DNA from: Candidatus Adlerbacteria bacterium
GTDB taxonomy: Bacteria > Patescibacteriota > Minisyncoccia > Phycocordibacterales > SBAW01
NCBI GenBank assembly: GCA_026397405.1
Contig: JAPLUW010000002.1
Span: 40,214 to 104,213, forward strand
Reading direction: 5' to 3'
Length of the DNA stretch: 64,000 nt
Part shown: positions 1 through 64,000 of the stretch, piece by piece
Layout of the letters: every line of letters begins with the position of its first letter
Numbering within the stretch: position 1 is the first letter of the stretch
Notes under the pieces: model-generated
Told to the model about the DNA's origin: nothing
The model's input: only the letters and a program-made list of their open reading frames with translations
The model's database searches: none
Position numbers and translations under genes: made by a program

Positions 1-912
1 CCAGTAGCGCAATGCACGCGGGGAAAACCCACGGTCCATAAAACTTTTAAGCGTAATGGCGTTGCCAACCGACTTACCGATGCGTTTAGACTCTATAGTA
101 ATAAATTCGTTATGCATCCAATAGCGAACAAACTGTTTTCCTGTCACTGCTTCGGCCTGTGCAATTTCGTTATTGTGATGGATAGAAATATGGTCGATGC
201 CACCCGTGTGGATGTCTATCTGTTTTCCGAGCAAGGTAAAGATCATCGCGGTGCATTCAATGTGCCACCCTGGGAACCCAAGCCCCCACGGTGACTTCCA
301 CCCCAGCTTGTTGTCAGACTTCCACAATATAAAGTCAGCAGGATTTCGTTTTTCCGGATTTATTTCGAGCCGGGCACCTGCTTCTTGTTCGACTGCGTTC
401 ATGCCGCCAAGTTTGCCGTATCCTGCAAATTTTTTTGTATCAAAATATACTCCGTCATTTGCAACATAGGCGTAGCCTTTTTGTTCGAGCGTGCTAATAA
501 GCGCTATCTGCTCGGGGACGTATGCGCTTGCGCGAGGGAATGTTATCCGTTTTGTGTCGACACCAATAGACGTAAGGTCTTCCAAGAAAGCTTCTGCGTA
601 GCGTTCGGCCAACACGCGCATATTTTTCATCGTCAACGCAAGCCCTTCGCGTTTGAGGCCTTTTGTCATTTTGTCTTCGCCTTCGTCGGCGTCGGAAATT
701 AAATGTCCAAAGTCGGTGATGTTAATTACTTGCTTCACATTGTAGCGCCATGCGTCGAGTGTGCGGCGCAAAGTATCGGCAAAAATATACGACCGCAAAT
801 TGCCTATGGTTGCATAGTCGTACACAGTGGGGCCGCAGTTGTACATCTTGACCTCTTTTGCGGAGAGGGGAGTAAAGGCCTCGAGCGTGCCCGAAAGCGT
901 GCTGTGGAGCAT
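1..912 (-). CDS. cysS: cysteine--tRNA ligase (N-terminal ~304 aa; C-terminus beyond window start)
   Basis: The reverse-strand translation is continuous with no stops: MLHSTLSGTLEAFTPLSAKEVKMYNCGPTVYDYATIGN...GFPGWHIECTAM...KRIGKSVGN. These are the class I HIGH-like, zinc-site and KMSKS-like motifs typical of CysRS. The plus-strand ORFs in the track are antisense artifacts. Confidence 0.85.
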   Translation of the reverse strand, partial: MLHSTLSGTLEAFTPLSAKEVKMYNCGPTVYDYATIGNLRSYIFADTLRRTLDAWRYNVKQVINITDFGHLISDADEGEDKMTKGLKREGLALTMKNMRVLAERYAEAFLEDLTSIGVDTKRITFPRASAYVPEQIALISTLEQKGYAYVANDGVYFDTKKFAGYGKLGGMNAVEQEAGARLEINPEKRNPADFILWKSDNKLGWKSPWGLGFPGWHIECTAMIFTLLGKQIDIHTGGIDHISIHHNNEIAQAEAVTGKQFVRYWMHNEFITIESKRIGKSVGNAITLKSFMDRGFSPRALRYW

Positions 913-980
913 AAGCGGTGGAAGGTCCACGCCCGGCCCTCCTGCAGGTTTGGTTCGTTTGAGAAATGAAAACATGTGGT

Positions 981-1913
981 TTAGAGCCAGTCCTTATGCT
1001 TAAAATATACAAAACATGTGCAGGCGACTGTCGCCATACCCCCTGATACTATCCAAAAATCGTAGTGGCTGCCAATAATAGGCATGTGCTGTGCGTTCAT
1101 CCCAAAAAGCCCTGCAATAAATGACAACGGCAAAAAGATAAATGCGAGCACCGTAAACTCCCTCATTATTTCATTTTGTTTTGTCGTTAAGAGAGAGTTG
1201 TTTGTCTCGCGTAGCTCGGTCAGCGAGTCGTGCAGGTTTACCAGTGTTCGCCTAATGCGTTCGTACGCACCTTCCAAGTTGCGCAGGTGGTAGGAAAATT
1301 CTGCACCAAACATGCGCGTGCCAACAGGTTCGAACGACTTGAGCATTTCTTCATGGGGAGCAAGTGACTGTTTAAAATCGTGTATGGTCCGGCCCACTTT
1401 GGAAAGTTCTGCAACCATGCGGCGTTCGTCGCCGCTAAAAATATGCTCTTCGATATTTTGCAGGCGGCGATGCACCGTGCTGCAGCCGCTTTCGAGTGCC
1501 TGGTAGAGGTTGCGCACCATAGAAATAAACAAGTGCCCGCCGTGCGAGGTGGTGGTGTCTGTCCCGAGCACGCCCGCAACTTCAAACGCTTTTGCAAACG
1601 AATGCAGCGGGTCGACATTTTCGTACCTGGTGGTTATCAAAAAGTTTTTACCAATTAAAAAGTCTATCTCCTGCTCGGGAGTTTGGTGCATGCTCCGCAT
1701 AATAGGGAAATGTAAAATGACATATATCACGTCGCCGCGTTTTTCTACCTTGGGTTTGTAGGAGGGGAGCAAAAGCTCTTCAGCAATAAGGGGGTCTATC
1801 CCAAATTCGTGCATCAAGCCGCGCACTTCTGCCGGCGTTGGCGAAACGCAGTCTATCCACACGAGATTCTCGCGCACGTATCTCGTCAACATATAGAAAT
1901 AGTATAGCACCAC
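981..1913 (-). CDS. corA: CorA family magnesium/cobalt transporter
   Basis: 310 aa with a GMN motif (LFGMNAQ) in the penultimate TM helix and two C-terminal TM helices. Length and topology are typical of CorA. Confidence 0.85.
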   Translation of the reverse strand: MVLYYFYMLTRYVRENLVWIDCVSPTPAEVRGLMHEFGIDPLIAEELLLPSYKPKVEKRGDVIYVILHFPIMRSMHQTPEQEIDFLIGKNFLITTRYENVDPLHSFAKAFEVAGVLGTDTTTSHGGHLFISMVRNLYQALESGCSTVHRRLQNIEEHIFSGDERRMVAELSKVGRTIHDFKQSLAPHEEMLKSFEPVGTRMFGAEFSYHLRNLEGAYERIRRTLVNLHDSLTELRETNNSLLTTKQNEIMREFTVLAFIFLPLSFIAGLFGMNAQHMPIIGSHYDFWIVSGGMATVACTCFVYFKHKDWL

Positions 1914-1938
1914 AAAATCGCATCCAATGTTCCATTTG

Positions 1939-1947
1939 TGATATACT
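1939..1947 (+). promoter_or_regulatory. extended -10 element (TGaTATACT) about 12 nt upstream of the ctpA ATG; no SD, possibly a leaderless transcript
   Basis: Sequence tgtgatatact lies immediately upstream of the ATG at 1959 and no SD is visible. This is a sequence-motif call only. Confidence 0.35.
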
Positions 1948-1958
1948 GACAGCCACGT

Positions 1959-3188
1959 ATGACATCATCTAAATGGAAGGCAGCAGCGGTACTTGTAGCA
2001 ATTGTCGGAGCATTTTATGTAGGTGTCTCGATGCACCAACAGAGCGTTTCTGCGGCGGGTGGCATTACAACGAATGTAGTCTCTAGCACAAGCCAACCAA
2101 CAGACGTAGACATGAAGCAATTTTGGACCGCCTACCAATTGCTCAACAGCAACTTTGTGATGGTCCACGCATCAAGCACATTCCCAACTCAGCAAGAACA
2201 AATATATGGCGCAATTGCGGGACTTACTGCAAGTTTTAACGACCCCTACACTGTCTTTTTCCCACCGTCCGACGCGACTGTGTTCCAGCAGGACATCAGC
2301 GGTTCATTTGGAGGCGTTGGTATGGAAATAGACAACAATGCATCAGGGCAATTGGTGGTGGTGTCGGCACTTAAAAATACTCCAGCAGAACGTGCGGGTA
2401 TACAGAGTGGCGACATTATCGTGGCCATTGGTGCAACAAGTACGGCAAACATCCCTTCCGACCAAGCCGTTAAAATTATTCGCGGACCCATCGGGACAAC
2501 GGTTACTCTCAAAATACAACGCGTAGGGGAAGCAAAACCTCTTAGTGTTTCAATTGTTCGCGACACTATCAATATCCCAGTTCTCGACACCCACAAACGT
2601 GACGACGGAATATTTGTTATCAACCTCTACAGCTTTTCAGAAAATTCTGTTGACCTCTTCCTCGCTGCGCTGCGCCAGTTTATACAGTCGGGCGACACCA
2701 AGCTTATCCTCGACCTGCGTGGCAACCCAGGCGGATACCTAGACGCGGCAGTTAACATGGCAAGCTACTTCTTGCCAGTTGGCGACACGGTGGTGACAGA
2801 AGACTTTAAGGGCAAACAAGACAATGTCGACCATCGCAGCCTTGGGTACAACATCTTCCAAGGTAATTCGAACTTTAAAATGGCAGTGCTGGTAAACCAA
2901 GGCTCCGCGTCGGCGTCAGAGATTTTGGCAGGTGCGTTGCAACAACACGGAGTGGCAAAACTTGTGGGTACGCGTAGTTTTGGCAAAGGCTCGGTGCAAG
3001 AGTTGATGGACTTAGGAGGTGGAGCAGAACTTAAGGTCACTATTGCTCGCTGGCTGACACCAAACGGTAGTTCAATTTCAGACGGCGGTCTGCAGCCCGA
3101 CATCCAGGCTGCACGCACCCTCGACGACGTAAAAGCAGGCAACGATCCGCAAACAAACGCAGCGGTTCTGTATTTGCTCAACAACTAA
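1959..3188 (+). CDS. ctpA: C-terminal processing peptidase (S41 family, tail-specific protease) with PDZ domain
   Basis: N-terminal TM/signal segment, PDZ-like [21 protein letters not shown] and the SASASEI catalytic serine region typical of S41. Confidence 0.8.
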
Positions 3189-3210
3189 TACCAGTGTAAT
3201 TTCTCCGGAT

Positions 3211-3651
3211 ATGAAAGTACTATTCCTTAAAGATGTACGAGGTGTTGGACGCGCTATGGAGATTAAAAACGTGGCCGACGGCTATGCGGTTAACTTTCTC
3301 TTTCCTCAAAAATTTGCCGAACCTGCAACAGAAGAAACAGTTAAGCGGGTAGAATCACAAAAAAAAGCAGCAGAAGATGCAATAAAAAAAGAAGAAGATA
3401 TCCTCGACAAAAAAGTACTCTCGCTTAAAGGTAAAAAAATTACCATTACTGCCAAGGCAACTGAAAAAGGTGGTCTCTTTAAATCTATTGTTACAAAAGA
3501 CGTTGCAAAAGCTATTCTGGGCGAACACGCACTCCAAATTCCTGAAAGTTCGATAACTCTTACTCCTACAAAAACAGTGGGGGAACACAAAATAGTGCTT
3601 GCAAGTAAAAATCAAAAAGTGGATATGACTCTTGTTGTTGTCGCGGCATAG
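3211..3651 (+). CDS. rplI: 50S ribosomal protein L9
   Basis: [40 protein letters not shown] matches the L9 N-domain consensus. 146 aa. Confidence 0.85.
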
Positions 3652-3659
3652 TATACTGG

Positions 3660-4109
3660 GTGTACATGATACAAAAAGTAGTTGTGTTTTTTGACAAGCT
3701 TGAAGACCTCGTCCGTGCGCGTTTGAGCCATTGGCCTATTCTCTATTCGTTTATTGGGGGCGTTGGTATCGTCTTGTTTTGGAAAGGTGTCTGGGAAATG
3801 GCAGAATACTATCCTATTTTGTTTGGCTTCCCGTCGGTATTGATAGGGCTCGTGATACTACTTTCTACTGGCCTGCTCGTGTCATTTTTTATAGGTGACA
3901 ATATTATTTTGTCGGGCCTCAAGCACGAAAAAAAGGTCGTGGAAAAAACAGAAACAGAAGTACAGTCGGAAAAAAACAGCATATCCGATGTATTGGCAAA
4001 ACTTGAAACAATAGAAAAAAAGCTGGAAGCGTTTCAAAAAGCAAAAAAGCCCCGCAAAGGGCCTGTTGCTACAAAGATAGAAAAAATAGAAGAAGTGCTT
4101 ACGCAGTAA
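3660..4109 (+). CDS. hypothetical membrane protein (2-3 TM, charged coiled C-terminus)
   Basis: Continuous 149-aa ORF with hydrophobic helices followed by a K/E-rich tail. No recognisable family. Confidence 0.45.
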
Positions 4110-4377
4110 CCACGTCGACCGCTGAACGAGTTGTCTTTTTGCCGTTGAAGTTTATTTTACGGACGTTGCGGAATGCTACGACGCCTTCTTTGATAGCAAA
4201 GATGGTGTGGTCTTTACCGAGGCCGACGTTTCGGCCTGGCATCATTGCCGTGCCGCGCTGGCGGACTATGATGTCGCCTATTTTTGCCTTTTGACCGGCA
4301 TAGAGTTTAACACCCAAATATTTTGCATTTGAGTCATTGAGGTTTTTCGCTGTTCCGCCTGCCTTTTTTGATGCCAT
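4099..4377 (-). CDS. rpmA: 50S ribosomal protein L27
   Basis: [29 protein letters not shown]...IVRQRGT...GKDHTIFA matches L27. Start chosen at the internal Met (MASKK). Confidence 0.85.
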
Positions 4378-4461
4378 AAGGTTGTGCAGAGATAGTACCA
4401 AAAACGGGTCATTTAGGCAAGTTTTATTGCCTGGGACTGCATAACAACGTATTATTGAGGC

Positions 4462-5058
4462 ATGTTAGTCGTAGATATTGAAGCCAGCGGCCTGGATGCC
4501 AAGAAAAACTCTATTGTGAGCATTGGGGCCTTGGACCTCGACCACCCGGAAAACCAGCTTTACGAAGAATGCCGGGTTTGGGACGGCGCCCATATAGAAG
4601 AGCAGGCCCTGGAAGTAAACGGCTTTACCCGCGAGCAAATAACCGACCTTGCTAAGCAAAGCGAGGGCGATTTGGTCCACAAGTTTAAAATCTTTGCCGA
4701 AGGCGTTGCCGAGCGTACCTTGGCCGGCCAAAACGTGTCGTTTGACCGCGATTTTTTGCAGGCAGCAGCTGCCCGTGCAGGCCACACCAGCTGGCCGTTT
4801 GCACACCGCACTATAGACACCCATACCCTGTGTTTTATGCATATGGTTAAAAGGGGAGTGACACCCCCTGTAGACCCGGAAAAGCACCATTCCAGCCTTA
4901 ACTTGGACGCTGTGCTCAACTACTGTGGCATTCCAAGCGAACCGCAGCCCCATAACGCCCTTACGGGGGCAAAGTCGCATGCTGAGGTTATCTCCCGTTT
5001 GCTCTACGACAAAAAGCTGCTCCCAGAGTTCGAAGCGTTTGAAATCCCTTGGATATAA
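4462..5058 (+). CDS. DEDD-family 3'-5' exonuclease (DnaQ/epsilon-like)
   Basis: Exo I motif [10 protein letters not shown], Exo II-like FDRDFL and a C-terminal His region. 198 aa. Confidence 0.6.
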
Positions 5059-5152
5059 GCCAAAAAAACCTTATATAACAACATTTTTTATCGTCAAGGC
5101 GATATCCACAGGAAGTGATGGGGAAGGGGGTTTATATGTCAATACCCTCCTA

Positions 5153-5181
5153 TTGACCCCTTGACATATTTTTGATAATGT
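5153..5181 (+). promoter_or_regulatory. candidate sigma70 promoter (TTGACC-N17-TAATGT) upstream of the 5271 gene
   Basis: Motif spacing read directly from the sequence. About 90 nt upstream of the ATG. Confidence 0.3.
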
Positions 5182-5270
5182 ATTGTTTAGTCGGCGGTCG
5201 AGCCGGCTTTTTTCGTGCCTGGCATACCGCCGGCCGTACCACTTAACCCTAACCCTATGCCACTACATTC

Positions 5271-5705
5271 ATGCCTCTTACTCTTGGCCTCGCTCTGGCG
5301 CTCTCTGCGGCACTAGGAACAACCCCCGCAACCACTACAACGCCAGTCCCAACTATCATGTCGCCTCAGGCGCAGACAGTCCGGGAGTATGTACAGACCT
5401 ACTTTGCCGATGAGCCTATTATGGTGGACATCGCGCAGTGCGAGTCGCACTTTCGCCAATACAACAAAAGTGGCGCCGTTTACCGTGGCGTCCAAAATAA
5501 CCAAGACGTTGGGGTGATGCAGATAAACGAGCGCTACCACTTAAACACTGCCGTGAAGACGGGCTTTGACCTCTACAGCCTTGAAGGAAACACCGCCTAC
5601 GCGCGCTATTTGTACGACAAAGAAGGTACCACGCCGTGGGCATCGTCCGAGCCCTGCTGGGGCAAAACAAAGAACGCAAAGTTGCTTGCTCTTGCAGGTA
5701 AATAA
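5271..5705 (+). CDS. secreted lytic transglycosylase (SLT/GH23-like) domain protein
   Basis: Signal-peptide-like N-terminus (LGLALALSAALG). AQCESHF...GVMQINERYH resembles the SLT catalytic E-S...GLMQI pattern. Confidence 0.5.
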   Translation: MPLTLGLALALSAALGTTPATTTTPVPTIMSPQAQTVREYVQTYFADEPIMVDIAQCESHFRQYNKSGAVYRGVQNNQDVGVMQINERYHLNTAVKTGFDLYSLEGNTAYARYLYDKEGTTPWASSEPCWGKTKNAKLLALAGK

Positions 5706-5729
5706 AGTTTGATTCTAAGAGCACAAAAA

Positions 5730-5757
5730 CCACTCCACTAAAAAGGAGTGGTTTTTG
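5730..5757 (+). terminator. rho-independent terminator (ccactcc-loop-ggagtgg + T5)
   Basis: A 7-bp GC stem followed by TTTTT, directly after the stop at 5705. Confidence 0.6.
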
Positions 5758-5759
5758 CT

Positions 5760-6043
5760 ATGTAAAAATAGGGAAGTCAGTTCCCTATTTTTTAAAAAGA
5801 AAATCGCCAGCATGGATAGCTGGCGAAAAAGGGGTACCCCTCGGGACGTGTTGGGAATGAGTTTGGGGCTCACTCGGCTCTTCTGGGGGTCAGAGGAACG
5901 GAGTACTCTTTCCAAACCATGCACGAACGCTCGTACATGCATGTTGTCCCAAGGGGCCTGCTGGAAGTTCGCCGGAGAGGGTAAAGTCCAGGGCGAATCC
6001 AACAGAACGGTCTGCCCATATCCTATACCTTGTCGGACAAGAG
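5760..6043. ncRNA. candidate structured RNA / GC-rich non-coding segment (unclassified)
   Basis: A 285-nt segment with no plausible ORF. Two further hairpins at 5766-5790 (tagggaa..ttcccta + T-run) and 5803-5830 (tcgccagc..gctggcga flanked by A/T runs) precede a G/C-run-rich block (ggggtacccc, ctgggggtcag, ccaaggggcc). I could not match it to RNase P, tmRNA or SRP. Confidence 0.2.
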
Positions 6044-6364
6044 TCAACCATTCTTTCTGAAGCTATCAAAGTACTCCTCTCTGAGTGTGGCGACTTCTTC
6101 CACCACCTCTTTGGCTGCGTGTATGTGTGCACACGCAAGACCTGTTGGTGCAGATAACATAAGGACTGCTAGGGCTGCAAGTAGCCCTACCTCAAGGGGG
6201 CTATCTAAAGATATGAAGGCAAAATAAAAGCAGAGACCCCACATGACGCAGAGCACCCTTAGAACCCTGCGCCAAAATCTCAATTCGGATTCTGCCTCGT
6301 ATCGCCTTTCAAAAGGCTCTGCGAGAACTACCTGAATAGCCATGGCCGACCTCATGAACTTCAT
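6044..6364 (-). CDS. hypothetical small membrane protein (2 TM)
   Basis: 106-aa ORF; the alternative start MAIQ is preceded by GAGGT. Two hydrophobic helices. No family recognised. Confidence 0.4.
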   Translation of the reverse strand: MKFMRSAMAIQVVLAEPFERRYEAESELRFWRRVLRVLCVMWGLCFYFAFISLDSPLEVGLLAALAVLMLSAPTGLACAHIHAAKEVVEEVATLREEYFDSFRKNG

Positions 6365-6812
6365 CCACAGGAGCGTGGTTAAAATTAGAGTAACAGATGA
6401 AGATAGGCGGTCAATAGTTTCTGTCTATTTTCAAACGTATCTGTGTGGGGAAGTAGCTCATAGGAGATGTGTAGTGCGGCACGTAACCACACAGCGTGTT
6501 CAAAGGAACCCTAGTCTTCTAGGCTAATATGAGTCGCAAAAGATATATTGTGCGACGTATAGTTACGAACAAAGAGGGCTCCCCCAAGCTACATACGATT
6601 CTTTACAAAAGAAAAATTTATAGACATTTCTTTTACCACGTCCCTACCCTCGGGGTCTGTAAGAAAATTTCCCCGGAGAATCTATCAACCCTTTTCAAAA
6701 TTTACTGTCAGAATTTTTATTAATAAAACGGGGAAGTACTCCCCTACCAGTTCTATTCCCTTCCAAGTAGAAGTGTGGTATTTTGTGGAAGAAAGCACAT
6801 GGAGGCAGCTGC

Positions 6813-7361
6813 ATGACGGAGTCTTTTGAAAGCCAGCAACTTGGTGATATCACAAAGTGCTGGACGGTTCATTACGGATTTCTTTCGCTCAGGAAAAAGA
6901 ACGTAGTGGTCCGTGCACAACAGGTTGCAATTGAGGGAGAAGGCAACCTCGCCAAAATTGCGACCGCCAAGATAACCATCTTGTATAACGGTATCCTCGC
7001 CTACCAGCGCGAGATTCCGTACCACATGCTATTGGGCAAGAACATGCTCGCGCTGCAAGTCTACACGATGCAGCAGTCGCCGAAGTACATGAATAAAGAG
7101 TTTCGGGCTATCATGTTGCATTTTGTTTTGTTGTGCGACAAGAACATGCCCGGCTATACAAAGGTCTCCTGGTATGGACGAGACCCCCACATCAAACCGA
7201 ATACCTACCGCGACGACTTCCGTCCTGTAGACGGCTACGGCGACTACACCGAACAAGACTCCAAGGCGTTGAGTAGAGGCGCCCTGTTCTTTATAGGCGT
7301 GAGCCTCCTTTTAATTGGCGCGTTTGGGCTCGGGGTTGTCTTCCTAAATCTACGATCTTGA
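6813..7361 (+). CDS. hypothetical protein with C-terminal TM anchor
   Basis: The ATG at 6813 is preceded by GGAGG at 7-nt spacing (the track start at 6783 is TTG). The C-terminus FFIGVSLLLIGAFGLGVVFL is hydrophobic. Confidence 0.45.
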   Translation: MTESFESQQLGDITKCWTVHYGFLSLRKKNVVVRAQQVAIEGEGNLAKIATAKITILYNGILAYQREIPYHMLLGKNMLALQVYTMQQSPKYMNKEFRAIMLHFVLLCDKNMPGYTKVSWYGRDPHIKPNTYRDDFRPVDGYGDYTEQDSKALSRGALFFIGVSLLLIGAFGLGVVFLNLRS

Positions 7362-7386
7362 GAAGTTTCATTTTTCCTTGTTGCTC

Positions 7387-7416
7387 ACCTGCCCCTACCG
7401 GCAGGTTTTCTTTTTT
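7387..7416 (+). terminator. rho-independent terminator (acctgcc-cctacc-ggcaggt + T-run)
   Basis: A 7-bp stem followed by tttcttttttt, downstream of the stop at 7361. Confidence 0.55.
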
Positions 7417-7423
7417 ACATAAG

Positions 7424-7453
7424 AAAATGCCACCCGGGTGGGGCGGCATTTTT
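7424..7453 (-). terminator. hairpin flanked by A- and T-runs (aaaatgcc...ggcatttt), bidirectional terminator; serves the minus-strand gene ending at 7472
   Basis: An 8-bp stem with an inner GC-rich loop stem. Confidence 0.45.
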
Positions 7454-7471
7454 ACGCGGAGATAGCGGAGG

Positions 7472-7630
7472 TCAGTGGAGCGCTGCGTTGCCTAAAATAG
7501 CAGCAATCACCGCCACGATTACAAACAGCAGTAATTCGTAGCTGTCGTTGTTTGGCCGGTCCGTGCCAGCAAAGTGCTTGCCGCCAGCCGCAGTACCTGA
7601 CAAATTGGCAGTAGGCGCGTTCCCTTCCAT
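7472..7630 (-). CDS. small tail-anchored membrane protein (52 aa)
   Basis: The ATG for MEGNAPT... is preceded by AGGAGG at 7 nt. The C-terminal helix is LLLFVIVAVIAAILG. Confidence 0.4.
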   Translation of the reverse strand: MEGNAPTANLSGTAAGGKHFAGTDRPNNDSYELLLFVIVAVIAAILGNAALH

Positions 7631-7730
7631 GTTGAGACCTCCTTTGAAGGACCTCTTCTTTTCTCCATAACTGTAGGACACCTACTGAAAAGGTGCAAGA
7701 GCCCTTGTTCATCGGTGGTTTTCCTTTAAA

Positions 7731-7880
7731 TTAGAAAGGTTTTTCGCCGCGGATAAGGCGAACGAGTACCATGATAATTGCAACGACAAGCAGTACGTGG
7801 ATAAACCCACCAATAGTGTAGGACGTTACAACACCCAAAAGCCACAATATCAATAAAATAACGGCAATAGTGTACAGCAT
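7731..7880 (-). CDS. lmo0937-family small membrane protein (49 aa; below ORF-track cutoff)
   Basis: Hand translation: MLYTIAVILLILWLLGVVTSYTIGGFIHVLLVVAIIMVLVRLIRGEKPF. This matches the conserved two-helix pattern of the lmo0937 family. Confidence 0.5.
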   Translation of the reverse strand: MLYTIAVILLILWLLGVVTSYTIGGFIHVLLVVAIIMVLVRLIRGEKPF

Positions 7881-7979
7881 GAGATTTTAGTTTAGTAAGT
7901 AAATAGCTACAGGTAAGATGACGGGCTCACGCGCCACTTATTACCAACTTGTATCGGCCAGGAGGTGTAGAATGGCGAT

Positions 7980-8633
7980 ATGCAAAACTATGCTGTCCAA
8001 CTGAAGTCCGTCCTTTCGCCCGCAGAAACAGCGCTATTTAAACGCCTCTCTTCCGCAAACAAAATACAAGACTTTTTAGATGAAATGCCGATTAATTTTG
8101 AATACCAAGGCGACACTATTTATTCGCCCCGGCAGGTAGTAGCACAGGGTAAGGCGCACTGCATTGAAGGCGCGCTGTTGGCCGCCGTTGTACTTGCCTA
8201 CCACGGCCAGCGGCCACTGTTACTCGACTTACAAACCCTTCCCTACGACGACGACCATGTCGTAGCGTTGTTTAAGGAAAACGGCTACTGGGGTGCTATA
8301 AGCAAAACAAACCACGCTATTTTACGGTGGCGCGACCCGGTGTACAAAACAGTTCGCGAACTTGCGATGTCGTTTTTTCACGAGTACTACATGAACGACG
8401 GTGTTAAAACTCTGCGTGCCTTTTCTCGCCCGTTTGACCTGCGCCGCTATGCGCCCGGAGACTGGGTTGTGTCGGAGGCTCCTCTTGAGCGTATTGCAGA
8501 AGAGTTGGACGACTCGCCCCACTTCCCTATTTTGCAGGGCATAACTAAAAAATCGCTTCGCAAAGCATCTCTTGCTGAATGTAAAATACTCGACGTTGTC
8601 GAATGGGAGTCAGAAAAAAAGAAACTGCTCTAG
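7980..8633 (+). CDS. hypothetical protein, possible papain/transglutaminase-like cysteine peptidase fold
   Basis: GKAHCIEGALLAAVVLAYHG (Cys at a helix N-terminus) followed about 32 aa later by DDDHVVALF..GYWG, which is a Cys-His arrangement. AGGAGG upstream. Confidence 0.4.
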   Translation: MQNYAVQLKSVLSPAETALFKRLSSANKIQDFLDEMPINFEYQGDTIYSPRQVVAQGKAHCIEGALLAAVVLAYHGQRPLLLDLQTLPYDDDHVVALFKENGYWGAISKTNHAILRWRDPVYKTVRELAMSFFHEYYMNDGVKTLRAFSRPFDLRRYAPGDWVVSEAPLERIAEELDDSPHFPILQGITKKSLRKASLAECKILDVVEWESEKKKLL

Positions 8634-8643
8634 TGCTACTGCG

Positions 8644-9417
8644 TTAGTTTTTAAACCCAGTACCGCGTTTAAACAAAACGAGTGCAGTGACAGCAAGTAC
8701 GAGGGTGATCCCTATAAGGAGCGTAAAGCTTGTTGCAATTGAAACGTCGCTAAACCCTAGGAAGCCGTACCGGAAGGCATTAACTATGTAGAGTATTGGG
8801 TTAAACAACGACACGGCACGCCAAAACGGTGGAAACTGGTCGATGGAGTAAAAGATACCGCCCAAGTATGTTAGTGGCGTCAGCACAAACGTTGGCACAA
8901 TAGAAATGCCGTCAAAGCCTTTTGCAAAAATCCCGTTCACAAGTCCCGCAAGCGAAAACATGACCGAGGTAAGCACTACCGCACACAACAACACCGCAAT
9001 GTTGTAAATTATCAAGTGTGTGAAAAAAAGCGAGACTATAAGCACGAGTGTTCCAACAAGGAGGCCTCGCATCACCCCACCACTTACGTACCCTGCGATA
9101 ACAACCCAGTCGGGTGTTGGTGACACAAGCACTTCGTCTAAGTTGCGCTGCCACTTAGCAAAGTAAAAAGTCGAAACCGTGTTCATGTACGAGCTGGTGA
9201 TAACCGACATCATAATCAGGCCCGGCACAATAAACTGCATGTAACTAAAGCCGTGTATGGCTTGCAACTGCGAGCCTATAAACGAACCAAAGACAATAAA
9301 ATACAGGCCTGTTGTGACAACTGGCGGGAGCAGAGTCTGGCTCCAGATGCGCACCATACGCACAAACTCTTTGCGCAACATAGTGTAGTAGGAAATCCAA
9401 ATTTTTGCCGGGCTCAT
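8644..9417 (-). CDS. ABC-2 type transporter permease
   Basis: 257 aa with six TM segments. It overlaps the upstream ATPase by 4 nt, the typical ABC-2 arrangement. Confidence 0.75.
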   Translation of the reverse strand: MSPAKIWISYYTMLRKEFVRMVRIWSQTLLPPVVTTGLYFIVFGSFIGSQLQAIHGFSYMQFIVPGLIMMSVITSSYMNTVSTFYFAKWQRNLDEVLVSPTPDWVVIAGYVSGGVMRGLLVGTLVLIVSLFFTHLIIYNIAVLLCAVVLTSVMFSLAGLVNGIFAKGFDGISIVPTFVLTPLTYLGGIFYSIDQFPPFWRAVSLFNPILYIVNAFRYGFLGFSDVSIATSFTLLIGITLVLAVTALVLFKRGTGFKN

Positions 9418-10160
9418 ATCGTTTTATTGTTACTGTCCTGGATAATATCCACGTAAATATTTTCGAGCTTTTCTTTGCCGTTAGCTTCGAGCAGTTTGTG
9501 CATCGTCTCATGAAGCTTTACTTCCCCTTTGTTGATTATGGCAACGGTGCGGCAGAGTTCCTCCGCCTCTTCCAAGTAGTGGGTCGTCAAAATAATGGTT
9601 GTGCCTTCGGCGTTCATACGGCGCAAAAAATCCCACATGCCACGACGCATTTCGATGTCTACGCCGGCTGTCGGCTCGTCCAAAATAAGGAGCTTGGGTT
9701 TGTGGATGAGTGCGCGGGCTATCATCAAGCGGCGCTTCATACCGCCAGAGAGTTGCTGCGACGGACTGTCCTTCTTTTCCCACAGACCGAGTTCTTTTAG
9801 TATCGGCTCTGCGTCTTTAATTGCTTGTGCGCGTGGGATGCCGTAGTAACCCGCCTGTACGGTAATGATGTCGATAACCTTTTCAAAAATATTGAAGTTA
9901 AATTCCTGCGGCACCACACCAATGTAGGTTTTTGTTTTGTCGCGGTCAGTGTCCAGCGAGTTGCCGAATATTTTTACTTCACCGCTGCTTTTAGTTGTGA
10001 GGCTAGTCAAGATGCTTATGATAGTCGACTTGCCTGCGCCGTTGGGGCCAAGTAAGGCAAAAAAGTCACCCTCGGCAATTTCCAAGTCAACACCCTTGAG
10101 AGCTTCTACTCCTGTCTTGTACGTTTTGCGAAGATTTTTGATTGAAACAGCGTTTGTCAT
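9414..10160 (-). CDS. ABC transporter ATP-binding protein
   Basis: Walker A GPNGAGKST, signature LSGGMKRRL, Walker B LLILDEPTAGVD. Confidence 0.85.
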   Translation of the reverse strand: MTNAVSIKNLRKTYKTGVEALKGVDLEIAEGDFFALLGPNGAGKSTIISILTSLTTKSSGEVKIFGNSLDTDRDKTKTYIGVVPQEFNFNIFEKVIDIITVQAGYYGIPRAQAIKDAEPILKELGLWEKKDSPSQQLSGGMKRRLMIARALIHKPKLLILDEPTAGVDIEMRRGMWDFLRRMNAEGTTIILTTHYLEEAEELCRTVAIINKGEVKLHETMHKLLEANGKEKLENIYVDIIQDSNNKTI

Positions 10161-10267
10161 GAAGGCTACAGTATACCACAGTAGGTTTGGCCGGGCAGAT
10201 AGGAATCAAAAAACCCCTCATGCCACAAAGACAGGAAGGGTTTTTTGGTGCACAAAAACAGAGCGGA

Positions 10268-10489
10268 CTACATGAACGTACGGCAGTCTTTTTTGTGGCC
10301 AATAGCAATCCAAATTGCCGAGAGACCTACCAAAACATAGACGAGCCATTCCACCTGCGGCCATGAGCCGAGTACGAGGTTAACAACATTCCAGTTACCG
10401 CCGCCGACAAATGCGCTAGCGCCAACGAGGCCCCAGTTAAGTCCGCCGATAACAAGCAAGAGGAACGTGACCACGTGAAGTGCTTTCAT
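10268..10489 (-). CDS. DUF378-family small membrane protein
   Basis: 73 aa. The GGLNWGLVG...VGLSAIW pattern is typical of DUF378. Confidence 0.6.
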   Translation of the reverse strand: MKALHVVTFLLLVIGGLNWGLVGASAFVGGGNWNVVNLVLGSWPQVEWLVYVLVGLSAIWIAIGHKKDCRTFM

Positions 10490-10599
10490 AGAAAATTTTG
10501 AGAAATTATTTTATACGGCTCGACCCCTGTATGCCAGGATCCGTACCATCTAGTATGAACCCTCCATGGACCCTGCAAAGGGCTTCGTGGGGATAAGGG

Positions 10600-11853
10600 C
10601 TAGAGTGCCGGCAAGTATGACAATGGGTTTAAGTACGCGTTAAGTGGTGCAATTGGGATAAACGCGGTAGCTCCGCTGTTGCAGGTGTACTGCTTAAAGG
10701 TCACAGCACTTGAGACATACACGGTCATATGCAAGTGCGGCCCGGTTGCATAGCCAGTGTCGCCAGAGTAGCCCAGTATGTCGCCCGTTGTTACACGTTG
10801 CCCCTTGGTGGCCGCAATGCTGGAAAGATGCGCGTACAGCGACGTAAGGCCGTTGTCGTGGCGCACAAGTACCCACTTGCCGTACTGGCAGTATTTAACG
10901 GCTCCTTGGTTAATTTCCTGCACGGTACCCGACAGTGCGGCGTGTACCGGTGTGCCAATTGATGCACGGAAGTCTACCCCGTTGTGGCCGCTTCCGTTGT
11001 ACCCACCAGACTTTGCAAAGTCTGTTTTGCCAAAATATTGTGTAACAGCAACACTGTCGAGTGGCCAGGCAAGTATGCCTTTTTCAGGGTCTGGAGCGCT
11101 TGAGGTATTTGCAGACCCAAGGCCTTTGGCGAGTTGTATCAACGTGGCTTCGAATGACTTTTCTTCAGCTTGTTTTTGGGCGAGTAAACTTTGGTAGCCA
11201 GACTCTTTATTTTTTGTCTGGACCAGCAGTTGGTTTTGTGACTCCTTTGTGATACTTAAACTTGTTTTTTGTTCGGCCAAATTTTGTTTTAAACTTGCGA
11301 GGTCGGCGCGCTTTTGTTCGGCCGATGTTTTATTTGCAGCCAGTGTTCCTTTTAAATTCAATAATTCGGTAATTTTATTTTGGAGCCCGCTCCGTACTGC
11401 CTCAAGTGTTGTTGCAGAGTCAAAAAAAGACGACAGTGTTCCCCCACCGAGCAGGGTCAGTGCGAGCGGTTCGTCGTCGAGGGTCTGTAATTCTTGCAAA
11501 GAGTCTTTTACTTGCATCTCGACCTGGCTTATTTCGCTGGTAGTTGTTGAAATAGTGCCCGCGAGTGTTTTAATCTGTCGGTCTCTCTGTGCAATTTGTG
11601 TACTGGTGAGAGCAACACTTTTAGTTATTTTTTGAATATTTAAATTGAGTGCATCTATAGCACTCTGGAGTGTCTTTTTTTGTGCACTGGTTGTGGTGAG
11701 CTGGTTTTGGAGTTGCGCAATTTCTGCACGTAGCTGCGCTATTTGTGCAGTGCCTTGGTCAATCTGCGCTTGCACCGGGTCGGTTGTAGTTGAGGTTGCA
11801 GCGTGCGCTACGTTACCAAAAAAAAGGAGAAAAGAAAGTACCAAAGGAAGCAT
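10600..11853 (-). CDS. M23 family metallopeptidase with N-terminal coiled-coil
   Basis: Signal peptide, a long Q/A-rich coiled region, and the C-terminal HxxxD...GHNGVDF...GPHLHM M23 motifs. Confidence 0.8.
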   Translation of the reverse strand: MLPLVLSFLLFFGNVAHAATSTTTDPVQAQIDQGTAQIAQLRAEIAQLQNQLTTTSAQKKTLQSAIDALNLNIQKITKSVALTSTQIAQRDRQIKTLAGTISTTTSEISQVEMQVKDSLQELQTLDDEPLALTLLGGGTLSSFFDSATTLEAVRSGLQNKITELLNLKGTLAANKTSAEQKRADLASLKQNLAEQKTSLSITKESQNQLLVQTKNKESGYQSLLAQKQAEEKSFEATLIQLAKGLGSANTSSAPDPEKGILAWPLDSVAVTQYFGKTDFAKSGGYNGSGHNGVDFRASIGTPVHAALSGTVQEINQGAVKYCQYGKWVLVRHDNGLTSLYAHLSSIAATKGQRVTTGDILGYSGDTGYATGPHLHMTVYVSSAVTFKQYTCNSGATAFIPIAPLNAYLNPLSYLPAL

Positions 11854-11862
11854 CTCCTTAGT

Positions 11863-13194
11863 TTAAAGCATACGTAGTGCTTTCTCAATGCGCTCAAGCG
11901 TTTTTTTGCGACCCAAGAGCCCTGCAAGCGTGAACGGGTCAGGAGATTTTTCTTTTCCTGACAGGGCTACGCGCATAGGCCACAACACAGACGCCCTTCC
12001 CTGTTCTGTTGCGTAAGGGAAAATAGCTTCTTTGACGCTCTCTGCGGTGAAGGGCTCATGTTCCAAAAGTAACTCCACTACCTTGGTAAGGTTAGTTTTA
12101 ACTGCCGCCGCATCGGCCTTTGCTCCCTGCAACAAAAGTTCGCCTGTGGGCGCTGGAATAGTATCTTCCATGAAAGAAAATTCTCCACCTTTCAGGTAGT
12201 CTGCGGCTTCCCCAAATGTTTGCGCGCGATTTCTAAGCTCTACTCCAATTTGAGGAAGATAGGGAGGAACGGTATCGCCTCTCTCTGTCATGAATAGGCT
12301 AAGTCTGTCAACAAACTCCTGCATCGGTAGAAGTTTCAAGTATTCATGGTTGAACCAGCGAAATTTTTCTATATCAAACACCGCGCCCGCCTTGTGCATG
12401 CGCTCGAAACTGAAAAGTTTAATAAGTTCGTCGAGAGAAAATATTTCACGCTCTCCTCCAGGGTTCCATCCAAGCAGTGCGAGATAATTTATCATTGCTT
12501 CTGGCAAAAAACCTTGTGTACGATATTGCTCTACCGATGCCGCGTGTTTGCGCTTGGAAAGCTTTGTGCGGTCAGGAGCCAATATGAGCGGAAAGTGCGC
12601 GTACGTAGGGCGGGTATATCCAAGCGCTTCCAATATCAGTATCTGACGCGGTGTGTTTGAAATGTGCTCTTCTGCGCGTAAGACATGCGTTACACAGGAG
12701 TCGCCGTCGTCCACGACTACCGCAAAATGGTACAGAGGGTCATCTATAGAGCGAGCAATAACAAAATCTCCATGCTCGGTCGTATCAAAACTAACCTCTC
12801 CGCGTATAAGGTCAGTAAAGGTAATTGTGGTGTTAGGGTTTCTCAACCGCACTACTTCAACCTCTTCTGTCGGGTCATCTTTTTTTGGCTCGCGTGATAT
12901 ATACGCCTTGTCTTCTGCTACAAGCTTTTGCAAAAGTTCTTTATGGCGTTCGATATGTTCTGACTGTCTATATTTTGCATCAGGTTTGAGGCCACACCAT
13001 TCAAAGTCATTCCAGATAGCATCAACCCACTCCTCTTTATTGCGCTCGCGGTCAGTGTCCTCTATTCGGACAAAGTATGTACCTTTGTTTTGTTTGGCAA
13101 AAATATAATTAAATAAAGCCGTACGGACGGTTCCGATATGCATCTGCCCGGTGGGAGACGGCGCGATACGTGTAATTACTTTTTCAGGATTCAT
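11863..13194 (-). CDS. gltX: glutamate--tRNA ligase
   Basis: RIAPSPTGQMHIGTVRTALFNY HIGH region plus a KLSKRK KMSKS-like motif. Start set at MNPEK to avoid overlap with murG. Confidence 0.85.
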   Translation of the reverse strand: MNPEKVITRIAPSPTGQMHIGTVRTALFNYIFAKQNKGTYFVRIEDTDRERNKEEWVDAIWNDFEWCGLKPDAKYRQSEHIERHKELLQKLVAEDKAYISREPKKDDPTEEVEVVRLRNPNTTITFTDLIRGEVSFDTTEHGDFVIARSIDDPLYHFAVVVDDGDSCVTHVLRAEEHISNTPRQILILEALGYTRPTYAHFPLILAPDRTKLSKRKHAASVEQYRTQGFLPEAMINYLALLGWNPGGEREIFSLDELIKLFSFERMHKAGAVFDIEKFRWFNHEYLKLLPMQEFVDRLSLFMTERGDTVPPYLPQIGVELRNRAQTFGEAADYLKGGEFSFMEDTIPAPTGELLLQGAKADAAAVKTNLTKVVELLLEHEPFTAESVKEAIFPYATEQGRASVLWPMRVALSGKEKSPDPFTLAGLLGRKKTLERIEKALRML

Positions 13195-14311
13195 GGGAAA
13201 GCGCGATGTCGAGCAATGCATTAGCGACGGTACGGGCAGCGTCGGCACGGCCAAACCCGCGTGCGGCGGTGCTCATAGTACGAATAAGTTCGGGGTTTTG
13301 CAAAATACGGTCGACCTCCGACACTAAAAGCCCGCGGGTGAGGTTGCTCTGTTCTATCACTGTCGCTGCTCCCGAGCGTGCATAGGCATACGCATTTTGT
13401 GTTTGGTCGTGCGAAATAGCTTCTGGTATTGGGATAATGATAGACGGCAGGCCCCATACCGCGATTTCAAAAATAGTAGACCCTGCGCGCGAGATAACCA
13501 GTGTTGCTGCCCCCGCTATCATGCGCATTGCAAGGTCATTTAAATACGGAAATGTTTTGTAGCGGTCGGCATACGGTGAGTTAAGCAGAGCAACTTTTGC
13601 ACGCGACTCGACCTCTTTCAAGTTGGCGTGCCCTGTTTGGTGGACTATCTGATATTTTTCCAAGAGTTGCGGCAAACTGCCAAGTACCACGTCGTTAATA
13701 GTTTCTGCACCCTGTGAGCCGCCGGTGATATAGATAATAGGCAGGTCTTTGCTCAATTTTAAAAATTCGTGCGCGCCCTCACGTGCCGGCACAAGCGCCG
13801 CTTTGCGAATGGGGTTACCGGTAAAGGCAACACGCCCTCCGGGGAAATATTTTTCTGCGTCGGGGTAGGACACCGCAATTTTTACTGCAAACTTCCCCGC
13901 CCACGCGTTGACCCTCCCCGGGTTTGCGTCGGACTCGTGTATAACAACCGGTATGCGGAAGAGGCGTGCCGCAAGCAGCGTTGGGAAGCTGCCATAGCCA
14001 CCTTTACCAAACACCACGTCAGGATAAAGAAAGAACATACGAACAAGCGAACGAGCCACTCCCCATGCAATTTTAAAGTAGTCGATAAAGTTTAAAAACG
14101 AAAAATAGCGGCGCATTTTACCTGCGGCAGTTGGGACAAATATAATTTCATTCGCGACAAGCATCTCTTTGTCGTACGGGCCCGGTGCTGCAAAATAGAT
14201 GTTTGGTTCGAGAAGCCTCCTTTCGCGCACAAGGTCATGCAGTGCCTCTGTCACTGCAATAATTGGGTAAAAATGTCCCCCGGTAACGCCGCCTGTTAAA
14301 AGTATTTTCAT
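13184..14311 (-). CDS. murG: undecaprenyldiphospho-muramoylpentapeptide beta-N-acetylglucosaminyltransferase
   Basis: MKILLTGGVTGGHFYPIIAV has the GGTGGH motif. 375 aa. Confidence 0.85.
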   Translation of the reverse strand: MKILLTGGVTGGHFYPIIAVTEALHDLVRERRLLEPNIYFAAPGPYDKEMLVANEIIFVPTAAGKMRRYFSFLNFIDYFKIAWGVARSLVRMFFLYPDVVFGKGGYGSFPTLLAARLFRIPVVIHESDANPGRVNAWAGKFAVKIAVSYPDAEKYFPGGRVAFTGNPIRKAALVPAREGAHEFLKLSKDLPIIYITGGSQGAETINDVVLGSLPQLLEKYQIVHQTGHANLKEVESRAKVALLNSPYADRYKTFPYLNDLAMRMIAGAATLVISRAGSTIFEIAVWGLPSIIIPIPEAISHDQTQNAYAYARSGAATVIEQSNLTRGLLVSEVDRILQNPELIRTMSTAARGFGRADAARTVANALLDIALSHES

Positions 14312-15408
14312 GATTTTTTGCTGCGCATATTTCTCGAAATATTTAATATGATACCTACTTCTGCCAAAGAGAGCGCGAGCGCGGTGCCTCCGTGCGACAC
14401 AAAAATAAGAGGGACTCCAACAAGCGGCACGAGCGCCAAGGTAGATGCAATGTTGAAAAATGATTGTCCCACAATGAGTATAACAAGCCCGACGGCGACG
14501 AGTCCACCAAATGCGTCGGGTGCTCGTGCAGCAATGCGCAGGCCTAATATACAGAACCCCGCAAATAGGAACACCAACAGAGTGCTTCCGACAAAACCAA
14601 ATTCTTCTCCTGCAACTGCAAAAATAGAGTCGCCTATAGGTTCGGGCAAGTAGGAAAATTTTTGTATGCTCTGGCCAGACCCACGCCCGGTGAACCCGCC
14701 AGAACCCACAGCAATAAGTGACTGCTGCACTTGGTAGCCCGTGCCCCGAGGGTCTGCCGACTGGTCGAGATAGGTCTCTAGTCGCTGCGCAACGTGAGGG
14801 TAGACAAGTGCGGCGCCAGCAATGGCAGCAACCCCGACTCCTGCAAGTAGTAGCAGGTGTGTGATGCGCCCTCCCGCGGCAAAGAGCATGCCGGTAGACG
14901 CCATGCCTAAAATAATAACGCCGGCAGTATTTGGCTGGAGTATAAGTATCGTTGCGGCACTACCGGCAATGAGCATAAGTGGGAGTATGCCGCCCCGCAG
15001 TGTGTCGGTTGCCTTAAAACGCGCAGCGTAGACTGCCGCCAAAAAAAGTACCGTTGCAAACTTGAGCACTTCTTCGGGCTGGAAGGAAAAATGACCTATC
15101 ACTATCCACCGTGCGGCACCTTTAAGCGAAAGGCCAATATGGGGCACAAACGTGAGCAGCGTAAGGCATAGCGCAAAGCCAAAGATATACGGTGTGTAGG
15201 GCCTCCAAAAGCGGTAGTCGACACGGGAAAAAAAGACAAGCAACACAGTGCCACAGACAAACCCAAGCAGTAGTTGGCTTACAGCAACAGAGGTAAACGA
15301 CGCGCCGTCACGTGCAAGTAACCCGAGTGCCGCGGAGGTAAAAATAAGCAGACCAAACACAACTAGCGCGCAGAGTGTCAGGAAAAATGGTGTGTCTATC
15401 TTTTTCAC
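14308..15408 (-). CDS. ftsW: SEDS-family peptidoglycan glycosyltransferase FtsW/RodA
   Basis: About 10 TM helices, SEDS length, and position between mraY and murG. Confidence 0.8.
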   Translation of the reverse strand: MKKIDTPFFLTLCALVVFGLLIFTSAALGLLARDGASFTSVAVSQLLLGFVCGTVLLVFFSRVDYRFWRPYTPYIFGFALCLTLLTFVPHIGLSLKGAARWIVIGHFSFQPEEVLKFATVLFLAAVYAARFKATDTLRGGILPLMLIAGSAATILILQPNTAGVIILGMASTGMLFAAGGRITHLLLLAGVGVAAIAGAALVYPHVAQRLETYLDQSADPRGTGYQVQQSLIAVGSGGFTGRGSGQSIQKFSYLPEPIGDSIFAVAGEEFGFVGSTLLVFLFAGFCILGLRIAARAPDAFGGLVAVGLVILIVGQSFFNIASTLALVPLVGVPLIFVSHGGTALALSLAEVGIILNISRNMRSKKS

Positions 15409-16460
15409 AGCAGCGCGACGCTCATGCCTATAATTGCCGCAAGCACACCCACTATCCAGTAGCGCATGGTTACTTTGTATGCGGGCCAGCCAATAGCTTC
15501 AAAATGGTGATGGAGGGGTGCAATTTTTAAAATCTTTTTCCCAAATCTTTTTTTGCTCAAAATTTGCAATACGTTGGAGGCAACCGTTGCAACAAGTGGG
15601 AGCGCGATAATTGGTAGCACGGTGATACCCCTACCCCCGTCGAGCGTGTCGGTCAAAAATGCGATGACAACAAGTGCAAGGGTGAGCCCCATGGTGCCGG
15701 TTTCTGAAAGGTAAAAGCGTGCGGGCGGAATGTTAAACCACAAAAATGCGAGCAAGCCGCCTGCAATAGCTCCCGAGAGTGCCGCGATGTCCATCTGGTT
15801 TTGGAAAAATGCGATACCTGCGTATGCGGCAAAAATTGTTGAAAATATTCCTCCGGCCAAACCGTCGATGCCGTCGATAACGCCGCCCGCATATATAAAG
15901 AGTGCCACAAGAACAAAAAATGGGATAAACCACACCCCAAGCGACACTGGTTGCAGGAGAAATGGGAACGAAATTGCAGACACTCCCAATTTTTCGTAAA
16001 ACCACCAGGCACATAGAAGTGCTATAGCGGCAACAATAAGGAGGCGTATGCGTAGTGGCAGCCCCGACTTGCCCTTTACTTCAAACAGGTCGTCGAGCAG
16101 ACCCACAAGTGCGCCCGCAACAAGTGCCGCAAGTGGCACCCATGTTTGATTGCGGCTGATAAATGACAGTGCACCAAAGGCATCGGGAAATAGTACAGAA
16201 AGTATGGAAAGGAGGCCTGCGGTCAACAGCACACTCCCCCACACTACGACACCGCCAAAACGTGGTGTGCCCGAGTCGCGGCTTTCGTGTAAACGGTTAA
16301 ATGTCTCGGCCGGTGTGCCGTCAAACGCAACCTTCCCCGCTTTTGGTTTCCACATTTTGCGCTGATATAAAAAGTGCGCCAAAAAAGGCGTGATGCCGAT
16401 GCCAAATAAAAAGGCAATAGTCGTTGGTATAAAAATGCGCATGACGTCGGACATCATCAT
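15405..16460 (-). CDS. mraY: phospho-N-acetylmuramoyl-pentapeptide transferase
   Basis: Polytopic membrane protein with the DD/DDxxD motifs (VGLLDDLFE), in dcw context. Confidence 0.85.
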   Translation of the reverse strand: MMMSDVMRIFIPTTIAFLFGIGITPFLAHFLYQRKMWKPKAGKVAFDGTPAETFNRLHESRDSGTPRFGGVVVWGSVLLTAGLLSILSVLFPDAFGALSFISRNQTWVPLAALVAGALVGLLDDLFEVKGKSGLPLRIRLLIVAAIALLCAWWFYEKLGVSAISFPFLLQPVSLGVWFIPFFVLVALFIYAGGVIDGIDGLAGGIFSTIFAAYAGIAFFQNQMDIAALSGAIAGGLLAFLWFNIPPARFYLSETGTMGLTLALVVIAFLTDTLDGGRGITVLPIIALPLVATVASNVLQILSKKRFGKKILKIAPLHHHFEAIGWPAYKVTMRYWIVGVLAAIIGMSVALL

Positions 16461-17377
16461 AGAGAAGTTTGTGTACTTTGTGCATCACGCACGGCTTGGA
16501 TAAGTTTTTTTATGTCGTCAAACCGAGCGTCTTCTGTCGAGCCAAGTACAACAGCAACAAGTGGGTGCCCTATTGCTATGTCAAATACTACTGCCAAGTT
16601 GCCGCCGGCCAGGTCGGTAAAACCGGTTTTTGCTGCAACAACTCCAGGCACGCCTGCGAGAGGTAGTGCCGTTGCAGCAGCCTTTAGGGTGCGTGTGCCG
16701 TCTTGTATAGACACATTTGGCTGGGTTGTAAGCCCAAAGTAGTCTGGGTAATTTTGAAACAAGTGTGCAGCCAGGCGTGCGACATCAAATGCAGAGCCGT
16801 ACGCCCCTGCAGTACCGGCACTCTCGTCCAAACCGGTTGGATTTAAGAAATACATGTGCGACAGGCCGAGTGTTTTTGCACGTGCGTTCATAAGGTCGAG
16901 ATAATTGTCGCCTAAACTTGCGGCTGCAGCTGCCATCGCGTCGTTTGACGATGCAATAAGCCCAATTTTAAGCAAACTGGAAAGCGGCACGGTGTCGCCA
17001 GCTTTAAATCCCCAGTCTCCTTCGGGTGCCAAGTCTGCTGCGGTTATCTGTACCGAGCGGCCAGTGTCGCCTCCTTCGAGCACCGCAGTTGCGGTCATCA
17101 ACTTAGTAAGCGATGCAAGCGGGAGCGGGGCGCTGGAGTTTTTTGAAAATAAAATTCTCCCGTCGGTCGGGTCATAGACTATGTCTGCTTTTGCGATAAG
17201 TGTGTTTGTATCGAGCGAGATTGATGCAGGGAAAAGTGCCACAGCCGCCACTTGTTGGCCAGGGGTTATCTTTTGCAACATCGAAACTGCGCCGACGCCG
17301 CTGCCAAATGCGACAGCAGACAAAAGTATGGCTCCCAGGGCTGAAAAAACCGTATGATGTAGAGTTATTGTTTTCAT
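16457..17377 (-). CDS. dacA: D-alanyl-D-alanine carboxypeptidase (S11, PBP5-like)
   Basis: SxxK motif ASLTKLMT, an SxN-like SSN motif, and a signal peptide. Confidence 0.75.
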   Translation of the reverse strand: MKTITLHHTVFSALGAILLSAVAFGSGVGAVSMLQKITPGQQVAAVALFPASISLDTNTLIAKADIVYDPTDGRILFSKNSSAPLPLASLTKLMTATAVLEGGDTGRSVQITAADLAPEGDWGFKAGDTVPLSSLLKIGLIASSNDAMAAAAASLGDNYLDLMNARAKTLGLSHMYFLNPTGLDESAGTAGAYGSAFDVARLAAHLFQNYPDYFGLTTQPNVSIQDGTRTLKAAATALPLAGVPGVVAAKTGFTDLAGGNLAVVFDIAIGHPLVAVVLGSTEDARFDDIKKLIQAVRDAQSTQTSL

Positions 17378-17946
17378 AAAGGGTCTTCTGTTGGCACTGT
17401 CACCTCTTGTGCACGATATGCAGTTTCAAGTGTGCGCAATTTTTCTTGCACGCCCACATAGTCGGGCAGCTCGTCTTTATGTGTGACTCCCAATTCTGCA
17501 AGTAATTCTGTTGTGGGTTCGTACAAAAATGATCGTTCGTCTTTTGGGTTAGAAATTTTGCGAACGAGCCCGCGCATCAATAACGTGCGCAATGTTTGTG
17601 ACGAGTTTACGCCGCGGATAAAGTCTATCTCGCTACGGGAGAGCGGCCCGCGGTATATCACTGCGGCAAGTGCTTCGAGCCCTGCTTTGCCTATGTCGCG
17701 CGAATATTCTTCCTTACGGATTTTCTCCACAAGCTCTGCAGCGGCTGGTGCGGTGCGGAGCTCGACAACTTTTCCGTCGTCAACGAGCACAATCCCTCCC
17801 CCTGTCCGTGCACGTAGCGTTGCTAATGCCACCTCGACCATGTCTAGTTCGGCACCAGTTGCTTTACAGAGTTCGGCACGCGTAAGAGGCCTGCCCAAAC
17901 TAAACAGCAACCCTTCAATTTGTATAGCTAGAGCGTTTTCATTCAT
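17374..17946 (-). CDS. scpB: segregation and condensation protein B
   Basis: ScpB winged-helix N-terminus IEGLLFSLGRPLTRAELCK. 190 aa. Confidence 0.8.
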   Translation of the reverse strand: MNENALAIQIEGLLFSLGRPLTRAELCKATGAELDMVEVALATLRARTGGGIVLVDDGKVVELRTAPAAAELVEKIRKEEYSRDIGKAGLEALAAVIYRGPLSRSEIDFIRGVNSSQTLRTLLMRGLVRKISNPKDERSFLYEPTTELLAELGVTHKDELPDYVGVQEKLRTLETAYRAQEVTVPTEDPL

Positions 17947-18679
17947 AAGACGGTACCGACACAGAGTCCGACTCTAGCATGATGTCGCTAAAGTGTTCGC
18001 CCTGGTTTGCTTTGATTATACCCTGCTTCACCAGCTCAAGCAGTGCCAAAAAGCTGATGATGATTTCCTGTCGTGCATGTGCACTTGCCTGTTTGTTCAT
18101 CCCGGCAAATTCTTTAAACGAAAGCCTGAATGCGCTTGAAACGCGCGCGGCCATCTGGGTTATCATCTCTTCAATCGAAACAATCTTTTTAACGGCAACT
18201 TTTGGCAGCACCAGCGACTTTGGGAAGCCAGCGATAAGTACCTGCGCAGCACCTAACAGAGATTCTTTTGTAATAGACGGGTCAAATAAATACAGCGGTT
18301 GCTGGGGTGCTGCCTCGCCTTCGTGCAACATGGGATTTTTTGTCGCTTCCTGCACACCGCGCGCGGCATCTTTTATAAGTTGGTACAACGCCAAGCGATA
18401 CTCGAGCTCTTTGATGTCGCGCGACTCTTCTTCCGACAGTGCGAGCGTTGGCAACAGCGAGCGTGACTTTATAAGCAACAGCGTTGCGGCAAGGGTAACA
18501 AACTCGGCTGTCTCCCCTACAGGCAGGTGGTCGTGTGCAGAAATGCGCGCGATATATTCGTCGGTAACAGCAGCAAGCGACACATCGCTAATGTGGAGTT
18601 TGCGTTTTTCTATCAACTCGAGCAGTAGCTCAAGCGGACCTTCAAAGACATCAGTCTTTACGTGTGGGCGTGTTTGCAT
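17939..18679 (-). CDS. scpA: segregation and condensation protein A
   Basis: FEGPLELLLELIEKRKLHISDVSLAAVTDEY is the ScpA consensus. Confidence 0.8.
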   Translation of the reverse strand: MQTRPHVKTDVFEGPLELLLELIEKRKLHISDVSLAAVTDEYIARISAHDHLPVGETAEFVTLAATLLLIKSRSLLPTLALSEEESRDIKELEYRLALYQLIKDAARGVQEATKNPMLHEGEAAPQQPLYLFDPSITKESLLGAAQVLIAGFPKSLVLPKVAVKKIVSIEEMITQMAARVSSAFRLSFKEFAGMNKQASAHARQEIIISFLALLELVKQGIIKANQGEHFSDIMLESDSVSVPSYE

Positions 18680-18747
18680 TCCCCATATTTTACACCATAG
18701 TAGCGCAATTTGACAGGGGGCAATAATAGTGGCAACGCCAGGGCTTT

Positions 18748-20124
18748 TTATTTTGCGTACGCTTCAACAAGAGCTAGAAGGAGACGTACCGGTGCACCCA
18801 CCGCACCTTTTGCAAGAAATTCGGCAGGGTGTGACGTCATGCGTGACGCCATGTCGATATGTGCCCACGGACAGTCCAAGTCTTTGGCAAATTCGCGAAG
18901 GAACATACCGCCGGCAATGACCCCACCGTAGCGGCTGTTACCGTCGGTTGAAATATTTGGCACGTCGCCAAACAATCCCTTTGTCATATCTTCATACTCT
19001 TCCCACAGCGGGAACGGCCACACATAGTCGCCGGATTCTTCGCCAAGCTGGCGCAGCATGTCTTCCAGTTTTTGGTCGTTGCTCATAACGCCCGATGCTT
19101 GGAGCCCAAGTGCGCCGAGAACTGCACCTGTTAGTGTTGCTACGTCAACAACAACTGCAGGGTTAAACTTTTTTGCATAGGTAATCCCGTCAGAAAGTAT
19201 CACGCGGCCTTCGGCGTCGGTATTAAGCACTTCAATATATCGGCCAGACATCGACTTCAACATGTCGCCCGGGCGCACCGCGTTTTGGCCCGGCATGTTT
19301 TCCACAGTTGGAATTAAGGCGATAACGTTTGCTTTTAGTTTTAACTTTGCAGCAAGCACCACGGTGTGCAGCACTGCAGCGCCCCCTGACATGTCCATAT
19401 GCATTTCGTACATGTGGTCGCCTGGTTTTAGGTTAAGCCCGCCTGAGTCGAAGGTGACGCCTTTACCTACAAGCACGACAGGTTTTTGTGTTTTAGATGC
19501 TCCCCAATATTCGGCAATGACAAACTGCGGCTCATTGTCGGAGCCTTTGCCAATACCTACAACGCCGCCCATGCCGAGTTTTTCCATTTCCTTGCGGCTA
19601 AGAACAGTAACTTTTGTACCAGGGCCTTTGAGTATTTTTTTTGCGAGTGCAGAAAATTGTTTTGGAGTAAGGTCGCCACCTGGAGTGTTGGCAAGTTCGC
19701 GGGCTGCGTTAACTTCCTCGCCCGTCCAATGCCCAATTTTTGCACCTTCGATTCCTTCTTTCGAAATATTCGGCAAACATACAACATCAACGCTTGCAAA
19801 CCCGTCTTTAGGTGTGCGCTTGTAGGTATTGTGTTCGTAGCCCGCCATCACAAACGAAATAGCCGACACCTTTGCTACTTCAGCATCAGAAAAATCCTTG
19901 GGTGCGAGTGACTTTAAATCTTTAAAATCAACGGCAATAGATTTAATACGGTTTTGTTTGGCGACCGCAACAACTTTGCGTGTAAATAATACAAATTTGC
20001 GACGGGTAAGCGGCTTTTTATCTCCATAAGAAATAGATAGTTCCTTGCCGTCAAAACGGTTCAAACTACCCTGCACAAAGTTTATTTTAATGGAGTTCTT
20101 GTCTGCAGTTGGCTGAAATTTCAT
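18748..20124 (-). CDS. pepA: leucyl aminopeptidase (M17)
   Basis: NTDAEGRVILSD M17 signature and metal-binding residues. 458 aa. Confidence 0.85.
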   Translation of the reverse strand: MKFQPTADKNSIKINFVQGSLNRFDGKELSISYGDKKPLTRRKFVLFTRKVVAVAKQNRIKSIAVDFKDLKSLAPKDFSDAEVAKVSAISFVMAGYEHNTYKRTPKDGFASVDVVCLPNISKEGIEGAKIGHWTGEEVNAARELANTPGGDLTPKQFSALAKKILKGPGTKVTVLSRKEMEKLGMGGVVGIGKGSDNEPQFVIAEYWGASKTQKPVVLVGKGVTFDSGGLNLKPGDHMYEMHMDMSGGAAVLHTVVLAAKLKLKANVIALIPTVENMPGQNAVRPGDMLKSMSGRYIEVLNTDAEGRVILSDGITYAKKFNPAVVVDVATLTGAVLGALGLQASGVMSNDQKLEDMLRQLGEESGDYVWPFPLWEEYEDMTKGLFGDVPNISTDGNSRYGGVIAGGMFLREFAKDLDCPWAHIDMASRMTSHPAEFLAKGAVGAPVRLLLALVEAYAK

Positions 20125-20126
20125 AT

Positions 20127-21473
20127 TTATTCTTTTGGTTCACTATCCGACAACGGCATATCGATGCGGTTCATATCGCGCGGGAAAAGTGTTGCTTCGC
20201 GGATGTTTTTAAGTTCAAGAATCTGCATAGTCATACGCTCTACTCCAAATGCAAAGCCTCCTTCGGGCGGGGCACCATAACGGAAGGCCTCCAAGAACAT
20301 TTCAATTTTCTTTGGCTCCATCCCCCACTTTTCGACATGGTCCATAAGCTGTGCGTAGTCACTGATGCGGCGCCCGCCTGAAAGCCATTCGCGGCCACGG
20401 CAGAGTAAGTCCATACCTTCGTTAAACTCTGGAGTTTCTGGGTTTGGATATACATAAAACGGCTTCTGTTTTGTTGGGTAGCCGTACACGTACACAAAGT
20501 CTGAACCTGTTTCTTCTTTAACAATGGCGCAGATATCCATTTCGTCTTGCGAGCTTAAGTCTTTTTCGCCAACTACCTTGCGGCCAGTTTTTGCTTGGAT
20601 TTTTTCTTGTACTTCGGTAAGCGAGAAAGTTGGGGTTTTCTCGAGCATGACAGGCAGGGTTGCGCCGAGCAGTTCAATTTCTTTTGCACACTTTTGCGAA
20701 AGCACGTTCAAAATAAAACGCACTGTTTCTTCCGACATGTCGCGCACGTCGCGCCACGAGTCGATAAAGCCCATTTCGGCATCGAGAGAAACAAATTCTG
20801 TAATGTGGCGTGTGGTTGCAGAAGGTTCGGCGCGGAATACTTTGTTGACCGAAAAGACACGTTCAAACGCAGTCATGACAATTTGTTTGTACAACTGTGG
20901 CGACTGGGTAAGGTAGGCTTTTTTGTCGAAGTAGTTAACTTCGAATACTTCAGCGCCGCCTTCGGCTGTTGCTGGGGTAATTGCCGGCGCCTGGAATTCG
21001 AAGAAGTCCTGCGACTTCATGTATTCGCGGAAGGAATCAATAATGACCGCCTGCACTTTAAATATTGCCTGTAGACGTGGGTGGCGCAGCGTCAGCGCGC
21101 GGTGGTCGAGTTCAGTCGTAAGGTCCAAGTTGTATCCGTCTGCTGACATGTCGAATGGCAGCGGTTCGGCTTTTGCCAAAATAGTAAGCCCCGTTACTTC
21201 CAGCTCGATAGTGCCGTTCATTACTTTTGCATTTACGTTTTTCTCTGGGCGCGCGTTTACTTTGCCCTGTACCTCTACAACGTATTCGTTGCGAGTTTCT
21301 TTTGCAGTTTCAATTGCAGCAGACGATGGAAGAACAACACCCTGCACAGTTCCTGAGCGATCTCTAAAATCAAAAAACACCATCTTGCCCTGGTCGCGGC
21401 GTACGCTGACCCAACCTTTAATGGTTACTTCTTCCCCTGTCTTTCCTTCCAATTCTCCAATGAGTGTTCGCAT
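20127..21473 (-). CDS. aspS: aspartate--tRNA ligase, short archaeal-type class IIb (AspRS/AsnRS family)
   Basis: OB-fold N-terminus, FRAE motif 2, GGFAFGVERM motif 3. The 448 aa length fits archaeal-type AspRS. Asp versus Asn specificity cannot be decided from sequence by eye. Confidence 0.7.
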   Translation of the reverse strand: MRTLIGELEGKTGEEVTIKGWVSVRRDQGKMVFFDFRDRSGTVQGVVLPSSAAIETAKETRNEYVVEVQGKVNARPEKNVNAKVMNGTIELEVTGLTILAKAEPLPFDMSADGYNLDLTTELDHRALTLRHPRLQAIFKVQAVIIDSFREYMKSQDFFEFQAPAITPATAEGGAEVFEVNYFDKKAYLTQSPQLYKQIVMTAFERVFSVNKVFRAEPSATTRHITEFVSLDAEMGFIDSWRDVRDMSEETVRFILNVLSQKCAKEIELLGATLPVMLEKTPTFSLTEVQEKIQAKTGRKVVGEKDLSSQDEMDICAIVKEETGSDFVYVYGYPTKQKPFYVYPNPETPEFNEGMDLLCRGREWLSGGRRISDYAQLMDHVEKWGMEPKKIEMFLEAFRYGAPPEGGFAFGVERMTMQILELKNIREATLFPRDMNRIDMPLSDSEPKE

Positions 21474-21477
21474 ATAT

Positions 21478-22431
21478 TTAAAGTGTTACTCCTACTTTTT
21501 TTCGCACGTCTTCCATTTTTGCTGATGCAACTGCTTTTGCTTTTGCTGCTCCTGTCTTCAATACTGCTTTGACGTCATCGTCAGTAATAGAATTTCTTTT
21601 CTCGCGCATTGGAGTGAGCAAAGTATCCAAGTCTTCGATAAGAGCCTCTTTCAAAGCTTTATAACTACCTTTGTTTGCTTCATACAAAGGAGCTAATTCT
21701 TCATCAGTCTTCAAAAGTTTATGCATCGCGTACACATTTTCCGGGCGGTCGCCAGAAGAGTCGGTGACAATACTCATTACTGCTTTTGCGATTTCGTCAC
21801 GTGTGCCAAACAACGGAACTGTATTTCCGTAACTCTTACTCATCTTCTTACCATCAGTCCCTGGGATAGTCCCAACCGCTTTTACGATATGTTCCTTTGG
21901 TTCAATAAATGTTTGGCCGTAGGCACTGTTAAATTTTGCGGCAGCTTCGCGTGCATATTCAATATGTTGGCGCTGGTCTTCCCCTACCGGAACAATCACG
22001 GTGTCATACAAAAGAATATCTGCGGCCATAAGCATTGGGTAGGTAAAGAGGCCGGCGTTTGCTTCAAGACCTTTTGCGACTTTGTCTTTGTATGCGTGGC
22101 CGAGTTCCAAAAACGGTACCGTTACAAGGCAGTCAAAAATCCACGCAAGTTCTGTATGTTCTGAGATGTCCGACTGCTTAAAAATCACTGCTTTTTCTGG
22201 GTCTACTCCGGCAGCTAAATAATCTTTTACTGAATTGTAAATACATTCTTGTACTAACTTCGGGTCTTTTAGAGATGTGAGGGCGTGGTAGTCTGCCACC
22301 ATCAAAAAGCTTTCATAGTCGCCATACAGGTCGACGAATGGTTTAAGCGCACCAAAATAGTTGCCGATATGCAATGTTCCGCTAGACTGCAGCCCTGTTA
22401 AAAGCCGTTTTTTACCTTCTGCCATATACAC
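21478..22431 (-). CDS. trpS: tryptophan--tRNA ligase
   Basis: GLQSSGTLHIGNY HIGH region plus KMSKSYGN. 317 aa. Confidence 0.8.
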   Translation of the reverse strand: MYMAEGKKRLLTGLQSSGTLHIGNYFGALKPFVDLYGDYESFLMVADYHALTSLKDPKLVQECIYNSVKDYLAAGVDPEKAVIFKQSDISEHTELAWIFDCLVTVPFLELGHAYKDKVAKGLEANAGLFTYPMLMAADILLYDTVIVPVGEDQRQHIEYAREAAAKFNSAYGQTFIEPKEHIVKAVGTIPGTDGKKMSKSYGNTVPLFGTRDEIAKAVMSIVTDSSGDRPENVYAMHKLLKTDEELAPLYEANKGSYKALKEALIEDLDTLLTPMREKRNSITDDDVKAVLKTGAAKAKAVASAKMEDVRKKVGVTL

Positions 22432-22479
22432 ATGAGTGTACCAAAAAACCGCCCTTTTGAAAGGCGGTTGTTCTTTTGG

Positions 22480-23571
22480 TTATATCCCTTCCTCTTTTAG
22501 TTTTTCTACAAGTGCGCGGGCGCTGCGGGAGAGTTTTTGTGGGAGTGTAATTTTAACTTTTACAAACAGGTCGCCGCGTTTGCCATGGGCGTTTGGTACA
22601 CCCTTGCCTTTTACGCGCAACAATTCGCCATGGGTCACGCCAGCTGGTACTGAAATATGTTCTTCGCCGTCGAGTGTTGCAATTTTGTAGTCGGTGCCGA
22701 GCAATGCGTCTGAGAGTTTGACCGAAAGGTCGGTAAGCAAGTTTGGTCCATCTTTTTTAAAGCGTGGGTCGGGCTGCACATGTACTTTAACGTACAAGTC
22801 GCCCGACGCTCCGCCCTGCACGGCCTCGCCTGCTCCTGTGATGCGGATCATCTCACCACCTTCAATGCCTGCAGGTACGGCAATTTCAATTTCCTCTTGT
22901 TTTTTGTAGACACCTTCGCCGCGGCAGGTGTGGCATTTTTCTTCGGGGACCTTACCTGTGGCGTGGCAGTGCCGGCACGGGCTCTGCATGGTTATTGTGC
23001 CGAAAAAGGAATTGTTTGTTTCGTGGATTTTACCTGTGCCGTTGCAGTGTTTGCATGTCTGCATTTTGCTGCCCGGCGCTGCCCCCGAAGCTTTGCAGGT
23101 TTCGCACTGCGCAGTTTTTGCAAGCAGTACTCTGCGTTTGGTGCCAAAAATAGATTCTTTAAAATTTAATTCGAGGTCAATTGAAATGTCGCGGCCGCGG
23201 CGCTGGCGCTGTGCTCCGCCGCCAAATGCGTCACCAAAAATGTCGCTAAAGTCAAAGCCGCCAAACCCTTGCTGGAATGCATCTCCAAATTGCGAAAAGT
23301 CCCAGCCAGAGGCTGGTCCGCCTTGGGCGGAGAAGCCGCCTGGCCCCGTACCGTCTTGGAAGACACGTCCATACGAGTCAAACTCGGCACGCTTTTTGTC
23401 GTCGGAAAGGATGCTATATGCCTCGCTTACTTCTTTAAATTTGTCGGCATCTCCGGTTGTTTTGTCAGGGTGGAATTTGTGCGCGAGTTTGTGAAATGCT
23501 TTTTTGATTTCGTCTTTTGAGGCGCTTTTGCCTACCCCCAATATCTCGTAATAGTCGCGCTTAGTAGCCAT
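22480..23571 (-). CDS. dnaJ: molecular chaperone DnaJ
   Basis: J-domain HPD (KFHPDK), a G/F-rich region, and four CxxCxGxG zinc repeats. Confidence 0.9.
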   Translation of the reverse strand: MATKRDYYEILGVGKSASKDEIKKAFHKLAHKFHPDKTTGDADKFKEVSEAYSILSDDKKRAEFDSYGRVFQDGTGPGGFSAQGGPASGWDFSQFGDAFQQGFGGFDFSDIFGDAFGGGAQRQRRGRDISIDLELNFKESIFGTKRRVLLAKTAQCETCKASGAAPGSKMQTCKHCNGTGKIHETNNSFFGTITMQSPCRHCHATGKVPEEKCHTCRGEGVYKKQEEIEIAVPAGIEGGEMIRITGAGEAVQGGASGDLYVKVHVQPDPRFKKDGPNLLTDLSVKLSDALLGTDYKIATLDGEEHISVPAGVTHGELLRVKGKGVPNAHGKRGDLFVKVKITLPQKLSRSARALVEKLKEEGI

Positions 23572-23621
23572 AATTAGCTACATACTACTGATTTTCTGCC
23601 TCTTCCGCAAGCCTGCCTCGC

Positions 23622-25448
23622 CTATACGGCGGGTTCTTCGTCTTCTTCAACAATTTCTGTACCGCTGCCGTCGTCTGCAATAAAACCGCCTGCCTGGATG
23701 CTCCAAAGTTTGTGGTAGAGGCCCTTATGTTCGAGCAGTTCGTCGTGAGTGCCGGTTGCTGCAACCACACCGTTTTCAATCACGACAATCCTGTCCATGT
23801 TCATAATCGTCGAAAGCCGATGGGCAATAACAATAACCGTTTTACCTTCCATTAAGGTTTTAAGAGCGTCTTGAATAAGTGCTTCCGACTCGGAGTCGAG
23901 GCTCGACGTCGCTTCGTCCAAAACAAGAATCGGTGAGTTTTTAAGTATCGCGCGGGCAATAGCAACGCGCTGCCTCTCGCCGCCCGAGAGTTTAACGCCA
24001 CGCTCCCCCACATAGGTGTTGTATCCATCCTTCAGCTGCGAAATAAATTCATGGCAGTGTGCTTGTTTTGCAGCTTCGATAACATCTTTGTCTGATGCGC
24101 CACGCCGCCCATAGCGAATATTTTCCATCAATGTGCGGTGGAAGAGTACTGGCTCCTGCGGAACAAAAGAGATTTCATTGCGTAGCGAATCTTGCGTAAC
24201 CTTAGAAATATTTTGACCGTCTATCTTTATCTCCCCGTCGTGTATGTCGTACAGACGCAAAAGGAGTTTAGTTATTGTGCTTTTGCCAGCCCCAGATGGT
24301 CCCACCAAAGCAACGCGCTCTCCTCCGGCAATGGTCAAGTTAAATGTATTTAGTATCGAGGCTCCGTCTTTAAAGCCAAATGAGACATCGTCAAACCACA
24401 CTTCCCCTTTGTCGACATGCAGCTTCTTGGCGCCTTTTGCATCTTTAATTTCGTACGGCAATTTAAGTATGTAGACCATTTCGCCGGCATCTGCCAGTGC
24501 GGTGTTAATGTTTCTAAATTCTCTGCCCAAACCCCAGACTTTATCAAGAAGTCCTATAAAGTAGGTTTGGATAAGCACAAAGTCGCCAACGGTAAGCGAC
24601 CCTGCTTCCCACAACTTAAACCCAATCCACAACAATCCTATGTTCATCGTGACGGAAAATATGCTTTGGACACCGTAGATCCATATGTCCGCAGTCCATG
24701 TGCGGAGCAGTGCTTTAAGGAGTCTGTCTATAACTGCGCCTACTCCTTTTTCTTCAAATTGGTTGCCGGAAAAAAGTTGAACAGTCGAGTGGTTGGATAT
24801 CGAGTCTGCGAGCGCAGCGGTAACATTACTGTCTTCCTCTGCACGTTTGGCACGCAAAGGTTGCTGGTAATGTGCCATCACTATTTGCACGACAATAAAC
24901 AAAAGGGTGGCCCCCGCAAGCGAAGCACCAAGCACTGGATGCTTGTACCACAGCACAATGATAATTCCTACGGTATAAAGTACTGCGTGCAGCACTGAAC
25001 CAATAAGAGAATCCCACAATTTGTTGAACGAGTCGCTATATCGCCCAACACGTCTTGTCAGCGCCCCTGAAAATGATGAAGTAAAGAACTGGTAGGAATG
25101 TCGCATAAGGTATGCGAAAGCCTCTTTGGAAAGGTCGGCCATGATTCGTGCACATGTTTGTGTGCCCGCATACATTTCTACGCGCCACGCTATCCAGATG
25201 ACTACTAACATTGAGGCGAACCCCACCAGCGCCATGCTGGCCTGGTGGATAATATCTGGAGAGACAGACCCCAAAGAAATTATGTTGATGAATTGCCGTA
25301 AAAAAAGTGGGCCAATTATGCTGCAGATTTGTATAACCACTATGGACCCAACAGAAAACCCAACATACACAGGGTAGTTGCGGGTATGCCGCCAGTACGC
25401 GCGAAATACGTCTCTGGCTTTTGCTACTTTTTTCTCTTCGGTCTTCAT
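23622..25448 (-). CDS. ABC exporter, fused permease/ATPase (MsbA-like)
   Basis: Six TM helices at the N-terminus, then Walker A GPSGAGKST, LSGGERQRVAIARA and ILVLDEATSSLD. Confidence 0.8.
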   Translation of the reverse strand: MKTEEKKVAKARDVFRAYWRHTRNYPVYVGFSVGSIVVIQICSIIGPLFLRQFINIISLGSVSPDIIHQASMALVGFASMLVVIWIAWRVEMYAGTQTCARIMADLSKEAFAYLMRHSYQFFTSSFSGALTRRVGRYSDSFNKLWDSLIGSVLHAVLYTVGIIIVLWYKHPVLGASLAGATLLFIVVQIVMAHYQQPLRAKRAEEDSNVTAALADSISNHSTVQLFSGNQFEEKGVGAVIDRLLKALLRTWTADIWIYGVQSIFSVTMNIGLLWIGFKLWEAGSLTVGDFVLIQTYFIGLLDKVWGLGREFRNINTALADAGEMVYILKLPYEIKDAKGAKKLHVDKGEVWFDDVSFGFKDGASILNTFNLTIAGGERVALVGPSGAGKSTITKLLLRLYDIHDGEIKIDGQNISKVTQDSLRNEISFVPQEPVLFHRTLMENIRYGRRGASDKDVIEAAKQAHCHEFISQLKDGYNTYVGERGVKLSGGERQRVAIARAILKNSPILVLDEATSSLDSESEALIQDALKTLMEGKTVIVIAHRLSTIMNMDRIVVIENGVVAATGTHDELLEHKGLYHKLWSIQAGGFIADDGSGTEIVEEDEEPAV

Positions 25449-25470
25449 GTAAGTTTTCAGAATAACACAA

Positions 25471-25494
25471 GCCTCCCCGTTGTGTCGGAGAGGC
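25471..25494 (-). terminator. intra-operon hairpin between dnaK and the ABC exporter gene (possible attenuator)
   Basis: gcctccccg-ttgtgt-cggagaggc stem-loop. No strong T-run. Confidence 0.3.
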
Positions 25495-25516
25495 AGTGTT
25501 TATATTGAACGGCTAA

Positions 25517-27430
25517 TTACTGCTGCGGAGGAGTATCTCCTGTTGGAGGTACGTCGCCTGCGGGTGGGGTTTGGGTAGCGTCGGTTGCAGGTCCTTCAGT
25601 TGGCGGAGTAGCAGCTCCAGCTTTCTGCACCGCTTCGTACACCTTAGACATTTCTTTTGAAAGTTCTTCCGTTGCGGTTTTTGTGGCAGCTGCGTTGTCG
25701 CCACCTTTTACTGCTTCAAGTGCAGAAATTTTTTCAGTAATTGCTGTGCCTAATTCGGCTGGGATCTTGTCTTTGTTGTCATCAAGCGCCTTCTTTGCAG
25801 CATAGACTGCTTGTTCGGCTAGGTTGCGCGCTTCGGCAAGTTCAATTTTTTGTTTGTCAGCGTCAGCGTTTGCCTCGGCGTCTTTACGCATCTTTTCGAT
25901 GTCCGCGTCGGAAAGGCCTGACGATGCTTCAATGCGGATAGACTGTTCCTTGTTTGTTGCTTTGTCTTTTGCTTTGACCGAAAGGATGCCGTTTGCATCG
26001 ACGTCGAAGGTTACTTCCACCTGTGGGAGGCCGCGTGGTGCCGGCGGGATGCCGTCCAATACAAAGCGCCCAAGCGACTTGTTGTCCCCTGCCATGGCAC
26101 GCTCGCCCTGGGTAATGTGGATTTCTACAGACGTTTGGTTGTCTGCCGCTGTCGAGAATGTTTGTGAGCGGCTTGTTGGGATTGTTGTATTGCGTTCAAT
26201 AAGTTTGGTCGAGACGCCGCCCATGGTTTCAATACCGAGCGACAGCGGGATAACGTCGAGCAACAACACGTCGCGGACTTCCCCGCCCAAAATGCCGCCC
26301 TGGATAGCTGCACCAATGGCCACTACTTCGTCTGGGTTTACAGACATGTTTGGCTTTTTACCGAAGTACTCTTCCACGGCTGCCTGGAGTGCTGGCATGC
26401 GGGTTTGGCCACCGACAAGTATTACCTGGTTGATGTCCGCAATTTTAAACGGCGATGCTTCCATTGCGCGCTTGGTAATTGCGATTGCGCGTTCGATAAA
26501 TTCTGCAGAAAGTTCTTCCAACTTTGCGCGGCTCATCTTAATGAGCAAGTGGCGGGGCCCTGATGCGTCGGAGGTAATAAACGGAATATTTATTTCCGTA
26601 TCAACTGCAGTAGAGAGTTCGATTTTTGCTTTCTCGGCTGCTTCGTCCAGGCGCTGGCGGCCAAGCGGGTCGTTGCGCACGTCGATTCCCGATTCTTTCT
26701 GGAATTCTGTTGCGAGCCAGTCGATAATTTTTTGGTCCAAGTCTTTGCCGCCCAAGTGTGCGTCGCCGTCTGTGGACTTAACCTCGATAGAATCTTCTCC
26801 GTCGTTTGAACCTACTTCCAATACTGAAATGTCGAATGTTCCACCGCCGAAGTCGAAGACAACTATTTTTTCGTTTTTGTTTTTGTTAAAGCCATATGCA
26901 AGCGCTGCCGCGGTTGGTTCGTTGATGATGCGCTTAACATCGAGGCCGGCAATTTTACCTGCATCGCGGGTTGCAGCGCGCTGCGCGTCGTTAAAGTATG
27001 CAGGTACGGTAATTACCGCTTCGGTAATTGTTTCGCCCAAGCGTTTTTCCGCATCTACCTTCATCTTCTGCAGGATCATTGCGGAAATTTCTTCCGGGCG
27101 GTACCACTGCCCGCCCATCTCTACTTCGATGCCGCCGTTTGTAGACTTGCGCATCTCAAACGGTACAGCCGACTTGTCTTTTTGCACCAGGGCTTCGTCA
27201 AAGTTGTGGCCGATAAAGCGCTTTATCTGGTAGACAGTATTTTTTGGGTTTGTAACTCCTTGGCGGCGCGCAATTAAACCAACCAACTTTTCGCCAGTTT
27301 TGCTTGCTGCAACAATAGACGGCATGGTGCGTGCACCTTCAGCATTTTCGATAATCTGTGGCTCGCCCCCGCGCATAATTGCCATTGCGGAGTTTGTAGT
27401 GCCCAAGTCAATACCTAGAATTTTACCCAT
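25517..27430 (-). CDS. dnaK: molecular chaperone DnaK (Hsp70)
   Basis: [21 protein letters not shown] and VGGQTRMP signatures. 637 aa. Confidence 0.95.
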
Positions 27431-27441
27431 AAAATATTTGT

Positions 27442-27921
27442 TTAAATTATTACCTGTGCGGCCCTAATAATTTTATTTCCAACACTATACCCGCTGCGTT
27501 CAACTGTTTCAATAGTGTGGCCTTCCCCTTTTTGCATAAGTGCTTCGTGCTTGTGGGGGTTAAATTCTTCCCCCGGCTTTCCGAACTGCTCGACGCCCAT
27601 TGTGCCCAGTGAACTTAGAAGTTGTTTGTGGACTATTTTTAACTCTTCCGTCGGTGCGTGTTTAAGTGCCATTTCAAACGAGTCTAGTGAGGGTACCAAA
27701 GCCTCTATGAAGTCGGCCTTAATCCTCTCCTCCTTTTCAGCCATCATCTGCGCTTCTTCTTTTTTAAAGTTGGCAAAGTCGGCTCGTGCTCGCTGCCATC
27801 CGTCCAAATATTCCTGTTTTTCTTTTACTGCGGTTTCGAGTTTTTCGCGGAGTTTTTTAACGGCGGCGGGAGTTTGTTCCTCTTCTTCCTCTACAAATTC
27901 TTCATCAGAGTCGCTTAACAT
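27442..27921 (-). CDS. grpE: nucleotide exchange factor GrpE
   Basis: Acidic N-terminus, coiled region, and the C-terminal GrpE core. Position immediately upstream of dnaK. Confidence 0.85.
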
Positions 27922-27927
27922 TCCACC

Positions 27928-27955
27928 ATTTTACACAAAAAAAGCTAGGAGTCAA
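27928..27955 (-). promoter_or_regulatory. candidate sigma70 promoter for grpE (TTGACT-N16-TAAAAT) abutting the start codon, implying a leaderless transcript
   Basis: Read on the minus strand. The -10 hexamer ends 7 nt before the ATG. No CIRCE inverted repeat was seen. Confidence 0.35.
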
Positions 27956-28019
27956 ATATTATTTTTGAAAAAGAAGAAGACCGCTGGGGAGGTCTTCTCC
28001 TTGACGGTCCCGTTACGGC

Positions 28020-28463
28020 TCACTTGGTGCCGGTGACTTTTGCTACCTGCTTGAGGAAGCGGTCGATGTCGGCTTGTATCTCCTCCCTCTCGGTCGGAAT
28101 CGCGGCACCCACGCCCGCCAACTTGCTCTTGTCTGCGAGAAGCATGTCGGCGCAGGCCTCCTCTTGGCGGTACGTGGTGCTGATGCTGATACAGCGCTTC
28201 TTCGGCACTTTGGCGGCTTTCGCTAGGTCGGTGCCGTTGAAGGCGCTGATTAGGGTGTGGTCCAACAGAACCAGGTTCGGCTTAAACCCCCTGACAAGGC
28301 CTGCCGCATGCTCGAGATTGCTCGAGTACACCACCCCCTGCTTCTCGCCGGACTTACCGATCGCCAGTCCGAGCGTGTCGTAGCCCTGCTCTTTGAGCAA
28401 GATGCACATGCCCGCGACGACCATTTCGTCGTCGTCGACAACGATGACTTTTTTAGCTGCCAT
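28020..28463 (-). CDS. orphan single-domain response-regulator receiver (CheY/Spo0F-like)
   Basis: KVIVVDDDE (acidic pocket), KPNLVLLDHTL (phosphoacceptor Asp position), ISIST and K further on. GAGGAG SD. Paralog of 53634..54083. Confidence 0.6.
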   Translation of the reverse strand: MAAKKVIVVDDDEMVVAGMCILLKEQGYDTLGLAIGKSGEKQGVVYSSNLEHAAGLVRGFKPNLVLLDHTLISAFNGTDLAKAAKVPKKRCISISTTYRQEEACADMLLADKSKLAGVGAAIPTEREEIQADIDRFLKQVAKVTGTK

Positions 28464-28545
28464 GGAATCTCCTCTGCCCAGCCAATTTGTACTGCATTAT
28501 TAAATTAACATTAAAGACATATAAGTCAATGGTGGACGAAAGCAA

Positions 28546-28574
28546 ACAAAAAATCTCCCGAAGGAGATTTTTTG
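28546..28574. terminator. bidirectional rho-independent terminator (aaatctcc-cgaa-ggagattt with A/T runs)
   Basis: An 8-bp stem with a tetraloop, A6 on the 5' side and T6 on the 3' side. Downstream of rpsI. Confidence 0.6.
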
Positions 28575-28578
28575 AGCG

Positions 28579-28995
28579 TTAGCGCTTAGACCACTGTTTG
28601 CGCTTGCGGGCTTTGACGAAGCCGAATTTGCGGCGTTCTTTTGCGCGAGGGTCGCGCTTGAGGAATCCTTCTTTCTTAAGTACGCCGCGGAGGTTTATAT
28701 CGTATTCGATAAGTGCGCGAGAAATTGCATGGCGCACAGCTGTAGCCTGGCCTGCGATACCGCCGCCCGACACTACTACCTTAACTGCAAACTGGGTTGT
28801 AAGAGACACCTTCAAAAATGCTTCAAGTGCAGTGACACGAAGCGGCTCTGTAACAAAGTAGTCGTTAACGTCTTTGCCGTTAATGATGACGGCAGTTTTT
28901 GTCGACGGAGTGATACGAGCACGCGCAATAGCCGTTTTGCGGCGGCCAACTGCCTCGATATAGCGCTCTTCTGTTTTTTCTTTAGTAGTTACCAT
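28579..28995 (-). CDS. rpsI: 30S ribosomal protein S9
   Basis: C-terminal KRKQWSKR and the overall S9 pattern. Confidence 0.9.
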   Translation of the reverse strand: MVTTKEKTEERYIEAVGRRKTAIARARITPSTKTAVIINGKDVNDYFVTEPLRVTALEAFLKVSLTTQFAVKVVVSGGGIAGQATAVRHAISRALIEYDINLRGVLKKEGFLKRDPRAKERRKFGFVKARKRKQWSKR

Positions 28996-28999
28996 ATGT

Positions 29000-29341
29000 T
29001 TACTTTTCGATTGTCAGCATTTTGATGCGTTTTGCCTGGAGGCGGTTCTTTGGCAACATGCCAAGCACTGCGCGGCGGATAGCATCTTTCTCGCCTAGGC
29101 GCGCGGTGAGCATACCATAGGTTTCGGTCTTTTGCCCGCCTGGGTAGCCAGAGTAGCGTACATAGGTCTTGTCTTTTGCTTTAACGCCTGAAAGTTTTAT
29201 TTTCGATGCGTTTATGATGGTGACACCTTCCTGGTCGACAAGGTTTTTTGCAAATGACGCAGAGTGCTTGCCGAGCAGCGCTTTTGCCGCAGCAGAAGCT
29301 ACGCGTCCCAACATTTTGTCTTTTGCATCAATAGTTATCAT
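29000..29341 (-). CDS. rplM: 50S ribosomal protein L13
   Basis: MITIDAKDKMLGRVASAAAKALLGKH matches the L13 N-terminus. Confidence 0.9.
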   Translation of the reverse strand: MITIDAKDKMLGRVASAAAKALLGKHSASFAKNLVDQEGVTIINASKIKLSGVKAKDKTYVRYSGYPGGQKTETYGMLTARLGEKDAIRRAVLGMLPKNRLQAKRIKMLTIEK

Positions 29342-29351
29342 AAAAGTTTTA

Positions 29352-29699
29352 TTATACGAACTCGATTACTGCCATCGCAGCGCCGTCGCCTTTGCGCGGG
29401 CCCATCTTAGTGATGCGTAGGTAGCCACCCTTGCGTTCGGTGTAGGTAGCTGCAGTTTTGATCAATTTACTTGTAACGCGCGCATCGCCCAACTGTGCGA
29501 TAAGCAAGCGGCGGTTGTTAAGCGTCACTGTCTTTGCACGGGTGACGAGCTTTTCAACAAGCGGGCGGATTTCTTTTGCCTTTGCCTCGGTTGTAGTTAT
29601 CTTGCTTTTGATAACCAAGGAACGTGCAAGAGACTTCAAAAGCGCTGCGCGCTGGTTTGTTTCTCGGCCAAATTTTCTGTTGTGATTTCCGTGTCTCAT
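29352..29699 (-). CDS. rplQ: 50S ribosomal protein L17
   Basis: MRHGNHNRKFGRETNQRAALLKSLARSL is the L17 consensus. Confidence 0.9.
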   Translation of the reverse strand: MRHGNHNRKFGRETNQRAALLKSLARSLVIKSKITTTEAKAKEIRPLVEKLVTRAKTVTLNNRRLLIAQLGDARVTSKLIKTAATYTERKGGYLRITKMGPRKGDGAAMAVIEFV

Positions 29700-29723
29700 A
29701 AATGTAGGTGTATCTGTAGCGAA

Positions 29724-30704
29724 CTACTTAAGGATGATGCCGAAGTTTGCAAGTGCGCGTTTAACTTCCTGAATTGACTTGGGTCCCAAGCCTTCAACTT
29801 CGAGCAGGTCGCTTTCTTTCTTGCGAGCAAGACCTCCAACGGTGCGGATGTTTGCTTTTTCGAGGGCAGAAATGGTGCGTGCTGAAAAGTCCAAGTCTTC
29901 AATACGGGTCTTCAAGGCTTCTGCAGAGCTGTCTGCATTTGCAGCAGACGCATCAGTGGTGCTTGCAGGAACAGCCGCTTGTGAGCCTGGGAGTTCTTCC
30001 TCACGGAAGCCAACAATAGCCTTAAGCTGGGTTATCATAACCTCAATTGCCTGTTCAAGCGAGGCACGTGGGGTAATGGTGCCGTCGGTCTCAATAGAGA
30101 TGCGGAGGCGGTTATAGTCGGTGCGGTCACCAACACGCATGTTTTCTACTTCGTAGTTTACGCGGCGGATAGGTGAAAATATTGCATCGACAGAAATTTC
30201 ACCGATTTCAACACGGTCTTTTTTAAGCGCTTCGCGCGGTACGTAGCCAAGGCCGCGCTCAATGCGGAACTCTGCTTCAAAGTTTGCATTTTTGTCGGTC
30301 AACTCACAGATGTATGAGTTTGGGTTGAGGAGGCGGACCTGGCCAGGCACGGTCAATTCGGCACCAGAGACTTTCTTTGGGCCAGTAGCTTTGATAGTGA
30401 CAGTCTGCGCTTCCGAAGTGAGCATTTCGAAACGGAGCTTCTTCAAGTTCAAAAGGATAGTAACAACGTCTTCGCGGACGCTGTCCATGGTCGAAAATTC
30501 GTGCTCAACACCTTCGATTTTAACAGAGGTAATTGCGGCGCCTGGGAGGGATGAAAGTATGATGCGGCGCAAGCTGTTGCCCAAGGTATGACCGTAGCCC
30601 GGATAGAGGCCGTCTATCTCGTAGGTGCCCGAGTGCTCCTCTTCGGCAGTGACGCGGGGCTTGCTTGGCAATGTGATTGAATATTCCATCATACGCAAAT
30701 ACAA
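29724..30704 (-). CDS. rpoA: DNA-directed RNA polymerase subunit alpha
   Basis: N-terminal dimerisation domain (GYGHTLGNSLRRILLSS) and alpha-CTD. 326 aa. Confidence 0.9.
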   Translation of the reverse strand: MYLRMMEYSITLPSKPRVTAEEEHSGTYEIDGLYPGYGHTLGNSLRRIILSSLPGAAITSVKIEGVEHEFSTMDSVREDVVTILLNLKKLRFEMLTSEAQTVTIKATGPKKVSGAELTVPGQVRLLNPNSYICELTDKNANFEAEFRIERGLGYVPREALKKDRVEIGEISVDAIFSPIRRVNYEVENMRVGDRTDYNRLRISIETDGTITPRASLEQAIEVMITQLKAIVGFREEELPGSQAAVPASTTDASAANADSSAEALKTRIEDLDFSARTISALEKANIRTVGGLARKKESDLLEVEGLGPKSIQEVKRALANFGIILK

Positions 30705-30732
30705 AATTACTTATTAATTCTTAACAACATTA

Positions 30733-31344
30733 TTAACGGCTGTAGAACTGGATGATAACCGCGGCGTTAAATGGAAGTTCCGTTTCAGAAAGGCTAGGGA
30801 AGGCGGAAATTTTGAGCGACAGACCTCCCTCTTCCATCTGCATCCAGTGAGGAGTCTTAATGTCGGCAAGCTGCTCTGCGCGGCCCAAAAACAATGGTGA
30901 TGTGCGGGACTCTTGGCGTACTGACACAACGTCTCCAACTGACACACAGTAGGAAGGGATTGTCATACGGCGGCCGTTAACCACAACATGGCCGTGGCTT
31001 ACAAGCTGGCGTGCTGCACGGCGGGTTTTAACCAAGCCTGCGCGGTAGATAACGTTGTCCAGGCGGCTTTCCAAACGTACGAGCAAAGCCGAAGAGCTTT
31101 CCTTGCCCTTTTTTTCCATAGCTTCGTGCACGTAACGTGAAAACTGGCTTTCAGTAAGGCCGTACGTAAAACGAGCTTTTTGTTTTTCCAAAAGTTGCGC
31201 ACCGAAGTCGCTATTGCCGCCACGCTTTGGGCGAGAACGACGTGGAGCGCGTGCTTCCGCAAGCTGGAACTTTTGCGTTTGGCATTTTTCAAATACCGAA
31301 GCGCCCAAGCGTTTGCAGATTTTGTATTTTGGTCCAACTAACAT
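30733..31344 (-). CDS. rpsD: 30S ribosomal protein S4
   Basis: MLVGPKYKICKRLG...S4 domain RLDNVIYRAGL. Confidence 0.9.
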   Translation of the reverse strand: MLVGPKYKICKRLGASVFEKCQTQKFQLAEARAPRRSRPKRGGNSDFGAQLLEKQKARFTYGLTESQFSRYVHEAMEKKGKESSSALLVRLESRLDNVIYRAGLVKTRRAARQLVSHGHVVVNGRRMTIPSYCVSVGDVVSVRQESRTSPLFLGRAEQLADIKTPHWMQMEEGGLSLKISAFPSLSETELPFNAAVIIQFYSR

Positions 31345-31369
31345 ATAGAATAATTAAAAAATGTGATGT

Positions 31370-31798
31370 TTATACGCGGCGAGGTTTTGGTGGCTTCGGA
31401 CCGTTGTGGGGCACAGGGGTTGTGTCTTTGATACCACTAATGTGGATACCCTTGCTTGCGAACGCGCGTATAGCCGACTCGCGGCCAGCACCAACGCCCG
31501 ACACAACTACTGACACTTCCTTAAGACCCATACCAGCGCCTTTGTCGGCAAGCAATTCGCCTACCTTGGCTGCTGCAAAAGGGGTGCCTTTTTTAGCACC
31601 TGCAAAGCCAAGCGAGCCAGACGACGACCACGCAACAACATTACCCTTAGGATCTGTAATAGACACCTTAGTGTTGTTGTAGGTAGCTTCAACATACAGC
31701 ATACCTGCATCGAGTTTGCGGCGTGACGCGCGTGCTGAAGAGCCGCGGCCCCCTGCCCCCTCGTCGCCTCCTTTTTTGACTATACGTTTCTTACCCAT
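31370..31798 (-). CDS. rpsK: 30S ribosomal protein S11
   Basis: The C-terminal IKDTTPVPHNGPKPPKPRRV is the S11 signature. Confidence 0.9.
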   Translation of the reverse strand: MGKKRIVKKGGDEGAGGRGSSARASRRKLDAGMLYVEATYNNTKVSITDPKGNVVAWSSSGSLGFAGAKKGTPFAAAKVGELLADKGAGMGLKEVSVVVSGVGAGRESAIRAFASKGIHISGIKDTTPVPHNGPKPPKPRRV

Positions 31799-31828
31799 AG
31801 GAATGTCTTAGTGGTTATACAATATATT

Positions 31829-32206
31829 TTACGTTTTTTCAACCTTGCGACGACCGCTACCCATGGTCTTGCGAACGTTGCCGCGGATAGTGCGTGAGTT
31901 GGTCTTGGTGCGCTGGCCCCGTGCTGGGAGGCGCTTGCTGTGGCGTGTGCCACGGTACGCACCGATGTCTTTCAAGCGTTTGATGTTTCCCGCGACTTCG
32001 CGCTTCAAGTCACCTTCAAGTTTGTATGTTTCAACAATGCGGCGGATTTCGTTTTCTTCTTCGGCGGTCAAGTCGTCCGCTTTTTTCATCGGGTCGATCT
32101 TGGTTTGTTCGCAAATGTAGATAGCGCGTGCATTACCAATGCCATAGAGCGCAGTTAATGCAAATACAACGTGTTTGTTTGGAAGTGTAATACCTGAGAT
32201 ACGCAT
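31829..32206 (-). CDS. rpsM: 30S ribosomal protein S13
   Basis: MRISGITLPNKHVVFALTALYGIG is the S13 N-terminus. The track's upstream extension was rejected because it overlaps rpmJ. Confidence 0.9.
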   Translation of the reverse strand: MRISGITLPNKHVVFALTALYGIGNARAIYICEQTKIDPMKKADDLTAEEENEIRRIVETYKLEGDLKREVAGNIKRLKDIGAYRGTRHSKRLPARGQRTKTNSRTIRGNVRKTMGSGRRKVEKT

Positions 32207-32214
32207 ATATAAAT

Positions 32215-32328
32215 TTAGCCTTGGCGCTGCTTGTGGCGCGGGTTGCTGCAAATAACATAGACCCGCCCTTTCCGGCGGAGCATCTTGCAATTTGCACAAC
32301 GTACTTTAAGGGATGCTTTTACTTTCAT
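32215..32328 (-). CDS. rpmJ: 50S ribosomal protein L36 (37 aa; below ORF-track cutoff)
   Basis: Hand translation [37 protein letters not shown], with the C-x2-C...C...H zinc ribbon. Confidence 0.85.
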
Positions 32329-32341
32329 TTGGTTTCTGCTT

Positions 32342-32551
32342 TTACAGTCTGCGTGTGATGCGGCCTTTGCCTCCGTACGGGTCTAACTTTACCAGAACTT
32401 TGTCCCCTACCAGCACTTTAATGCGATGTAAGCGCATCTTGCCGGCGAGGTACGTTAATATCACTTCTCCACTTTCGAGAGATACCCGAAATAAGGTATT
32501 AGGTAGGGCTTCTTCTACGACACCCTGGACTTCTGGTATAGCATTCTCCAT
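32342..32551 (-). CDS. infA: translation initiation factor IF-1
   Basis: 69 aa S1-like OB fold. [24 protein letters not shown]...GRITRRL. Confidence 0.9.
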
Positions 32552-32616
32552 TACCTAAGCGACGCGGGTCATAATAGCAGAACCTCCTTTTGTAGTCAAT
32601 ATTTCCTTGTGCATAG

Positions 32617-33897
32617 CTACTTTTTTATGCTAACAGACAGCTCTTTTTCGTCTGTCGGGAAGGTCGATTTCCAGAACGGACGGATGCTGGCTTCGGCTTT
32701 TACAATAGCAGGTGCAAAGGTTTCAACAATACCCTCGAAGTCTTTTTTGTTCTTGCCCAGCAAGGTTTGTATAAGTGCGTTCTGGTCAAACTGCCAGACA
32801 AGTACTGGGGAGCCTTCAAGCACCACGGTAAGTGCGCCTGTGTTTGTTTTTGGGCTGCTACTTGCCACTGCTAACGTGATAGTCTTTTCTGGATCAAATT
32901 GTACTGCTTCGCCTGCGTACCCTTCTACAAGCAACTTAGCTAGAGTTGTTGCCAAGTCGCTGCGGCTAACCATAACGGCAACGACGTTAGCAGTTTGTGA
33001 AAGTGAGACGTTCCGACCTTCGCCCGCAACTGCAGTGATTTCGCTGAAGGTTGTTGTAAGGGAATTTTGTACGCCTTCAAAACCACTTGGGACGGCAGCT
33101 GCAAGCGCGCCGGTAAGCGACGTGTCGAGCTGCTGTTTTAACAAATCCCCAGCTTTTTGCATGTCGGCTGCGGACACTGCTGGCTGTTCGCCAACAAATC
33201 CTCCACTTATAGCTCCATTCGACTGTGCCGAAAACTTGGTGTACCGAGGGTCGCCCTTAAACCCGGGTATGGTAAACGTTGTAGCGTCGGTGCGGTTATA
33301 TTCTGGCCCAGCAACGTCCGCGTATACAGTAGTAGTAACAGAACCTGGCGTAAGAGCTCCGCCAGCCACTTTAGTAGCCCCGGGCACTTTTATAGGGCTG
33401 TGTATTTTGTATATTTTGCCATCAGGTGCTTGGAAGCGAGTGTTTGTTACGAGCGCTTGGTCAGCCGTACTGTATGCGTTGTAGATAGTTACGACACCAC
33501 TTGCCTGCTTAGACACGTGCTGTGTGCCAGAGGCTACTGCAGTGGTTGTTGCCGTCTGCGAAAAGGAGACTGTTTGGTACCCCAGCGTGCCTGCCGGTGC
33601 ATTTGGTAATGCCAAGAAACTTGCAGGAGGGTTTATAACTTGAGTTTTTGGATAAATAACAACAGAGGCGCCTTGGAAAAAAGTTGAAAGTAGTAGCCCG
33701 GCTAGTACGCATATAGTAACAACTGCCAACCCCCACCACAAAAGTGTGCGCGAACGTTTTGACTTGTGACGTTTTGGGAGCGGTATATCTTCTTCAAACC
33801 GCTCGTCTGGCGGTGGTGGAGCTGTTCTGCGATGATGCCCGGCCGAGACAGAAACATTGCGTATAGAGCGTTCGTTTGGTGGGGTCATATCTTGCAT
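32617..33897 (-). CDS. hypothetical bitopic membrane protein (cytoplasmic basic N-terminus, one TM, large T/S/A-rich extracytoplasmic domain)
   Basis: 426 aa with TM helix LLWWGLAVVTICVLAGLLL. No motif recognised. Confidence 0.45.
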   Translation of the reverse strand: MQDMTPPNERSIRNVSVSAGHHRRTAPPPPDERFEEDIPLPKRHKSKRSRTLLWWGLAVVTICVLAGLLLSTFFQGASVVIYPKTQVINPPASFLALPNAPAGTLGYQTVSFSQTATTTAVASGTQHVSKQASGVVTIYNAYSTADQALVTNTRFQAPDGKIYKIHSPIKVPGATKVAGGALTPGSVTTTVYADVAGPEYNRTDATTFTIPGFKGDPRYTKFSAQSNGAISGGFVGEQPAVSAADMQKAGDLLKQQLDTSLTGALAAAVPSGFEGVQNSLTTTFSEITAVAGEGRNVSLSQTANVVAVMVSRSDLATTLAKLLVEGYAGEAVQFDPEKTITLAVASSSPKTNTGALTVVLEGSPVLVWQFDQNALIQTLLGKNKKDFEGIVETFAPAIVKAEASIRPFWKSTFPTDEKELSVSIKK

Positions 33898-33912
33898 GTT
33901 GTTAATTATATA

Positions 33913-34890
33913 CTAGTTCCTTTCGTCGATAAAAAGTGCCTCTAACATAAAAATAAGGTCGGGTTTTGACGCGTGCGCGGCCAAGTACGGCATTAAGTGG
34001 TGAGTGTGCAATGCACGGACAGTTGTACCTTCGGCAAAGAGGTCGGTAAGTGGCTCGTGCCCTGCAAGTGCCTGGGCTGCCCATTCCCCCACAGGTTCGG
34101 CTGCTATAACTAAAATACCGCGCACATCTTTATGCTGGTTCATGGCAAGGGTGACATCTTTAAAATGGCGCGCAAACTGGGTTGCTGCTGCGGACAAGGG
34201 TTCTTTTGCGGCGTGGTGCGAGCCCTGCCCCGCGTTTCGACTGAGAGAAAGTGCCGAATGTGCTTCGGCTGTGCTTAAGCCTCCATGCGACTGCAATGTG
34301 CGTATTAAAAACTGCTTCCCTGTGGGGATTGTTGCGCGGCCTTGTATGCGACCGTCTTGTAAAAAGGCGAGTTCAGTAATTTCCCCGGTGACGGTGCACA
34401 ACAACAAGCCGCTGCCGTCTTCAAATAATTTGTTTGTTGTGTGTGTTGCGGCAGAGCCCAAGGCATGGAATGTGACACGCAACAGCCCAAAAACATCCTC
34501 TACAGCAGTTTGAACCATGTCGGTTACGTCTGGTTCAAAATTCCAGCGCAGGCCTTTGGTGTGTGCAACGCTGTCGGCCCACGGTGGTGCTAAAAACACG
34601 ACCGCTTCGGTAACCACACCCATAGTTCCTAGCTGCGTGTGCCCGCGCATGCGTGCGGCAGTGGTGCTTGCATGCAACAGTGCTGCGCGGAGGTTTTTGT
34701 TTATTTCGCGCAGAAGAGCGTCAGTTTGCAGTGTTGTAAAAATAGGGAGCGCCGTACGGACTTCTGCAAAAAGTTTTGGTTGTTGCCCGGGAGACACCCG
34801 CACAAGCGCACACCCAACGGACGCATTTTCAATATCAACGACGAGTATCGTTTTTTCTTCCAATTTTTTTGTACCAAAGAGCCCCGCCAT
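33913..34890 (-). CDS. actin-like ATPase-fold (ASKHA) protein, PilM/FtsA-like
   Basis: The N-terminus GLFGTKKLEEKTILVVDIENASVGCALVRV resembles the PilM N-terminal phosphate-1 region. 325 aa. This is a weak call. Confidence 0.35.
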   Translation of the reverse strand: MAGLFGTKKLEEKTILVVDIENASVGCALVRVSPGQQPKLFAEVRTALPIFTTLQTDALLREINKNLRAALLHASTTAARMRGHTQLGTMGVVTEAVVFLAPPWADSVAHTKGLRWNFEPDVTDMVQTAVEDVFGLLRVTFHALGSAATHTTNKLFEDGSGLLLCTVTGEITELAFLQDGRIQGRATIPTGKQFLIRTLQSHGGLSTAEAHSALSLSRNAGQGSHHAAKEPLSAAATQFARHFKDVTLAMNQHKDVRGILVIAAEPVGEWAAQALAGHEPLTDLFAEGTTVRALHTHHLMPYLAAHASKPDLIFMLEALFIDERN

Positions 34891-34914
34891 GCCCTTTAGT
34901 ATACACCGCAGTTT

Positions 34915-36795
34915 TTATTCAAGTACTGCTTTTATGCGGCGGACACCTTGTGCGACAGCCTCTTCTTTTTGGATTTTAAATACAGAGCCGGACTTCAACA
35001 GCTCGCCAGTATGTTCCACGTGTGGGCCGCCACAAAATTCGATTGAAAACGCACTGTCGAGCGGCCCGACAGAATAGACAGAGACACGTTCGGGATATTT
35101 TGCACCAAATTCGTGTTCTGCTCCGAGCTTGTCAGCTTCTTCGAGCGACATTTCAGTGCGGACAACAGGAATATCTTCCTGGATTTTTTCGTTTACGATG
35201 CGTTCCACTTCCCGCTTTTGCTCATCGGTCATCTTTCCTACGTAATTAAAGTCGATACGCAAACGCTCCTGCGTAATGTTGCTGCCACGCTGGTGCACTT
35301 CTGGCCCAAGCACCAACTGCAGTGCTTTAAGCAAAATATGGTGTGCAGTATGCAAACGAACGGTCTTTTCTGCAGTGTCGGCAAGCCCGCCCTTAAATTT
35401 TTGCTCGGAACCTGAACGCGAAAGGTCCTGATGCTGTTTAAGCAGTTCTTTAAACCCTTCAATATCTATTTGTTTAATCCCTTTCTCGCCTGCCTCTTCG
35501 ATAATAAGCTCCAGTGGGAAGCCGTACGTTGTGACAAGTTGGTATGCATCTTGTGCAGACAAATTTCCTTGCCCGATAAAACGTTCGAACTCTTTCATTC
35601 CGCGGCTCAAAGTGGTACGGAAGCGTTCCTCTTCGTCACCGATTACTTTTTCAATCTCTTCAGCCTTTGTGCCAATGTCTGGGTAGGCATCTTTATACAT
35701 GTCGACAACGGGGCGCACTATTTTTGCAAAACTTGCGACGTTAATACCAAGCTTGTCGGCTTGTCGGACACTCCGGCGGATAAGACGGCGCACAAAGTAG
35801 CCTTGGTCGGCATTGCTTGGCAGCACACCGTCGGCAATAAGAAAGACAGCAGCTTTCATATGGTCTGCAATAATACGGAAGCTCCGTTTGTCGCTCGCGT
35901 ATGTTTTTTTTGAAATTTCTTCCAAATACGAAAGTATCGTCGCATGCGCTACAGGAAATACATCCGAACTATTCATAACTGCGGCTGCAATACGCTCTAA
36001 CCCCGAGCCATGGTCAATGTTTGGGTGTTCAAGGGGGGTAAACGTACTCGCGTCTTCCTTGCGATACGCCATAAACACGTTGTTCCCTATTTCCATAAAG
36101 CGGCCGCAGTCGCAGTTTGGGTGGCAGTGTTCGCCAAACTTGGTGTCATGCTCGACATCGGTAAATTCGTAGAACATTTCCGAGTCTGGGCCACAAGGGT
36201 CGCCAACGGGAGTAGTTTCCGGGCCTGTTTTGCCGCGGTTCCACCAATTTTTTTTGCCTTCGTAGTAAAAAATGCGCTCGCCCGGCTTCATACCACGCTT
36301 GTAACCGTTCTCTTCGGTATCGATATCCGCTATCTGAGCCTCAATGCCTTTTTGAGTAAAAAGTTTTTGCCACAGCTCAGCAGCTTCGGTGTCTTTTGAA
36401 ATACCGTACTCCGGTGCGCCGATAAAGCAGGTTATGTAGAGATGGTTTGCATCGAGTCCAAGTTCGTTTACAAGAAACTCAAACATCCACGGAATCTGTT
36501 CTTGCTTAAAGTAGTCACCAAGCGACCAGTTGCCGAGCATTTCGAAAAAGGTGGTGTGCCGGTTGTCCCCCACCTCTTCAATGTCCATAGAACGGAAGCA
36601 TTTTTGTGAGTCGACAAGACGTGCTCCCGCAGGGTGATTTTTACCCAAAAGGTACGGCACCAAAGGCTGCATGCCGGAGCCGGTAAACAAGGTCGTCGGG
36701 TCGTTTTGGGGTACGAGACTAGACGACGGAATAACCACGTGTCCGTGGGCTTTAAAAAACTCCAAATATTTCTGCCGAACCTCGTGTAAGGTCAT
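34915..36795 (-). CDS. alaS: alanine--tRNA ligase, short form lacking the C-terminal C-Ala domain
   Basis: The N-terminus MTLHEVRQKYLEFFKAHGHVVIPSSSLVPQNDPTTLFTGSGMQP is the AlaRS catalytic core. HTAHHIL...editing domain HxxxH and a downstream CxxxH are present. 626 aa ends soon after the editing domain. Confidence 0.85.
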   Translation of the reverse strand: MTLHEVRQKYLEFFKAHGHVVIPSSSLVPQNDPTTLFTGSGMQPLVPYLLGKNHPAGARLVDSQKCFRSMDIEEVGDNRHTTFFEMLGNWSLGDYFKQEQIPWMFEFLVNELGLDANHLYITCFIGAPEYGISKDTEAAELWQKLFTQKGIEAQIADIDTEENGYKRGMKPGERIFYYEGKKNWWNRGKTGPETTPVGDPCGPDSEMFYEFTDVEHDTKFGEHCHPNCDCGRFMEIGNNVFMAYRKEDASTFTPLEHPNIDHGSGLERIAAAVMNSSDVFPVAHATILSYLEEISKKTYASDKRSFRIIADHMKAAVFLIADGVLPSNADQGYFVRRLIRRSVRQADKLGINVASFAKIVRPVVDMYKDAYPDIGTKAEEIEKVIGDEEERFRTTLSRGMKEFERFIGQGNLSAQDAYQLVTTYGFPLELIIEEAGEKGIKQIDIEGFKELLKQHQDLSRSGSEQKFKGGLADTAEKTVRLHTAHHILLKALQLVLGPEVHQRGSNITQERLRIDFNYVGKMTDEQKREVERIVNEKIQEDIPVVRTEMSLEEADKLGAEHEFGAKYPERVSVYSVGPLDSAFSIEFCGGPHVEHTGELLKSGSVFKIQKEEAVAQGVRRIKAVLE

Positions 36796-36843
36796 TTCAG
36801 TATCCTATCAATTTATAAGCATTTTGGGTATCATCAAACACAT

Positions 36844-38781
36844 ATGAAAAACTGGGGATTTGATGGAAAAAACATAGATATCAGCGTTCGCCCACAGGAC
36901 GATTTTTATCAATACGCGAACGGTGGTTGGATCAAGAAGACAAAGATCCCTCCAGAAGAGGCGTGGTGGGGCAGTTTTAACATGCTTCGATTTGATACCG
37001 AACATAAGCTTAAAAACCTTATGGACGCTTTGCTTAAAAAGAAATCCTACCCAAAAGGAAGCGCTGAACAGATGGTCTCTGATTATTATCGGGCGGCAAT
37101 TGATATGCCGGCCCGTAACAAGTTAGGAATTACTCCCCTTGCGCCGATGCGTGCAAAGATTGCACAAATTACTTCACAAGACACGTTGCTTCAAACGCTT
37201 GCATACCTGCACAAAGAGGGGGTGTCGGGTGTATGGAATTCCTTTGTTGATCAGGATTCTAAAAACAGTGCGAAATATATTTTGCACTTATGGCAAGGTG
37301 GTTTGGGGTTGCCTGAACGCGACTACTACTTAAAAGATGAGCCAGAGCAAAAGCGTGTACGAGATGCCTATGTTGTGCATATAGAAAAGTTGTTGAAGCT
37401 CGCAGGTTTCTCAAAGAATAGTATTGACCGCTCACAAGAGGTTGTGATGCGCATTGAAACACGGCTCGCGAAGGCCTCTATGAAAAAAGAAGACGCCCGT
37501 GACCCAGAAAAGCTCTATCACAAAGTACGTCTTACTCCATTTTGGAAAGAGTATTTTGCTCGCATAGGTGCAAAAGACGTTCAGAATGTGATTGTCGGTC
37601 AGCCTGAATTTTTTACAGAAGCTTTAGGGATGCTTAAAGAAGTGTCACTTGCCGATTGGAAGGTGTACCTCGAATGGCATCTTATCAACGACTTTGCTGG
37701 CAGTTTGTCGGAAGCTTTTGTAAAAGAGAACTTCCGTTTCTACTCGCAGGTTATGTACGGCACCAAAAAGATGAAACCGCTGTGGCGTCGCGCGCTCGGT
37801 TCAACTAATGGCGCATTGGGTGAACCCTTTGGCAAGCTTTATGTTGCTGAATATTTTCCTGCCGAGGCTAAGAAAAAGATGGACGCTCTGGTGAGCGACT
37901 TGTTTGATGTGTACGAGGAGCGGATGCAAGAGCTTGATTGGATGAGTCCTGCTACGAAGAAAAAAGCGACTAAAAAACTCCGCGCTATTAGCCGCAAAAT
38001 TGGATATCCAAACAAGTGGGATATGTATAAGGGCGTTGTAATTATGCCTGATGACTATTTCGGCAACATTGAACGAGTGCATGCTCATAGCTATAAAAAA
38101 ACTCTCGCAAAACTAAAGAAAAGTGTAGACCGCGACGAGTGGTTTATGTCACCACAAACAGTTAACGCGTATTGCAGTCAAACATTGAACGATATCGCCT
38201 TCCCTGCTGCCATTTTGCAATGGCCATTCTTTGACCTCTCTGCAGACGACGCGCTGAACTATGCAGGTATAGGTACTGTTATTGGCCACGAGATGACACA
38301 CGCCTTTGACGACAACGGCGCAAAGTTCGATATCAATGGGAATATGAAAAACTGGTGGACCCCCGCTGATAAGAAAAAATTTGAAGCAAAAGCAAAGCTT
38401 GTTGTGGGCCAAGCAAATGCACATGAAGTACAGCCTGGCGTAAACATGAGCGGGCAGCTTACGCTTGGTGAAAATATTGCCGACCTTGGAGGACTTGTTA
38501 TCGGTTGGGACGCGTATCAAAAACATCTAGATAAAACAGGGAGAAAGATTGTGGGAGGTTTGTCACCAGAGATGCGCTTCTTTTTGGCATTTGCCCAAAT
38601 GGAGAGGACTATCGCACGTCCAGAAATTCGTAAAATGCGTGCACTCACAGACCCGCACGGCGACGCCCCGTTCCGTATCAATGGGCCGCTTTCAAACTTC
38701 GAACCGTTCTATGAAGTCTATGGGGTTACGCAGGGTGACAAACTCTATCGCGAGCCCGCTAAACGCGCCAAGATTTGGTAA
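36844..38781 (+). CDS. pepO: M13 family zinc metallopeptidase (neprilysin/PepO-like)
   Basis: HEMTHAFD (HExxH) and the downstream GENIADLGG E motif. 645 aa. Confidence 0.85.
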   Translation: MKNWGFDGKNIDISVRPQDDFYQYANGGWIKKTKIPPEEAWWGSFNMLRFDTEHKLKNLMDALLKKKSYPKGSAEQMVSDYYRAAIDMPARNKLGITPLAPMRAKIAQITSQDTLLQTLAYLHKEGVSGVWNSFVDQDSKNSAKYILHLWQGGLGLPERDYYLKDEPEQKRVRDAYVVHIEKLLKLAGFSKNSIDRSQEVVMRIETRLAKASMKKEDARDPEKLYHKVRLTPFWKEYFARIGAKDVQNVIVGQPEFFTEALGMLKEVSLADWKVYLEWHLINDFAGSLSEAFVKENFRFYSQVMYGTKKMKPLWRRALGSTNGALGEPFGKLYVAEYFPAEAKKKMDALVSDLFDVYEERMQELDWMSPATKKKATKKLRAISRKIGYPNKWDMYKGVVIMPDDYFGNIERVHAHSYKKTLAKLKKSVDRDEWFMSPQTVNAYCSQTLNDIAFPAAILQWPFFDLSADDALNYAGIGTVIGHEMTHAFDDNGAKFDINGNMKNWWTPADKKKFEAKAKLVVGQANAHEVQPGVNMSGQLTLGENIADLGGLVIGWDAYQKHLDKTGRKIVGGLSPEMRFFLAFAQMERTIARPEIRKMRALTDPHGDAPFRINGPLSNFEPFYEVYGVTQGDKLYREPAKRAKIW

Positions 38782-38790
38782 AGTAGCCGC

Positions 38791-39495
38791 ATGACAGAGG
38801 TGACACAGAATATAAAAATTCCAGCCAGTTGGAAGGAACTTGTGTCGGCTGAATTTGAAAAACCGTATTTTAAAGAATTAACTGCAAAAGTAAAAAAAGA
38901 ATATTTGTCGAGTAGCGTATTTCCTCACCCATCTAAAATTTTCCGTGCATTCGACTACTTTGACCCCAAAGACACAAAAGTGGTTATTTTGGGCCAAGAT
39001 CCCTACCATACGCCTGGTGTTGCACACGGTCTTTCTTTTTCGACCGAAAGCACAAACCCAGTTCCTCCGTCGCTGCAAAATATTTTTAAAGAAATTGAAC
39101 TAGAGTATGGCATAAATTCCGCCAGAGGCGGATCCGCCTCTGGCGGAAAAAACCCTGACTTAACACGCTGGGCCAAGCAGGGCGTGTTACTGCTAAACGC
39201 GTCACTTACGGTAAAAGCAGGTCTTGCAAATTCGCATGCTGACTACGGCTGGCACTTGTTTACCGACGCGGTTATCAAAGCACTTTCTGAAAAACACGAA
39301 CATATTGTCTTTATGCTCTGGGGCGCATTTGCCGCCAAAAAAGAAATTGAAATAGACTCTACTCGGCACAATATATTAAAAGCCCCACATCCGTCCCCGC
39401 TTTCTGCCCATCGCGGCTTCTTGGGCTGCAACCACTTCAAACTTGCAAACGAGTATTTAAAACAACACGGACGTGGAGAAATTGACTGGAAATAG
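38791..39495 (+). CDS. ung: uracil-DNA glycosylase (family 1)
   Basis: Water-activating loop VVILGQDPYH, PPSL and a C-terminal HPSPLSA. 234 aa. Confidence 0.85.
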   Translation: MTEVTQNIKIPASWKELVSAEFEKPYFKELTAKVKKEYLSSSVFPHPSKIFRAFDYFDPKDTKVVILGQDPYHTPGVAHGLSFSTESTNPVPPSLQNIFKEIELEYGINSARGGSASGGKNPDLTRWAKQGVLLLNASLTVKAGLANSHADYGWHLFTDAVIKALSEKHEHIVFMLWGAFAAKKEIEIDSTRHNILKAPHPSPLSAHRGFLGCNHFKLANEYLKQHGRGEIDWK

Positions 39496-39496
39496 A

Positions 39497-39799
39497 TTAT
39501 TTCTTTTTCGGTTTTGAAACTTTAAGAGCTCCTTCTTCCTCTAGTAGTTTTTGTTTGCGGAAAGCGCCGCCGCGGTTGTAGTCGCCCACTTTTCCGTCCG
39601 CACGTATCACCCGGTGGCAGGGCACTTTTTCATCAAAATTTTTAGACATAATATAGCCCACTGCACGTGCGGCGCCCGACTTGCCGGCTTTCTTTGCAAC
39701 CTCTCCGTAGGTCATGGTCTTGCCTTTTGGAATTTTGGAAACAACTGCACGGACTGCAATAGCAAATTTAGAAGAGGGTATTTGTTGTAGGGTTCTCAT
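39497..39799 (-). CDS. methylated-DNA--protein-cysteine methyltransferase DNA-binding-domain protein (MGMT/Ogt-like)
   Basis: YGEVA...PCHRVI active-site cysteine motif. Only 100 aa, so it is the C-terminal domain alone. Confidence 0.7.
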   Translation of the reverse strand: MRTLQQIPSSKFAIAVRAVVSKIPKGKTMTYGEVAKKAGKSGAARAVGYIMSKNFDEKVPCHRVIRADGKVGDYNRGGAFRKQKLLEEEGALKVSKPKKK

Positions 39800-40655
39800 A
39801 CGAGGTTGCTACTTTCCCCGACGCTTTGGTCGGGACCCGAGCTTCTTCTAAAGCGTCAGGTTTACTTGTAATAGGTTGAGGACCAGTATTGGCTGATGCA
39901 AATTTTTGTAGCGCCCTTCCAACAGTTTCGCGGTAGGTACAGTAGTCACAGTTTTCGCCAGGACTTGGCAGTACGTCGCTATCCAAACATGCTTTTAACT
40001 TTAGTAACACCTCTTCAACCCAGTCGGTCGAACCTTTGTAGGGCACCAATGTCATTTCGAAGTCGAGCCGTGCATCAAACGAGTCACGGTTTTTGGTTGC
40101 ATTTGCATAAAACCAATACCCCATGTCTGACACTTTAAAACCGTTCATGCGCAGCAGCCATTGGTAAATTTCCAACTGTCGTTTGTACCCGCGGTGCCAG
40201 TCTTCGTCCAGGCTTTCAATCCGAGCGTCTTTGCTGGTTGCTTTGTAGTCGATAACAATAAGTTCACCTTGTGGGTTAATCCAAATGTCGTCAACACCTC
40301 CACGCACAGTTAAACCTGTTGCCGGATGTACATATTTAACGCCCTGGCTAAGTGCGTTACGCCACTCGTCCATCTTTTCGTGTTTGAGCGGTATTGCATC
40401 AAGCCCAAATTCTTTTGCGAGCGGATGTTGGCTCCCCTGTTCGCGATGTGCGTCTAGTTCTTTTTTAAGTAATGCGTCAACAGCGGAGTTGAGGTTAAAT
40501 GGGAAGCCTGGTGGGCGTGCGGTACCCAGTTTGTTGTCGATATAGAAACACCGCGCACACTCCATAAAGAGGTCGATTTTAGAACGTGACAGCGTCCACT
40601 TTGGGCCGCCGTAATTGTAGTCAGGGCGCCTGTTTGGTTTATAGAATGAGCTCAT
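39768..40655 (-). CDS. PD-(D/E)xK nuclease family protein, Cas4/RecB-nuclease-like with Cys cluster
   Basis: D...GELIVIDYK (D-E-K core), N-terminal CARC and C-terminal C...CDYC cysteines as in Cas4/AddB Fe-S nucleases. No CRISPR or cas genes nearby. Confidence 0.5.
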   Translation of the reverse strand: MSSFYKPNRRPDYNYGGPKWTLSRSKIDLFMECARCFYIDNKLGTARPPGFPFNLNSAVDALLKKELDAHREQGSQHPLAKEFGLDAIPLKHEKMDEWRNALSQGVKYVHPATGLTVRGGVDDIWINPQGELIVIDYKATSKDARIESLDEDWHRGYKRQLEIYQWLLRMNGFKVSDMGYWFYANATKNRDSFDARLDFEMTLVPYKGSTDWVEEVLLKLKACLDSDVLPSPGENCDYCTYRETVGRALQKFASANTGPQPITSKPDALEEARVPTKASGKVATSYENPTTNTLF

Positions 40656-40704
40656 AGGATAGAGTATGTCCTTTCGGATTTCACTATTCTACCGCACTTT
40701 CAAG

Positions 40705-41187
40705 TTATTTCACTTTTATTCCGTAGCGGGCGCGCAGCTTTCGTTCAACACGAGAGAAAAAGGTAAAGACAACAACAGACACAACTGTTGCAGTTATAGC
40801 CAAGACATAAAAGCCAAACCCGCAGGCCATACCTACGCCCGCAACAACCCAAATACCCGACGCTGTAGTCAACTCGATGGGCTGTTCTTTGTGCGCCATG
40901 GCTAAACCACTTCCTATAAAGCCTATTCCGATAATAACTGAACCTGCAAGTTGCAGCGGGTTAATCCCCGGGAATACGGAAAGCGCATAGGCTGAAAGAG
41001 TTCCCATTGTCACAAACAGCGCTGCACCAACAGAGACCATCGCATACGTCCGCATGCCCGCATGTTTACCTGCCATTGAACGCTCAAGACCCATACACAT
41101 TCCCAAAAGAGCCGCAACGATAAGCCGCCAGCTAAATAGTATTTCTAGACCGCCTATAGAGTTGCTCAAATGGGAGAAAAAGTTCAT
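40705..41187 (-). CDS. MgtC/SapB family membrane protein
   Basis: ALLGMCMGLERSMAGKHAGMRTYAMVSVGAALF is the MgtC consensus. 160 aa. Confidence 0.75.
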   Translation of the reverse strand: MNFFSHLSNSIGGLEILFSWRLIVAALLGMCMGLERSMAGKHAGMRTYAMVSVGAALFVTMGTLSAYALSVFPGINPLQLAGSVIIGIGFIGSGLAMAHKEQPIELTTASGIWVVAGVGMACGFGFYVLAITATVVSVVVFTFFSRVERKLRARYGIKVK

Positions 41188-41192
41188 GAGTG

Positions 41193-41861
41193 TTATTTAG
41201 TTTTGAACTGCATCAACAATGGGTTGCCGTCTGCATCACGCAATGCAGGGTCGTTTGTTGCTGAATACATATGGTCACCGTCGTCACGTGCCTCGCCTGC
41301 AAAATACATCTGGCCTGGCAGTGTTGCACGGAGTAATTCTACCGTACCGCTTGTGCGGCCGGGGACAAAGAGTGCTGCGCCCAAAATATTTCCCGGTTGT
41401 CCATTTGAGCTTTCGTACACAACAACCCAGGTTGGTACGGCCACTGCTGCGTGCGCGACAACAACCTGCAGCCCTGCATCTTGCGGTGTCATGATAGAAA
41501 GGCTACCGTCATTCAAACTCGCAGGCGTAGTCGGGACAGTACCTGTGTTTGTATTTGTAGTTCCTGGAGTGGTTGTGGCAGTAGTAGATACGGGTGTTTT
41601 TGTAGTGTCTCCGCTATTGCGCGATGCAACGAGCCAAATAATCCCAACAATTGCGAGCAATACAACTGCTATGGCAATGTTTCTTCCTGTGTTGTTTTGG
41701 GTAGGTGTTGGTTTGTGGTTAGTAACAACCGGTGGTTTGTTATTTTGATTTTGAGGCATCGGTGGCTTCTGTGTGTTGTTCTGTAAAGGTTGCGACCATG
41801 ACAGTTGTGTTTTCTGCTGTCCGTTTTTCTGTACATTCTGTCCACTGTTGTTTCCGTCCAT
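41193..41861 (-). CDS. hypothetical membrane-anchored protein with Q/N/T-rich low-complexity N-terminus
   Basis: 222-aa ORF with a single TM helix (IAIAVVLLAIVGIIWLVA). Confidence 0.45.
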   Translation of the reverse strand: MDGNNSGQNVQKNGQQKTQLSWSQPLQNNTQKPPMPQNQNNKPPVVTNHKPTPTQNNTGRNIAIAVVLLAIVGIIWLVASRNSGDTTKTPVSTTATTTPGTTNTNTGTVPTTPASLNDGSLSIMTPQDAGLQVVVAHAAVAVPTWVVVYESSNGQPGNILGAALFVPGRTSGTVELLRATLPGQMYFAGEARDDGDHMYSATNDPALRDADGNPLLMQFKTK

Positions 41862-41897
41862 ACGCGTTTCAGTTAAAATAAGTAAATAGGCCCTCCT

Positions 41898-42728
41898 CTA
41901 TAATATATCTTTCCCTGGGGCGCACAATAGGGCGGCTTCGTGCAGCACGGCGTCTACTTGTTTACCACGCACCCCCACCCTTTCAAGAGCATTGGTGTCG
42001 TTTGCCAAGGCTTTGCAAAGGACGATTTTTTCAGCCAACAGTAAGGTTTTTTCGTGTTTTGTCAGGGTTGTTAGTGCGGTTATAGGGTACAGCCGCGCTG
42101 CTTCAATACGGTCATGCAAGTTTTGTTTATGTGGATATTCCCACGCAAGCAGGTCCAACCCTTCGCAGCTGGCATACTGCACTGCTTTGGAAGTAAATTT
42201 TGTGTTGGTGACGATAAGCCCGCGGATATCTTGTTTTGGGAGTGCGGCTCGTAGGTCGTCGATGCGTGCTTTTACATACAGCGTAGTTTTTAGATCTGTT
42301 TTAAATGCTGCAGTGTTGTGGAACTTTGCTTCAACGTAGGTCGTTATGTTTCCTTTTTTAATCACAACGTCTACTTCGTGTTCGACACAAGCACCTTGAA
42401 CAATTTGGTCTATCGACGCTTCATACCCTTCTGTGCGAAATAGTTCTGCCAAGTACGCTTCAAACGGGAAGCCTGACGGACCAAATTCAAGCAGGGCACG
42501 CTTTAGAGAGTAATGCGCGGCAGCTTCGTGTTTATGTTCTCGCAAATGTGCAAACGCACGACGATAGATTTCTTCCGTAGGGATACCGTCGTACAGTTCT
42601 TTTGTAATTTCATCGACAATAGTAACGGTCGCCTCTTCGCTTGCTCCTGCCTTATGCAGTGACATTCGCAATTTGAGTGGGTCAAAAGGCTCTAGCGTGC
42701 CGTCGGCTTTTGCAACATGTAGTGACAT
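41898..42728 (-). CDS. ATP-cone domain fused to restriction-endonuclease-like PD-(D/E)xK domain
   Basis: The N-terminus VAKADGTLEPFDPLKLRMSLHKAG fits the ATP-cone pattern (K.DG..E.FD..KI). The central VDVVIKKGN...YVEAKF is a D-(x)n-E-x-K core. Confidence 0.5.
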   Translation of the reverse strand: MSLHVAKADGTLEPFDPLKLRMSLHKAGASEEATVTIVDEITKELYDGIPTEEIYRRAFAHLREHKHEAAAHYSLKRALLEFGPSGFPFEAYLAELFRTEGYEASIDQIVQGACVEHEVDVVIKKGNITTYVEAKFHNTAAFKTDLKTTLYVKARIDDLRAALPKQDIRGLIVTNTKFTSKAVQYASCEGLDLLAWEYPHKQNLHDRIEAARLYPITALTTLTKHEKTLLLAEKIVLCKALANDTNALERVGVRGKQVDAVLHEAALLCAPGKDIL

Positions 42729-42735
42729 TATAAAA

Positions 42736-43200
42736 TTATTTTTTCTCCACGAGCGTGTAGGTAGCCGACGCTCCGTTGAGTGTCACACCGTCAAACACAG
42801 GCACCACCGTGTCTGTGTGTTCAAACGACACTGCAAATGTACTCGAAGAAGTTGTTGCCGTACCCGAACAAGGAGTAGCAGTCTCCTTTAGCGCTAACAC
42901 CGCCGTGATGTGTGCCGGGTGCTGCCCTGTTGCAGAAATACCGCTGGAAAGTACGCTGCAGCCTGCCTGTACTGTTAGTGCGCCGCCGTAGGTATCCACA
43001 CCTTTTGTTTTAGAATGCACTATTGTAAGCGGGAGTGTGGCAGCAATATATGCAGGAAGTTTAGTTGTTGTGTGTGTAGGTATCGCGGCAGTAGCCCCGG
43101 ATGTAGAAGATGTTTTTTGCAGTGCTGCAACTCCCCACCATCCAGCAAAAAGCATTAGGAGCATGACAACTAACACGAGCGCCGCCCTCTGTTTTCCCAT
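42736..43200 (-). CDS. hypothetical secreted/membrane-anchored protein
   Basis: Signal-anchor LVLVVMLLMLFAGWWGVAAL followed by a T/S-rich domain. Confidence 0.4.
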   Translation of the reverse strand: MGKQRAALVLVVMLLMLFAGWWGVAALQKTSSTSGATAAIPTHTTTKLPAYIAATLPLTIVHSKTKGVDTYGGALTVQAGCSVLSSGISATGQHPAHITAVLALKETATPCSGTATTSSSTFAVSFEHTDTVVPVFDGVTLNGASATYTLVEKK

Positions 43201-43220
43201 ACGGCTAGTATACGCCCCAA

Positions 43221-44345
43221 TTAAGAAAGTAGTTCCGACTTGTTAACAATGCCTCCACCCAAACAGCGCAGCATACCCGCCTCTTCTGTATATAACACCA
43301 GCGACTGCCCTGCCGGCACGTAGTGTGGCTCCAAAAGAGTGATGTTGTTTTTGTTGGCAGCTATTTCTGCAGGCATACGTTTTTGTCGATAGCGAAACCG
43401 AGCCTGCGCGACAGAAGGCTGCGCGCCTCCTATCCAATTTGTTTCTGTAAGTTCAACTACTGTTTTTGTTGCGTGCTGTGGAAAGCGGTCGGTAGAAACC
43501 GTAATAGTATTTTTTGCAATATTTTTTGCAATAACAAAATGAGGCAGTGTTTCTTTTGTATGGGGAAATAGTGTAAACCCGTGTCTCTCACCAAGCGTGT
43601 ATAACACTGCGCCATCATGTGTGCCCACAACCTCGCCGCTTGCAGAAAGTACGTCTCCTTGTGTAGGAGTTAGTTCGCGCGCCAACATGTCTTCCATCGC
43701 AATGTCACCTAAAAAACAAAGTCCTTGGCTGTCACGTCGCGCAGCATTTGGCAAGCCAAACTTCTGGGCAAGCGCACGCACGTCTGGTTTTTGCATGCCA
43801 CCTACTGGAAACAGTGTATGTTTTAAAATATCTTCTTTAACCATCCATAAAAAATAGCTCTGGTCTTTGTTTTGGTCGGCGCTGGCGTACAACTTCCCTT
43901 CCTTTGTTTGTGCGTAGTGGCCGGTTGCAACATAGTCGGCACCGCGCGCACGGGCAAACGTATAAAATGCACCAAATTTTATCTCGCGGTTGCAGAGAGT
44001 GTCCGGGTTTGGTGTGTTACCTTTTTTAAATTCACCAAGTGAGTGCGCAAATACCTGCGCGCCATATTCTGCCGACAAGTCGATTTCTATAAACGGAATG
44101 CGCAGATGCGCAGCAACACGCATGGCCTGTATCTTGTCTTCCCCCGCAGAGCAGGCATACCCTGGCAGCGCAATACGTATAAACACGCCTGTTACGTCGT
44201 ATCCTGCACGCACCAAAAGCGCCGCAGACACGGCAGAGTCGACCCCACCAGAGAGCCCTACAAAGACTTTTTGTTTTTTCTTACCGAAGATATTTAGTTT
44301 GGTTCGCCAACTGTCCAGCATAGGTTGCACTATAATGGAAAACAC
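43221..44345 (-). CDS. mnmA: tRNA-specific 2-thiouridylase
   Basis: PP-loop VFVGLSGGVDSAVSAALL and catalytic cysteines. 374 aa. Confidence 0.85.
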   Translation of the reverse strand: MFSIIVQPMLDSWRTKLNIFGKKKQKVFVGLSGGVDSAVSAALLVRAGYDVTGVFIRIALPGYACSAGEDKIQAMRVAAHLRIPFIEIDLSAEYGAQVFAHSLGEFKKGNTPNPDTLCNREIKFGAFYTFARARGADYVATGHYAQTKEGKLYASADQNKDQSYFLWMVKEDILKHTLFPVGGMQKPDVRALAQKFGLPNAARRDSQGLCFLGDIAMEDMLARELTPTQGDVLSASGEVVGTHDGAVLYTLGERHGFTLFPHTKETLPHFVIAKNIAKNTITVSTDRFPQHATKTVVELTETNWIGGAQPSVAQARFRYRQKRMPAEIAANKNNITLLEPHYVPAGQSLVLYTEEAGMLRCLGGGIVNKSELLS

Positions 44346-45228
44346 CGTTTTTGTCAGACAAGTAGTATAAAAATTTTGTATCTGTCGGTGTTACTGCAGC
44401 CAAAAGAGAGTCGACCCCAGGGTTTCCAATAGGGCCTGGTGGCAAGCCTTTATAGAGATACGTGTTATAAGGTGACTTGTTGGCAAGGTCGGCGCGGCTG
44501 ATGTCACCCGGTGCTTTGCCGGTGATATAGGAAAACACCGCGTCTACCTGCAACGGCATACCTATGCGCAAACGCTTCCACAAGATCCCCGCAATGATCC
44601 GGCGGTTTGCGGCATCAGGCGCCTCTTTTTCAAGCAGGGAGGCCATAGTAACAATACTTGCAAGAGGTTTCCCAAACGAAGCCACTTCATTTTGTAGAGA
44701 CGCTTCTTGTATGTGCTGGTTAAAATTTGTTTCAAACCTTTTTAACAGTGTGTCGGTATCTTCGCCAGGGTAGACAAAGTAGGTGTCGGGAAATAAATAC
44801 CCTTCTTTTTCTAATGCACGCTCAAGAAATGCGGCAGGGTTTACTCCTGGTACACGAGCCAGTAATGCTGCTATTTCTTTTGCGGTTGTGCCTTCAGGCA
44901 CAACGACACGTACCGGTTTTAAATTAAAGTCTCCTCGTACAATACGCGTTGCTACGGTAAAGACGCTTTGCCGTTCTGCAAAAAAATACTCCCCGGCAAC
45001 AACTCCCGTGTCTTTACCCCGCAGCCGCACAAGCACTTCAAACAGAGTTTTTGAATTAATAATCCTTGCTGTTTGTAAATTCTGCGCAACGTCGCCGAGC
45101 GTCTCCCCCGCCCCTACATGTACCAGTGTTGCCGTAGTAGACGTAAAGGGGCCAGAGCATATGAAAAATAGTAACCCCGCACACACTACTCCTGTCCCGG
45201 CTATACCTAGGGCAACACGTCTGTTCAT
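44281..45228 (-). CDS. mltG: endolytic murein transglycosylase (YceG/MltG family)
   Basis: YceG signature MPLQVDAVFSY...YNTYLYKGLPPGPIGNPG with an N-terminal TM helix. Start placed at the internal Met (MNRRVALG) to limit overlap with mnmA. Confidence 0.8.
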   Translation of the reverse strand: MNRRVALGIAGTGVVCAGLLFFICSGPFTSTTATLVHVGAGETLGDVAQNLQTARIINSKTLFEVLVRLRGKDTGVVAGEYFFAERQSVFTVATRIVRGDFNLKPVRVVVPEGTTAKEIAALLARVPGVNPAAFLERALEKEGYLFPDTYFVYPGEDTDTLLKRFETNFNQHIQEASLQNEVASFGKPLASIVTMASLLEKEAPDAANRRIIAGILWKRLRIGMPLQVDAVFSYITGKAPGDISRADLANKSPYNTYLYKGLPPGPIGNPGVDSLLAAVTPTDTKFLYYLSDKNGVFHYSATYAGQLANQTKYLR

Positions 45229-45229
45229 A

Positions 45230-46618
45230 TTACTGTGGCAATACCGGCAAGTTTGAAGGAGCTCCAGCACTCTTAGACGGCACACGGTCGAGCCCTGGTG
45301 TTTTGACAGACGAGTTCGGGAAGTGCCACAGGGTTGCCAACTCTTCCACGTTTAAAAAAACAGGAACCTGGTCGTACGGCACATAGAAAAATGCACGGTG
45401 CCGGTAGTGAAAGAAAAGGAGCTTTTTAATAAAGTTTTCGCGTATATTTCTAAAGTCTTCCCACGGGAAGTCAAACGCAACCATGCCGCGGGTGCCGTTT
45501 AAACTATTAAAATTTTGTTTTTTAATAAATTCGAACAAGCGGTACATAAATGCACCGTTAATTCCTTCAAATTTTTCACGTTTAGAAATATACAGCGCAC
45601 GAATGCCACACTCATACAGATTTTTTGTCTGTGAGTGTTCTATCGCTTCTATTATCTTTTTTTCGCCGTCGGTCAACAAAGCGTTCATTTTGCCTTCAAC
45701 AACGTCTAACTCCTTCAACACCAACTGTGCACGCTTAGCAGCACCGGCCATAATTTCGCGGATCTTTGCATTCGCTGGATCTTTGTAGCTGTCAGCAGAG
45801 TTGTAGATGCCGTACCACTCTTCCTTATTGCGCGCTTTGATAATGTATTGCACCCACATGTACTGGTCCGGACCCATGTCGTTCATTATTTCCAGCATGT
45901 TAGTGAGGGGGTCGGCAGTAACTTCGGGTGTGTCAGTATTTTTGTCGAGCTCAAAGTCCACATACGTTTTAATAGGAAGTGCTCCTATACTGCCTTTTTT
46001 ATATTCGGCACCCCAAATGTCGTAGTCTGTTAAGTTAAAAGGAACTTTAGTAACGTAGTCGTCTACCTCCGTAATTTTGGCTTCAGGGTATTGGCCGTAA
46101 ATGCGTGCTTCAACCGCTGTCTGCCAAATTTTAAGCCCGTAAATATAAAAATTTATGCGTCCTTCGTTCGAGGCAATTTCGAGCGACCAGTTAGGGCGGA
46201 ACCCGCCTCCCCAAAACCGGTGCACAAAAGTTGTTTCGCTGCCGGTACTGTAAATAGACACGAGAAACAGCTCCATCGCTGACGGTGACTTTGTTACCTC
46301 TGCAGGGAGTTGGATTTGTAGCAATGTGCGCTTACGCGAAAACCAAAACTGGTAACGGACGTAGTGCATCCACGCCAGCCACAGTGCCGTCCCTAAAAAA
46401 AACGGTAACCACAGCGGCGAAAATGCGACAATCATAAAAAATGATGCGGAAATAACTGCAGGGTCAGTGATAGCCGCAAAGAATACCAACAACAAAAGGA
46501 AACCCGGCATAACAAGAGTGGGGTCAAACCTCCAACCCGACAGAAATTTTTCTACCTTGTGCGCAGCATCGTGCAACAACATACGTGATATAGTATACAG
46601 CACAGAAACATTTGCCAT
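45230..46618 (-). CDS. hypothetical membrane protein (3 N-terminal TM helices, about 350-aa soluble domain)
   Basis: Long continuous ORF with protein-like composition and no recognisable motif. The track start is TTG; the ATG for MANVS lies at 46616-46618. Confidence 0.5.
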   Translation of the reverse strand: MANVSVLYTISRMLLHDAAHKVEKFLSGWRFDPTLVMPGFLLLLVFFAAITDPAVISASFFMIVAFSPLWLPFFLGTALWLAWMHYVRYQFWFSRKRTLLQIQLPAEVTKSPSAMELFLVSIYSTGSETTFVHRFWGGGFRPNWSLEIASNEGRINFYIYGLKIWQTAVEARIYGQYPEAKITEVDDYVTKVPFNLTDYDIWGAEYKKGSIGALPIKTYVDFELDKNTDTPEVTADPLTNMLEIMNDMGPDQYMWVQYIIKARNKEEWYGIYNSADSYKDPANAKIREIMAGAAKRAQLVLKELDVVEGKMNALLTDGEKKIIEAIEHSQTKNLYECGIRALYISKREKFEGINGAFMYRLFEFIKKQNFNSLNGTRGMVAFDFPWEDFRNIRENFIKKLLFFHYRHRAFFYVPYDQVPVFLNVEELATLWHFPNSSVKTPGLDRVPSKSAGAPSNLPVLPQ

Positions 46619-46985
46619 GGAACAATTTTGGAACAATGTCCTTGCCGTTCCTTTTTACTACGTAGAAGTGTTGCTTGCGGGCCTTGCCGCAATTTCTTTT
46701 TTGGTATTTTTGCGCGGATTCCTTGGCGGTATTGGTAACGTCTTTACCATGAACGGGCACGACGAACATTTGCTGCATGCCCGCACACGCTCTGTCTGGG
46801 GTGTGCTGTTGCTCGCGTTCCTTTTTGTACTGTGGGAAATTTTGCGTATGGTTGCGTCGTGGCTCGGGGGCCCTATGGGCGACACCACACTTGGCATGTG
46901 GTTTGTAATTGCTATAGCCGCAACCTGGCTCTTCCTTTTTATAAAAAAGAAGCTATTTTCTGGCGGAGGTGGTGGAGGACATTAA
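46617..46985 (+). CDS. hypothetical small membrane protein with poly-Gly C-terminus
   Basis: Start MEQFWNN. Three TM helices, ending SGGGGGGH. The divergent start overlaps the neighbouring gene's start within a single CCATGG site. Confidence 0.4.
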   Translation: MEQFWNNVLAVPFYYVEVLLAGLAAISFLVFLRGFLGGIGNVFTMNGHDEHLLHARTRSVWGVLLLAFLFVLWEILRMVASWLGGPMGDTTLGMWFVIAIAATWLFLFIKKKLFSGGGGGGH

Positions 46986-47090
46986 TAGAAGTCGGCCTTA
47001 GCCGAAGGAAATACTCGGTTGCGGAGCAGAGCAAAGCGACAGGGCGCAGAGAGTGTTTGCGTAGGCTTCAGCTGCTTAGCTAGCTTTTGA

Positions 47091-48191
47091 TTATTTTACT
47101 AACGAGAACCGTGCGTCTTTGCCGCGTTTAAAATATTTTTGATTCTGCAGGTTTACAACAATAGTGCCCGGCTTAACGTGACGTTCTTTCAAAACCTTTT
47201 CGATAATTTCGTCTTTGGTAAGTGGGCCACTTGCACGGAGGATTTCGCGGATAACATCGCGGACAACGCCTGACGTATATCCCCACTCTTTCAGAGCGTA
47301 CATACCGCGACCAACAAGCACAAAACGGTTGTCTTTGATAAGTTCGTTGTGCGTTGTTGCAATATGTGCAGCACGGTTAAACATTTTCTCTATAAGTGTT
47401 GCAACCTCGCGGAAGTGCAACGGGCTGCCATGCTTTTTAACGGCCAAGTAGGCATAGTCGCGGACGCCTTTTGTTTTAACGTTTGGAGATGCAGAATGAC
47501 CCCATTCGCCAAGCGGGTTTTTACCGATATTTTTAGATATTGAAAGCCAACGCTTCAACACTTCTTTGTTGCGGTGTTTGTCGTTGATTTGCTGGAGCTC
47601 CTTCAAAAAACGGTCGATCATCTCCCCTTCCGGGATCAAATCTTCGTCAGAGAGACCTTTGTAAAGGCTCTGTAGAGCATCTTCGACTTGCTTTGCAAGG
47701 TTAGGGTCGACATACCAGCAACGCTGCGCCTCATCGTCTTCTTTGCGGAATTTAAATGGGTCGCCAAGTACAAGCAGGAAGTAAATATGGTTCTGCATGC
47801 TCGCGTCTTTGGTAATAAAATTGAGCAAGTCGTCTTCGCATACAATACCGCCGAGCGAGTCTATGATGCGTTCAAGTTCGTGGAACGCGGCATTTGCCTC
47901 GCTGAATGCAGGAGATTTTTTGAGCGCTGCGAGTGCGTGGTTTTCTATCTGGCGGACACGTTCGCGGGTAATGCCGTAGCGTTTTCCGATAGACTCCAAG
48001 GTAACGCGTTCAGCACTTGTGCCCAAACCAAAGCGGGCTTCGAGCACAATACGTGAGCGCTCCGGGAGCGCTGTAAGAAGTCTTTTTGCGATGGCCTTTG
48101 GCTTAAAGCCAGTTTTGTCCCCTGTTTTATCGTTTGTTGTGGCCATATATTCGATGTGGTCTAGTATATCACACTCTATTATAGGGGTCAA
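47091..48191 (-). CDS. sigma-70 region-4-like HTH domain protein with large uncharacterised C-terminal domain
   Basis: LPERSRIVLEARFGLGTSAERVTLESIGKRYGITRERVRQIENHALAALKK is a canonical sigma70 region 4 helix-turn-helix. The remaining ~270 aa are unassigned. Confidence 0.5.
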   Translation of the reverse strand: MTPIIECDILDHIEYMATTNDKTGDKTGFKPKAIAKRLLTALPERSRIVLEARFGLGTSAERVTLESIGKRYGITRERVRQIENHALAALKKSPAFSEANAAFHELERIIDSLGGIVCEDDLLNFITKDASMQNHIYFLLVLGDPFKFRKEDDEAQRCWYVDPNLAKQVEDALQSLYKGLSDEDLIPEGEMIDRFLKELQQINDKHRNKEVLKRWLSISKNIGKNPLGEWGHSASPNVKTKGVRDYAYLAVKKHGSPLHFREVATLIEKMFNRAAHIATTHNELIKDNRFVLVGRGMYALKEWGYTSGVVRDVIREILRASGPLTKDEIIEKVLKERHVKPGTIVVNLQNQKYFKRGKDARFSLVK

Positions 48192-48197
48192 ATGGAT

Positions 48198-51071
48198 CTA
48201 TAAGACCACAAAATTAATGATTTTGTTAGGGACATAGATTGCTTTTACCTCCTTGCCCTTGGCCAACCACAGGGCCACAGCGGGGTTTGTGCGTGCCAAA
48301 GTTAGGGCTTCATCTTCTGAGACGCCCGAAGGTACGTCCGTCAAAGACCCGCGTAGTTTGCCGTTTACTTGCACAGCAATAGACACCGTGTGTGAGACAA
48401 GTTTTGTTTCGTCAGCGGTTGGCCACACGCTCCACTCCGAATGTTCGAGCCCTACCACTTCTGCAAGTTCATAGGTGATGTGGGGCGCAAGTGGCGCTAG
48501 TAGCTGCAGTAATGTTACATACGCTGGGCGTGGCACCTGTTCCAGTCCAGCTAAGTGGTTTGAAAATACCATCAACGCAGAAACGGCCGTATTCATTTTT
48601 AGTACATCCAAGTCTTCAGAAACTTTTTTTATTGTTTGGTTGCGCAGTGTTTCTGTTGCAAGGTCTGGCGCAATGTCGGCAACCTTCTCCCCCAACTTCC
48701 ATACACGCTCTAAAAAGCGCCGCACACCGATAATGCTCTTGGTGTTCCACGGCTTCATCGCTTCAAGCGGGCCCATAAACATTTCATAGAGCCGCACAGT
48801 ATCTGCGCCATACAGTTCGATAAATTCGTCTGGGTTTATAACATTGCCAACCGACTTGGACATTTTGGTACCGTCTTCGGCAAGTATCGTCCCTTGGTGG
48901 CGGAGCTTTAAAAACGGTTCGCTAAACGATATGAGCCCAAACTTTTGCAGCGCTTTGGTAAAAAAACGTGCATACATTAAGTGCAGCACCGTATGTTCTG
49001 CCCCGCCCATGTATAGGTCAACCGGCAGCCATTTTTTAATAGCCTCTGGTGAGGCAAACTCGTTTTCATTATGTGGGTCAGCGAAACGGAAAAAATACCA
49101 GGACGAACAAACAAACGTGTCCATCGTATCAATTTCGGGTGTCCAGCCTTTTCCAAATATTTTTTCTGTCCGCTCGAGCAATTCTTTTGACTGACCCAGA
49201 GGAGACACTCCTGTTGGTTTAAACTCGACATCTGTCGGCAATATCCATGGCAAATGCTCTTCCGGCACAGCGTGCGGCTTCCCTTCCGGGTCGTAGACGA
49301 CAGGGATTGGTGCGCCCCAGTATCGTTGGCGCGAAATAAGCCAGTCACGCAATTTATATGTTTTAGTAACCTTACCTCCAACAAATTCAATTATTTTTTT
49401 CTTCGCCTCTTCATTTGGCATGCCGTCAAAGGTTCCTGAATTTACAAGAACTCCATCGCCTGTAAATTGTGCGTTTTGGATATAGTGCTCGAAGTAGAGC
49501 TTGTGGTGGTTTATTAATACAGGGTCTTTAAGAATTTCATCGGCTGTTTTCCACGAACCTTGTTTCGTCTCTTTATCAACAATGTCTGTTCGTTCTCTAT
49601 CTGCCAGCTCGACAATGTATATCCGGTCACGACAAAGTTCTTCGCGTGATTTCCGTACCTTGTACCCACGGGAATAGCCGTATTCAAAAAGCTGTGTGCT
49701 CTTTTTAATATTTTTATACCCGGACTCCTCCGTTGCTTCGCGTACGGCAGTTTCTCCGGGCTTCTCCCCTTCTTCCACGTGTCCACCGACAAAACCATGG
49801 TGTCCCGTGTTGGCAAATTCAACAACATAGTAGAGATCTTTCTCCCAATGCTTAATTATCGCTGATTCCGCATCAAATTTTATAATATTCTCTTCGCTCT
49901 GTGGCGCATCTACTCCGGTGATAACAACGTACGGAGCAACGACCTGTTTTACTGGTACGTTAAATTTTTTTGCAAAGGCAAAATCGCGTTCGTCATGCGC
50001 AGGCACACCCATAACAGCGCCTGTGCCGTAGCCGCCCAACACATAGTCGGCAACATACATGGGGATTTTTTCTTTTGTGGCTGGGTTTATTGCCCATACA
50101 CCTTCCAATTTGACGCCGGTTTTTTCTTTTGCGTCGTCTATTTGTCGGTCGAGGTCGGTTTTATTTTTTGCTGCTACTACATAGGCCTTAACCTCCTCCT
50201 TATTAACTAGCACGTCGTGGTTGTCGTCGATCGCCAGTGTTATCCATGCATGTTCTGGTGCAAGAACCATGTAGGTAACTCCAAAAAGCGTATCGGGGCG
50301 TGTGGTAAAAACAGGAATCAACCCTTCTTTTGTGTCTGGTTTGTCGAAAACTACCTTAAAGCTAACTTCTGCGCCTTCGCTCCTGCCTATCCAATTGCGC
50401 TGGTTTATTTTGGTCGACTCGGGCCAGTCTACTTGGTCGAGGTCGTCGACAAGTGCGTCCGCAAAGTCGGTAATCTTAAAAAACCACTGTGCTAAATCTT
50501 TTTGAACAACTTTTGTCCCGCAACGTACGCAGACTCCTTTTTCGCCGCTTTCAGAAACGGTCTGTTCGTTTGCGAGCACCGTTTGGTCTTTTGGACACCA
50601 ATTTACTTTTGCTACGCGTTTTTCTGCAAGACCGTTATTGTACAAAAACAAAAAAAACCATTGCGTCCATTTGTAATACTCTGGCGTGTGCGTACCAATT
50701 TCTCGCGACCAGTCGTAGGAAAGACCGAGACGTTTAATCTGACCTCTAAAGGTGTCTATAGAAGAGGCTGTTGTTTGGACAGGCGGAATCCCAGTTTTAA
50801 TAGCGTAGTTTTCTGCAGGAAGGCCGAATGCATCCCAGCCCATGGGGTGCAACACATTGTATCCTTGTGCACGTTTGTAGCGACTGTATATGTCGGTAGC
50901 GGTATAGCCTTCTACGTGGCCAACATGCAACCCGGATCCCGACGGATACGGGAACATGTCCAGAATATAAATTTTTTCTTTACTACTAGAGTTGTCAGCA
51001 CGAAACGCTTCCGACTCGTGCCATCGCTGCTGCCATTTTTGTTCAATTTTTTTGTGGTCGTACTGCTCCAT
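48198..51071 (-). CDS. leuS: leucine--tRNA ligase carrying an inserted Nudix hydrolase domain
   Basis: HIGH-like PYPSGSGLHVGH, CP1 editing domain (TTRPDTLFG...GTGAVMGVPAHDERDF), KMSKS (GTKMSKSVGN). Between the editing domain and the catalytic core return (FTGDGVLVNSGTF) lies about 150 aa containing GGHVEEGEKPGETAVREATEESGY, a perfect Nudix box. Confidence 0.9.
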   Translation of the reverse strand: MEQYDHKKIEQKWQQRWHESEAFRADNSSSKEKIYILDMFPYPSGSGLHVGHVEGYTATDIYSRYKRAQGYNVLHPMGWDAFGLPAENYAIKTGIPPVQTTASSIDTFRGQIKRLGLSYDWSREIGTHTPEYYKWTQWFFLFLYNNGLAEKRVAKVNWCPKDQTVLANEQTVSESGEKGVCVRCGTKVVQKDLAQWFFKITDFADALVDDLDQVDWPESTKINQRNWIGRSEGAEVSFKVVFDKPDTKEGLIPVFTTRPDTLFGVTYMVLAPEHAWITLAIDDNHDVLVNKEEVKAYVVAAKNKTDLDRQIDDAKEKTGVKLEGVWAINPATKEKIPMYVADYVLGGYGTGAVMGVPAHDERDFAFAKKFNVPVKQVVAPYVVITGVDAPQSEENIIKFDAESAIIKHWEKDLYYVVEFANTGHHGFVGGHVEEGEKPGETAVREATEESGYKNIKKSTQLFEYGYSRGYKVRKSREELCRDRIYIVELADRERTDIVDKETKQGSWKTADEILKDPVLINHHKLYFEHYIQNAQFTGDGVLVNSGTFDGMPNEEAKKKIIEFVGGKVTKTYKLRDWLISRQRYWGAPIPVVYDPEGKPHAVPEEHLPWILPTDVEFKPTGVSPLGQSKELLERTEKIFGKGWTPEIDTMDTFVCSSWYFFRFADPHNENEFASPEAIKKWLPVDLYMGGAEHTVLHLMYARFFTKALQKFGLISFSEPFLKLRHQGTILAEDGTKMSKSVGNVINPDEFIELYGADTVRLYEMFMGPLEAMKPWNTKSIIGVRRFLERVWKLGEKVADIAPDLATETLRNQTIKKVSEDLDVLKMNTAVSALMVFSNHLAGLEQVPRPAYVTLLQLLAPLAPHITYELAEVVGLEHSEWSVWPTADETKLVSHTVSIAVQVNGKLRGSLTDVPSGVSEDEALTLARTNPAVALWLAKGKEVKAIYVPNKIINFVVL

Positions 51072-51077
51072 GGAGTG

Positions 51078-52007
51078 TTACTTCAACGGAGGGAAAAGGT
51101 CTGGGTCAATCGAGCGGACAAAGCACACACGGCCTGCTGCATGCGACCAGTTGTCCTGTTGTTGCTTACCACCAACGACAACCGGCATCGTGCGTGCGCC
51201 GCCACTCTGCTCGCCTGCGAGGTTAAATGTTGCACACAGTTCAAACCCTAAGCCTGCGTTTTTAGTATATTCGTACGAAAGGCCCGACTGTGGGTCTACA
51301 GGCACAGTGTTGTAGAGCAGCGGATCGTTTAGAGCGGCAAGTGTCGTCGGGAGTGCGCGCTTTTGCTGGTAGAAGTTCATTACCTCGCTCTGCAATTGCT
51401 GCAAGTCGGTAACTTTTTGCTGGTCCAAGCGGAGCAAACGTGCGTGCGCAGGAGTTCCGACAATAAAGAAGCCGGCGACAATGGTTAGCAACACAAGTGC
51501 ACCGGTAGAGTAACCAACTGCGTGCGAACGGCCAGGGTACGTGTCCCAATAGCCTTTGAAGTCCGCTATAAAGTGCAAGAAGCTGCCACCCGCAACAAGG
51601 AATACGACAAGCACTTTAAGGAGGAACGCTGCCGTGATGTCACTACCGTTTAAAAACGACGTTAGCAATACAATAAGGTCAACCGCAATGCTTGCACCTG
51701 CAATAAATAGAGTCAAAAAAAGTGCCCAGCGGCGCACCCAAATGTTTGCACGTGTCTGGTCTTTTGTAATGTCAGAGTGGATAACGCGCAGCAACATAAC
51801 CGCGAGTGGGAAAAGTACTATCAGCACCGCCATCTCGTAGCTAATGCCACCCTGGTACGGGTCGCTTGAATAGTATGCAAGAGGGTTTGGTAGCGCGTAG
51901 TTTATGTAGTCAAACACCAAACCGATAAACGCTATAACACTTCCGTAGAGTGCGACCATTGCCCCTGCCCACATAAAGAAGTCTTTTGGCGTTGTTTTGT
52001 TATCCAT
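51078..52007 (-). CDS. hypothetical polytopic membrane protein
   Basis: 309 aa with about six TM helices and a C-terminal soluble segment. No assignable motif. Confidence 0.5.
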   Translation of the reverse strand: MDNKTTPKDFFMWAGAMVALYGSVIAFIGLVFDYINYALPNPLAYYSSDPYQGGISYEMAVLIVLFPLAVMLLRVIHSDITKDQTRANIWVRRWALFLTLFIAGASIAVDLIVLLTSFLNGSDITAAFLLKVLVVFLVAGGSFLHFIADFKGYWDTYPGRSHAVGYSTGALVLLTIVAGFFIVGTPAHARLLRLDQQKVTDLQQLQSEVMNFYQQKRALPTTLAALNDPLLYNTVPVDPQSGLSYEYTKNAGLGFELCATFNLAGEQSGGARTMPVVVGGKQQQDNWSHAAGRVCFVRSIDPDLFPPLK

Positions 52008-53100
52008 GTAGGAATTCTACCACATCGCCATCTTTGACAATGTATTCTTTTCCTTCTGTTTTAAGTGCCCCCAACTCGCGGGCTTTTGCGTAGGACCCTG
52101 CTTCGATAAGTGTGTTCCAAAAAATAACTTCGGCGCGGATAAATTTATTAAAAAAGTCGGTGTGGATTGCAGCACCTGCCTCGGGTGCGGTTGCTCCAAC
52201 CGGCACTGTCCATGCACGGGTCTCGTCGGCGCCTGTTGTAAAGAAGCTCATCAACCCTAGCAACTTGTACCCAGCGCTAATAAGGCCGCTCACACCGTCG
52301 TCGAAGACGCCGTATTCCTGGCGGAAGGACTGCTTGTCGTCTGCATGCAACTCGCGCAGCTCGCTTTCGACATTGGCGTCGACTGTTACGTACGACGCTT
52401 TTGAGCTTTCGATAAATTCTTGCAAGCGGTCCCAGCGGCCGTCGGCAGCTTCGTCTATGTTGTGCCCGCCAGCTTCGCGGTTTAATACATACAACATGGG
52501 CTTCATCGTTAACAAGTGCAGGCCTTTTATCGCAAACAACTCTTCGTCTGTGTAGGCGGCAGTGCGTGCCATTGCACTCGCCTGCAGTGCATCGTTGGCT
52601 TTTTTAACTGCCGCGTGTTCAATAAGTGCCTCTTTTTTTCCTTGCTTTACGTCACGCCCCAAAGAGTCGAGGCGTTTCCCCACCGTTTCTATATCGGCCA
52701 AGATAAGCTCGAGGTTTATTGTCTCAATGTCGCGGAGCGGGTTTACTTCGCCGTCGACATGCAAAATGTTGGTGTTGTCAAAAATACGCACCACGTGTGC
52801 GATAGCGTCTACTTCGCGAATGTGCGAGAGAAAGGTATTGCCCAAGCCTTCGCCTTCGGACGCTCCCTTTACCAAACCGGCGATGTCAACAAATTCCACC
52901 GCTGCAGGAACTTTTTTTGCAGAGTTAGAAAATGCCGCAAGCTTGTCGACACGCTCGTCGGGCACCGACACAACACCCACGGAAGGGTCGATAGTTGCAA
53001 AGGGGTAGTTTGCCGCCAAGACGCTCTTTTTGGTGAGTGCGTTAAACAGCGTAGACTTCCCCACGTTTGGGAGCCCGACAATTCCTATACTTAAAGCCAT
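52000..53100 (-). CDS. ychF: ribosome-binding ATPase YchF (Obg family)
   Basis: G1 GIVGLPNVGKSTLFNALT, a central coiled insert and a TGS domain. 366 aa. Confidence 0.85.
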   Translation of the reverse strand: MALSIGIVGLPNVGKSTLFNALTKKSVLAANYPFATIDPSVGVVSVPDERVDKLAAFSNSAKKVPAAVEFVDIAGLVKGASEGEGLGNTFLSHIREVDAIAHVVRIFDNTNILHVDGEVNPLRDIETINLELILADIETVGKRLDSLGRDVKQGKKEALIEHAAVKKANDALQASAMARTAAYTDEELFAIKGLHLLTMKPMLYVLNREAGGHNIDEAADGRWDRLQEFIESSKASYVTVDANVESELRELHADDKQSFRQEYGVFDDGVSGLISAGYKLLGLMSFFTTGADETRAWTVPVGATAPEAGAAIHTDFFNKFIRAEVIFWNTLIEAGSYAKARELGALKTEGKEYIVKDGDVVEFLHG

Positions 53101-53153
53101 TACTCACACTATGCCAAAAAATCCTTATTTTGTATAGCTCCTTGCAGTACTAC

Positions 53154-53182
53154 TTGACAAGATTTGTATTAGGGTGTATAGT
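53154..53182 (+). promoter_or_regulatory. near-consensus sigma70 promoter (TTGACA-N17-TATAGT)
   Basis: ttgaca at 53154-53159, a 17-nt spacer, tatagt at 53177-53182. About 65 nt upstream of the small peptide gene. Confidence 0.5.
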
Positions 53183-53247
53183 ATATAAGTAACCTATTTA
53201 AGGCTAGCTTAGATAGGATGACATTCTTTTCAACAACGGAGACTGAA

Positions 53248-53475
53248 ATGGTCGGCAACACCCTGAACTCGAGTACCTTCGTCCCGAAGGTCCCGGAGCT
53301 GCACTACGAGTGCTTGCTGAAGGATACTCGCGGTGAGACCCGCGAAGGCGTCATCAAGTATATCGTTTTGGGTGGCTTTGGCTGCCCCACGGCCTTCGCC
53401 TTCTACAAGGACCGTGGTCCTGGCCAGGTGACGTCCTTCTCGTGGAACAACGGCTGGTGCGAAGACCGCGACTAG
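53248..53475 (+). CDS. small Cys-containing protein (75 aa), possible GG-leader peptide precursor
   Basis: The ATG at 53248 is preceded by GGAG at 7 nt. MVGNTLNSSTFVPKVPELHYECLLKDTRGETREGVIKYIVLGG|FGCPTAFAFYKDRGPGQVTSFSWNNGWCEDRD. It has its own promoter and terminator. Confidence 0.45.
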   Translation: MVGNTLNSSTFVPKVPELHYECLLKDTRGETREGVIKYIVLGGFGCPTAFAFYKDRGPGQVTSFSWNNGWCEDRD

Positions 53476-53501
53476 CCCCCGAGCCCCGCATTCGAGTAGG
53501 A

Positions 53502-53542
53502 AGAGCCCCGCTCCTCCACTCAACGCGGGGCTCTTTCTTTTT
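53502..53542 (+). terminator. rho-independent terminator (agagccccgc-loop-gcggggctct + T-run)
   Basis: A 10-bp GC-rich stem followed by ttcttttt. Confidence 0.6.
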
Positions 53543-53633
53543 ATATATGAACCTCGGTTTCGACTTACATGTGGTTGACACTCTAGATATAAAATGTCAG
53601 TGTATTAACTGAAACAGTTCACAAGGGGGCCTC

Positions 53634-54083
53634 ATGCCGAAACCAGCTAAGATTGTTGTCCTGGACGACACCTATCTTTATCTCACAGGAATTACCAAGA
53701 TCCTGCGGGATGAAGGGTACGAGGTATTTGCCATTCTTTACGCCGAGAAAGAAGATGAAAAGAAAGGCATCGACCTTTTTACTACCGATGCCAGAGAGGC
53801 TGCGACCGCCATTGTGGCATTCAAGCCCGACATGGTCCTGTTGGACCACAATCTCAACAGTGCCGGGGCCACTGGCCAGAAGGTTGCAGAGCTCTCCGGC
53901 GTACCCAAAAAGAAGACTCTCGGCATCTCTGACCTTGGAAGGCAGCAGGAGGGCTACTGCGTCGAGCAACTAGCTGTGGCCAAGCTGGAGCTCACTGAAC
54001 CCTTCGCCAAGAGGCGTCAAACGGAAGCCGACAACGCTGCAACTATCTTTTTGGCGCAAGTCGCCAACCTCTTGGAGAAGTAA
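53634..54083 (+). CDS. orphan single-domain response-regulator receiver (CheY/Spo0F-like), paralog of 28020..28463
   Basis: KIVVLDDTY, KPDMVLLDHNL, GVPKKKTLGISD and PFAKRR align to the Spo0F/CheY conserved positions and to the paralog. AAGGGGG SD. Confidence 0.6.
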   Translation: MPKPAKIVVLDDTYLYLTGITKILRDEGYEVFAILYAEKEDEKKGIDLFTTDAREAATAIVAFKPDMVLLDHNLNSAGATGQKVAELSGVPKKKTLGISDLGRQQEGYCVEQLAVAKLELTEPFAKRRQTEADNAATIFLAQVANLLEK

Positions 54084-54109
54084 CGCCAAGTTCCTGCCGC
54101 AATGCACAA

Positions 54110-54150
54110 GGCCGTCGCTCACTTCGGTGAGACGACGGCCTTTTTCTTTT
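54110..54150. terminator. bidirectional rho-independent terminator (ggccgtcgctcac-ttcg-gtgagacgacggcc + T-run) shared by convergent genes
   Basis: A 13-bp interrupted stem with a tetraloop, followed by tttttctttt. Confidence 0.6.
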
Positions 54151-54166
54151 CTATGTATGCGCTGTA

Positions 54167-55468
54167 TTAGTTTGCGTTAAGTGCTGCGCGGGTCAGAGGG
54201 CCGACAGAACCTACCTGGGCAATGTTGTGTGCCTTTTGGAAGGCTTTAACAGCAACCAAGGTTAGTTTGCCAAAGTAACCGGTTATTGGGCCTTTGTAGA
54301 AACCTTGTGCGGTGAGCAATTTCTGCAACTCAGTTACATCATTTCCAGACATGCCAAGTGAGAGATTTTTAGTAAAGTTGTATGTCTTTGCACCAAGCAC
54401 CGCCCCGCCGCCTGTAGAACCTGAAGTAGAGACGCTTGGAGTATTCTGGTACCCAACTGAACCAGCTCCAGAGACTATGCCGCCCCCGCCACCTCCACCA
54501 CCGCCAGTGCTACCAATGTGGTCGCTTACCTCTTTGTAGGAAATAAATATCGAGAAGTGTTTGGTCCAAATAATAAGGTCATTCCCTACATCAATTTTAC
54601 AGTCCGCATCTGCCCCGAGTGTCGGTGCCGTCGCGCTGTCGCACGTGTTTGTAATCGAATGGAAGCTCCCTGCCTGCGACCACCCTACCAACGTACCTGC
54701 CTTACCTGCAAAAGTGAGTTTTACCGCTTTGTCGAGGCTCAGTGGAGTATCGCCCGCACCTATTTCAATCGCTTCAATAGATGTAATGACAGTCCCGGCA
54801 GTTCCTACGATAAACGCATTTGTTGTTACTGTCGGCAATGTAAACGTACCGTCCCATGTCGAGGTACCCGTGACTGTAATGTCTGCAGGGATGTCAACCA
54901 CTACGGTAAGCCCAACACCGTGTCCCGATGTTTGGCTCGCGTTGGTAATTGTTCCCGAAACTGTCATGTCTGGGTTTGTTGAAGTTGCGATACTTTCGAC
55001 GGTGCTTGCGGGGTTTACGTTAATAGTAAACACACCCGGCACAAAGGTTACCGCGTAGTTGCTTCCTGCAGAAAGTGTGCCGATGTTTATCGTTGTTGTG
55101 CCAACACTCTCCCCCGCGGTACGTGCAAGCGAGCCAGAAAATACGCTGTCTGTGTCGCTGTTAGTAAGCGCGCTGCGTGTGTAGGTAAACGCAGGGTCTG
55201 TGCCACCAAAGAGTTTTGATGCGTCTACTGATGTAACAGTGAGCGGCGCTGTAGTGACAGTAAGGTTTGCCCCAACATACGTCAGTGTGTAGTTGCTTGA
55301 AAGCGCCAATGTTCCCTGGTTGATTGCATGTGTGCCAACGGCCTCACCTGCCCCGCGAGTAAGCGAACCTGTAAACGCATCCGAACCTTGGAGCGCGCCT
55401 GAGGTGATCGTATATGTAAGTGCAGGATCAGTAGCACCATATACTTTTGTCTTTACCGCCGCAGTCAC
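54167..55468 (-). CDS. cell-surface protein fragment with MBG-type repeats and a C-terminal peptidoglycan-binding domain; probably 5'-truncated
   Basis: Repeated YGxTDPAxTYT / TVTxAPLTVT blocks of MBG style. The C-terminus LSLGMSGNDVTELQKLLTAQGFYKG...AVKAFQKAHNI is a PG_binding_1-like domain. The frame stays open 61 codons upstream to a TAA with no ATG/GTG/TTG, and there is no signal peptide. The track start is GTG. Confidence 0.5.
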   Translation of the reverse strand: MTAAVKTKVYGATDPALTYTITSGALQGSDAFTGSLTRGAGEAVGTHAINQGTLALSSNYTLTYVGANLTVTTAPLTVTSVDASKLFGGTDPAFTYTRSALTNSDTDSVFSGSLARTAGESVGTTTINIGTLSAGSNYAVTFVPGVFTINVNPASTVESIATSTNPDMTVSGTITNASQTSGHGVGLTVVVDIPADITVTGTSTWDGTFTLPTVTTNAFIVGTAGTVITSIEAIEIGAGDTPLSLDKAVKLTFAGKAGTLVGWSQAGSFHSITNTCDSATAPTLGADADCKIDVGNDLIIWTKHFSIFISYKEVSDHIGSTGGGGGGGGGIVSGAGSVGYQNTPSVSTSGSTGGGAVLGAKTYNFTKNLSLGMSGNDVTELQKLLTAQGFYKGPITGYFGKLTLVAVKAFQKAHNIAQVGSVGPLTRAALNAN

Positions 55469-55690
55469 TGTAAGAGGAGCCGTTGCGATAACATTGTGGA
55501 TGCTACCACTTGTATTGTTATAGTTTCCAGTCGTATCAGTAAATGTCCATGTATCTGAGGAATAATCCCCGGCATCAGTATGTGTCGTGCCTGAAAAGTT
55601 GAGTCCGCTTAGGCTTTCAGCTTGTGCACCTGTCGCGGTAGTGGTGTGTTACCTATTTTATATTTTAAAACTTTAAAAAATGACATCAAT

Positions 55691-56683
55691 TTAATTTGGC
55701 ATCGCAACTGCAACCGCGGCATTCTGATTATCGGCAGGGAGAGACAAGGGGGCAATGAGGAAACGCTGGTTTACTATAACGATTCCAAGGATAACGGCAA
55801 CAAGTGCTACCCCATTAAATATGGCTTTATGGTGCAAGCGTTGCGGAGTAAAAGGCAAAAACCCAAGCGCGAGCATCAGTATAAAGAAGAACGCTAATAC
55901 GCCCAAAAAGAGCGTCATATATTTAGACGGTGACGAAAGTACTTTCTCCCACAGGGAAAGTGGCGGCTGTATGTGGGTAGGTGTGGCTGGCGGTGCTTCG
56001 TCTTCTGCACCTAATACAGCGGTGTCTTTTGGCGTTGTGTTAGTGGCAACAGTTGGTGTGGCAAGTGTTTGAGCAACAACTTTTGGTTCTGTTTTTGCAG
56101 GAGTTTTTTGAGCTACGGCTGTATGCAAAGGTGCCGCAAAAAACTGCACCACAAACACGGCTTCTTTGCCCTTGTACGTGCCCGTTGCCATCCCTACCCC
56201 AATTTCTGTGTAGTTTGCGCCCAATATATTTTCTTTATGTTCGGGCGAGTCCATCCACGCGGCAAGCAATTGCGACGAATCGTCAAAGTTTACTGCCAGG
56301 TTTTGCCCTGCGTACTGGTACGCATAGCCTGCTTTTTTAAGCCAGTACCACGGTGTCTTGCCGTCGGGGCTTTCGTGCGCAAAATAGCCCTTGGCTGCCA
56401 TATCCTGCGCTACTTGTTTTGCCGCTTCTGTAAGTTGGTTATTTGTTGTTAGGCTAGAAAGTTGGTCAGACGCGCGCTCTTGGTTTGTAAGTGCCACAAC
56501 AACCGCCGGCAGCACCGCACCCAGTTGCGTAGTTGAATGTGAAAGTGCGAAGGACTGAAAGAGGAAGGCAAGCTCTGCAAACGCAACAAGCGCAAGTACT
56601 GTGTACACCATTTGTGCACGCAACACATGCGGGTGCCGCTTGTTATGTTTGTGCGGCAAAAAAAACTTCTTCAATGAACGCAT
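55691..56683 (-). CDS. CAP/SCP (PR-1-like, YkwD-type) domain protein with membrane anchors
   Basis: GYFAHESPDGKTPWYW...GENI...YTEIGVG are CAP domain motifs. Hydrophobic segments sit at both ends. Confidence 0.7.
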   Translation of the reverse strand: MRSLKKFFLPHKHNKRHPHVLRAQMVYTVLALVAFAELAFLFQSFALSHSTTQLGAVLPAVVVALTNQERASDQLSSLTTNNQLTEAAKQVAQDMAAKGYFAHESPDGKTPWYWLKKAGYAYQYAGQNLAVNFDDSSQLLAAWMDSPEHKENILGANYTEIGVGMATGTYKGKEAVFVVQFFAAPLHTAVAQKTPAKTEPKVVAQTLATPTVATNTTPKDTAVLGAEDEAPPATPTHIQPPLSLWEKVLSSPSKYMTLFLGVLAFFFILMLALGFLPFTPQRLHHKAIFNGVALVAVILGIVIVNQRFLIAPLSLPADNQNAAVAVAMPN

Positions 56684-56710
56684 GTAGTAATAGTACCAGG
56701 GTTTTACTGT

Positions 56711-57319
56711 CTACTCCCCCAGCCTACCCAAACGGATAACTTGGCGGCGCCACGAGTTTAACTTCCATTCTGGGGCATGCTCGGACGGCCCAAAACAGGT
56801 AGTGCGAACGTTAAAACCTGCAAACCACAACACGCCGCGGGCGAGTTCGTTGGTGTAATTGCCAAAAAAGAGCCTCACAAGCAAGGGGTGTGTGCCCGAC
56901 AGTACAATAACCCGTGCAGTTTTGCCTTTGAGTAATTTGTCCCAACCAACAGTGCGGACGCCCTGTTTATTTTTTCGCATAGTAAACGCAAACCCTGGCA
57001 ACCATATACGGTCAAAAAGTCCTTTAAGTAGTGCCGGCATCGTACACCACCAGTTTGGATAGAGAACGACAAAATGGTCACACTGGCGTATAGCGTCTTG
57101 GAGTTTTTGTAAATCGGGCTCGAGGGGTTGTATTACTTTGTAGCCCTTGTACAAAATTGGGTCAAAATGCATCTCGCCGACGTGGAATTTTTGCACCTCG
57201 TGGCCTGCTTTTTTAGCAGCAGCTTCGTACAACACAGCGAGTTCGCGCGTGTGCGTCTGCCCCGTGTCAGGGTGCCCAACAAGCAGGACTATTTTTTTCT
57301 TCGCGCGGTTGTTAAACAT
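56711..57319 (-). CDS. flavodoxin-like fold NAD(P)H oxidoreductase family protein
   Basis: KIVLLVGHPDTGQTHTRELA and the YPNWWCTMPALLKGLFDR pattern of Flavodoxin_2 (MdaB/KefG-like). Confidence 0.6.
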   Translation of the reverse strand: MFNNRAKKKIVLLVGHPDTGQTHTRELAVLYEAAAKKAGHEVQKFHVGEMHFDPILYKGYKVIQPLEPDLQKLQDAIRQCDHFVVLYPNWWCTMPALLKGLFDRIWLPGFAFTMRKNKQGVRTVGWDKLLKGKTARVIVLSGTHPLLVRLFFGNYTNELARGVLWFAGFNVRTTCFGPSEHAPEWKLNSWRRQVIRLGRLGE

Positions 57320-58394
57320 TCCCGACGTTTCGTTTTTCTAATTCTGCGGCAGTGCGTGGCATGACGTGCAGGCCAGTAAATAATGCTGTAGCGCCTGGCG
57401 ATGCAGGTTGTGCAGATGCTGTAACAGGCGACGTAGCAAGAGGCGCAAATGACACTATAGGTTTTGCTGGAGCTGGTGCTGCGCTTGGTGCAGATGTTCG
57501 TATCGAAATTGAAACGGGGGTAGAAGTTGGAGTTGGTGTTGGAGGTGGAGGCACAGGTGCAAACACTGGAGCAACTACCGGTGCTGGGTTCGACACAACG
57601 GCAACAGGGTCTGGTTTGATAATCACGTCAGGTATAAGTGCGGCTTTTGGAGTACTAGCAACAGGAGTAGGCACAGGAACCGGTATTGGAGTCGGTACAG
57701 AAACAGGCTTAGTGACTTGTTGAACAATGCGTGCGACTGGTTGGCGGTCAACATTTATAACAACAGCTGGTTTGACCATATTTGGGAGTGGGGCCGTAGA
57801 AGGAGAAGGTCTTTGAGTTTGCGTATCAGGTTTGCTGGTAAAGGTTGTAGGTTTACCGCGCAATGCAAACACTACAAGTGTCCAACAAAGAGTGAAGCCG
57901 ACAAGCCATGCTCCGTAAAATTCACCCAACTGCAACCACGGTGCCTCTGGTGCCAAAATGTGCACAACAAACAGCGCGTACCAGGTACCTGCAGTGAGGC
58001 CTTGCAACAAACCTGCCACCAGCGACGTGCCTCGGTTAAGTATGGAGAGGGCAAGAAGTATGCTTATCAAACTCCATTTAAATAAGAAAATTGTAGAAAA
58101 AAACGCTTCTTGTTGGCCCGCAAGGTACGCTAACACAACAATGCCAAGCCCTGACAGTAAAATAGACACAAACCCAAAGTCCATCACGTGGCGCACCGCT
58201 TTGGCAAACTTTTTTTCTTGATCGTCGTATGCGCCGTCGCGCATAGAATGCAGATATGCCAAAAGCAACACTGTTTGTGCTCCTACACCAAGCGCCATAC
58301 CAAACTGCTGCACGCAGTACAACAACAAGCTGACAAAACTAAACGAAAGTACAAACGACATACAAAAAGTGTAGCACACGTTTTTGCAGTGCAA
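57312..58394 (-). CDS. hypothetical membrane protein with Pro/Ala/Val-rich C-terminal region
   Basis: About six TM helices, then low-complexity PVPVPTPVA...PPPTPTPTSTP repeats. Confidence 0.45.
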   Translation of the reverse strand: MHCKNVCYTFCMSFVLSFSFVSLLLYCVQQFGMALGVGAQTVLLLAYLHSMRDGAYDDQEKKFAKAVRHVMDFGFVSILLSGLGIVVLAYLAGQQEAFFSTIFLFKWSLISILLALSILNRGTSLVAGLLQGLTAGTWYALFVVHILAPEAPWLQLGEFYGAWLVGFTLCWTLVVFALRGKPTTFTSKPDTQTQRPSPSTAPLPNMVKPAVVINVDRQPVARIVQQVTKPVSVPTPIPVPVPTPVASTPKAALIPDVIIKPDPVAVVSNPAPVVAPVFAPVPPPPTPTPTSTPVSISIRTSAPSAAPAPAKPIVSFAPLATSPVTASAQPASPGATALFTGLHVMPRTAAELEKRNVGNV

Positions 58395-58408
58395 GGCAAT
58401 TTTTATTT

Positions 58409-58645
58409 TTACAACAGGATAGTCGCGCCGTCGCTGCGAACTTCGAGCACGCCCGACTCTATAGGAAACTCACGAGGCTCTATATCGTTTAATTCACGAA
58501 CAATGATAGTTCCTTTTTTTAAGGTTGTGATGACGGGTTCGTGGTGTGTAAGCACTGTCATCTCCCCCGCGGTGCCGGGTACCGTCACAGACACGGCTTC
58601 CCCGTCAAAAAGATTTTCGTTTACTGTTGCTATTACTAATTTCAT
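58409..58645 (-). CDS. atpC: F1 ATP synthase epsilon subunit, N-terminal beta-sandwich only (78 aa)
   Basis: MKLVIATVNENLFDGEAVSVTVPGTAGEMTVLTHHEP is the epsilon N-domain. Last gene of the operon. The C-terminal helical hairpin is absent. Confidence 0.75.
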   Translation of the reverse strand: MKLVIATVNENLFDGEAVSVTVPGTAGEMTVLTHHEPVITTLKKGTIIVRELNDIEPREFPIESGVLEVRSDGATILL

Positions 58646-58655
58646 AGGTGATTTC

Positions 58656-58728
58656 TCAAATCTAACTTTAAAAGAGTGCGCTCCGGGGCGCTAGCCCAAG
58701 TCTAACCCTCTTTTAAAGTTAGATTTGA
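58656..58728. repeat. perfect 21-bp inverted repeat (tcaaatctaactttaaaagag / ctcttttaaagttagatttga) with a 31-nt spacer, in the atpD-atpC intergenic region
   Basis: Arms at 58656-58676 and 58708-58728, read directly. The spacer contains a small GC hairpin (gcgctccggggcgc). Confidence 0.7.
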
Positions 58729-58736
58729 TTTATTAT

Positions 58737-60125
<1,389 letters not shown>

Positions 60126-61043
60126 CTACTGTGCCATTGCCTCCATGCCGCCAATAATCTCTGAAACTTCTCTGGTAATCGCTGCTTGTCTTGCTTTGTT
60201 AAACTCCAGTGTCAATTCATGCTCCATCTCCCCCGCCTTGTCCGACGCGGACTTCATCGACACCATGCGTGCCGAATGTTCGGACGCCTTGCTTTCAAGC
60301 AGCGCGTGATAGACAAAAATAGCAGCGAGTTTGGGGATGAGGGTTTCGAGCACTTTTTCTTCCGACGGCTCGACAGTGTACCCTGCCGATGACTGCGTAG
60401 TATGTGCCTGCCCTGCAAACACGCCACGAGTCGGGGTGATAGCTTCCACCACTTTTGAAAGTTCTGTTAGTGAAAGTGGAAAGACCGTATGCAATACCGG
60501 GCGCTGTTCTAGCGTAGAGACAAAATTTTGGTAGCCTACCTTTACCACGTCGACCACACCGAGCGTAAAGCGGTGTGCGGCCTCGTCAACAATTTCGCGA
60601 ACAATGTCAGAAGTAATTTTGTCATTGTTTGGGTGATACGCCTCTACGACAAACCCTCGTGCGGTAAAAAAGTCGTTTGCTTTTTTGCCTATTGCTACTA
60701 TCTTCACATCTCCCACAGAAAGGCCTGATGTTTGGATGTCGGCCATCACAGCACGCAAGACAGCACTGTTAAGCGCCCCTGCCAAACCCTTGTCGCTCGT
60801 TACTACGATATACAAGGCGTTCGAAACAGTGCGAACAGCGGCAAGCGGTGCACTGCGTAGTTCCTGCGAACCAGACACCCGCGCAAGTATAGACATTGCA
60901 GCTGTGGCGTACGGCCGGCCGGACAGCGCCTGGACCTGTGCTTTGCGCATTTTTGCAGCCGAAACAGCCTCCATGGCTTTTGTCACGGTCTGTGTTTTTT
61001 CGTAGGAACGAATTTGTGATTTTATAGCTTTTAGTCCCGCCAT
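60126..61043 (-). CDS. atpG: F1 ATP synthase gamma subunit
   Basis: N- and C-terminal coiled helices with the gamma consensus (ITKAMEAVSAAKMRKAQ...ITREVSEIIGG). Confidence 0.9.
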   Translation of the reverse strand: MAGLKAIKSQIRSYEKTQTVTKAMEAVSAAKMRKAQVQALSGRPYATAAMSILARVSGSQELRSAPLAAVRTVSNALYIVVTSDKGLAGALNSAVLRAVMADIQTSGLSVGDVKIVAIGKKANDFFTARGFVVEAYHPNNDKITSDIVREIVDEAAHRFTLGVVDVVKVGYQNFVSTLEQRPVLHTVFPLSLTELSKVVEAITPTRGVFAGQAHTTQSSAGYTVEPSEEKVLETLIPKLAAIFVYHALLESKASEHSARMVSMKSASDKAGEMEHELTLEFNKARQAAITREVSEIIGGMEAMAQ

Positions 61044-61052
61044 AGTAGTTGT

Positions 61053-62615
61053 TTATGCGACAAACAGGTCGGTGTGCGTGTCCTGGAATTTTTCCAACTG
61101 TGTCTTCAACTCCTCTTCTGTCTGCGACGCCATGTCGCGTGCACGCTTGATGCTATCCAAAATTTCTGGACGGTTTGCGTCGAGGAACGCGAACAATTTT
61201 TCTTCAAACTCAGGAACGCGTGCTACGGGGACTTTTGCCAAGTAGCCGTTTACTGCGGCGTAAATAATCACGGACTGACGCTCAAATGGTAGAGGTGCGG
61301 CATTTTTCTGGCGCAACACTTGCATCAAACGCTGGCCGGAGTCGATGCGCTTTTTAGTGTCAGCATCCAAGTCTTGGCTAAACTGCATAAAGGCTTCCAA
61401 CTCGCGGAACTGCGCAAGTTCGAGCTTAATGCGGCCAGACACTTTTTTCATCGCTTTGGTTTGTGCACTTGAACCTACGCGAGACACGGAAATACCTGCG
61501 TTAATAGCCGGGCGGATACCTTTGTTAAACAACTCTGTTTCCAAAAAGATCTGTCCGTCGGTGATAGAAATTACGTTTGTTGGGATGTAGCCCGACACGT
61601 CGCCTTCCTGGGTTTCGATAATTGGGAGTGCAGTCAAGGAGCCACCACCTTTTTCTTTACTTAGTTTTGCGGCACGTTCAAGCAAGCGGGAGTGCAAGTA
61701 AAACACGTCACCCGGGTACGCCTCGCGGCCTGGTGGGCGGCGGAGCAACAGCGAAAGCTGGCGGTATGCAACGGCGTGCTTCGAAAGGTCGTCGTAAATG
61801 ATAAGTGCGTCGCGGCCAGAGTCCATAAAATATTCGCCGATTGCAGCGCCTGCAAATGGTGCCAGGTACTGGAGTGCTGCTGGGGCCGAGGCACCTGCGT
61901 CAACAACAATGGTGTATTCGAGTGCGCCGCGGTCGCGGAGCATGCCGACCAAACGTGCAGTTTTAGACTCTTTCTGGCCGATAGAAACGTAGATACAGAT
62001 CGGGCGGGTCTCTTTTGGTTCAGACTTTTGGTTCAAAATTGTGTCTACGGCAACAGTTGTTTTGCCGGTGCCACGGTCACCAATTATCAGTTCGCGTTGT
62101 CCGCGACCAACAGGGATCATCGAGTCGATAGCTTTAATACCGCTGTGGAGCGGCTGGTTAACACTTTGGCGGTCCATCACGCCGTATGCCTCACGTTCAA
62201 TGGGGTTTTTACCTGTTGCAGCAATAGCACCCAAGCCGTCGATAGGTTCGCCAAGGGGCGAGACAACACGGCCGAGCAATGCGTCCCCTACAGGGATAGA
62301 AAGTACCTGCCCTGTCGACTCCACACTCATACCTTCAGACACAAGACTTGAATCGCCCAAAATAATCACGCGAACGGACTCTTCTTCCAAGTTCAAAACA
62401 AGGCCAAATATTTCGGCTGGGGTTGCGATAGCATGCTCGAGAGACTTCTTTCCCGCCGTGTTAAAACGCACCATTTCAGACATCACGGCACCCGGCAGCC
62501 CTTCCACCTCGGCAACACCGTCACCCACTTTTGTGACAACGCCTGTGTTTGCTGCACGCGCAGTTGGCGTAAAGTGTTCTATTTCTTTTTTAAATTGTTC
62601 GATAAAGTTGTTCAT
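61053..62615 (-). CDS. atpA: F1 ATP synthase alpha subunit
   Basis: Walker A GDRGTGKT. 520 aa. Confidence 0.95.
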   Translation of the reverse strand: MNNFIEQFKKEIEHFTPTARAANTGVVTKVGDGVAEVEGLPGAVMSEMVRFNTAGKKSLEHAIATPAEIFGLVLNLEEESVRVIILGDSSLVSEGMSVESTGQVLSIPVGDALLGRVVSPLGEPIDGLGAIAATGKNPIEREAYGVMDRQSVNQPLHSGIKAIDSMIPVGRGQRELIIGDRGTGKTTVAVDTILNQKSEPKETRPICIYVSIGQKESKTARLVGMLRDRGALEYTIVVDAGASAPAALQYLAPFAGAAIGEYFMDSGRDALIIYDDLSKHAVAYRQLSLLLRRPPGREAYPGDVFYLHSRLLERAAKLSKEKGGGSLTALPIIETQEGDVSGYIPTNVISITDGQIFLETELFNKGIRPAINAGISVSRVGSSAQTKAMKKVSGRIKLELAQFRELEAFMQFSQDLDADTKKRIDSGQRLMQVLRQKNAAPLPFERQSVIIYAAVNGYLAKVPVARVPEFEEKLFAFLDANRPEILDSIKRARDMASQTEEELKTQLEKFQDTHTDLFVA

Positions 62616-62872
62616 ACCGTTTTCGTTAATGTCCTGTAGAGTTCGAGCAAATGTCTGGTTCGTTCCTGTTGGGGAGTTTCTGCTTTTTGCGACTCGACTC
62701 GTTCTTTGTGGTCTACGAGCTTCCGATATTCGTTAAAAATCTTTGGTAGCAGTTTTTGATGACCGCGTTTTTTTAAGGTCGCATCTAAATTATGCAAGTA
62801 TGTGGCACCGTCTTTTGGCTTTTTTTCTATAAGCGCAAACAGGGCGCGTGCGTAATAGAGAGCGGTGTTCAT
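62612..62872 (-). CDS. atpH: F1 ATP synthase delta (OSCP)-like subunit, truncated (86 aa)
   Basis: Position between atpF and atpA. The N-terminus ALYYARALFAL resembles the delta N-terminus. There is no space for a full-length (~180 aa) delta. Confidence 0.45.
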   Translation of the reverse strand: MNTALYYARALFALIEKKPKDGATYLHNLDATLKKRGHQKLLPKIFNEYRKLVDHKERVESQKAETPQQERTRHLLELYRTLTKTV

Positions 62873-62874
62873 AA

Positions 62875-63315
62875 TTACTTTTTAGCGAGCTTTTCCATAC
62901 CAAGCACAATAAGTTTTGCAACTTCCTGTTTGCTTTCGTTTAATGCTTGCACTTTTGCTTCGCGTGCCTGGGCTTCAGCCTCTTTAAGCATATTGGCTGC
63001 AGTAGCCTCGCCTGCGGCTATAAGCTCTTTTTCGCGCGCAGCACCAGAGTGGCGTGCAGCACTAACAATAGTGTCGGCTTCCTTCCCTGCATCCGAAAGT
63101 ATTGCGCCGCGTGAGTTTTGGATTTCTGCTAAACGAGCTTCTGCATCTGCCGCATCCTGCACACCCTGGGCAATTTTCTGGCGGCGAGCTTCCATCATTT
63201 TTGTCAGTGGGCCGTACAGGAAATACCACAAGGCAAGCAAAAGGAGCCCGAAGTTAACGGAGTTTATTACTAGCAACCGCCAGTCGATACCGAAAGCCGA
63301 AAATAGTTCGCTCAT
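62875..63315 (-). CDS. atpF: Fo ATP synthase subunit b
   Basis: N-terminal TM helix, then a long A/E/K-rich helix. 146 aa. Confidence 0.8.
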   Translation of the reverse strand: MSELFSAFGIDWRLLVINSVNFGLLLLALWYFLYGPLTKMMEARRQKIAQGVQDAADAEARLAEIQNSRGAILSDAGKEADTIVSAARHSGAAREKELIAAGEATAANMLKEAEAQAREAKVQALNESKQEVAKLIVLGMEKLAKK

Positions 63316-63332
63316 GCGCTTCTATGTGCTGC

Positions 63333-63563
63333 TTAGCCGACGAACTTGATAATGAATGAAACGACGAGTGCCAAAATACCGAGAGCTTCAGTAAAGACAA
63401 TAGCCAAGATCATGTTTGAAACAATTTTGTCCGATGCGTCTGGGTTGCGGCCAATAGCGTCCATGGCACGGCCACCAATAAGACCGATACCGATACCCGG
63501 GCCCAATACTCCAAGGCCTGCGGCCAATGCCATAGCTATCAAACGTGCTGATTCAATGTCCAT
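63333..63563 (-). CDS. atpE: Fo ATP synthase subunit c
   Basis: Two-helix hairpin with GxGxGxG (GIGIGLIGG) and a conserved carboxylate helix (FTEALGIL). Confidence 0.85.
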   Translation of the reverse strand: MDIESARLIAMALAAGLGVLGPGIGIGLIGGRAMDAIGRNPDASDKIVSNMILAIVFTEALGILALVVSFIIKFVG

Positions 63564-63641
63564 ATACCTGTTTGTTTTAACTGTATTAATAACTAATTAT
63601 TGTCGCGCCATTCTATCACAAAACACGCCTCCCTGCCACGT

Positions 63642-64000
63642 TTAGTGGGCCCCGTGCGGGTCGGTGACAGCGAGCTTTATAAAGAAGAGCGTCAACATCG
63701 CAAACACGGCTGCCTGCACAAGCCCTACGAATGTTTCAAACGCCAACAGCGGCACTGGCAACACGTATGGCATAAAGTACGCAACAACCGCCAACAGCAC
63801 TTCCCCCGCAAAAATGTTACCAAACAAACGGAACGAAAATGAAATAAAACGCGACATTTCGCTGATAAATTCTATAAGCCCTACAATAAAATTAAGCGGC
63901 GAAGAAAAGTTAAAGAATTTTGAAAAATAGCGCCAAAACCCAACCACCACAATACCGGACACCTCTATCGTAAGCACCGCAATGATAGCGAGCGCGAGTG
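63642..64000 (-). CDS. atpB: Fo ATP synthase subunit a (C-terminal part; start beyond window end)
   Basis: FRLFGNIFAGEVLL contains the conserved Arg of subunit a. The ORF is open to the window edge. Confidence 0.85.
   Translation of the reverse strand, partial: LALAIIAVLTIEVSGIVVVGFWRYFSKFFNFSSPLNFIVGLIEFISEMSRFISFSFRLFGNIFAGEVLLAVVAYFMPYVLPVPLLAFETFVGLVQAAVFAMLTLFFIKLAVTDPHGAH

Follow-up and report, generated by a model that had tools for sequence, protein, structure and literature searches.

The minus strand of a 64-kb stretch of DNA from Candidatus Adlerbacteria (CPR), referred to below as the window, very probably carries a structured, non-coding RNA that is under selection. We put at about 0.6 the probability that ~6013 to 5797 on this strand is an independently transcribed structured sRNA of ~215 nt from a previously unclassified family. 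CPR bacteria such as Adlerbacteria have tiny genomes and are not yet culturable alone, and the locus is a concrete candidate for RNA-based regulation in organisms of this kind. Full-text searches of the literature turned up no paper on sRNAs or structured ncRNAs of CPR bacteria or Adlerbacteria. Provided that the RNA is expressed and that targets can be identified, it would open a first way into post-transcriptional control in the group; otherwise it would still be a new RNA family suitable for Rfam submission. The family is new but of a known kind, and its narrow distribution makes it a modest, though real, candidate in a poorly studied group.

A preliminary description of this DNA had raised the possibility of a structured ncRNA outside the known classes, which could be an sRNA or could derive from the 3'UTR of the minus-strand gene. 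Strand-specific folding, the existence of homologues, a minus-strand terminator, and the retention of structure across ~30% sequence divergence all bear this proposal out. As to the choice that it left between the two origins, a promoter-like motif and the context of one homologue (L154) lean toward an independent sRNA gene and away from a 3'UTR. The features of the locus are as follows.

5271-5705, plus strand: 144-aa SLT-like gene with a weak SLT-domain match, convergent on the RNA
5730-5756, plus strand: T1, intrinsic terminator of the SLT-like gene 5271-5705
5768-5794, strand-neutral: T2, second terminator-like hairpin, bidirectional, core AGGGAAGTCAGTTCCCT
5794-5826, minus strand: T3, predicted intrinsic terminator of the minus-strand RNA
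5827-5835, minus strand: linker, C/U-rich and single-stranded (ACCCCUUUU), between the junction domain and the terminator
5836-5957, minus strand: three-way-junction core (P2/P3/P4), on which independent MFE folds of four homologues agree
5957-5946 with 5847-5836, minus strand: P2, closing stem
5939-5918, minus strand: P3, hairpin
5917-5850, minus strand: P4, long hairpin with a C-rich apical loop (ACCCC) and internal loop GAGCCCCAA
5958-6005, minus strand: P1, 5' hairpin with a pyrimidine-rich apical region containing ACCCUCUCC
6006-6013, minus strand: 5' end, predicted to be unpaired (AGACCGUU)
6020-6047, minus strand: promoter-like site, TTGACT-16 nt-TAGGAT
6044-6364, minus strand: 106-aa ORF, an orphan protein gene upstream of the RNA, with hydrophobic stretches
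7980-8633: 217-aa transglutaminase-like gene, far border of a variable island

Terminators and a strand-specific fold

Three tandem hairpins had been reported here, and all three were recovered, at 5730-5826, from the sequence, the folds, and a terminator scan. T1 pairs 5730-5736 with 5745-5751 (CCACTCC/GGAGTGG) and is followed by a T-run at 5752-5756; it is also preceded by an A-run, which makes it bidirectional, and it differs by one base from its otherwise identical counterpart in the sister genome L003. T2 pairs 5768-5775 with 5781-5788 and has A- and T-runs on both sides. The 15-nt core of this hairpin occurs at a single site in the window versus 0.09 expected by chance, and exact copies are found in the equivalent islands of other Adlerbacteria, namely L003, L156 (three copies), and L158 (one copy).

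The hairpin at 5803-5830 had been suggested to act as a terminator on the minus strand, and an 8-bp stem followed by a U-tract agrees with this. The stem of T3 joins 5826-5819 to 5811-5804 on the minus strand and runs into the U-tract 5803-5794 (UUUUCUUUUU); the terminator scan gave 8 pairs, 6 of them G-C, with the tail TTTTCTTTTT. In L003 the stem is unchanged and the loop has two changes, and the homologues each have a terminator of their own at this position. A G+C-rich stem-loop followed by a U-tract on the transcribed strand, the hallmark of an intrinsic terminator, is thus found in T3 on the minus strand and in T1 on the plus strand, while T2 consists of a stem with flanking A- and T-runs. 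A consensus scan listed 10 terminator-like sites in 5000-7000, T1 and T3 included, compared to 2.5 +/- 1.8 in shuffled sequences.

The block upstream of T3 had been called GC-rich, which is true only in part: its G+C content of 0.51-0.565 lies above the window mean of 0.487, but only mildly so. The absence of a credible ORF in 5827-6043 held up. The ORFs that overlap it (110 aa on the minus strand and 101 aa on the plus strand) span terminators, and neither is retained in L003. Because the 1- and 2-nt indels in the L003 alignment of the RNA block are not multiples of three and the ORFs are not conserved, segment 5827-6043 is shown to be non-coding.

The minus strand of 5831-6043 folds with an MFE of -89.9 kcal/mol, compared to -64.0 +/- 4.6 kcal/mol for dinucleotide shuffles (z = -5.6), and none of the 200 shuffles was as stable. 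The plus strand is unexceptional (z = -0.5), with 59 of 200 shuffles as good. The fold depends on G-U pairs, so that this strand asymmetry indicates an RNA of minus-strand sense. It also disfavors a palindrome at the level of DNA, since a palindrome or cruciform would give no strand asymmetry. A coarse scan along the entire 64 kb, with 210-nt windows and 12 shuffles, put the segment 6th among 910 strand-windows, and several coding segments reached similar z-scores. The z-score alone is not decisive, because coding regions score as low. Structure prediction shows the minus-strand RNA to be arranged as P1, the three-way junction P2/P3/P4, the C/U-rich linker (unpaired probability of 1.0 over 5827-5835), and T3.

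The fold is kept by selection despite fast sequence divergence

Homologous loci were retrieved with the 144-aa SLT-like protein, and the closest of the 80 Paceibacteria loci obtained was L003, a Candidatus Adlerbacteria MAG (JBAXLB010000001.1). L003 is about 93-94% identical to the window overall by blastn. Identity is mostly 97-100% over the 1 kb to the left of 5800 and falls to 64-79% over the RNA and the 106-aa ORF. The L003 RNA folds independently into the same architecture, again with the minus strand (z = -4.7) more stable than the plus strand (z = -2.1).

The two RNAs align over 185 columns with 55 substitutions and 7 gap columns, and their MFEs in this alignment are -80.7 kcal/mol for the window and -73.8 kcal/mol for L003. 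Random placement of these 55 substitutions in the window RNA, with their spectrum unchanged, weakened the MFE to -50.7 +/- 4.6 kcal/mol, and none of 400 such mutants reached -73.8; with unconstrained substitutions, 2 of 400 did. All 120 cells of the 60 consensus pairs hold standard pairs, with 4 double and 9 single consistent changes, compared to 32-43% paired in slid controls with partners shifted by 1-3 columns. A column-shuffle control, which is weak with two sequences, matched the observed counts in 34 of 500 trials.

The changes are spread over the helices. P1 contains one compensatory change and three one-sided consistent changes relative to L003, and in L003 the two strands of P2 have undergone matching deletions that shorten the stem by 2 bp. 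P3 and distal P4 are almost wholly different in sequence and yet form hairpins whose size and position are unchanged. The GACCCC of the P4 apical loop is common to the window and L003, while the stem below it has been replaced almost entirely. Together, these results show that the fold is kept by selection while the sequence diverges fast.

Further members of the family were sought among homologues of the SLT-like protein and their contigs with a covariance model built from the window and L003. Among more distant Adlerbacteria loci, L154/L155 gave a full-length match to the model (E = 9e-7). L150/L151 are tied to L154 by blastn (E = 1e-4), and L150 has the conserved core motifs and the same convergent 109-aa gene as L154. 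Both L154 and L150 fold on their own into the P2/P3/P4 junction followed by a terminator. The two strands of L154 fold about equally well (plus z = -3.9, minus z = -3.0), and its P1 hairpin carries the loop CCUCCCAA.

The comparison of folds among homologous loci that the preliminary description had proposed therefore gave the same junction in four independent folds, with covariation counts that come from few sequences. Several elements are invariant in all four RNAs: GG(G)A/UCCC in P2, UGGUUU(G/A)G at the start of P4, a G..CC internal loop, and the AAC that closes P4. A manual alignment anchored on P2 and on the bases of P3 and P4 contains 25 pairs, of which 11 are compensatory and 13 invariant, and only 1 of 91 cells is unpaired; this alignment was fitted to the structure, and the compensatory count depends on it. 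MAFFT re-gaps P4a, giving one compensatory pair plus coordinated indels, which is more parsimonious. Covariation is robust at the inner P2 pair (C-G versus U-A) and at the first P4 pair past the bulge (G-C versus A-U), and the coordinated changes in stem length and the complete turnover of P3 and distal P4 are robust as well. The four distinct sequences known amount to two close pairs, for which formal covariation statistics are weak. Secondary structure is conserved among the homologues, as judged from these few sequences and the manual four-way alignment.

The distribution of the RNA is patchy. Among the 80 Paceibacteria loci retrieved via the SLT-like protein, only L003 contains it. Covariance model or descriptor searches did not find the three-way-junction RNA in L004, L156-L162, L164, or other Paceibacteria loci, and blastn, covariance model, and helix-descriptor searches of the window revealed no paralogues. 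Divergent variants occupy the same place in L152 and L166, while in L163 the body has been replaced and only the 3' end is left. A conserved 18-mer matched 39 loci in JGI metagenomes, one of which, L106, is real according to the model and is of the L003 type. The L003 type is present in JGI Ga0194035, and SRR20698652 contains contigs of the organism studied here. A 16-mer scan of a viral collection yielded chance matches only, and phage and plasmid collections contained no similar sequence. The RNA sits at one edge of an island that varies between strains and extends from the SLT-like gene to the 217-aa transglutaminase-like gene; within this island, 6565-7725 is replaced by unrelated sequence in L003, and the interval holds a single 132-aa ORF in L004. 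The family is patchy and accessory, not housekeeping; sampling so far places it in only a few Candidatus Adlerbacteria lineages. The strain-variable island and the rapid turnover of helices around a fixed junction point to an accessory and possibly strain-specific role.

Such a setting, with most relatives lacking the locus and L163 keeping only the 3' end, could also suit a non-functional spacer or decayed gene with chance structure, or a DNA element such as a recombination site, and the coding windows with similar z-scores fit that explanation too. We nevertheless consider it highly improbable. Fold energy is retained over 55 substitutions, double changes and coordinated indels preserve the helices, stability is strand asymmetric, and four lineages have the junction in common.

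A promoter-like motif and the upstream gene

The sequence TTGACT-16 nt-TAGGAT precedes the RNA, with its -35 hexamer overlapping the TGA stop codon of the 106-aa ORF. A promoter-like motif is found ahead of three of the four homologues, and among 162 loci the 28-nt promoter pattern occurs solely beside family members. A cAGAC lies at the same distance past TAGGAT in the window, L003, and L154, and its A is 7 nt after the -10 hexamer. This would place +1 at the A at 6013 and give an RNA of ~215 nt; promoter, +1, and 3' end are all predictions at the level of consensus sequences.

The 106-aa ORF appears to be a real coding gene, because its differences from L003 are biased by codon position (22/18/36) and include an in-frame 6-nt indel; the start and stop codons are kept. 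The protein, which probably spans the membrane, matched no Pfam family and has only 2 relatives among 5.8 billion proteins.

Alternatively, read-through from the promoter of the ORF might produce the RNA as a structured 3'UTR of the 106-aa mRNA or as an sRNA processed out of it, and the RNA would then stabilize or regulate that mRNA. This is the less probable origin, although several observations favor it. The RNA of the window and that of L003 start immediately past the stop codon with no terminator in between, which makes read-through or 3'UTR processing possible. The RNA and the ORF have diverged together between these two genomes, to an equally raised extent, as if they were one inherited block, and a small hairpin over the promoter-like region keeps its pairing. 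The same organization is seen in the 3'UTR-derived sRNAs of enterobacteria, e.g., CpxQ and SroC: in the window and L003 the RNA follows the coding region in the same direction and would share the terminator of the mRNA. It differs from them in having a promoter-like motif over the stop codon and in that the L154 and L150 RNAs are not downstream of a related gene.

In L154 the promoter motif comes directly after the terminator of an unrelated gene for a 49-aa membrane protein, and in L150 the upstream gene is divergent; we therefore favor an independent gene over a 3'UTR. L150 also has a terminator-like hairpin between its TTGACT motif and a -10-like box, which makes the motif a doubtful promoter there. 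The 106-aa gene, with just its two relatives, was not found near the L154 and L150 RNAs examined. In addition, the window, L003, and L154 agree in the two hexamers but differ in the spacer; both points count against the 3'UTR origin. In a crude test, the best duplex of the RNA with the 106-aa mRNA was no better than those of shuffled RNA, with 12 of 40 and 9 of 40 shuffles as good. A type I toxin-antitoxin pair is not supported: there is no excess complementarity, the protein has 106 aa whereas such toxins usually have <60 aa, and the gene was not found near the L150 and L154 homologues examined.

Relation to known RNAs and possible function

No Rfam 15 family matched the 64-kb window at the gathering score. 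When 5400-6800 was searched at E <= 10, almost all matches fell on the terminator hairpins and all were far below threshold, the best sub-threshold score being that of STnc290 (26.8 versus 60 bits). The RNAs of L003, L150, and L154 and the L156 locus gave no Rfam match at E <= 1. The comparison with Rfam families suggested in the preliminary description thus returned no RNase P, SRP, 6S, tmRNA, or riboswitch match, which leaves the RNA unclassified. A tRNA/tmRNA scan of the window returned none.

A resemblance to the 5' strand of RNase P helix P4 had also been pointed out, and it did not survive closer inspection. The string in question, GAGGGTAAAGTCCAGGGC at 5977-5994, is on the plus strand, which does not fold, and complements the apex of P1; L003 does not conserve it and reads GGAGAGGGCTGTCAGGGAC, and no RNase P model matched at E <= 10. 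The likeness to bacterial RNase P RNA (RF00010/RF00011) is limited to these 18 nt, and RNase P RNA is 330-400 nt long versus ~215 nt here. An RNase P RNA is not supported, as there is no P4 3' strand, none of the other conserved regions, and no model match, and the likeness of the string is due to chance. More broadly, that short plus-strand string is all that speaks for a divergent or fragmentary RNase P RNA, SRP, 6S, or tmRNA. With no Rfam match, a string that is not conserved in L003, an unstructured plus strand, and absence from most Adlerbacteria loci examined, which would be odd for a housekeeping RNA, such an identity is almost certainly wrong.

A junction domain immediately before an intrinsic terminator is the layout of three-way-junction riboswitches that act on transcription. 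The RNA could accordingly be imagined as a switch in cis, with an aptamer-like junction and T3 controlling read-through antisense to the convergent gene, and a gene on the opposite strand does converge on the RNA in every homologue. We regard this as very unlikely. Riboswitches have a regulated gene downstream on the same strand, whereas here T3 is followed by T2, T1, and a convergent plus-strand gene. T2 and T1 thus separate T3 from the convergent gene and would block read-through. The convergent gene itself varies, encoding an SLT-like protein in the window and one of 109 aa in L150 and L154, as do the flanking genes generally, and no riboswitch model matched.

The loops of the RNA suggest a different comparison. 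Taken over the four RNAs, the unpaired positions consist of 38% C, 29% U, 23% A, and 10% G, while 33% of the paired bases are G. In the window, the P1 loop exposes CUUUACCC(UCUCC), the apical and internal loops of P4 expose ACCCC and GAGCCCCAA, respectively, and the linker contributes ACCCCUUUU. Each homologue has at least three CCC/CCUC/CCCC motifs, and L003, L154, and L150 contain equivalent C/U-rich loops as well as C/U-rich linkers equivalent to 5827-5835. Several unpaired C-rich motifs, the defining feature of C-rich-loop sRNAs, are therefore present, although loop sequences differ between subgroups.

RsaE/RoxS of Firmicutes are C-rich-loop sRNAs that bind G-rich regions of mRNAs, and 6C and RsaE/RoxS are roughly 100 nt or less in size. 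In the 6C sRNA of Actinobacteria, the C-rich loops are reported to bind G-rich mRNA regions independently of a chaperone (PMC6486639). The RNA described here resembles 6C and RsaE/RoxS as a small, probably stand-alone RNA with stable hairpins, unpaired C-rich motifs, and an intrinsic terminator. It differs in lacking any sequence or covariance-model similarity to them, in being about twice as long (~215 nt), in having a three-way junction versus two simple hairpins, and in having loops that are not conserved across the family. With no Rfam match to connect it to the 6C or RsaE family models, the likeness is one of functional analogy.

In our preferred model, transcription would start at ~6013 from a sigma-70-like promoter, TTGACT-16-TAGGAT, and stop at T3 at ~5797, and the bidirectional terminators T1 and T2 would insulate the RNA from the convergent SLT-like gene. 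The junction would be a rigid scaffold displaying the G-poor, C-rich motifs CCCUCUCC, GACCCC, GCCCCAA, and ACCCCUUUU, which could pair, chaperone-free, with G-rich ribosome-binding regions on target mRNAs, as C-rich-loop sRNAs of Gram-positive bacteria do. A trans-acting regulator that uses its C-rich loops is the most likely role, although we offer the mechanism itself only tentatively.

Because the junction is the most conserved part of the RNA, a role in binding is a serious rival to pairing with mRNAs, even if on balance we think it rather unlikely. The RNA would then serve as a sponge or RNP scaffold that binds or sequesters a protein, or else would recognize a small ligand. The elements that vary least among the four homologues are indeed close to the junction, the loops differ between subgroups, and several similar motifs per RNA recall sponge RNAs, of which the CsrB/RsmZ type has repeated motifs. 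Set against this, no partner protein gene is conserved alongside the RNA, no riboswitch or protein-binding RNA model matched, and the patchy distribution argues against a core RNP.

A further idea, which we consider improbable and give as speculation beyond the trans-acting sRNA, is that the RNA is one module of a fast-evolving system of cassettes, each with an RNA and a small membrane protein, in an Adlerbacteria recombination hotspot. The hotspot might lie between the SLT-like gene and the DUF5670/transglutaminase-like genes, and the acting parts of the RNA could be its conserved three-way-junction core, with arms that are exchanged rapidly, and its C-rich loops. If this were true, the RNA would belong to a new RNA-based accessory system and not be an ordinary regulatory sRNA, and strain-specific immunity, defense, or interaction of these episymbionts with host cells would come into consideration.

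Two other segments of the window were considered as structured RNAs and rejected. The 141-nt conserved block at 6425-6565 has no significant structure, which rules it out as a second structured RNA, and the region at 52.9-53.9 kb that scored as strongly structured appears to consist of ordinary small coding genes.

Mosaic structure of the island

The strain-variable interval between the SLT-like gene and the transglutaminase-like gene, which carries the ∼215-nt minus-strand sRNA candidate (referred to here as the RNA) at its edge, was compared between the window (5830-7725) and the sister Adlerbacteria MAG JBAXLB010000001.1 (L003, 4560-5957). The left flank of the island is ∼97% identical in the two sequences, while the RNA and the 106-aa ORF directly upstream of it share 64 to 79% identity, and identity returns to 94.6% from window position 7725. 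L003 carries an extra 130 nt, and past the conserved 141-nt block described below the cargo differs, with 192-aa and 69-aa ORFs in the window versus a 76-aa ORF in L003. In a further related locus, L004, one 132-aa ORF is the sole content of the entire interval. Window 5830-7725 is a mosaic variable island relative to L003. It appears to be a hotspot of recombination that involves small genes and RNAs.

A 141-nt non-coding block within the island is 93% identical between the window and L003, embedded in otherwise unrelated sequence:

Window 6425-6565: conserved non-coding block
L003 5284-5424: counterpart of the block
L150 3140-3200: partial counterpart in a related locus

Located upstream of the 106-aa gene's promoter-like site, the block contains the hairpin GTCGCA-N12-TGCGAC. 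Neither strand of the block is significantly structured (z = −1.3 and −1.65), and a short ORF spanning it is not conserved.

A recurring terminator-like hairpin

The second of the three tandem hairpins at window 5730-5826, T2, has a core (loop GUCAG/CUGAC, with A- and T-runs on either side) that recurs in related loci:

Window 5768-5794: T2 hairpin core, GGGAAGTCAGTTCCC
L156 ∼2214, 1801, 1583, and 1270 (minus-strand reading): copies of the core
L158 5784 and L003 4501: copies of the core
Window 6730-6744: looser version, GGGGAAGTACTCCCC
L003 5186-5200 and 5583-5595: looser versions

The core is nearly unaltered in the corresponding islands of Adlerbacteria with an SLT-like protein of only ∼69% identity. 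In L156, three to four copies inside 1 kb separate small genes and sRNA-like units. The T2 core resembles a cassette that has been propagated, of a bidirectional-terminator or REP-like type.

Small proteins and sRNA-like units

The 106-aa protein (window 6044-6364, minus strand) is a fast-evolving orphan, being 71% identical to its L003 counterpart compared to the ∼97% DNA identity of the left gene flanks. Only two relatives were found among 5.8 billion proteins, and Pfam returned no family for it. Its hydrophobic stretches suggest that it spans the membrane. The 192-aa ORF (window 6783-7361, plus strand) has a relative, recognized by eye from the common stretch ..AY.R.IP....GK......V.TM.., in L163 (1280-1609, minus strand). 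This relative sits directly upstream of a remnant of the RNA 3' end, which suggests that cassettes move between island positions.

Related Adlerbacteria carry further promoter-to-terminator non-coding units of 180 to 300 nt in this island:

L156 1775-1593 and 860-600, minus strand: non-coding units
L159 4440-4230, minus strand: non-coding unit
L152 1690-1525, minus strand: non-coding unit

All have C-rich loops and long closing stems, and the motif ..CCCC(C)G(G)AGCAG(G)AC.. is common to those of L156 and L159. These units may represent additional, distantly related sRNA families at the hotspot.

The position adjoining the SLT-gene terminator, held by the RNA in the window and L003, is occupied in several relatives by a small protein gene instead:

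L154 4180-3985 and L150 1890-1690 (minus-strand reading): small protein genes
L156 1160-945 and L159 4170-4000 (minus-strand reading): small protein genes

The leader of these genes contains a hairpin, their Shine-Dalgarno sequence is very strong (GGGAGGG or GGAGGG), and some of the encoded proteins appear hydrophobic. As read from the sequence, GGGAGGG is exactly complementary to CCCUCCC in the P1 hairpin loop of the L154 RNA, perhaps by chance.

Wider neighborhood

Across the whole window (1-64000), there were no tRNA or tmRNA genes and no Rfam matches at the gathering score. Loci L159 to L162 each have, at their right end, a gene that matches SIR2_2 faintly. In RIFOXYC1_FULL_48_26-type Adlerbacteria this gene is found within a few kb of the island, which hints that the neighborhood can hold defense-type genes.

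Follow-up and report, generated by a model that had tools for sequence, protein, structure and literature searches.

A Nudix hydrolase domain nested in the CP1 editing domain of a leucyl-tRNA synthetase, one case of an apparently widespread hydrolase-module architecture in Paceibacteria

The window that we analyzed, a stretch of 64,000 nucleotides, carries on its minus strand an uninterrupted leuS open reading frame encoding a leucyl-tRNA synthetase (LeuRS) of 957 aa, with plain housekeeping genes as neighbors (Table 1). The whole protein scored 937.9 bits against TIGR00396 (leuS_bact), above the equivalog cut-off of 548.4, and T. thermophilus (Tth) LeuRS, 1h3n, matched it with an E value of 2e-201. 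A full-length AlphaFold2 (AF2) model had a pLDDT of 90.0 and a pTM of 0.81. A first-pass annotation, made before our analysis, had called the enzyme otherwise canonical, and we located the HIGH motif (as HVGH), the CP1 editing motifs and KMSKS; the residues of TTRPDT and AHDERD were invariant or nearly so among 61 relatives. Judged from sequence, the leuS of the window encodes an entire LeuRS in which neither the synthetic nor the editing site is disrupted. The leucine-specific domain (LSD; Tth 582-624) is absent.

Table 1. Features of the leuS locus, with positions in the window and residues of the 957-aa protein.
Feature	Residues	Position	Strand	Basis or remark
leuS, bacterial-type leucyl-tRNA synthetase with nested Nudix domain		48198..51071	-	ORF, TIGR00396, 1h3n, AF2
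Rossmann catalytic core, N-terminal half	1-224	50400..51071	-	PF00133, residues 12-228
HIGH motif HVGH	49-52	50916-50927	-	motif position
CP1 editing domain, first part	225-378	49938..50399	-	PF13603, residues 225-380
T-rich editing motif TTRPDT	256-261	50289-50306	-	motif position
AHDERD (conserved Asp motif)	358-363	49983-50000	-	motif position
Nested Nudix domain, type 1 of the LeuRS-associated Nudix family	379-536	49464..49937	-	
Nudix box GGHVEEGEKPGETAVREATEESGY	429-452	49716..49787	-	strict pattern; metal-binding Glu445, Glu448, Glu449
CP1 last part and return to core, TGDGVLVNSGTF...YKLRDW	537-~580	49332..49463	-	1h3n alignment, PF13603
KMSKS motif	736-740	48852..48866	-	motif position

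In the alignment with 1h3n, the reference advances from 362 to 378 where the query goes from 378 to 537, so that a 158-aa segment stands in place of a loop of ~16 aa. The insert had been annotated at 49467-49937, which this alignment with a bacterial LeuRS corrects by one codon. It had also been placed after the editing domain, and this was wrong because the insert is nested within CP1. The Pfam editing-domain profile PF13603 (E 7.5e-57) covers positions 1-142 of its 185 before the insert and is broken at position 142; residue 537 onward aligns with Tth LeuRS 378 onward and represents the second PF13603 stretch. Crystallized CP1 constructs likewise reach ~50 residues beyond the insertion point (in 2ajg, with 196 chain residues, the match runs to residue 143), and CP1 continues in query residues 537 to ~580. 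The Nudix domain thus sits, linkerless, in a surface loop of CP1, with roughly three-quarters of that domain preceding it.

The Nudix box was found at exactly the position first proposed for it, 49716-49787. Compared with Gx5Ex7REUxEExGU, the segment GHVEEGEKPGETAVREATEESGY fills every G/E/R/E/E/E/G position; the earlier statement that it fits at every position holds for all catalytic positions and was slightly generous otherwise, because the two U positions are occupied by Ala and Tyr and not by Ile, Leu or Val. Translated in all six frames, the window contained a single occurrence of the strict pattern, compared with a mean of 0.0 in 200 shuffles. A search with PF00293, suggested at the outset, returned a significant NUDIX match over residues 423-525 (40.8 bits, E 2.7e-10; gathering score 21.1). 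AF2 predicted an independent domain with the alpha/beta/alpha Nudix fold, which covers the entire segment. The insert is thus an in-frame Nudix domain with a complete catalytic box, predicted by the model to fold autonomously.

Because the source is a metagenome-assembled genome (MAG), we asked whether the insert could be an artefact, that is, a chimeric assembly, a frameshifted gene, or an intron or intein that is removed; no supporting evidence was found. The identical 957-aa protein, with the same neighbors, is present on contigs of SRR20698643 and SRR20698644 and on a 142-kb NCBI MAG contig. These were assembled independently, which rules out the chimera that the first-pass annotation had raised as a concern and indicates that the insert is real. 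Dozens of homologues, 53-72% identical, bear an insert at the same site, the reading frame is continuous, and the full-length AF2 model is confident over both insert junctions. The insert begins APYV and ends at NAQF/TGDG, and its ends have neither an N-terminal Cys/Ser/Thr nor a C-terminal His-Asn; since intein termini are lacking and the Nudix fold accounts for the entire segment, an intein is ruled out. A transposon or other mobile element was rejected as well, owing to missing border repeats and a missing composition break: we found no direct or terminal repeats at the borders (short chance repeats occurred only elsewhere), a GC content of 0.41-0.46 in the insert against ~0.47 in the flanks, and no target-site duplications, endonuclease or Hint domain at the insert. 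An artefact of any of these kinds is therefore barely credible.

The combination had been described as a new domain architecture. This is incorrect for the databases: NCBI nr contains the exact protein, a Nudix domain occupies the same position in 70 of the 120 closest LeuRSs, and the Nudix family has 173 cluster representatives matching at E<=1e-30. Full-text literature searches, however, returned no publication on a LeuRS-Nudix or LeuRS-Ham1/HAD architecture. Among the top 148 family representatives, 115 were embedded in LeuRS, 30 were free-standing and 3 were other proteins, and no aminoacyl-tRNA synthetase (aaRS) host other than LeuRS appeared in the top 150 family matches. A scan of GTDB genomes with the type-1 alignment gave, among the matches listed, only generic Nudix-box matches from unrelated phyla. 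The insert alone had no match in a collection of 5.8 billion proteins that does contain the host protein, which we attribute to a word-index limitation and do not read as absence. The insert is apparently one case of a widespread, apparently undescribed loading of hydrolase modules onto LeuRS in CPR/Paceibacteria. One such LeuRS was annotated in nr as "RdgB/HAM1 family pyrophosphatase".

Nine inserts of the query's type (type 1; 52-63% identity) shared 38 invariant columns, among them the entire box and a basic hairpin, R-G-x-K-x-R-K-x-R-E-E. Within this type the insert evolves about as slowly as its host, being 57% identical compared with 61% for the LeuRS core. Across 43 family members, E67/E70/E71 (insert numbering; the metal-binding glutamates of Table 1), K96 and W129 were invariant or at least 90% conserved. 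A fully canonical Nudix box was present in 41 of 70 nested inserts; the Glu of Gx5E and the box Arg were lost in about a third of them, six had ExxQE, and some free-standing family members also lacked this Glu and Arg, so catalysis may not be the common denominator of the family.

These losses bear on a non-catalytic role, in which the domain would be a structural or tRNA-binding appendage, for example one offsetting the missing LSD, or an NrtR-like nucleotide sensor that modulates CP1 movement and thereby aminoacylation or editing. Such a role would suit a location in the mobile CP1 domain of an LSD-less enzyme, the conserved type-1 hairpin could contact RNA, and the NrtR Nudix domain is among the fold matches of the insert. 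However, the query itself has a perfect box, and the metal-binding glutamates persist family-wide. Close LeuRS relatives with the same LSD-less core and no insert exist, implying that LeuRS can function without it; the module also occurs as a free-standing gene, and unrelated enzymes (HAD, Ham1) can fill the same loops. We consider a non-catalytic role improbable.

Among related LeuRSs, Nudix modules are found at four or more sites; a single protein can contain as many as three, of different types, and each module retains ExxEE where two or three types coexist. Other hydrolases occupy these sites too: HAD takes the place of the query's insert in some relatives, site 1 holds Ham1 or Ser_hydrolase, site 3 HAD or Nudix, and site 4 Ham1, with Ham1/ITPase co-nested with Nudix in LeuRS. 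We also observed an IleRS with a nested His-phosphatase. LeuRS core identity was 0.70 within an insert type versus 0.667 between types, and the core of one LeuRS (P0001) was 74-77% identical to those of hosts whose inserts share only 20-27% identity. Insert presence and absence are interleaved among hosts and, with the LeuRS core placed on a quick NJ tree, the discrete insert types are strongly incongruent with host phylogeny.

This incongruence, together with the multiple sites, the several different copies per protein and the unrelated hydrolases at shared sites, would also be expected of conflict-driven or selfish cassettes, either arms-race modules that hydrolyze, for example, nucleotide-type toxins, aminoacyl-nucleotide antibiotics against LeuRS or nucleotides of phages and competitors, or quasi-selfish insertions in an essential gene. 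A curated NCBIfam exception, IleRS with a GNAT domain, provides a precedent for an aaRS fused to a small-molecule-modifying enzyme. Against this explanation stand the absence at the insert of the duplications, repeats, endonuclease, Hint domain and composition break sought above, and the housekeeping character of the neighbors, and we regard it as very unlikely.

The free-standing family members were often found 2-4 nt upstream of leuS. One of them (P0182; loci L034-L036) lies 2 nt upstream of leuS, the LeuRS of L035 having no insert but a 17-aa loop; another precedes an insert-bearing leuS by 2 nt; and at L044 the Nudix gene is 4 nt upstream of leuS. The free-standing loci share with the embedded form the synteny YchF-DUF5671-[Nudix]-leuS-sigma-like. 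In a small and phylogenetically non-independent sample of 10 free-standing proteins, an aaRS gene adjoined 6, and in 3-4 of those it was leuS. One free-standing member follows Fpg/Nei at a distance of 4 nt, and the other neighbors included dUTPase, TMK/dNK, a YfbR-like 5'-nucleotidase and TatD. None of the sampled free-standing members was of type 1. The repeated association with leuS exceeds what a pure hitch-hiker would predict, and a functional coupling with LeuRS could underlie it.

Against many Nudix classes the family profile reached only 25-38 bits, and each NCBIfam subfamily model stayed far below its cut-off; the MutT (8-oxo-dGTP diphosphatase) equivalog PRK10776 reached 17.4 bits against a cut-off of 148. 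The structures nearest to the insert were small NTP pyrophosphohydrolases of the MutT/NudI type. Neither mark of ADP-ribose/NADH pyrophosphatases, a Pro ~16 residues downstream of the box or SQPWPFPxS, was present in KNIKKSTQLFEYGYSRGYKVRK, the sequence downstream of the box. The X-loop has Tyr at +12, +14 and +18 after the box and none at +17; the +18 column is Tyr or Phe in most of the sequences displayed in the family alignment. An X-loop Tyr ~17 residues downstream of the box is described as marking ApnA hydrolases (Dunn et al. 1999, reviewed in PMC5389931).

It had been proposed that the domain clears Ap4A. In such a coupled Ap4A/ApnN hydrolase, the nested Nudix domain would destroy on site the by-products of LeuRS (Ap4A/Ap4N, formed from leucyl-adenylate and ATP or other NTPs) or Np4-capped RNA, giving alarmone control where ApaH/YqeK may be missing. 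The aaRS adjacency in the sampled neighborhoods is consistent with this, as are the Tyr-rich X-loop and the invariant basic hairpin, which could clamp a polyphosphate. The best single-sequence PDB match of the insert (phmmer) was the Aquifex Ap4A hydrolase 3i7u (aq_158; E 0.0015), followed by CT771, and Ap4A/Ap6A/ApnA hydrolases were among its top fold matches. However, the 3i7u match comprises 29 box residues only, with no significant full-length similarity to characterized Ap4A hydrolases, and the profile scored 25-34 bits against such enzymes, weak and no better than against MutT/NudI, ADPRase or decapping Nudix enzymes, which gives the proposal no specific support. Nor does an X-loop Tyr fall exactly at the canonical offset. 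A single role of this kind leaves unexplained the Ham1/ITPase, HAD and Ser-hydrolase modules in the same loops and the several Nudix types per LeuRS, and it does not fit the lack of other aaRS hosts in the top 150 matches or the family members beside Fpg, dUTPase and YfbR. LeuRS is, to our knowledge, not among the strongest Ap4A producers. We therefore think Ap4A clearance rather unlikely.

The reading that we favor, with a probability of roughly 45%, is that the insert is an active nucleotide pyrophosphohydrolase of the house-cleaning type, tethered to and co-expressed with LeuRS. The nested company of Nudix paralogues, Ham1, HAD and Ser-hydrolase, and the free-standing copies beside Fpg, dUTPase and YfbR, point to a house-cleaning theme. 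The module would work as an independent Mg2+-dependent pyrophosphohydrolase on a free nucleotide, whether a dinucleoside polyphosphate or a nucleoside polyphosphate that is non-canonical or in surplus, and would contribute neither to leucine activation and transfer nor to the chemistry of editing. LeuRS would serve as a constitutively expressed carrier, with nested domains tolerated in its flexible CP1 and in other loops. In very small genomes, hydrolase paralogues (Nudix types, Ham1/ITPase, HAD, Ser-hydrolase) may have been repeatedly inserted, swapped and lost, probably by recombination of a leuS-adjacent free-standing gene, or of other leuS alleles, with the conserved flanks (AHDERDFxFAKK / NSGxF). 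Tethering would guarantee co-expression with the translation apparatus and might hold the hydrolase beside an ATP-consuming active site.

A bolder idea is that the LeuRS of Paceibacteria, and perhaps class Ia synthetases generally, is a hot-swappable scaffold on which hydrolase cassettes recombine between lineages at four or more permissive loops, and that the modules couple the nucleotide pool (Ap4N, damaged ATP/GTP, ITP) to leucylation and editing or shield the synthetase from nucleotide-type inhibitors. This is speculative, and we give it only a slim chance. If it were true, it would add a previously unrecognized layer of aaRS biology and not a passive fusion.

Most known accessory domains of aaRSs are eukaryotic, and their usual position is terminal. 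In the present case a second, complete enzyme domain sits within the proofreading domain of a bacterial LeuRS. A lineage-wide system is suggested by the comparative data: database entries number in the hundreds, a protein may contain as many as three or four nested hydrolases, exchange is cassette-like, and free-standing counterparts share an operon with leuS. Should the modules prove active, ultra-small CPR genomes would be using an essential enzyme of translation to carry nucleotide-pool sanitation or alarmone turnover. The data also show where LeuRS naturally tolerates inserted domains, which is of use in engineering, and flag annotation problems such as a LeuRS named for a pyrophosphatase.

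With other bacterial LeuRSs (1h3n, the E. coli 4aq7 family, TIGR00396) the query shares the class Ia core, HIGH, KMSKS, the CP1 T-rich and Asp motifs, and the anticodon-binding and C-terminal domains; they have a 16-18-aa CP1 loop and an LSD, whereas the query has the 158-aa Nudix domain and no LSD. The small pyrophosphohydrolases 2azw, 3oga/6dt3 (NudI) and 3grn are only 18-21% identical to the insert and are single-domain proteins. Nudix Ap4A/ApnA hydrolases (3i7u, CT771, NUDT2, Rv2985) share the fold, the box and perhaps also a Tyr-containing X-loop with the insert, which differs from them in its box-limited match, in having Tyr at +18 (and +12, +14) instead of ~+17, and in reaching no equivalog model. 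The free-standing Paceibacteria Nudix proteins (P0182, P0137) belong to the same family along their whole length of 150-160 aa, the N-terminal PxF...PPR strand included, and are 33-61% identical to nested inserts; unlike the query's embedded domain, they are separate genes. IleRS with a GNAT domain (NCBIfam NF040702) and M. penetrans MetRS, described as having tandem N-terminal ancillary domains (PMC13215547), resemble the query as essential bacterial aaRSs, often of reduced genomes, that bear an extra globular domain. The extras of these two are terminal and of other folds, whereas the LeuRS hydrolase is nested in the editing domain, exchangeable and multi-copy. Finally, NadM-Nudix (2qjt/2qjo), also among the fold matches, joins a Nudix pyrophosphatase to a nucleotide-handling enzyme; it is an end-to-end fusion serving one pathway (NAD/ADP-ribose), whereas the query is a nested insertion in an aaRS.

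The window leuS product matches the bacterial leucyl-tRNA synthetase model TIGR00396 (937.9 bits versus a cut-off of 548.4), and its closest solved structure is T. thermophilus LeuRS (1h3n, E 2e-201). Its class I and editing motifs are invariant or nearly so across 61 relatives, and in sequence the LeuRS is intact. The leucine-specific domain is missing from this protein and its CPR relatives, in that T. thermophilus residues 582-624 are unmatched (window 48870-48900, LeuRS residues ~724-733); a LeuRS without this domain is also known from Mycoplasma mobile (PMC3643597).

Alignment with 1h3n passes from residue 378 to 537 of the query where the reference passes from 362 to 378, so that a 158-aa segment substitutes for a loop of ~16 aa. 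Pfam NUDIX (PF00293) matches residues 423-525 of the query significantly (E 2.7e-10, 40.8 bits versus a gathering score of 21.1), in agreement with the first-pass annotation, which had proposed an extra in-frame Nudix segment in LeuRS. It had also located the Nudix box correctly; its statement that the box fits the consensus at every position does not hold at the two "U" positions, which are Ala and Tyr. Six-frame translation of the window gives the box pattern once, and 200 shuffles give it not at all. The segment had been placed after the editing domain, but it sits within CP1: it interrupts the PF13603 (CP1) profile at position 142 of 185, and CP1 constructs that have been crystallised run ~50 residues beyond the insertion point. 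The segment is a complete Nudix domain nested in CP1, and its catalytic box is full.

Features of the window leuS, nested-domain sites in LeuRS relatives, and genes around free-standing Nudix proteins (P-numbers)
Feature	Position	Strand	Remark
leuS	48198..51071	-	957 aa, uninterrupted ORF
HVGH	res 49-52		class I motif
TTRPDT	res 256-261		T-rich editing motif
AHDERD	res 358-363		editing domain
Nested insert	res 379-536, nt 49464-49937	-	158 aa, from 1h3n alignment
Nudix box GGHVEEGEKPGETAVREATEESGY	nt 49716-49787	-	
KMSKS	res 736-740		class I motif
Site 1	before CP1a, ~query res 245		Nudix, Ham1/ITPase or Ser_hydrolase
Site 2	query site		Nudix or HAD
Site 3	inside later core, ~query res 626-640		Nudix or HAD
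Fourth site	ahead of anticodon-binding domain		Ham1/ITPase
P0137	2 nt upstream of Nudix-bearing leuS		
P0182	2 nt upstream of insert-less leuS		three contigs
P0150	MetRS-TatD-Nudix-YfbR-like nucleotidase-Nudix-leuS		second Nudix 4 nt from leuS
P0208	ahead of class I aaRS fragment		
P0216	between ArgRS and IleRS		dUTPase, TMK, further Nudix genes close by
P0142	near ProRS		
P0190	4 nt downstream of Fpg/Nei		

The first-pass annotation had raised the possibility of a chimeric assembly. The identical 957-aa protein is encoded on independently assembled contigs of runs SRR20698643 and SRR20698644 and on a 142-kb NCBI MAG contig, where it is annotated [quoted passage not shown]. The independent contigs also have in common the neighbours YchF, DUF5671, leuS, a Sigma70_r4/HARE-HTH protein, YceG and MnmA. 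Together with the continuous reading frame, this essentially excludes a chimera or other artefact as the origin of the insert. We found no composition break at the insert and no repeats at its borders. An intein was ruled out, since the termini (APYV at the start, NAQF|TGDG at the end) are not of the intein kind.

Among the 120 best LeuRS matches, 70 carry a Nudix insert of 132-163 aa exactly at the query site; in relatives lacking an insert this stretch is 0-32 residues long, and in three relatives a HAD domain of 210 aa occupies the site. When the insert profile was searched against 1.84 billion cluster representatives, 173 passed E<=1e-30 and 690 passed E<=1e-10; the top 148 comprised 115 LeuRS-embedded domains, 30 free-standing proteins (~150-260 aa) and 3 others. 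Source names of family members (Paceibacterota, Adlerbacteria, Kaiserbacteria, Yanofskybacteria) belong to the Patescibacteria/CPR, and the architecture is lineage-wide and recurrent. Searching a word-indexed protein collection with only the insert (49464-49937) gave no match even though the collection contains an exact copy of the host protein, so negatives with short divergent queries there do not mean absence. Some LeuRSs hold two or three Nudix modules of differing types, each keeping ExxEE; one (P0121) combines types 7, 2 and 9. A 1184-aa IleRS on another contig (L042:6094-9648), surrounded by ArgRS, three Nudix genes, dUTPase, TMK/dNK and a zeta-toxin-like gene, contains a nested His_Phos_1 (PF00300), and nested phosphohydrolases are thus not confined to LeuRS.

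The nested inserts fall into at least 7 discrete types, with ~55% identity within and ~29% between types (the query insert is type 1), while identity of the host core is nearly equal (0.70 within an insert type, 0.667 between). The query core shares 74-77% identity with that of LeuRSs carrying inserts only 20-27% identical to the query insert, and LeuRSs sharing the type-1 insert differ down to 56% core identity. Insert type matches that of the nearest core neighbour in only 30 of 68 cases, and Nudix-bearing, HAD-bearing and insert-less LeuRSs are interleaved in a neighbor-joining tree of the core. Insert and host phylogenies are incongruent, and the identities and tree indicate that inserts were probably gained, replaced and lost repeatedly, like cassettes. 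Such turnover would suit a model of conflict-driven cassettes, which we regard as very improbable.

Free-standing proteins are homologous to the nested inserts over the whole domain, with 33-61% identity to types 2, 3, 7 and 9; type 1 is a minority type, seen only inside LeuRS. In the gene context of ten free-standing members, three (P0146, P0204, P0213) had no aaRS among their neighbours, and the arrangements of P0137, P0182 and P0150 tie the Nudix family to leuS through gene neighbourhood. Genes for Fpg/Nei, dUTPase, TMK and a YfbR-like nucleotidase near some members point to nucleotide house-cleaning. P0182 and its insert-less leuS form a Rosetta-stone complement. A short contig (L046:40-1218) has a free-standing Nudix gene and, 40 nt beyond it, a 208-aa ORF that covers just the C-terminal portion of a class I aaRS (tRNA-synt_1 + Anticodon_1), possibly the result of a LeuRS being split or of a frameshift. 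In the window itself, a Sigma70_r4 + HARE-HTH protein (47091-48191, -) lies directly downstream of leuS, as on other Paceibacteria contigs, and a 276-aa protein (41901-42728, -) has an unusual architecture of ATP-cone, Mrr_cat restriction-endonuclease and AF1548-like C-terminal domains.

Conservation is complete or at least 90% over 43 family members for the three metal-binding Glu of RE..EE, for a Lys of the hairpin and for one Trp. Nine type-1 inserts (52-63% identity) share 38 invariant columns, among them the entire box and a hairpin rich in basic residues, R-G-x-K-x-R-K-x-R-E-E. The box is canonical in 41 of 70 nested inserts and reads ExxQE in 6; in ~18 the Gx5E Glu and box Arg are lost jointly (E to Q/M/H with R to M/A/K), which suggests that residues in mutual contact were lost as a pair. 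Degenerate boxes occur in nested type 2 inserts (P0004, P0005, P0007 and others) and in free-standing proteins (P0150, P0204, P0217). A non-catalytic structural or sensor role would suit this degenerate clade, but is at odds with the perfect box of the query and seems to us improbable.

All NCBIfam subfamily models scored the query far below cut-off, and profile matches to the PDB (25-38 bits) were spread over decapping, ADPRase, Ap4A, NudB, NudI and MutT enzymes, so the substrate is not assignable from sequence. The ApnA marker is a Tyr ~17 residues downstream of the box (PMC5389931); in the query X-loop, Tyr occurs at +12, +14 and +18. Clearing of Ap4A, as first proposed, agrees with the aaRS association but leaves unexplained both the co-nested Ham1, HAD and Ser-hydrolase domains and the several Nudix types per protein, and we consider it unlikely. 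We tentatively favor (probability about 0.45) a module that acts independently as a house-cleaning nucleotide pyrophosphohydrolase, whose tether to LeuRS would provide co-expression with it, LeuRS being a permissive carrier of several hydrolase paralogues.

The first-pass annotation had called the domain architecture new. It is already present in public databases, under automated names only, and our literature search found no description of it. In NCBI nr, a LeuRS of 1330 aa that contains Nudix and Ham1 as nested domains (P0156/P0282, MCK5490653.1) goes under "RdgB/HAM1 family non-canonical purine NTP pyrophosphatase", and the query goes under just "class I tRNA ligase family protein"; automated naming is led astray by the nested domains. 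The fusion is of the same general kind as known aaRS accessory domains and known Nudix fusions; what is unusual here is a second enzyme nested within the editing domain, multiplied into several copies and exchangeable.

Follow-up and report, generated by a model that had tools for sequence, protein, structure and literature searches.

The 91-nt gap between atpD and atpC of a Candidatus Adlerbacteria bacterium carries a recurrent, junction-restricted hairpin of CPR bacteria, which is neither noise nor a member of a known family and whose function we infer. It is an element of approximately 73 nt that was inserted at the atpD-atpC junction. The reading that we favour, although only tentatively, is that it forms a looped-out intercistronic hairpin there and possibly acts as a processing or stability signal. 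In the following, the window is the whole stretch of DNA that was analysed, i.e. 64,000 nucleotides.

The two arms of the inverted repeat were located by a repeat finder at 58656-58676 (TCAAATCTAACTTTAAAAGAG) and 58708-58728 (CTCTTTTAAAGTTAGATTTGA). They are complementary at 21/21 nt and separated by a spacer of 31 nt, and the atpD-atpC gap at 58646-58736 (91 nt) encloses both of them, exactly as an earlier note on this DNA had described. Among inverted repeats with arms no more than 200 nt apart, this perfect 21-nt repeat is the longest in the 64-kb window. A search of the window for the arm with up to three mismatches returned the two arms alone, and 100 shuffles gave no match. Since atpD and atpC both lie on the minus strand, the atp mRNA corresponds to the reverse complement of the window, and the gap reads on the message as AUAAUAAA-[UCAAAUCUAACUUUAAAAGAG]-GGUUAGACUUGGGCUAGCGCCCCGGAGCGCA-[CUCUUUUAAAGUUAGAUUUGA]-GAAAUCACCU-AUG, with the arms in brackets. 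All parts of it are therefore given here for the minus strand. According to the fold, an unpaired flank of 8 nt (58729-58736; AUAAUAAA) leads from the atpD stop to the hairpin base, and it aligns with CTAATGAA in the 20-nt spacer of the closest relative. The 5' arm (58708-58728; UCAAAUCUAACUUUAAAAGAG) and the 3' arm (58656-58676; CUCUUUUAAAGUUAGAUUUGA), both defined by repeat search and fold, enclose a 31-nt core (58677-58707; GGUUAGACUUGGGCUAGCGCCCCGGAGCGCA) that is composed of a 3-nt bulge, helix P2, a 2-nt bulge and helix P3. This core is what relatives have kept of the element, as seen in alignments A3 and A4, in pair counts and in a BLAST match to locus L065 (91% over 57 nt). Helix P3, delimited by alignment and pair counts, is the mini-hairpin GGGC-UAGC-GCCC at 58686-58697, which the earlier note had also recognised as a GC mini-hairpin in the spacer. 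In the relatives it reads GGCC-UAGC-GGCC, with the third pair representing a compensatory change (columns 23-31: CG in five sequences, GC in one). Finally, an unpaired flank of 10 nt (58646-58655; GAAAUCACCU) connects the hairpin to the atpC AUG, and fold and motif scan show it to be without a Shine-Dalgarno motif.

The neighbouring genes belong to an ATP-synthase operon on the minus strand, which comprises atpB (partial), atpE, atpF, an 86-aa ORF at the atpH position, atpA (61053-62615), atpG (60126-61043), atpD and atpC. In the ORF list, atpD (58737-60107, stop codon TAA at 58737-58739) encodes an F1 beta subunit of 456 aa with matches to Pfam PF02874, PF00006 and PF22919. The F1 epsilon subunit encoded by atpC (58409-58645) has 78 aa and consists of the N-terminal beta-sandwich domain only (PF02823, E 1.8e-17, profile positions 1-76 of 80); it is identical to the NT019_03355 protein of a Candidatus Adlerbacteria MAG. 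The earlier note had taken this epsilon for truncated. However, 81 of 81 AtpC homologues from a first search are 75-96 aa long and those from a second search are similarly short, hence a short epsilon is the norm of the clade and unrelated to the hairpin. The ORF at the atpH (delta/OSCP) position (62612-62872, minus strand, 86 aa) has no Pfam match at E <=0.001, and ORFs of the same length occupy this position in L002, L093, L096 and L099. Alongside the short epsilon, the delta subunit seems to be very short or divergent in this clade.

The RNA of the gap folds with -36.4 kcal/mol (z = -6.4), and none of 200 shuffles was equally stable, so that the very stable mRNA stem proposed before holds; as DNA, each strand of the gap folds with approximately -23 kcal/mol. 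The stability of the 31-nt spacer alone is not unusual (z +0.8), and hence the support for the mini-hairpin is its conservation in relatives. On the mRNA, 8 nt separate the atpD stop from the stem and 10 nt separate the stem from the atpC AUG, and this AUG is unpaired together with the preceding 10 nt in both the MFE and the centroid structure, hence occlusion of the start is not predicted. Furthermore, a Shine-Dalgarno-like motif precedes 7 of 59 window genes, and atpC is not among these. An attenuator of translation that hides the ribosome-binding region of atpC, as suggested in the earlier note, would be suited by a very stable stem near the atpC start, but the start codon and the 10 nt ahead of it are accessible in the predicted structures and there is no Shine-Dalgarno site to hide. 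Together with the second proposal of that note, a classical multi-copy MITE (see below), we regard this explanation as very improbable. Many start codons among the 59 window ORFs scanned have a TATACT/TATAAT-like box approximately 7-12 nt ahead, which suggests leaderless mRNAs or mRNAs with very short leaders.

Regarding other signals, a scan of 58200-59200 gave no terminator-like sites, and a scan for promoter-like signals found none in or beside the element. An intrinsic terminator was rejected, as its stem would be GC-rich and lead into a run of U, whereas here GAGAAAUCACC comes after the stem on the mRNA. Canonical intrinsic terminators, with a GC-rich stem and then a T run, are present in the window at 10207-10247, 53498-53538 and 54101-54149, which means that this genome uses ordinary terminators, unlike the atpD-atpC hairpin. 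RNase III sites are characterised by an RNA duplex of at least approximately 20 bp, and the stem provides 21 consecutive Watson-Crick pairs. A perfect duplex of 21 bp is long enough for an RNase III substrate or an exonuclease barrier.

It is well supported by comparison with close relatives that the hairpin represents a lineage-specific insertion of approximately 73 nt, and that the atpD-atpC spacer was short before. The closest relative, represented by GCA_037135035.1 and three further assemblies, has an AtpC 95% identical to that of the window and is 100% identical in the last 150 residues of AtpD; its flanking genes are the same, and its atpD-atpC spacer measures 20 nt (CTAATGAAGCAAAAAGTTCT). 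Relatives with 79, 77 and 76% identical AtpC likewise have the same flanking genes, and their gaps are 1, -1 and -1 nt, respectively. The flanks of the window's hairpin, 8 and 10 nt long, each roughly match one end of the closest relative's 20-nt spacer, and no target-site duplication was found when filled and empty sites were compared. The window departs from the 94% identical L003 above all in two places, the initial 27 nt of atpC and the terminal 20 nt of atpD, and codons 2, 4 and 9 of atpC (window 58619-58645 are its first nine codons) match those of L065, a carrier of the same element type. Both observations may reflect a recombination tract. An origin of the element in an L065-like donor, with recombination as the route, was considered and rejected, given that the hints are weak and the intergenic flanks unlike those of L065.

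Halves of the element are present in Logan contigs from SRR20698652 and SRR20698643, one half in each, and because two SRA runs contain them, the element is not an artefact of a single assembly. At the contig ends, L001 1-54 corresponds to window 58685-58728 and L002 11372-11423 to window 58656-58699, i.e. each contig covers exactly 44 nt of the 73-nt element before it breaks off, and the two ends mirror each other about the centre of the element. Two causes of these ends were rejected by simulation of unitigs with k=31, since a mixture with inverted spacers predicts an offset of 21 and a presence/absence mixture one of 0 nt, while 44 nt were observed. Our guess is that reads dropped out across the hairpin.

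Relatives of the element were sought by scanning metagenome contigs with an AtpC alignment, which resulted in 80 loci, and 63 non-redundant loci with both genes were compared. The atpD-atpC gap is 25 nt or shorter at 30 of these 63 loci, often with ATGA or TAATG overlaps, measures 26-79 nt at 8 and 80-160 nt at 22 loci, and exceeds 160 nt at 3. A fold with z <= -2.8 was obtained for 20 gaps, including that of the window, and a long hairpin of some kind occurs at about one third of the 63 sampled junctions, with at least three sequence types. The first solid helix begins 1-11 nt past the stop codon in the 18 hairpin-bearing gaps and ends 8-22 nt ahead of the start codon in 16 of the 18. Since 30 of the 63 gaps have 25 nt or less and half of the sampled lineages are without a hairpin, it is not essential.

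We refer to elements in the atpD-atpC spacer with a long basal stem around the conserved core as type A, and the window element shows all of these features. A core homologous to that of the window was found at the same junction in six more distant Parcubacteria-like loci. L065, L072, L021 and L055 carry it in the same orientation as the window; in L014 and L040 it is reverse-complemented relative to atpD and atpC, and there the reverse complement can be aligned over the full length of the spacer. The earlier note had held that absence from close relatives would speak against a regulatory role. The comparison of spacers cuts both ways, because the element is indeed absent in the closest relatives, whereas the homologous element occupies the same junction in more distant lineages.

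The covariance model R2 was made from the six other members, leaving the window out, and R1 with the window included. With filters off, R2 matched a unit of 51 nt at 58667-58717 on the minus strand of the 64-kb window with 59.9 bits (E 2.8e-17; R1 gave 68.3 bits), compared to 8.8 bits on the plus strand and 10.7 bits for the next best match in the window. R1 returned nothing outside atpD-atpC gaps in approximately 410 kb, including 20 kb around the L065 locus, and over approximately 440 kb in all the type-A models matched in the atpD-atpC spacer only. BLAST of all gap elements against 365 kb with the gaps masked also gave no copy at another location.

The type-A layout begins with a long basal stem of variable sequence and a 4-bp extension (GGGU/GCNC), continues with a 3-nt bulge on the 5' side, a 4-bp helix (NCUU/GAGN) and a 2-nt bulge on the 3' side, and ends in a 4-bp GC helix capped by UAGC, which is replaced by GUGA or UAGA in single members. 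In alignment A4, 84.8% of the cells are paired, compared to 34-58% with the 3' partners slid. Double changes were found at six pairs, among them GGGC/GCCC in the window versus GGCC/GGCC elsewhere, helices P3 and P1 show compensatory changes, and two U.G pairs are invariant in all seven type-A sequences. The outer stems cannot be aligned among the window (UCAAAUCUAAC...), L065 and L072, yet they are paired in each of them. The interior is 86-100% identical among members, and the termini are the least conserved part. Taken together, this sequence comparison lends good support to the assignment of the window element to type A.

Searches elsewhere revealed no dispersed copies. The exact 21-nt arm had no match in 185,579 representative genomes (one per species, GTDB), in the JGI metagenomes or in IMG/VR, and when the masked window was searched by sensitive short-word blastn with the element, the arm and the spacer, no match exceeded 10 nt. 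The termini pattern TCAAATCTAAC-N36-66-GTTAGATTTGA matched twice in the representative genomes, in a Woesearchaeota MAG and in Cocleimonas. These two matches were rejected as true copies, since there is no further similarity and their number is close to the chance expectation that we estimated. A degenerate core pattern was absent from viral contigs, and phage and plasmid collections, queried with the 91-nt gap by blastn, returned chance matches alone (E 3-10). Hence, the second half of the explanation mentioned above, the classical MITE, finds little in its favour: the 21-bp perfect terminal inverted repeats resemble MITE ends and the search for copies covered approximately 70 kb of the source genome, but no second copy was detected in the window by the arm search with up to three mismatches, by BLAST or by the covariance model with filters off, in agreement with the earlier note, and none in the window plus the Logan flanks. 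Dispersed copies, a target-site duplication and conserved termini are all missing, with the interior instead of the termini being conserved. Among 50 window ORFs scanned against Pfam, there is no transposase, recombinase, integrase or RNase III.

Several other identities were also considered. A tRNA/tmRNA scan of the window was negative, the window had no match in Rfam 15, a collection that comprises ATPC and self-cleaving ribozymes, at the gathering score, with noise alone at E 3-10 in the region, and the gaps of 13 related loci gave no Rfam 15 match at E <=1. An assignment to REP/BIME was discarded because the window holds a single copy and the 50 ORFs scanned in it show neither a transposase nor an HUH domain. 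An integron attC site, which would be recognised by R''/R' boxes (RYYYAAC ... GTTRRRY), extrahelical bases and an integron context, was rejected as well, because the ATCTAAC/GTTAGAT motifs seen by eye in the arms are not kept in L065, L072 or other members, the stem is perfect and without extrahelical bases, and no integrase was found among the scanned window ORFs. Likenesses to a K-turn, SRP RNA or RNase P, noted by eye, were dismissed, as their motifs are not conserved across members or have no Rfam support. Invertons would show both orientations within one population, a promoter or other signal inside and an invertase; here, the two orientations were seen across lineages, the element is without promoter, and the scanned window ORFs include no recombinase. 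A literature search for a described element of such kind returned nothing relevant. The window contains another palindrome, a perfect one of 32 nt without spacer (TTCCGCCAGAGGCGGA|TCCGCCTCTGGCGGAA) at 39117-39148, inside an ORF at 38791-39495 (plus strand) that matches the uracil-DNA glycosylase superfamily.

Some well-studied systems resemble the element in part. Enterobacterial REP/BIME and ERIC-type elements are co-transcribed intercistronic palindromes, whose stem-loops can protect the upstream mRNA from 3' exonucleases and set expression ratios; they exist in tens to hundreds of dispersed copies with conserved sequence heads, and REPs are linked to RAYT transposases. The atpD-atpC hairpin is likewise a short palindrome between genes of one operon, but in all sequence searched it was found in one copy per locus and at this junction only. 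Intercistronic hairpins cleaved by RNase III are found at the phage T7 early/late mRNA sites and in E. coli rplL-rpoB. With these our element shares the irregular hairpin of about two duplex turns with internal bulges between coding regions, and RNase III cleavage, if any, would here leave a 3' hairpin on the upstream message. However, no rnc was seen among the scanned window ORFs, and we know of no such T7 or rplL-rpoB site that exists in both orientations or turns over between close relatives. The Correia/NEMIS elements of Neisseria are MITEs that are co-transcribed and form hairpins. Like the atpD-atpC hairpin, they are small, carry terminal inverted repeats, insert beside genes and yield a long RNA duplex upon transcription; they differ in that our element has neither multiple copies nor a target-site duplication, and its interior, not its termini, is kept among relatives. 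The Rfam ATPC RNA motif, situated in the cyanobacterial ATP-synthase operon between F0 genes and not between beta and epsilon, is comparable as a conserved RNA-like structure within an ATP-synthase operon, but the window element has no Rfam match at E <=10 and the relatives' elements have none at E <=1. Finally, hairpins are skipped in the caulimovirus ribosome shunt and the T4 gene 60 bypass. By analogy only, the upstream frame ends here a few nt before a long hairpin as well, and translation would resume just past it. Hairpin skipping is not known from operon coupling in bacteria. Ordinary re-initiation over the 91 nt would also work here, with a modest loss (PMC4538824).

The cores are unusually well conserved. 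Between L065 and L072 the core is identical at 45/45 nt, compared to third codon positions that are 71% (atpD) and 64% (atpC) identical; the window matches L065 at 52/57 nt, compared to 41-56% at third positions of the flanking genes. Similarly, L024 and L041, two carriers of another type in opposite orientations, are 89% identical over 79 nt versus about 50% at third positions. Cores that are more conserved than flanking synonymous sites point to purifying selection or recent exchange. Such strong conservation of the core sequence would be unexplained if the duplex alone mattered.

The distribution is patchy. In a rough AtpD/AtpC tree, the clade of the window is otherwise without any element, and elsewhere carriers are interspersed with non-carriers, with types and orientations mixed. 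L092, which is absent from the tree and has an AtpC 73% identical to that of the window, carries a type-B hairpin at the same junction. Type B comprises L023, L024, L025, L027, L041 and L092 and likewise occurs in both orientations. A kinship of types A and B, proposed on the basis of motifs compared by hand (CUUGG/UCUGG, CCGGAG/CCGAGG), is not supported, because R1 with filters off gives noise on type-B gaps. Turnover is fast, as seen in the relatives of L065: one with 88% identical AtpC (L096) has an unrelated 69-nt hairpin at 9932-10000 (stem by eye AGCCACTAG ... CTAGTGGCT), on whose atpD-atpC gap the type-A model finds no match, and another with 79% identical AtpC has a gap of 5 nt.

Other sequences are found at this junction as well. 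In L013, where the gap measures 1411 nt, an ORF of 430 aa with RTX-like GGxGxD repeats (by eye) lies between atpD and atpC (590-2000). The gaps of L056 and L057 (1844-2000; z -0.3 and -1.0, respectively) and L046 (241-387) are not hairpins, and their translation by eye suggests a small zinc-ribbon-like peptide rich in Cys (MPIKPKCDKCGKEL...CVDCFKK). In L020, at approximately 686-707, a palindrome spans the atpD stop codon (TTGGGAGC-TAA-GCTCCCAA), with the final atpD codons on one side and the spacer on the other. This spacer resembles the gene end copied in reverse complement, as might arise from template switching.

One alternative to a signal that serves the cell is a non-autonomous palindrome in the DNA, selfish or neutral and specific for this junction, which would have no function for the cell and persist only because a self-paired insert does little harm. 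It would have spread among Parcubacteria either site-specifically or via homologous recombination in which the conserved ends of atpD and atpC take part. We consider this possible, though on the whole unlikely. The patchy distribution with its mixture of types and orientations is in line with it, as are the different type at the same junction in L092, the fast turnover among the relatives of L065, the other insertions at the junction (the 430-aa ORF in L013 and the small ORFs in L046, L056 and L057), and a window core that is approximately 91-93% identical to the cores of lineages with AtpC just 59-62% identical. Moreover, the differences between the window and L003 are concentrated beside the element, the first atpC codons resemble those of L065, and the perfect 21/21 stem fits a recent event. 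However, the Pfam scan of 50 window ORFs gave no enzyme for mobility, filled and empty sites show no target-site duplication, and the least conserved part are the termini, which is the opposite of elements recognised by a transposase. In addition, recombination of the whole spacer would carry the outer stems along, but those of the window cannot be aligned with L065 or L072, and recombination guided by the flanks would give a single orientation.

The orientation of the elements has further implications. When both strands of 12 elements were folded, the sense strand as defined by the element itself was the better folder in 11, and all five elements lying antisense to atp were among these. The occurrence of both orientations with the same two invariant U.G pairs is not predicted by a purely mRNA-level role and hints at a DNA-level function or a strand-specific partner. 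It could be assumed that the hairpins form an undescribed class of locus-restricted, orientation-flipping elements in Parcubacteria, with cores under strong one-strand constraint, which would imply a dedicated partner specific for both sequence and structure and speak against a merely passive stem-loop. Such a partner would be, for example, a recombination system for single-stranded DNA hairpins homing to the junction, or an RNA-binding regulator of the epsilon stoichiometry. We regard this far-reaching assumption as doubtful. A site at the DNA level, either a hairpin/cruciform or an asymmetric duplex, which is bound by a recombinase, a replication/repair factor or a nucleoid protein irrespective of the direction of atp, appears improbable to us. 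It would account for the free orientation in spite of a strand-specific core with retained invariant U.G (T.G) positions, for core conservation beyond synonymous sites, and for one copy per locus examined. Nevertheless, no candidate protein was found, the compensatory changes in P3 and P1 suit a folded single strand better than a duplex operator, no reason is known for a position precisely between atpD and atpC, and about half of the lineages do without the site. The strand-specific model score (59.9 versus 8.8 bits) and the better folding of the sense strand, reversed elements included, would also be consistent with an independent small RNA gene between atpD and atpC that is transcribed from its own strand either way round. 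But there is neither a promoter- or terminator-like signal in or beside the element nor a match to an Rfam family, the hairpin fills nearly the whole gap and leaves no room for signals of its own, and an antisense gene within an essential operon is unlikely to arise repeatedly. Hence, we give such a gene hardly any probability.

In the preferred reading as a looped-out intercistronic hairpin, the element would be co-transcribed with the atp operon and fold into a long stem between the atpD stop and the atpC start. Folding would loop the insert out, leaving stop and start separated by approximately 18 unpaired nt, which is close to the 20-nt spacer of the nearest relative, and the AU-rich atpC start without Shine-Dalgarno motif would remain accessible. 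A looped-out insert combined with an accessible start could explain why a junction otherwise dependent on tight coupling tolerates the insertion. Re-initiation in reporter operons of E. coli was nearly constant at distances of 0-25 nt and decreased just 1.4- to 2-fold per 100 nt (PMC4538824), hence an insert of this kind would be cheap. The 21-bp duplex could furthermore act as an RNase III-type site or as a barrier for 3' exonucleases, by which the fates of the beta and epsilon segments of the message would be separated; an effect on beta/epsilon coupling or mRNA fate is plausible. The element might arrive and flip through recombination with relatives or through template switching at the palindrome, or a recombination system might be dedicated to it. 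The looped-out hairpin would explain why unrelated hairpin sequences are found at the junction in either orientation. However, it gives no account of the core conservation and the strand asymmetry, and therefore the selfish element and the DNA-level site stay alive as explanations.

For annotation, these results mean that a short epsilon and a long spacer are no sign of a decaying operon. A core that is conserved beyond neighbouring synonymous sites and at the same time free in its orientation is a combination that standard models leave unexplained. If the hairpins are selfish, they would be an unusual case of very small palindromes that have settled time and again, in either direction, at a single conserved gene junction without an enzyme being visible. 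If, on the other hand, the hairpin is a working intercistronic signal, it would be among the few cis-acting RNA elements proposed for CPR bacteria, and it would show how an organism almost without Shine-Dalgarno sites sets its beta:epsilon ratio.
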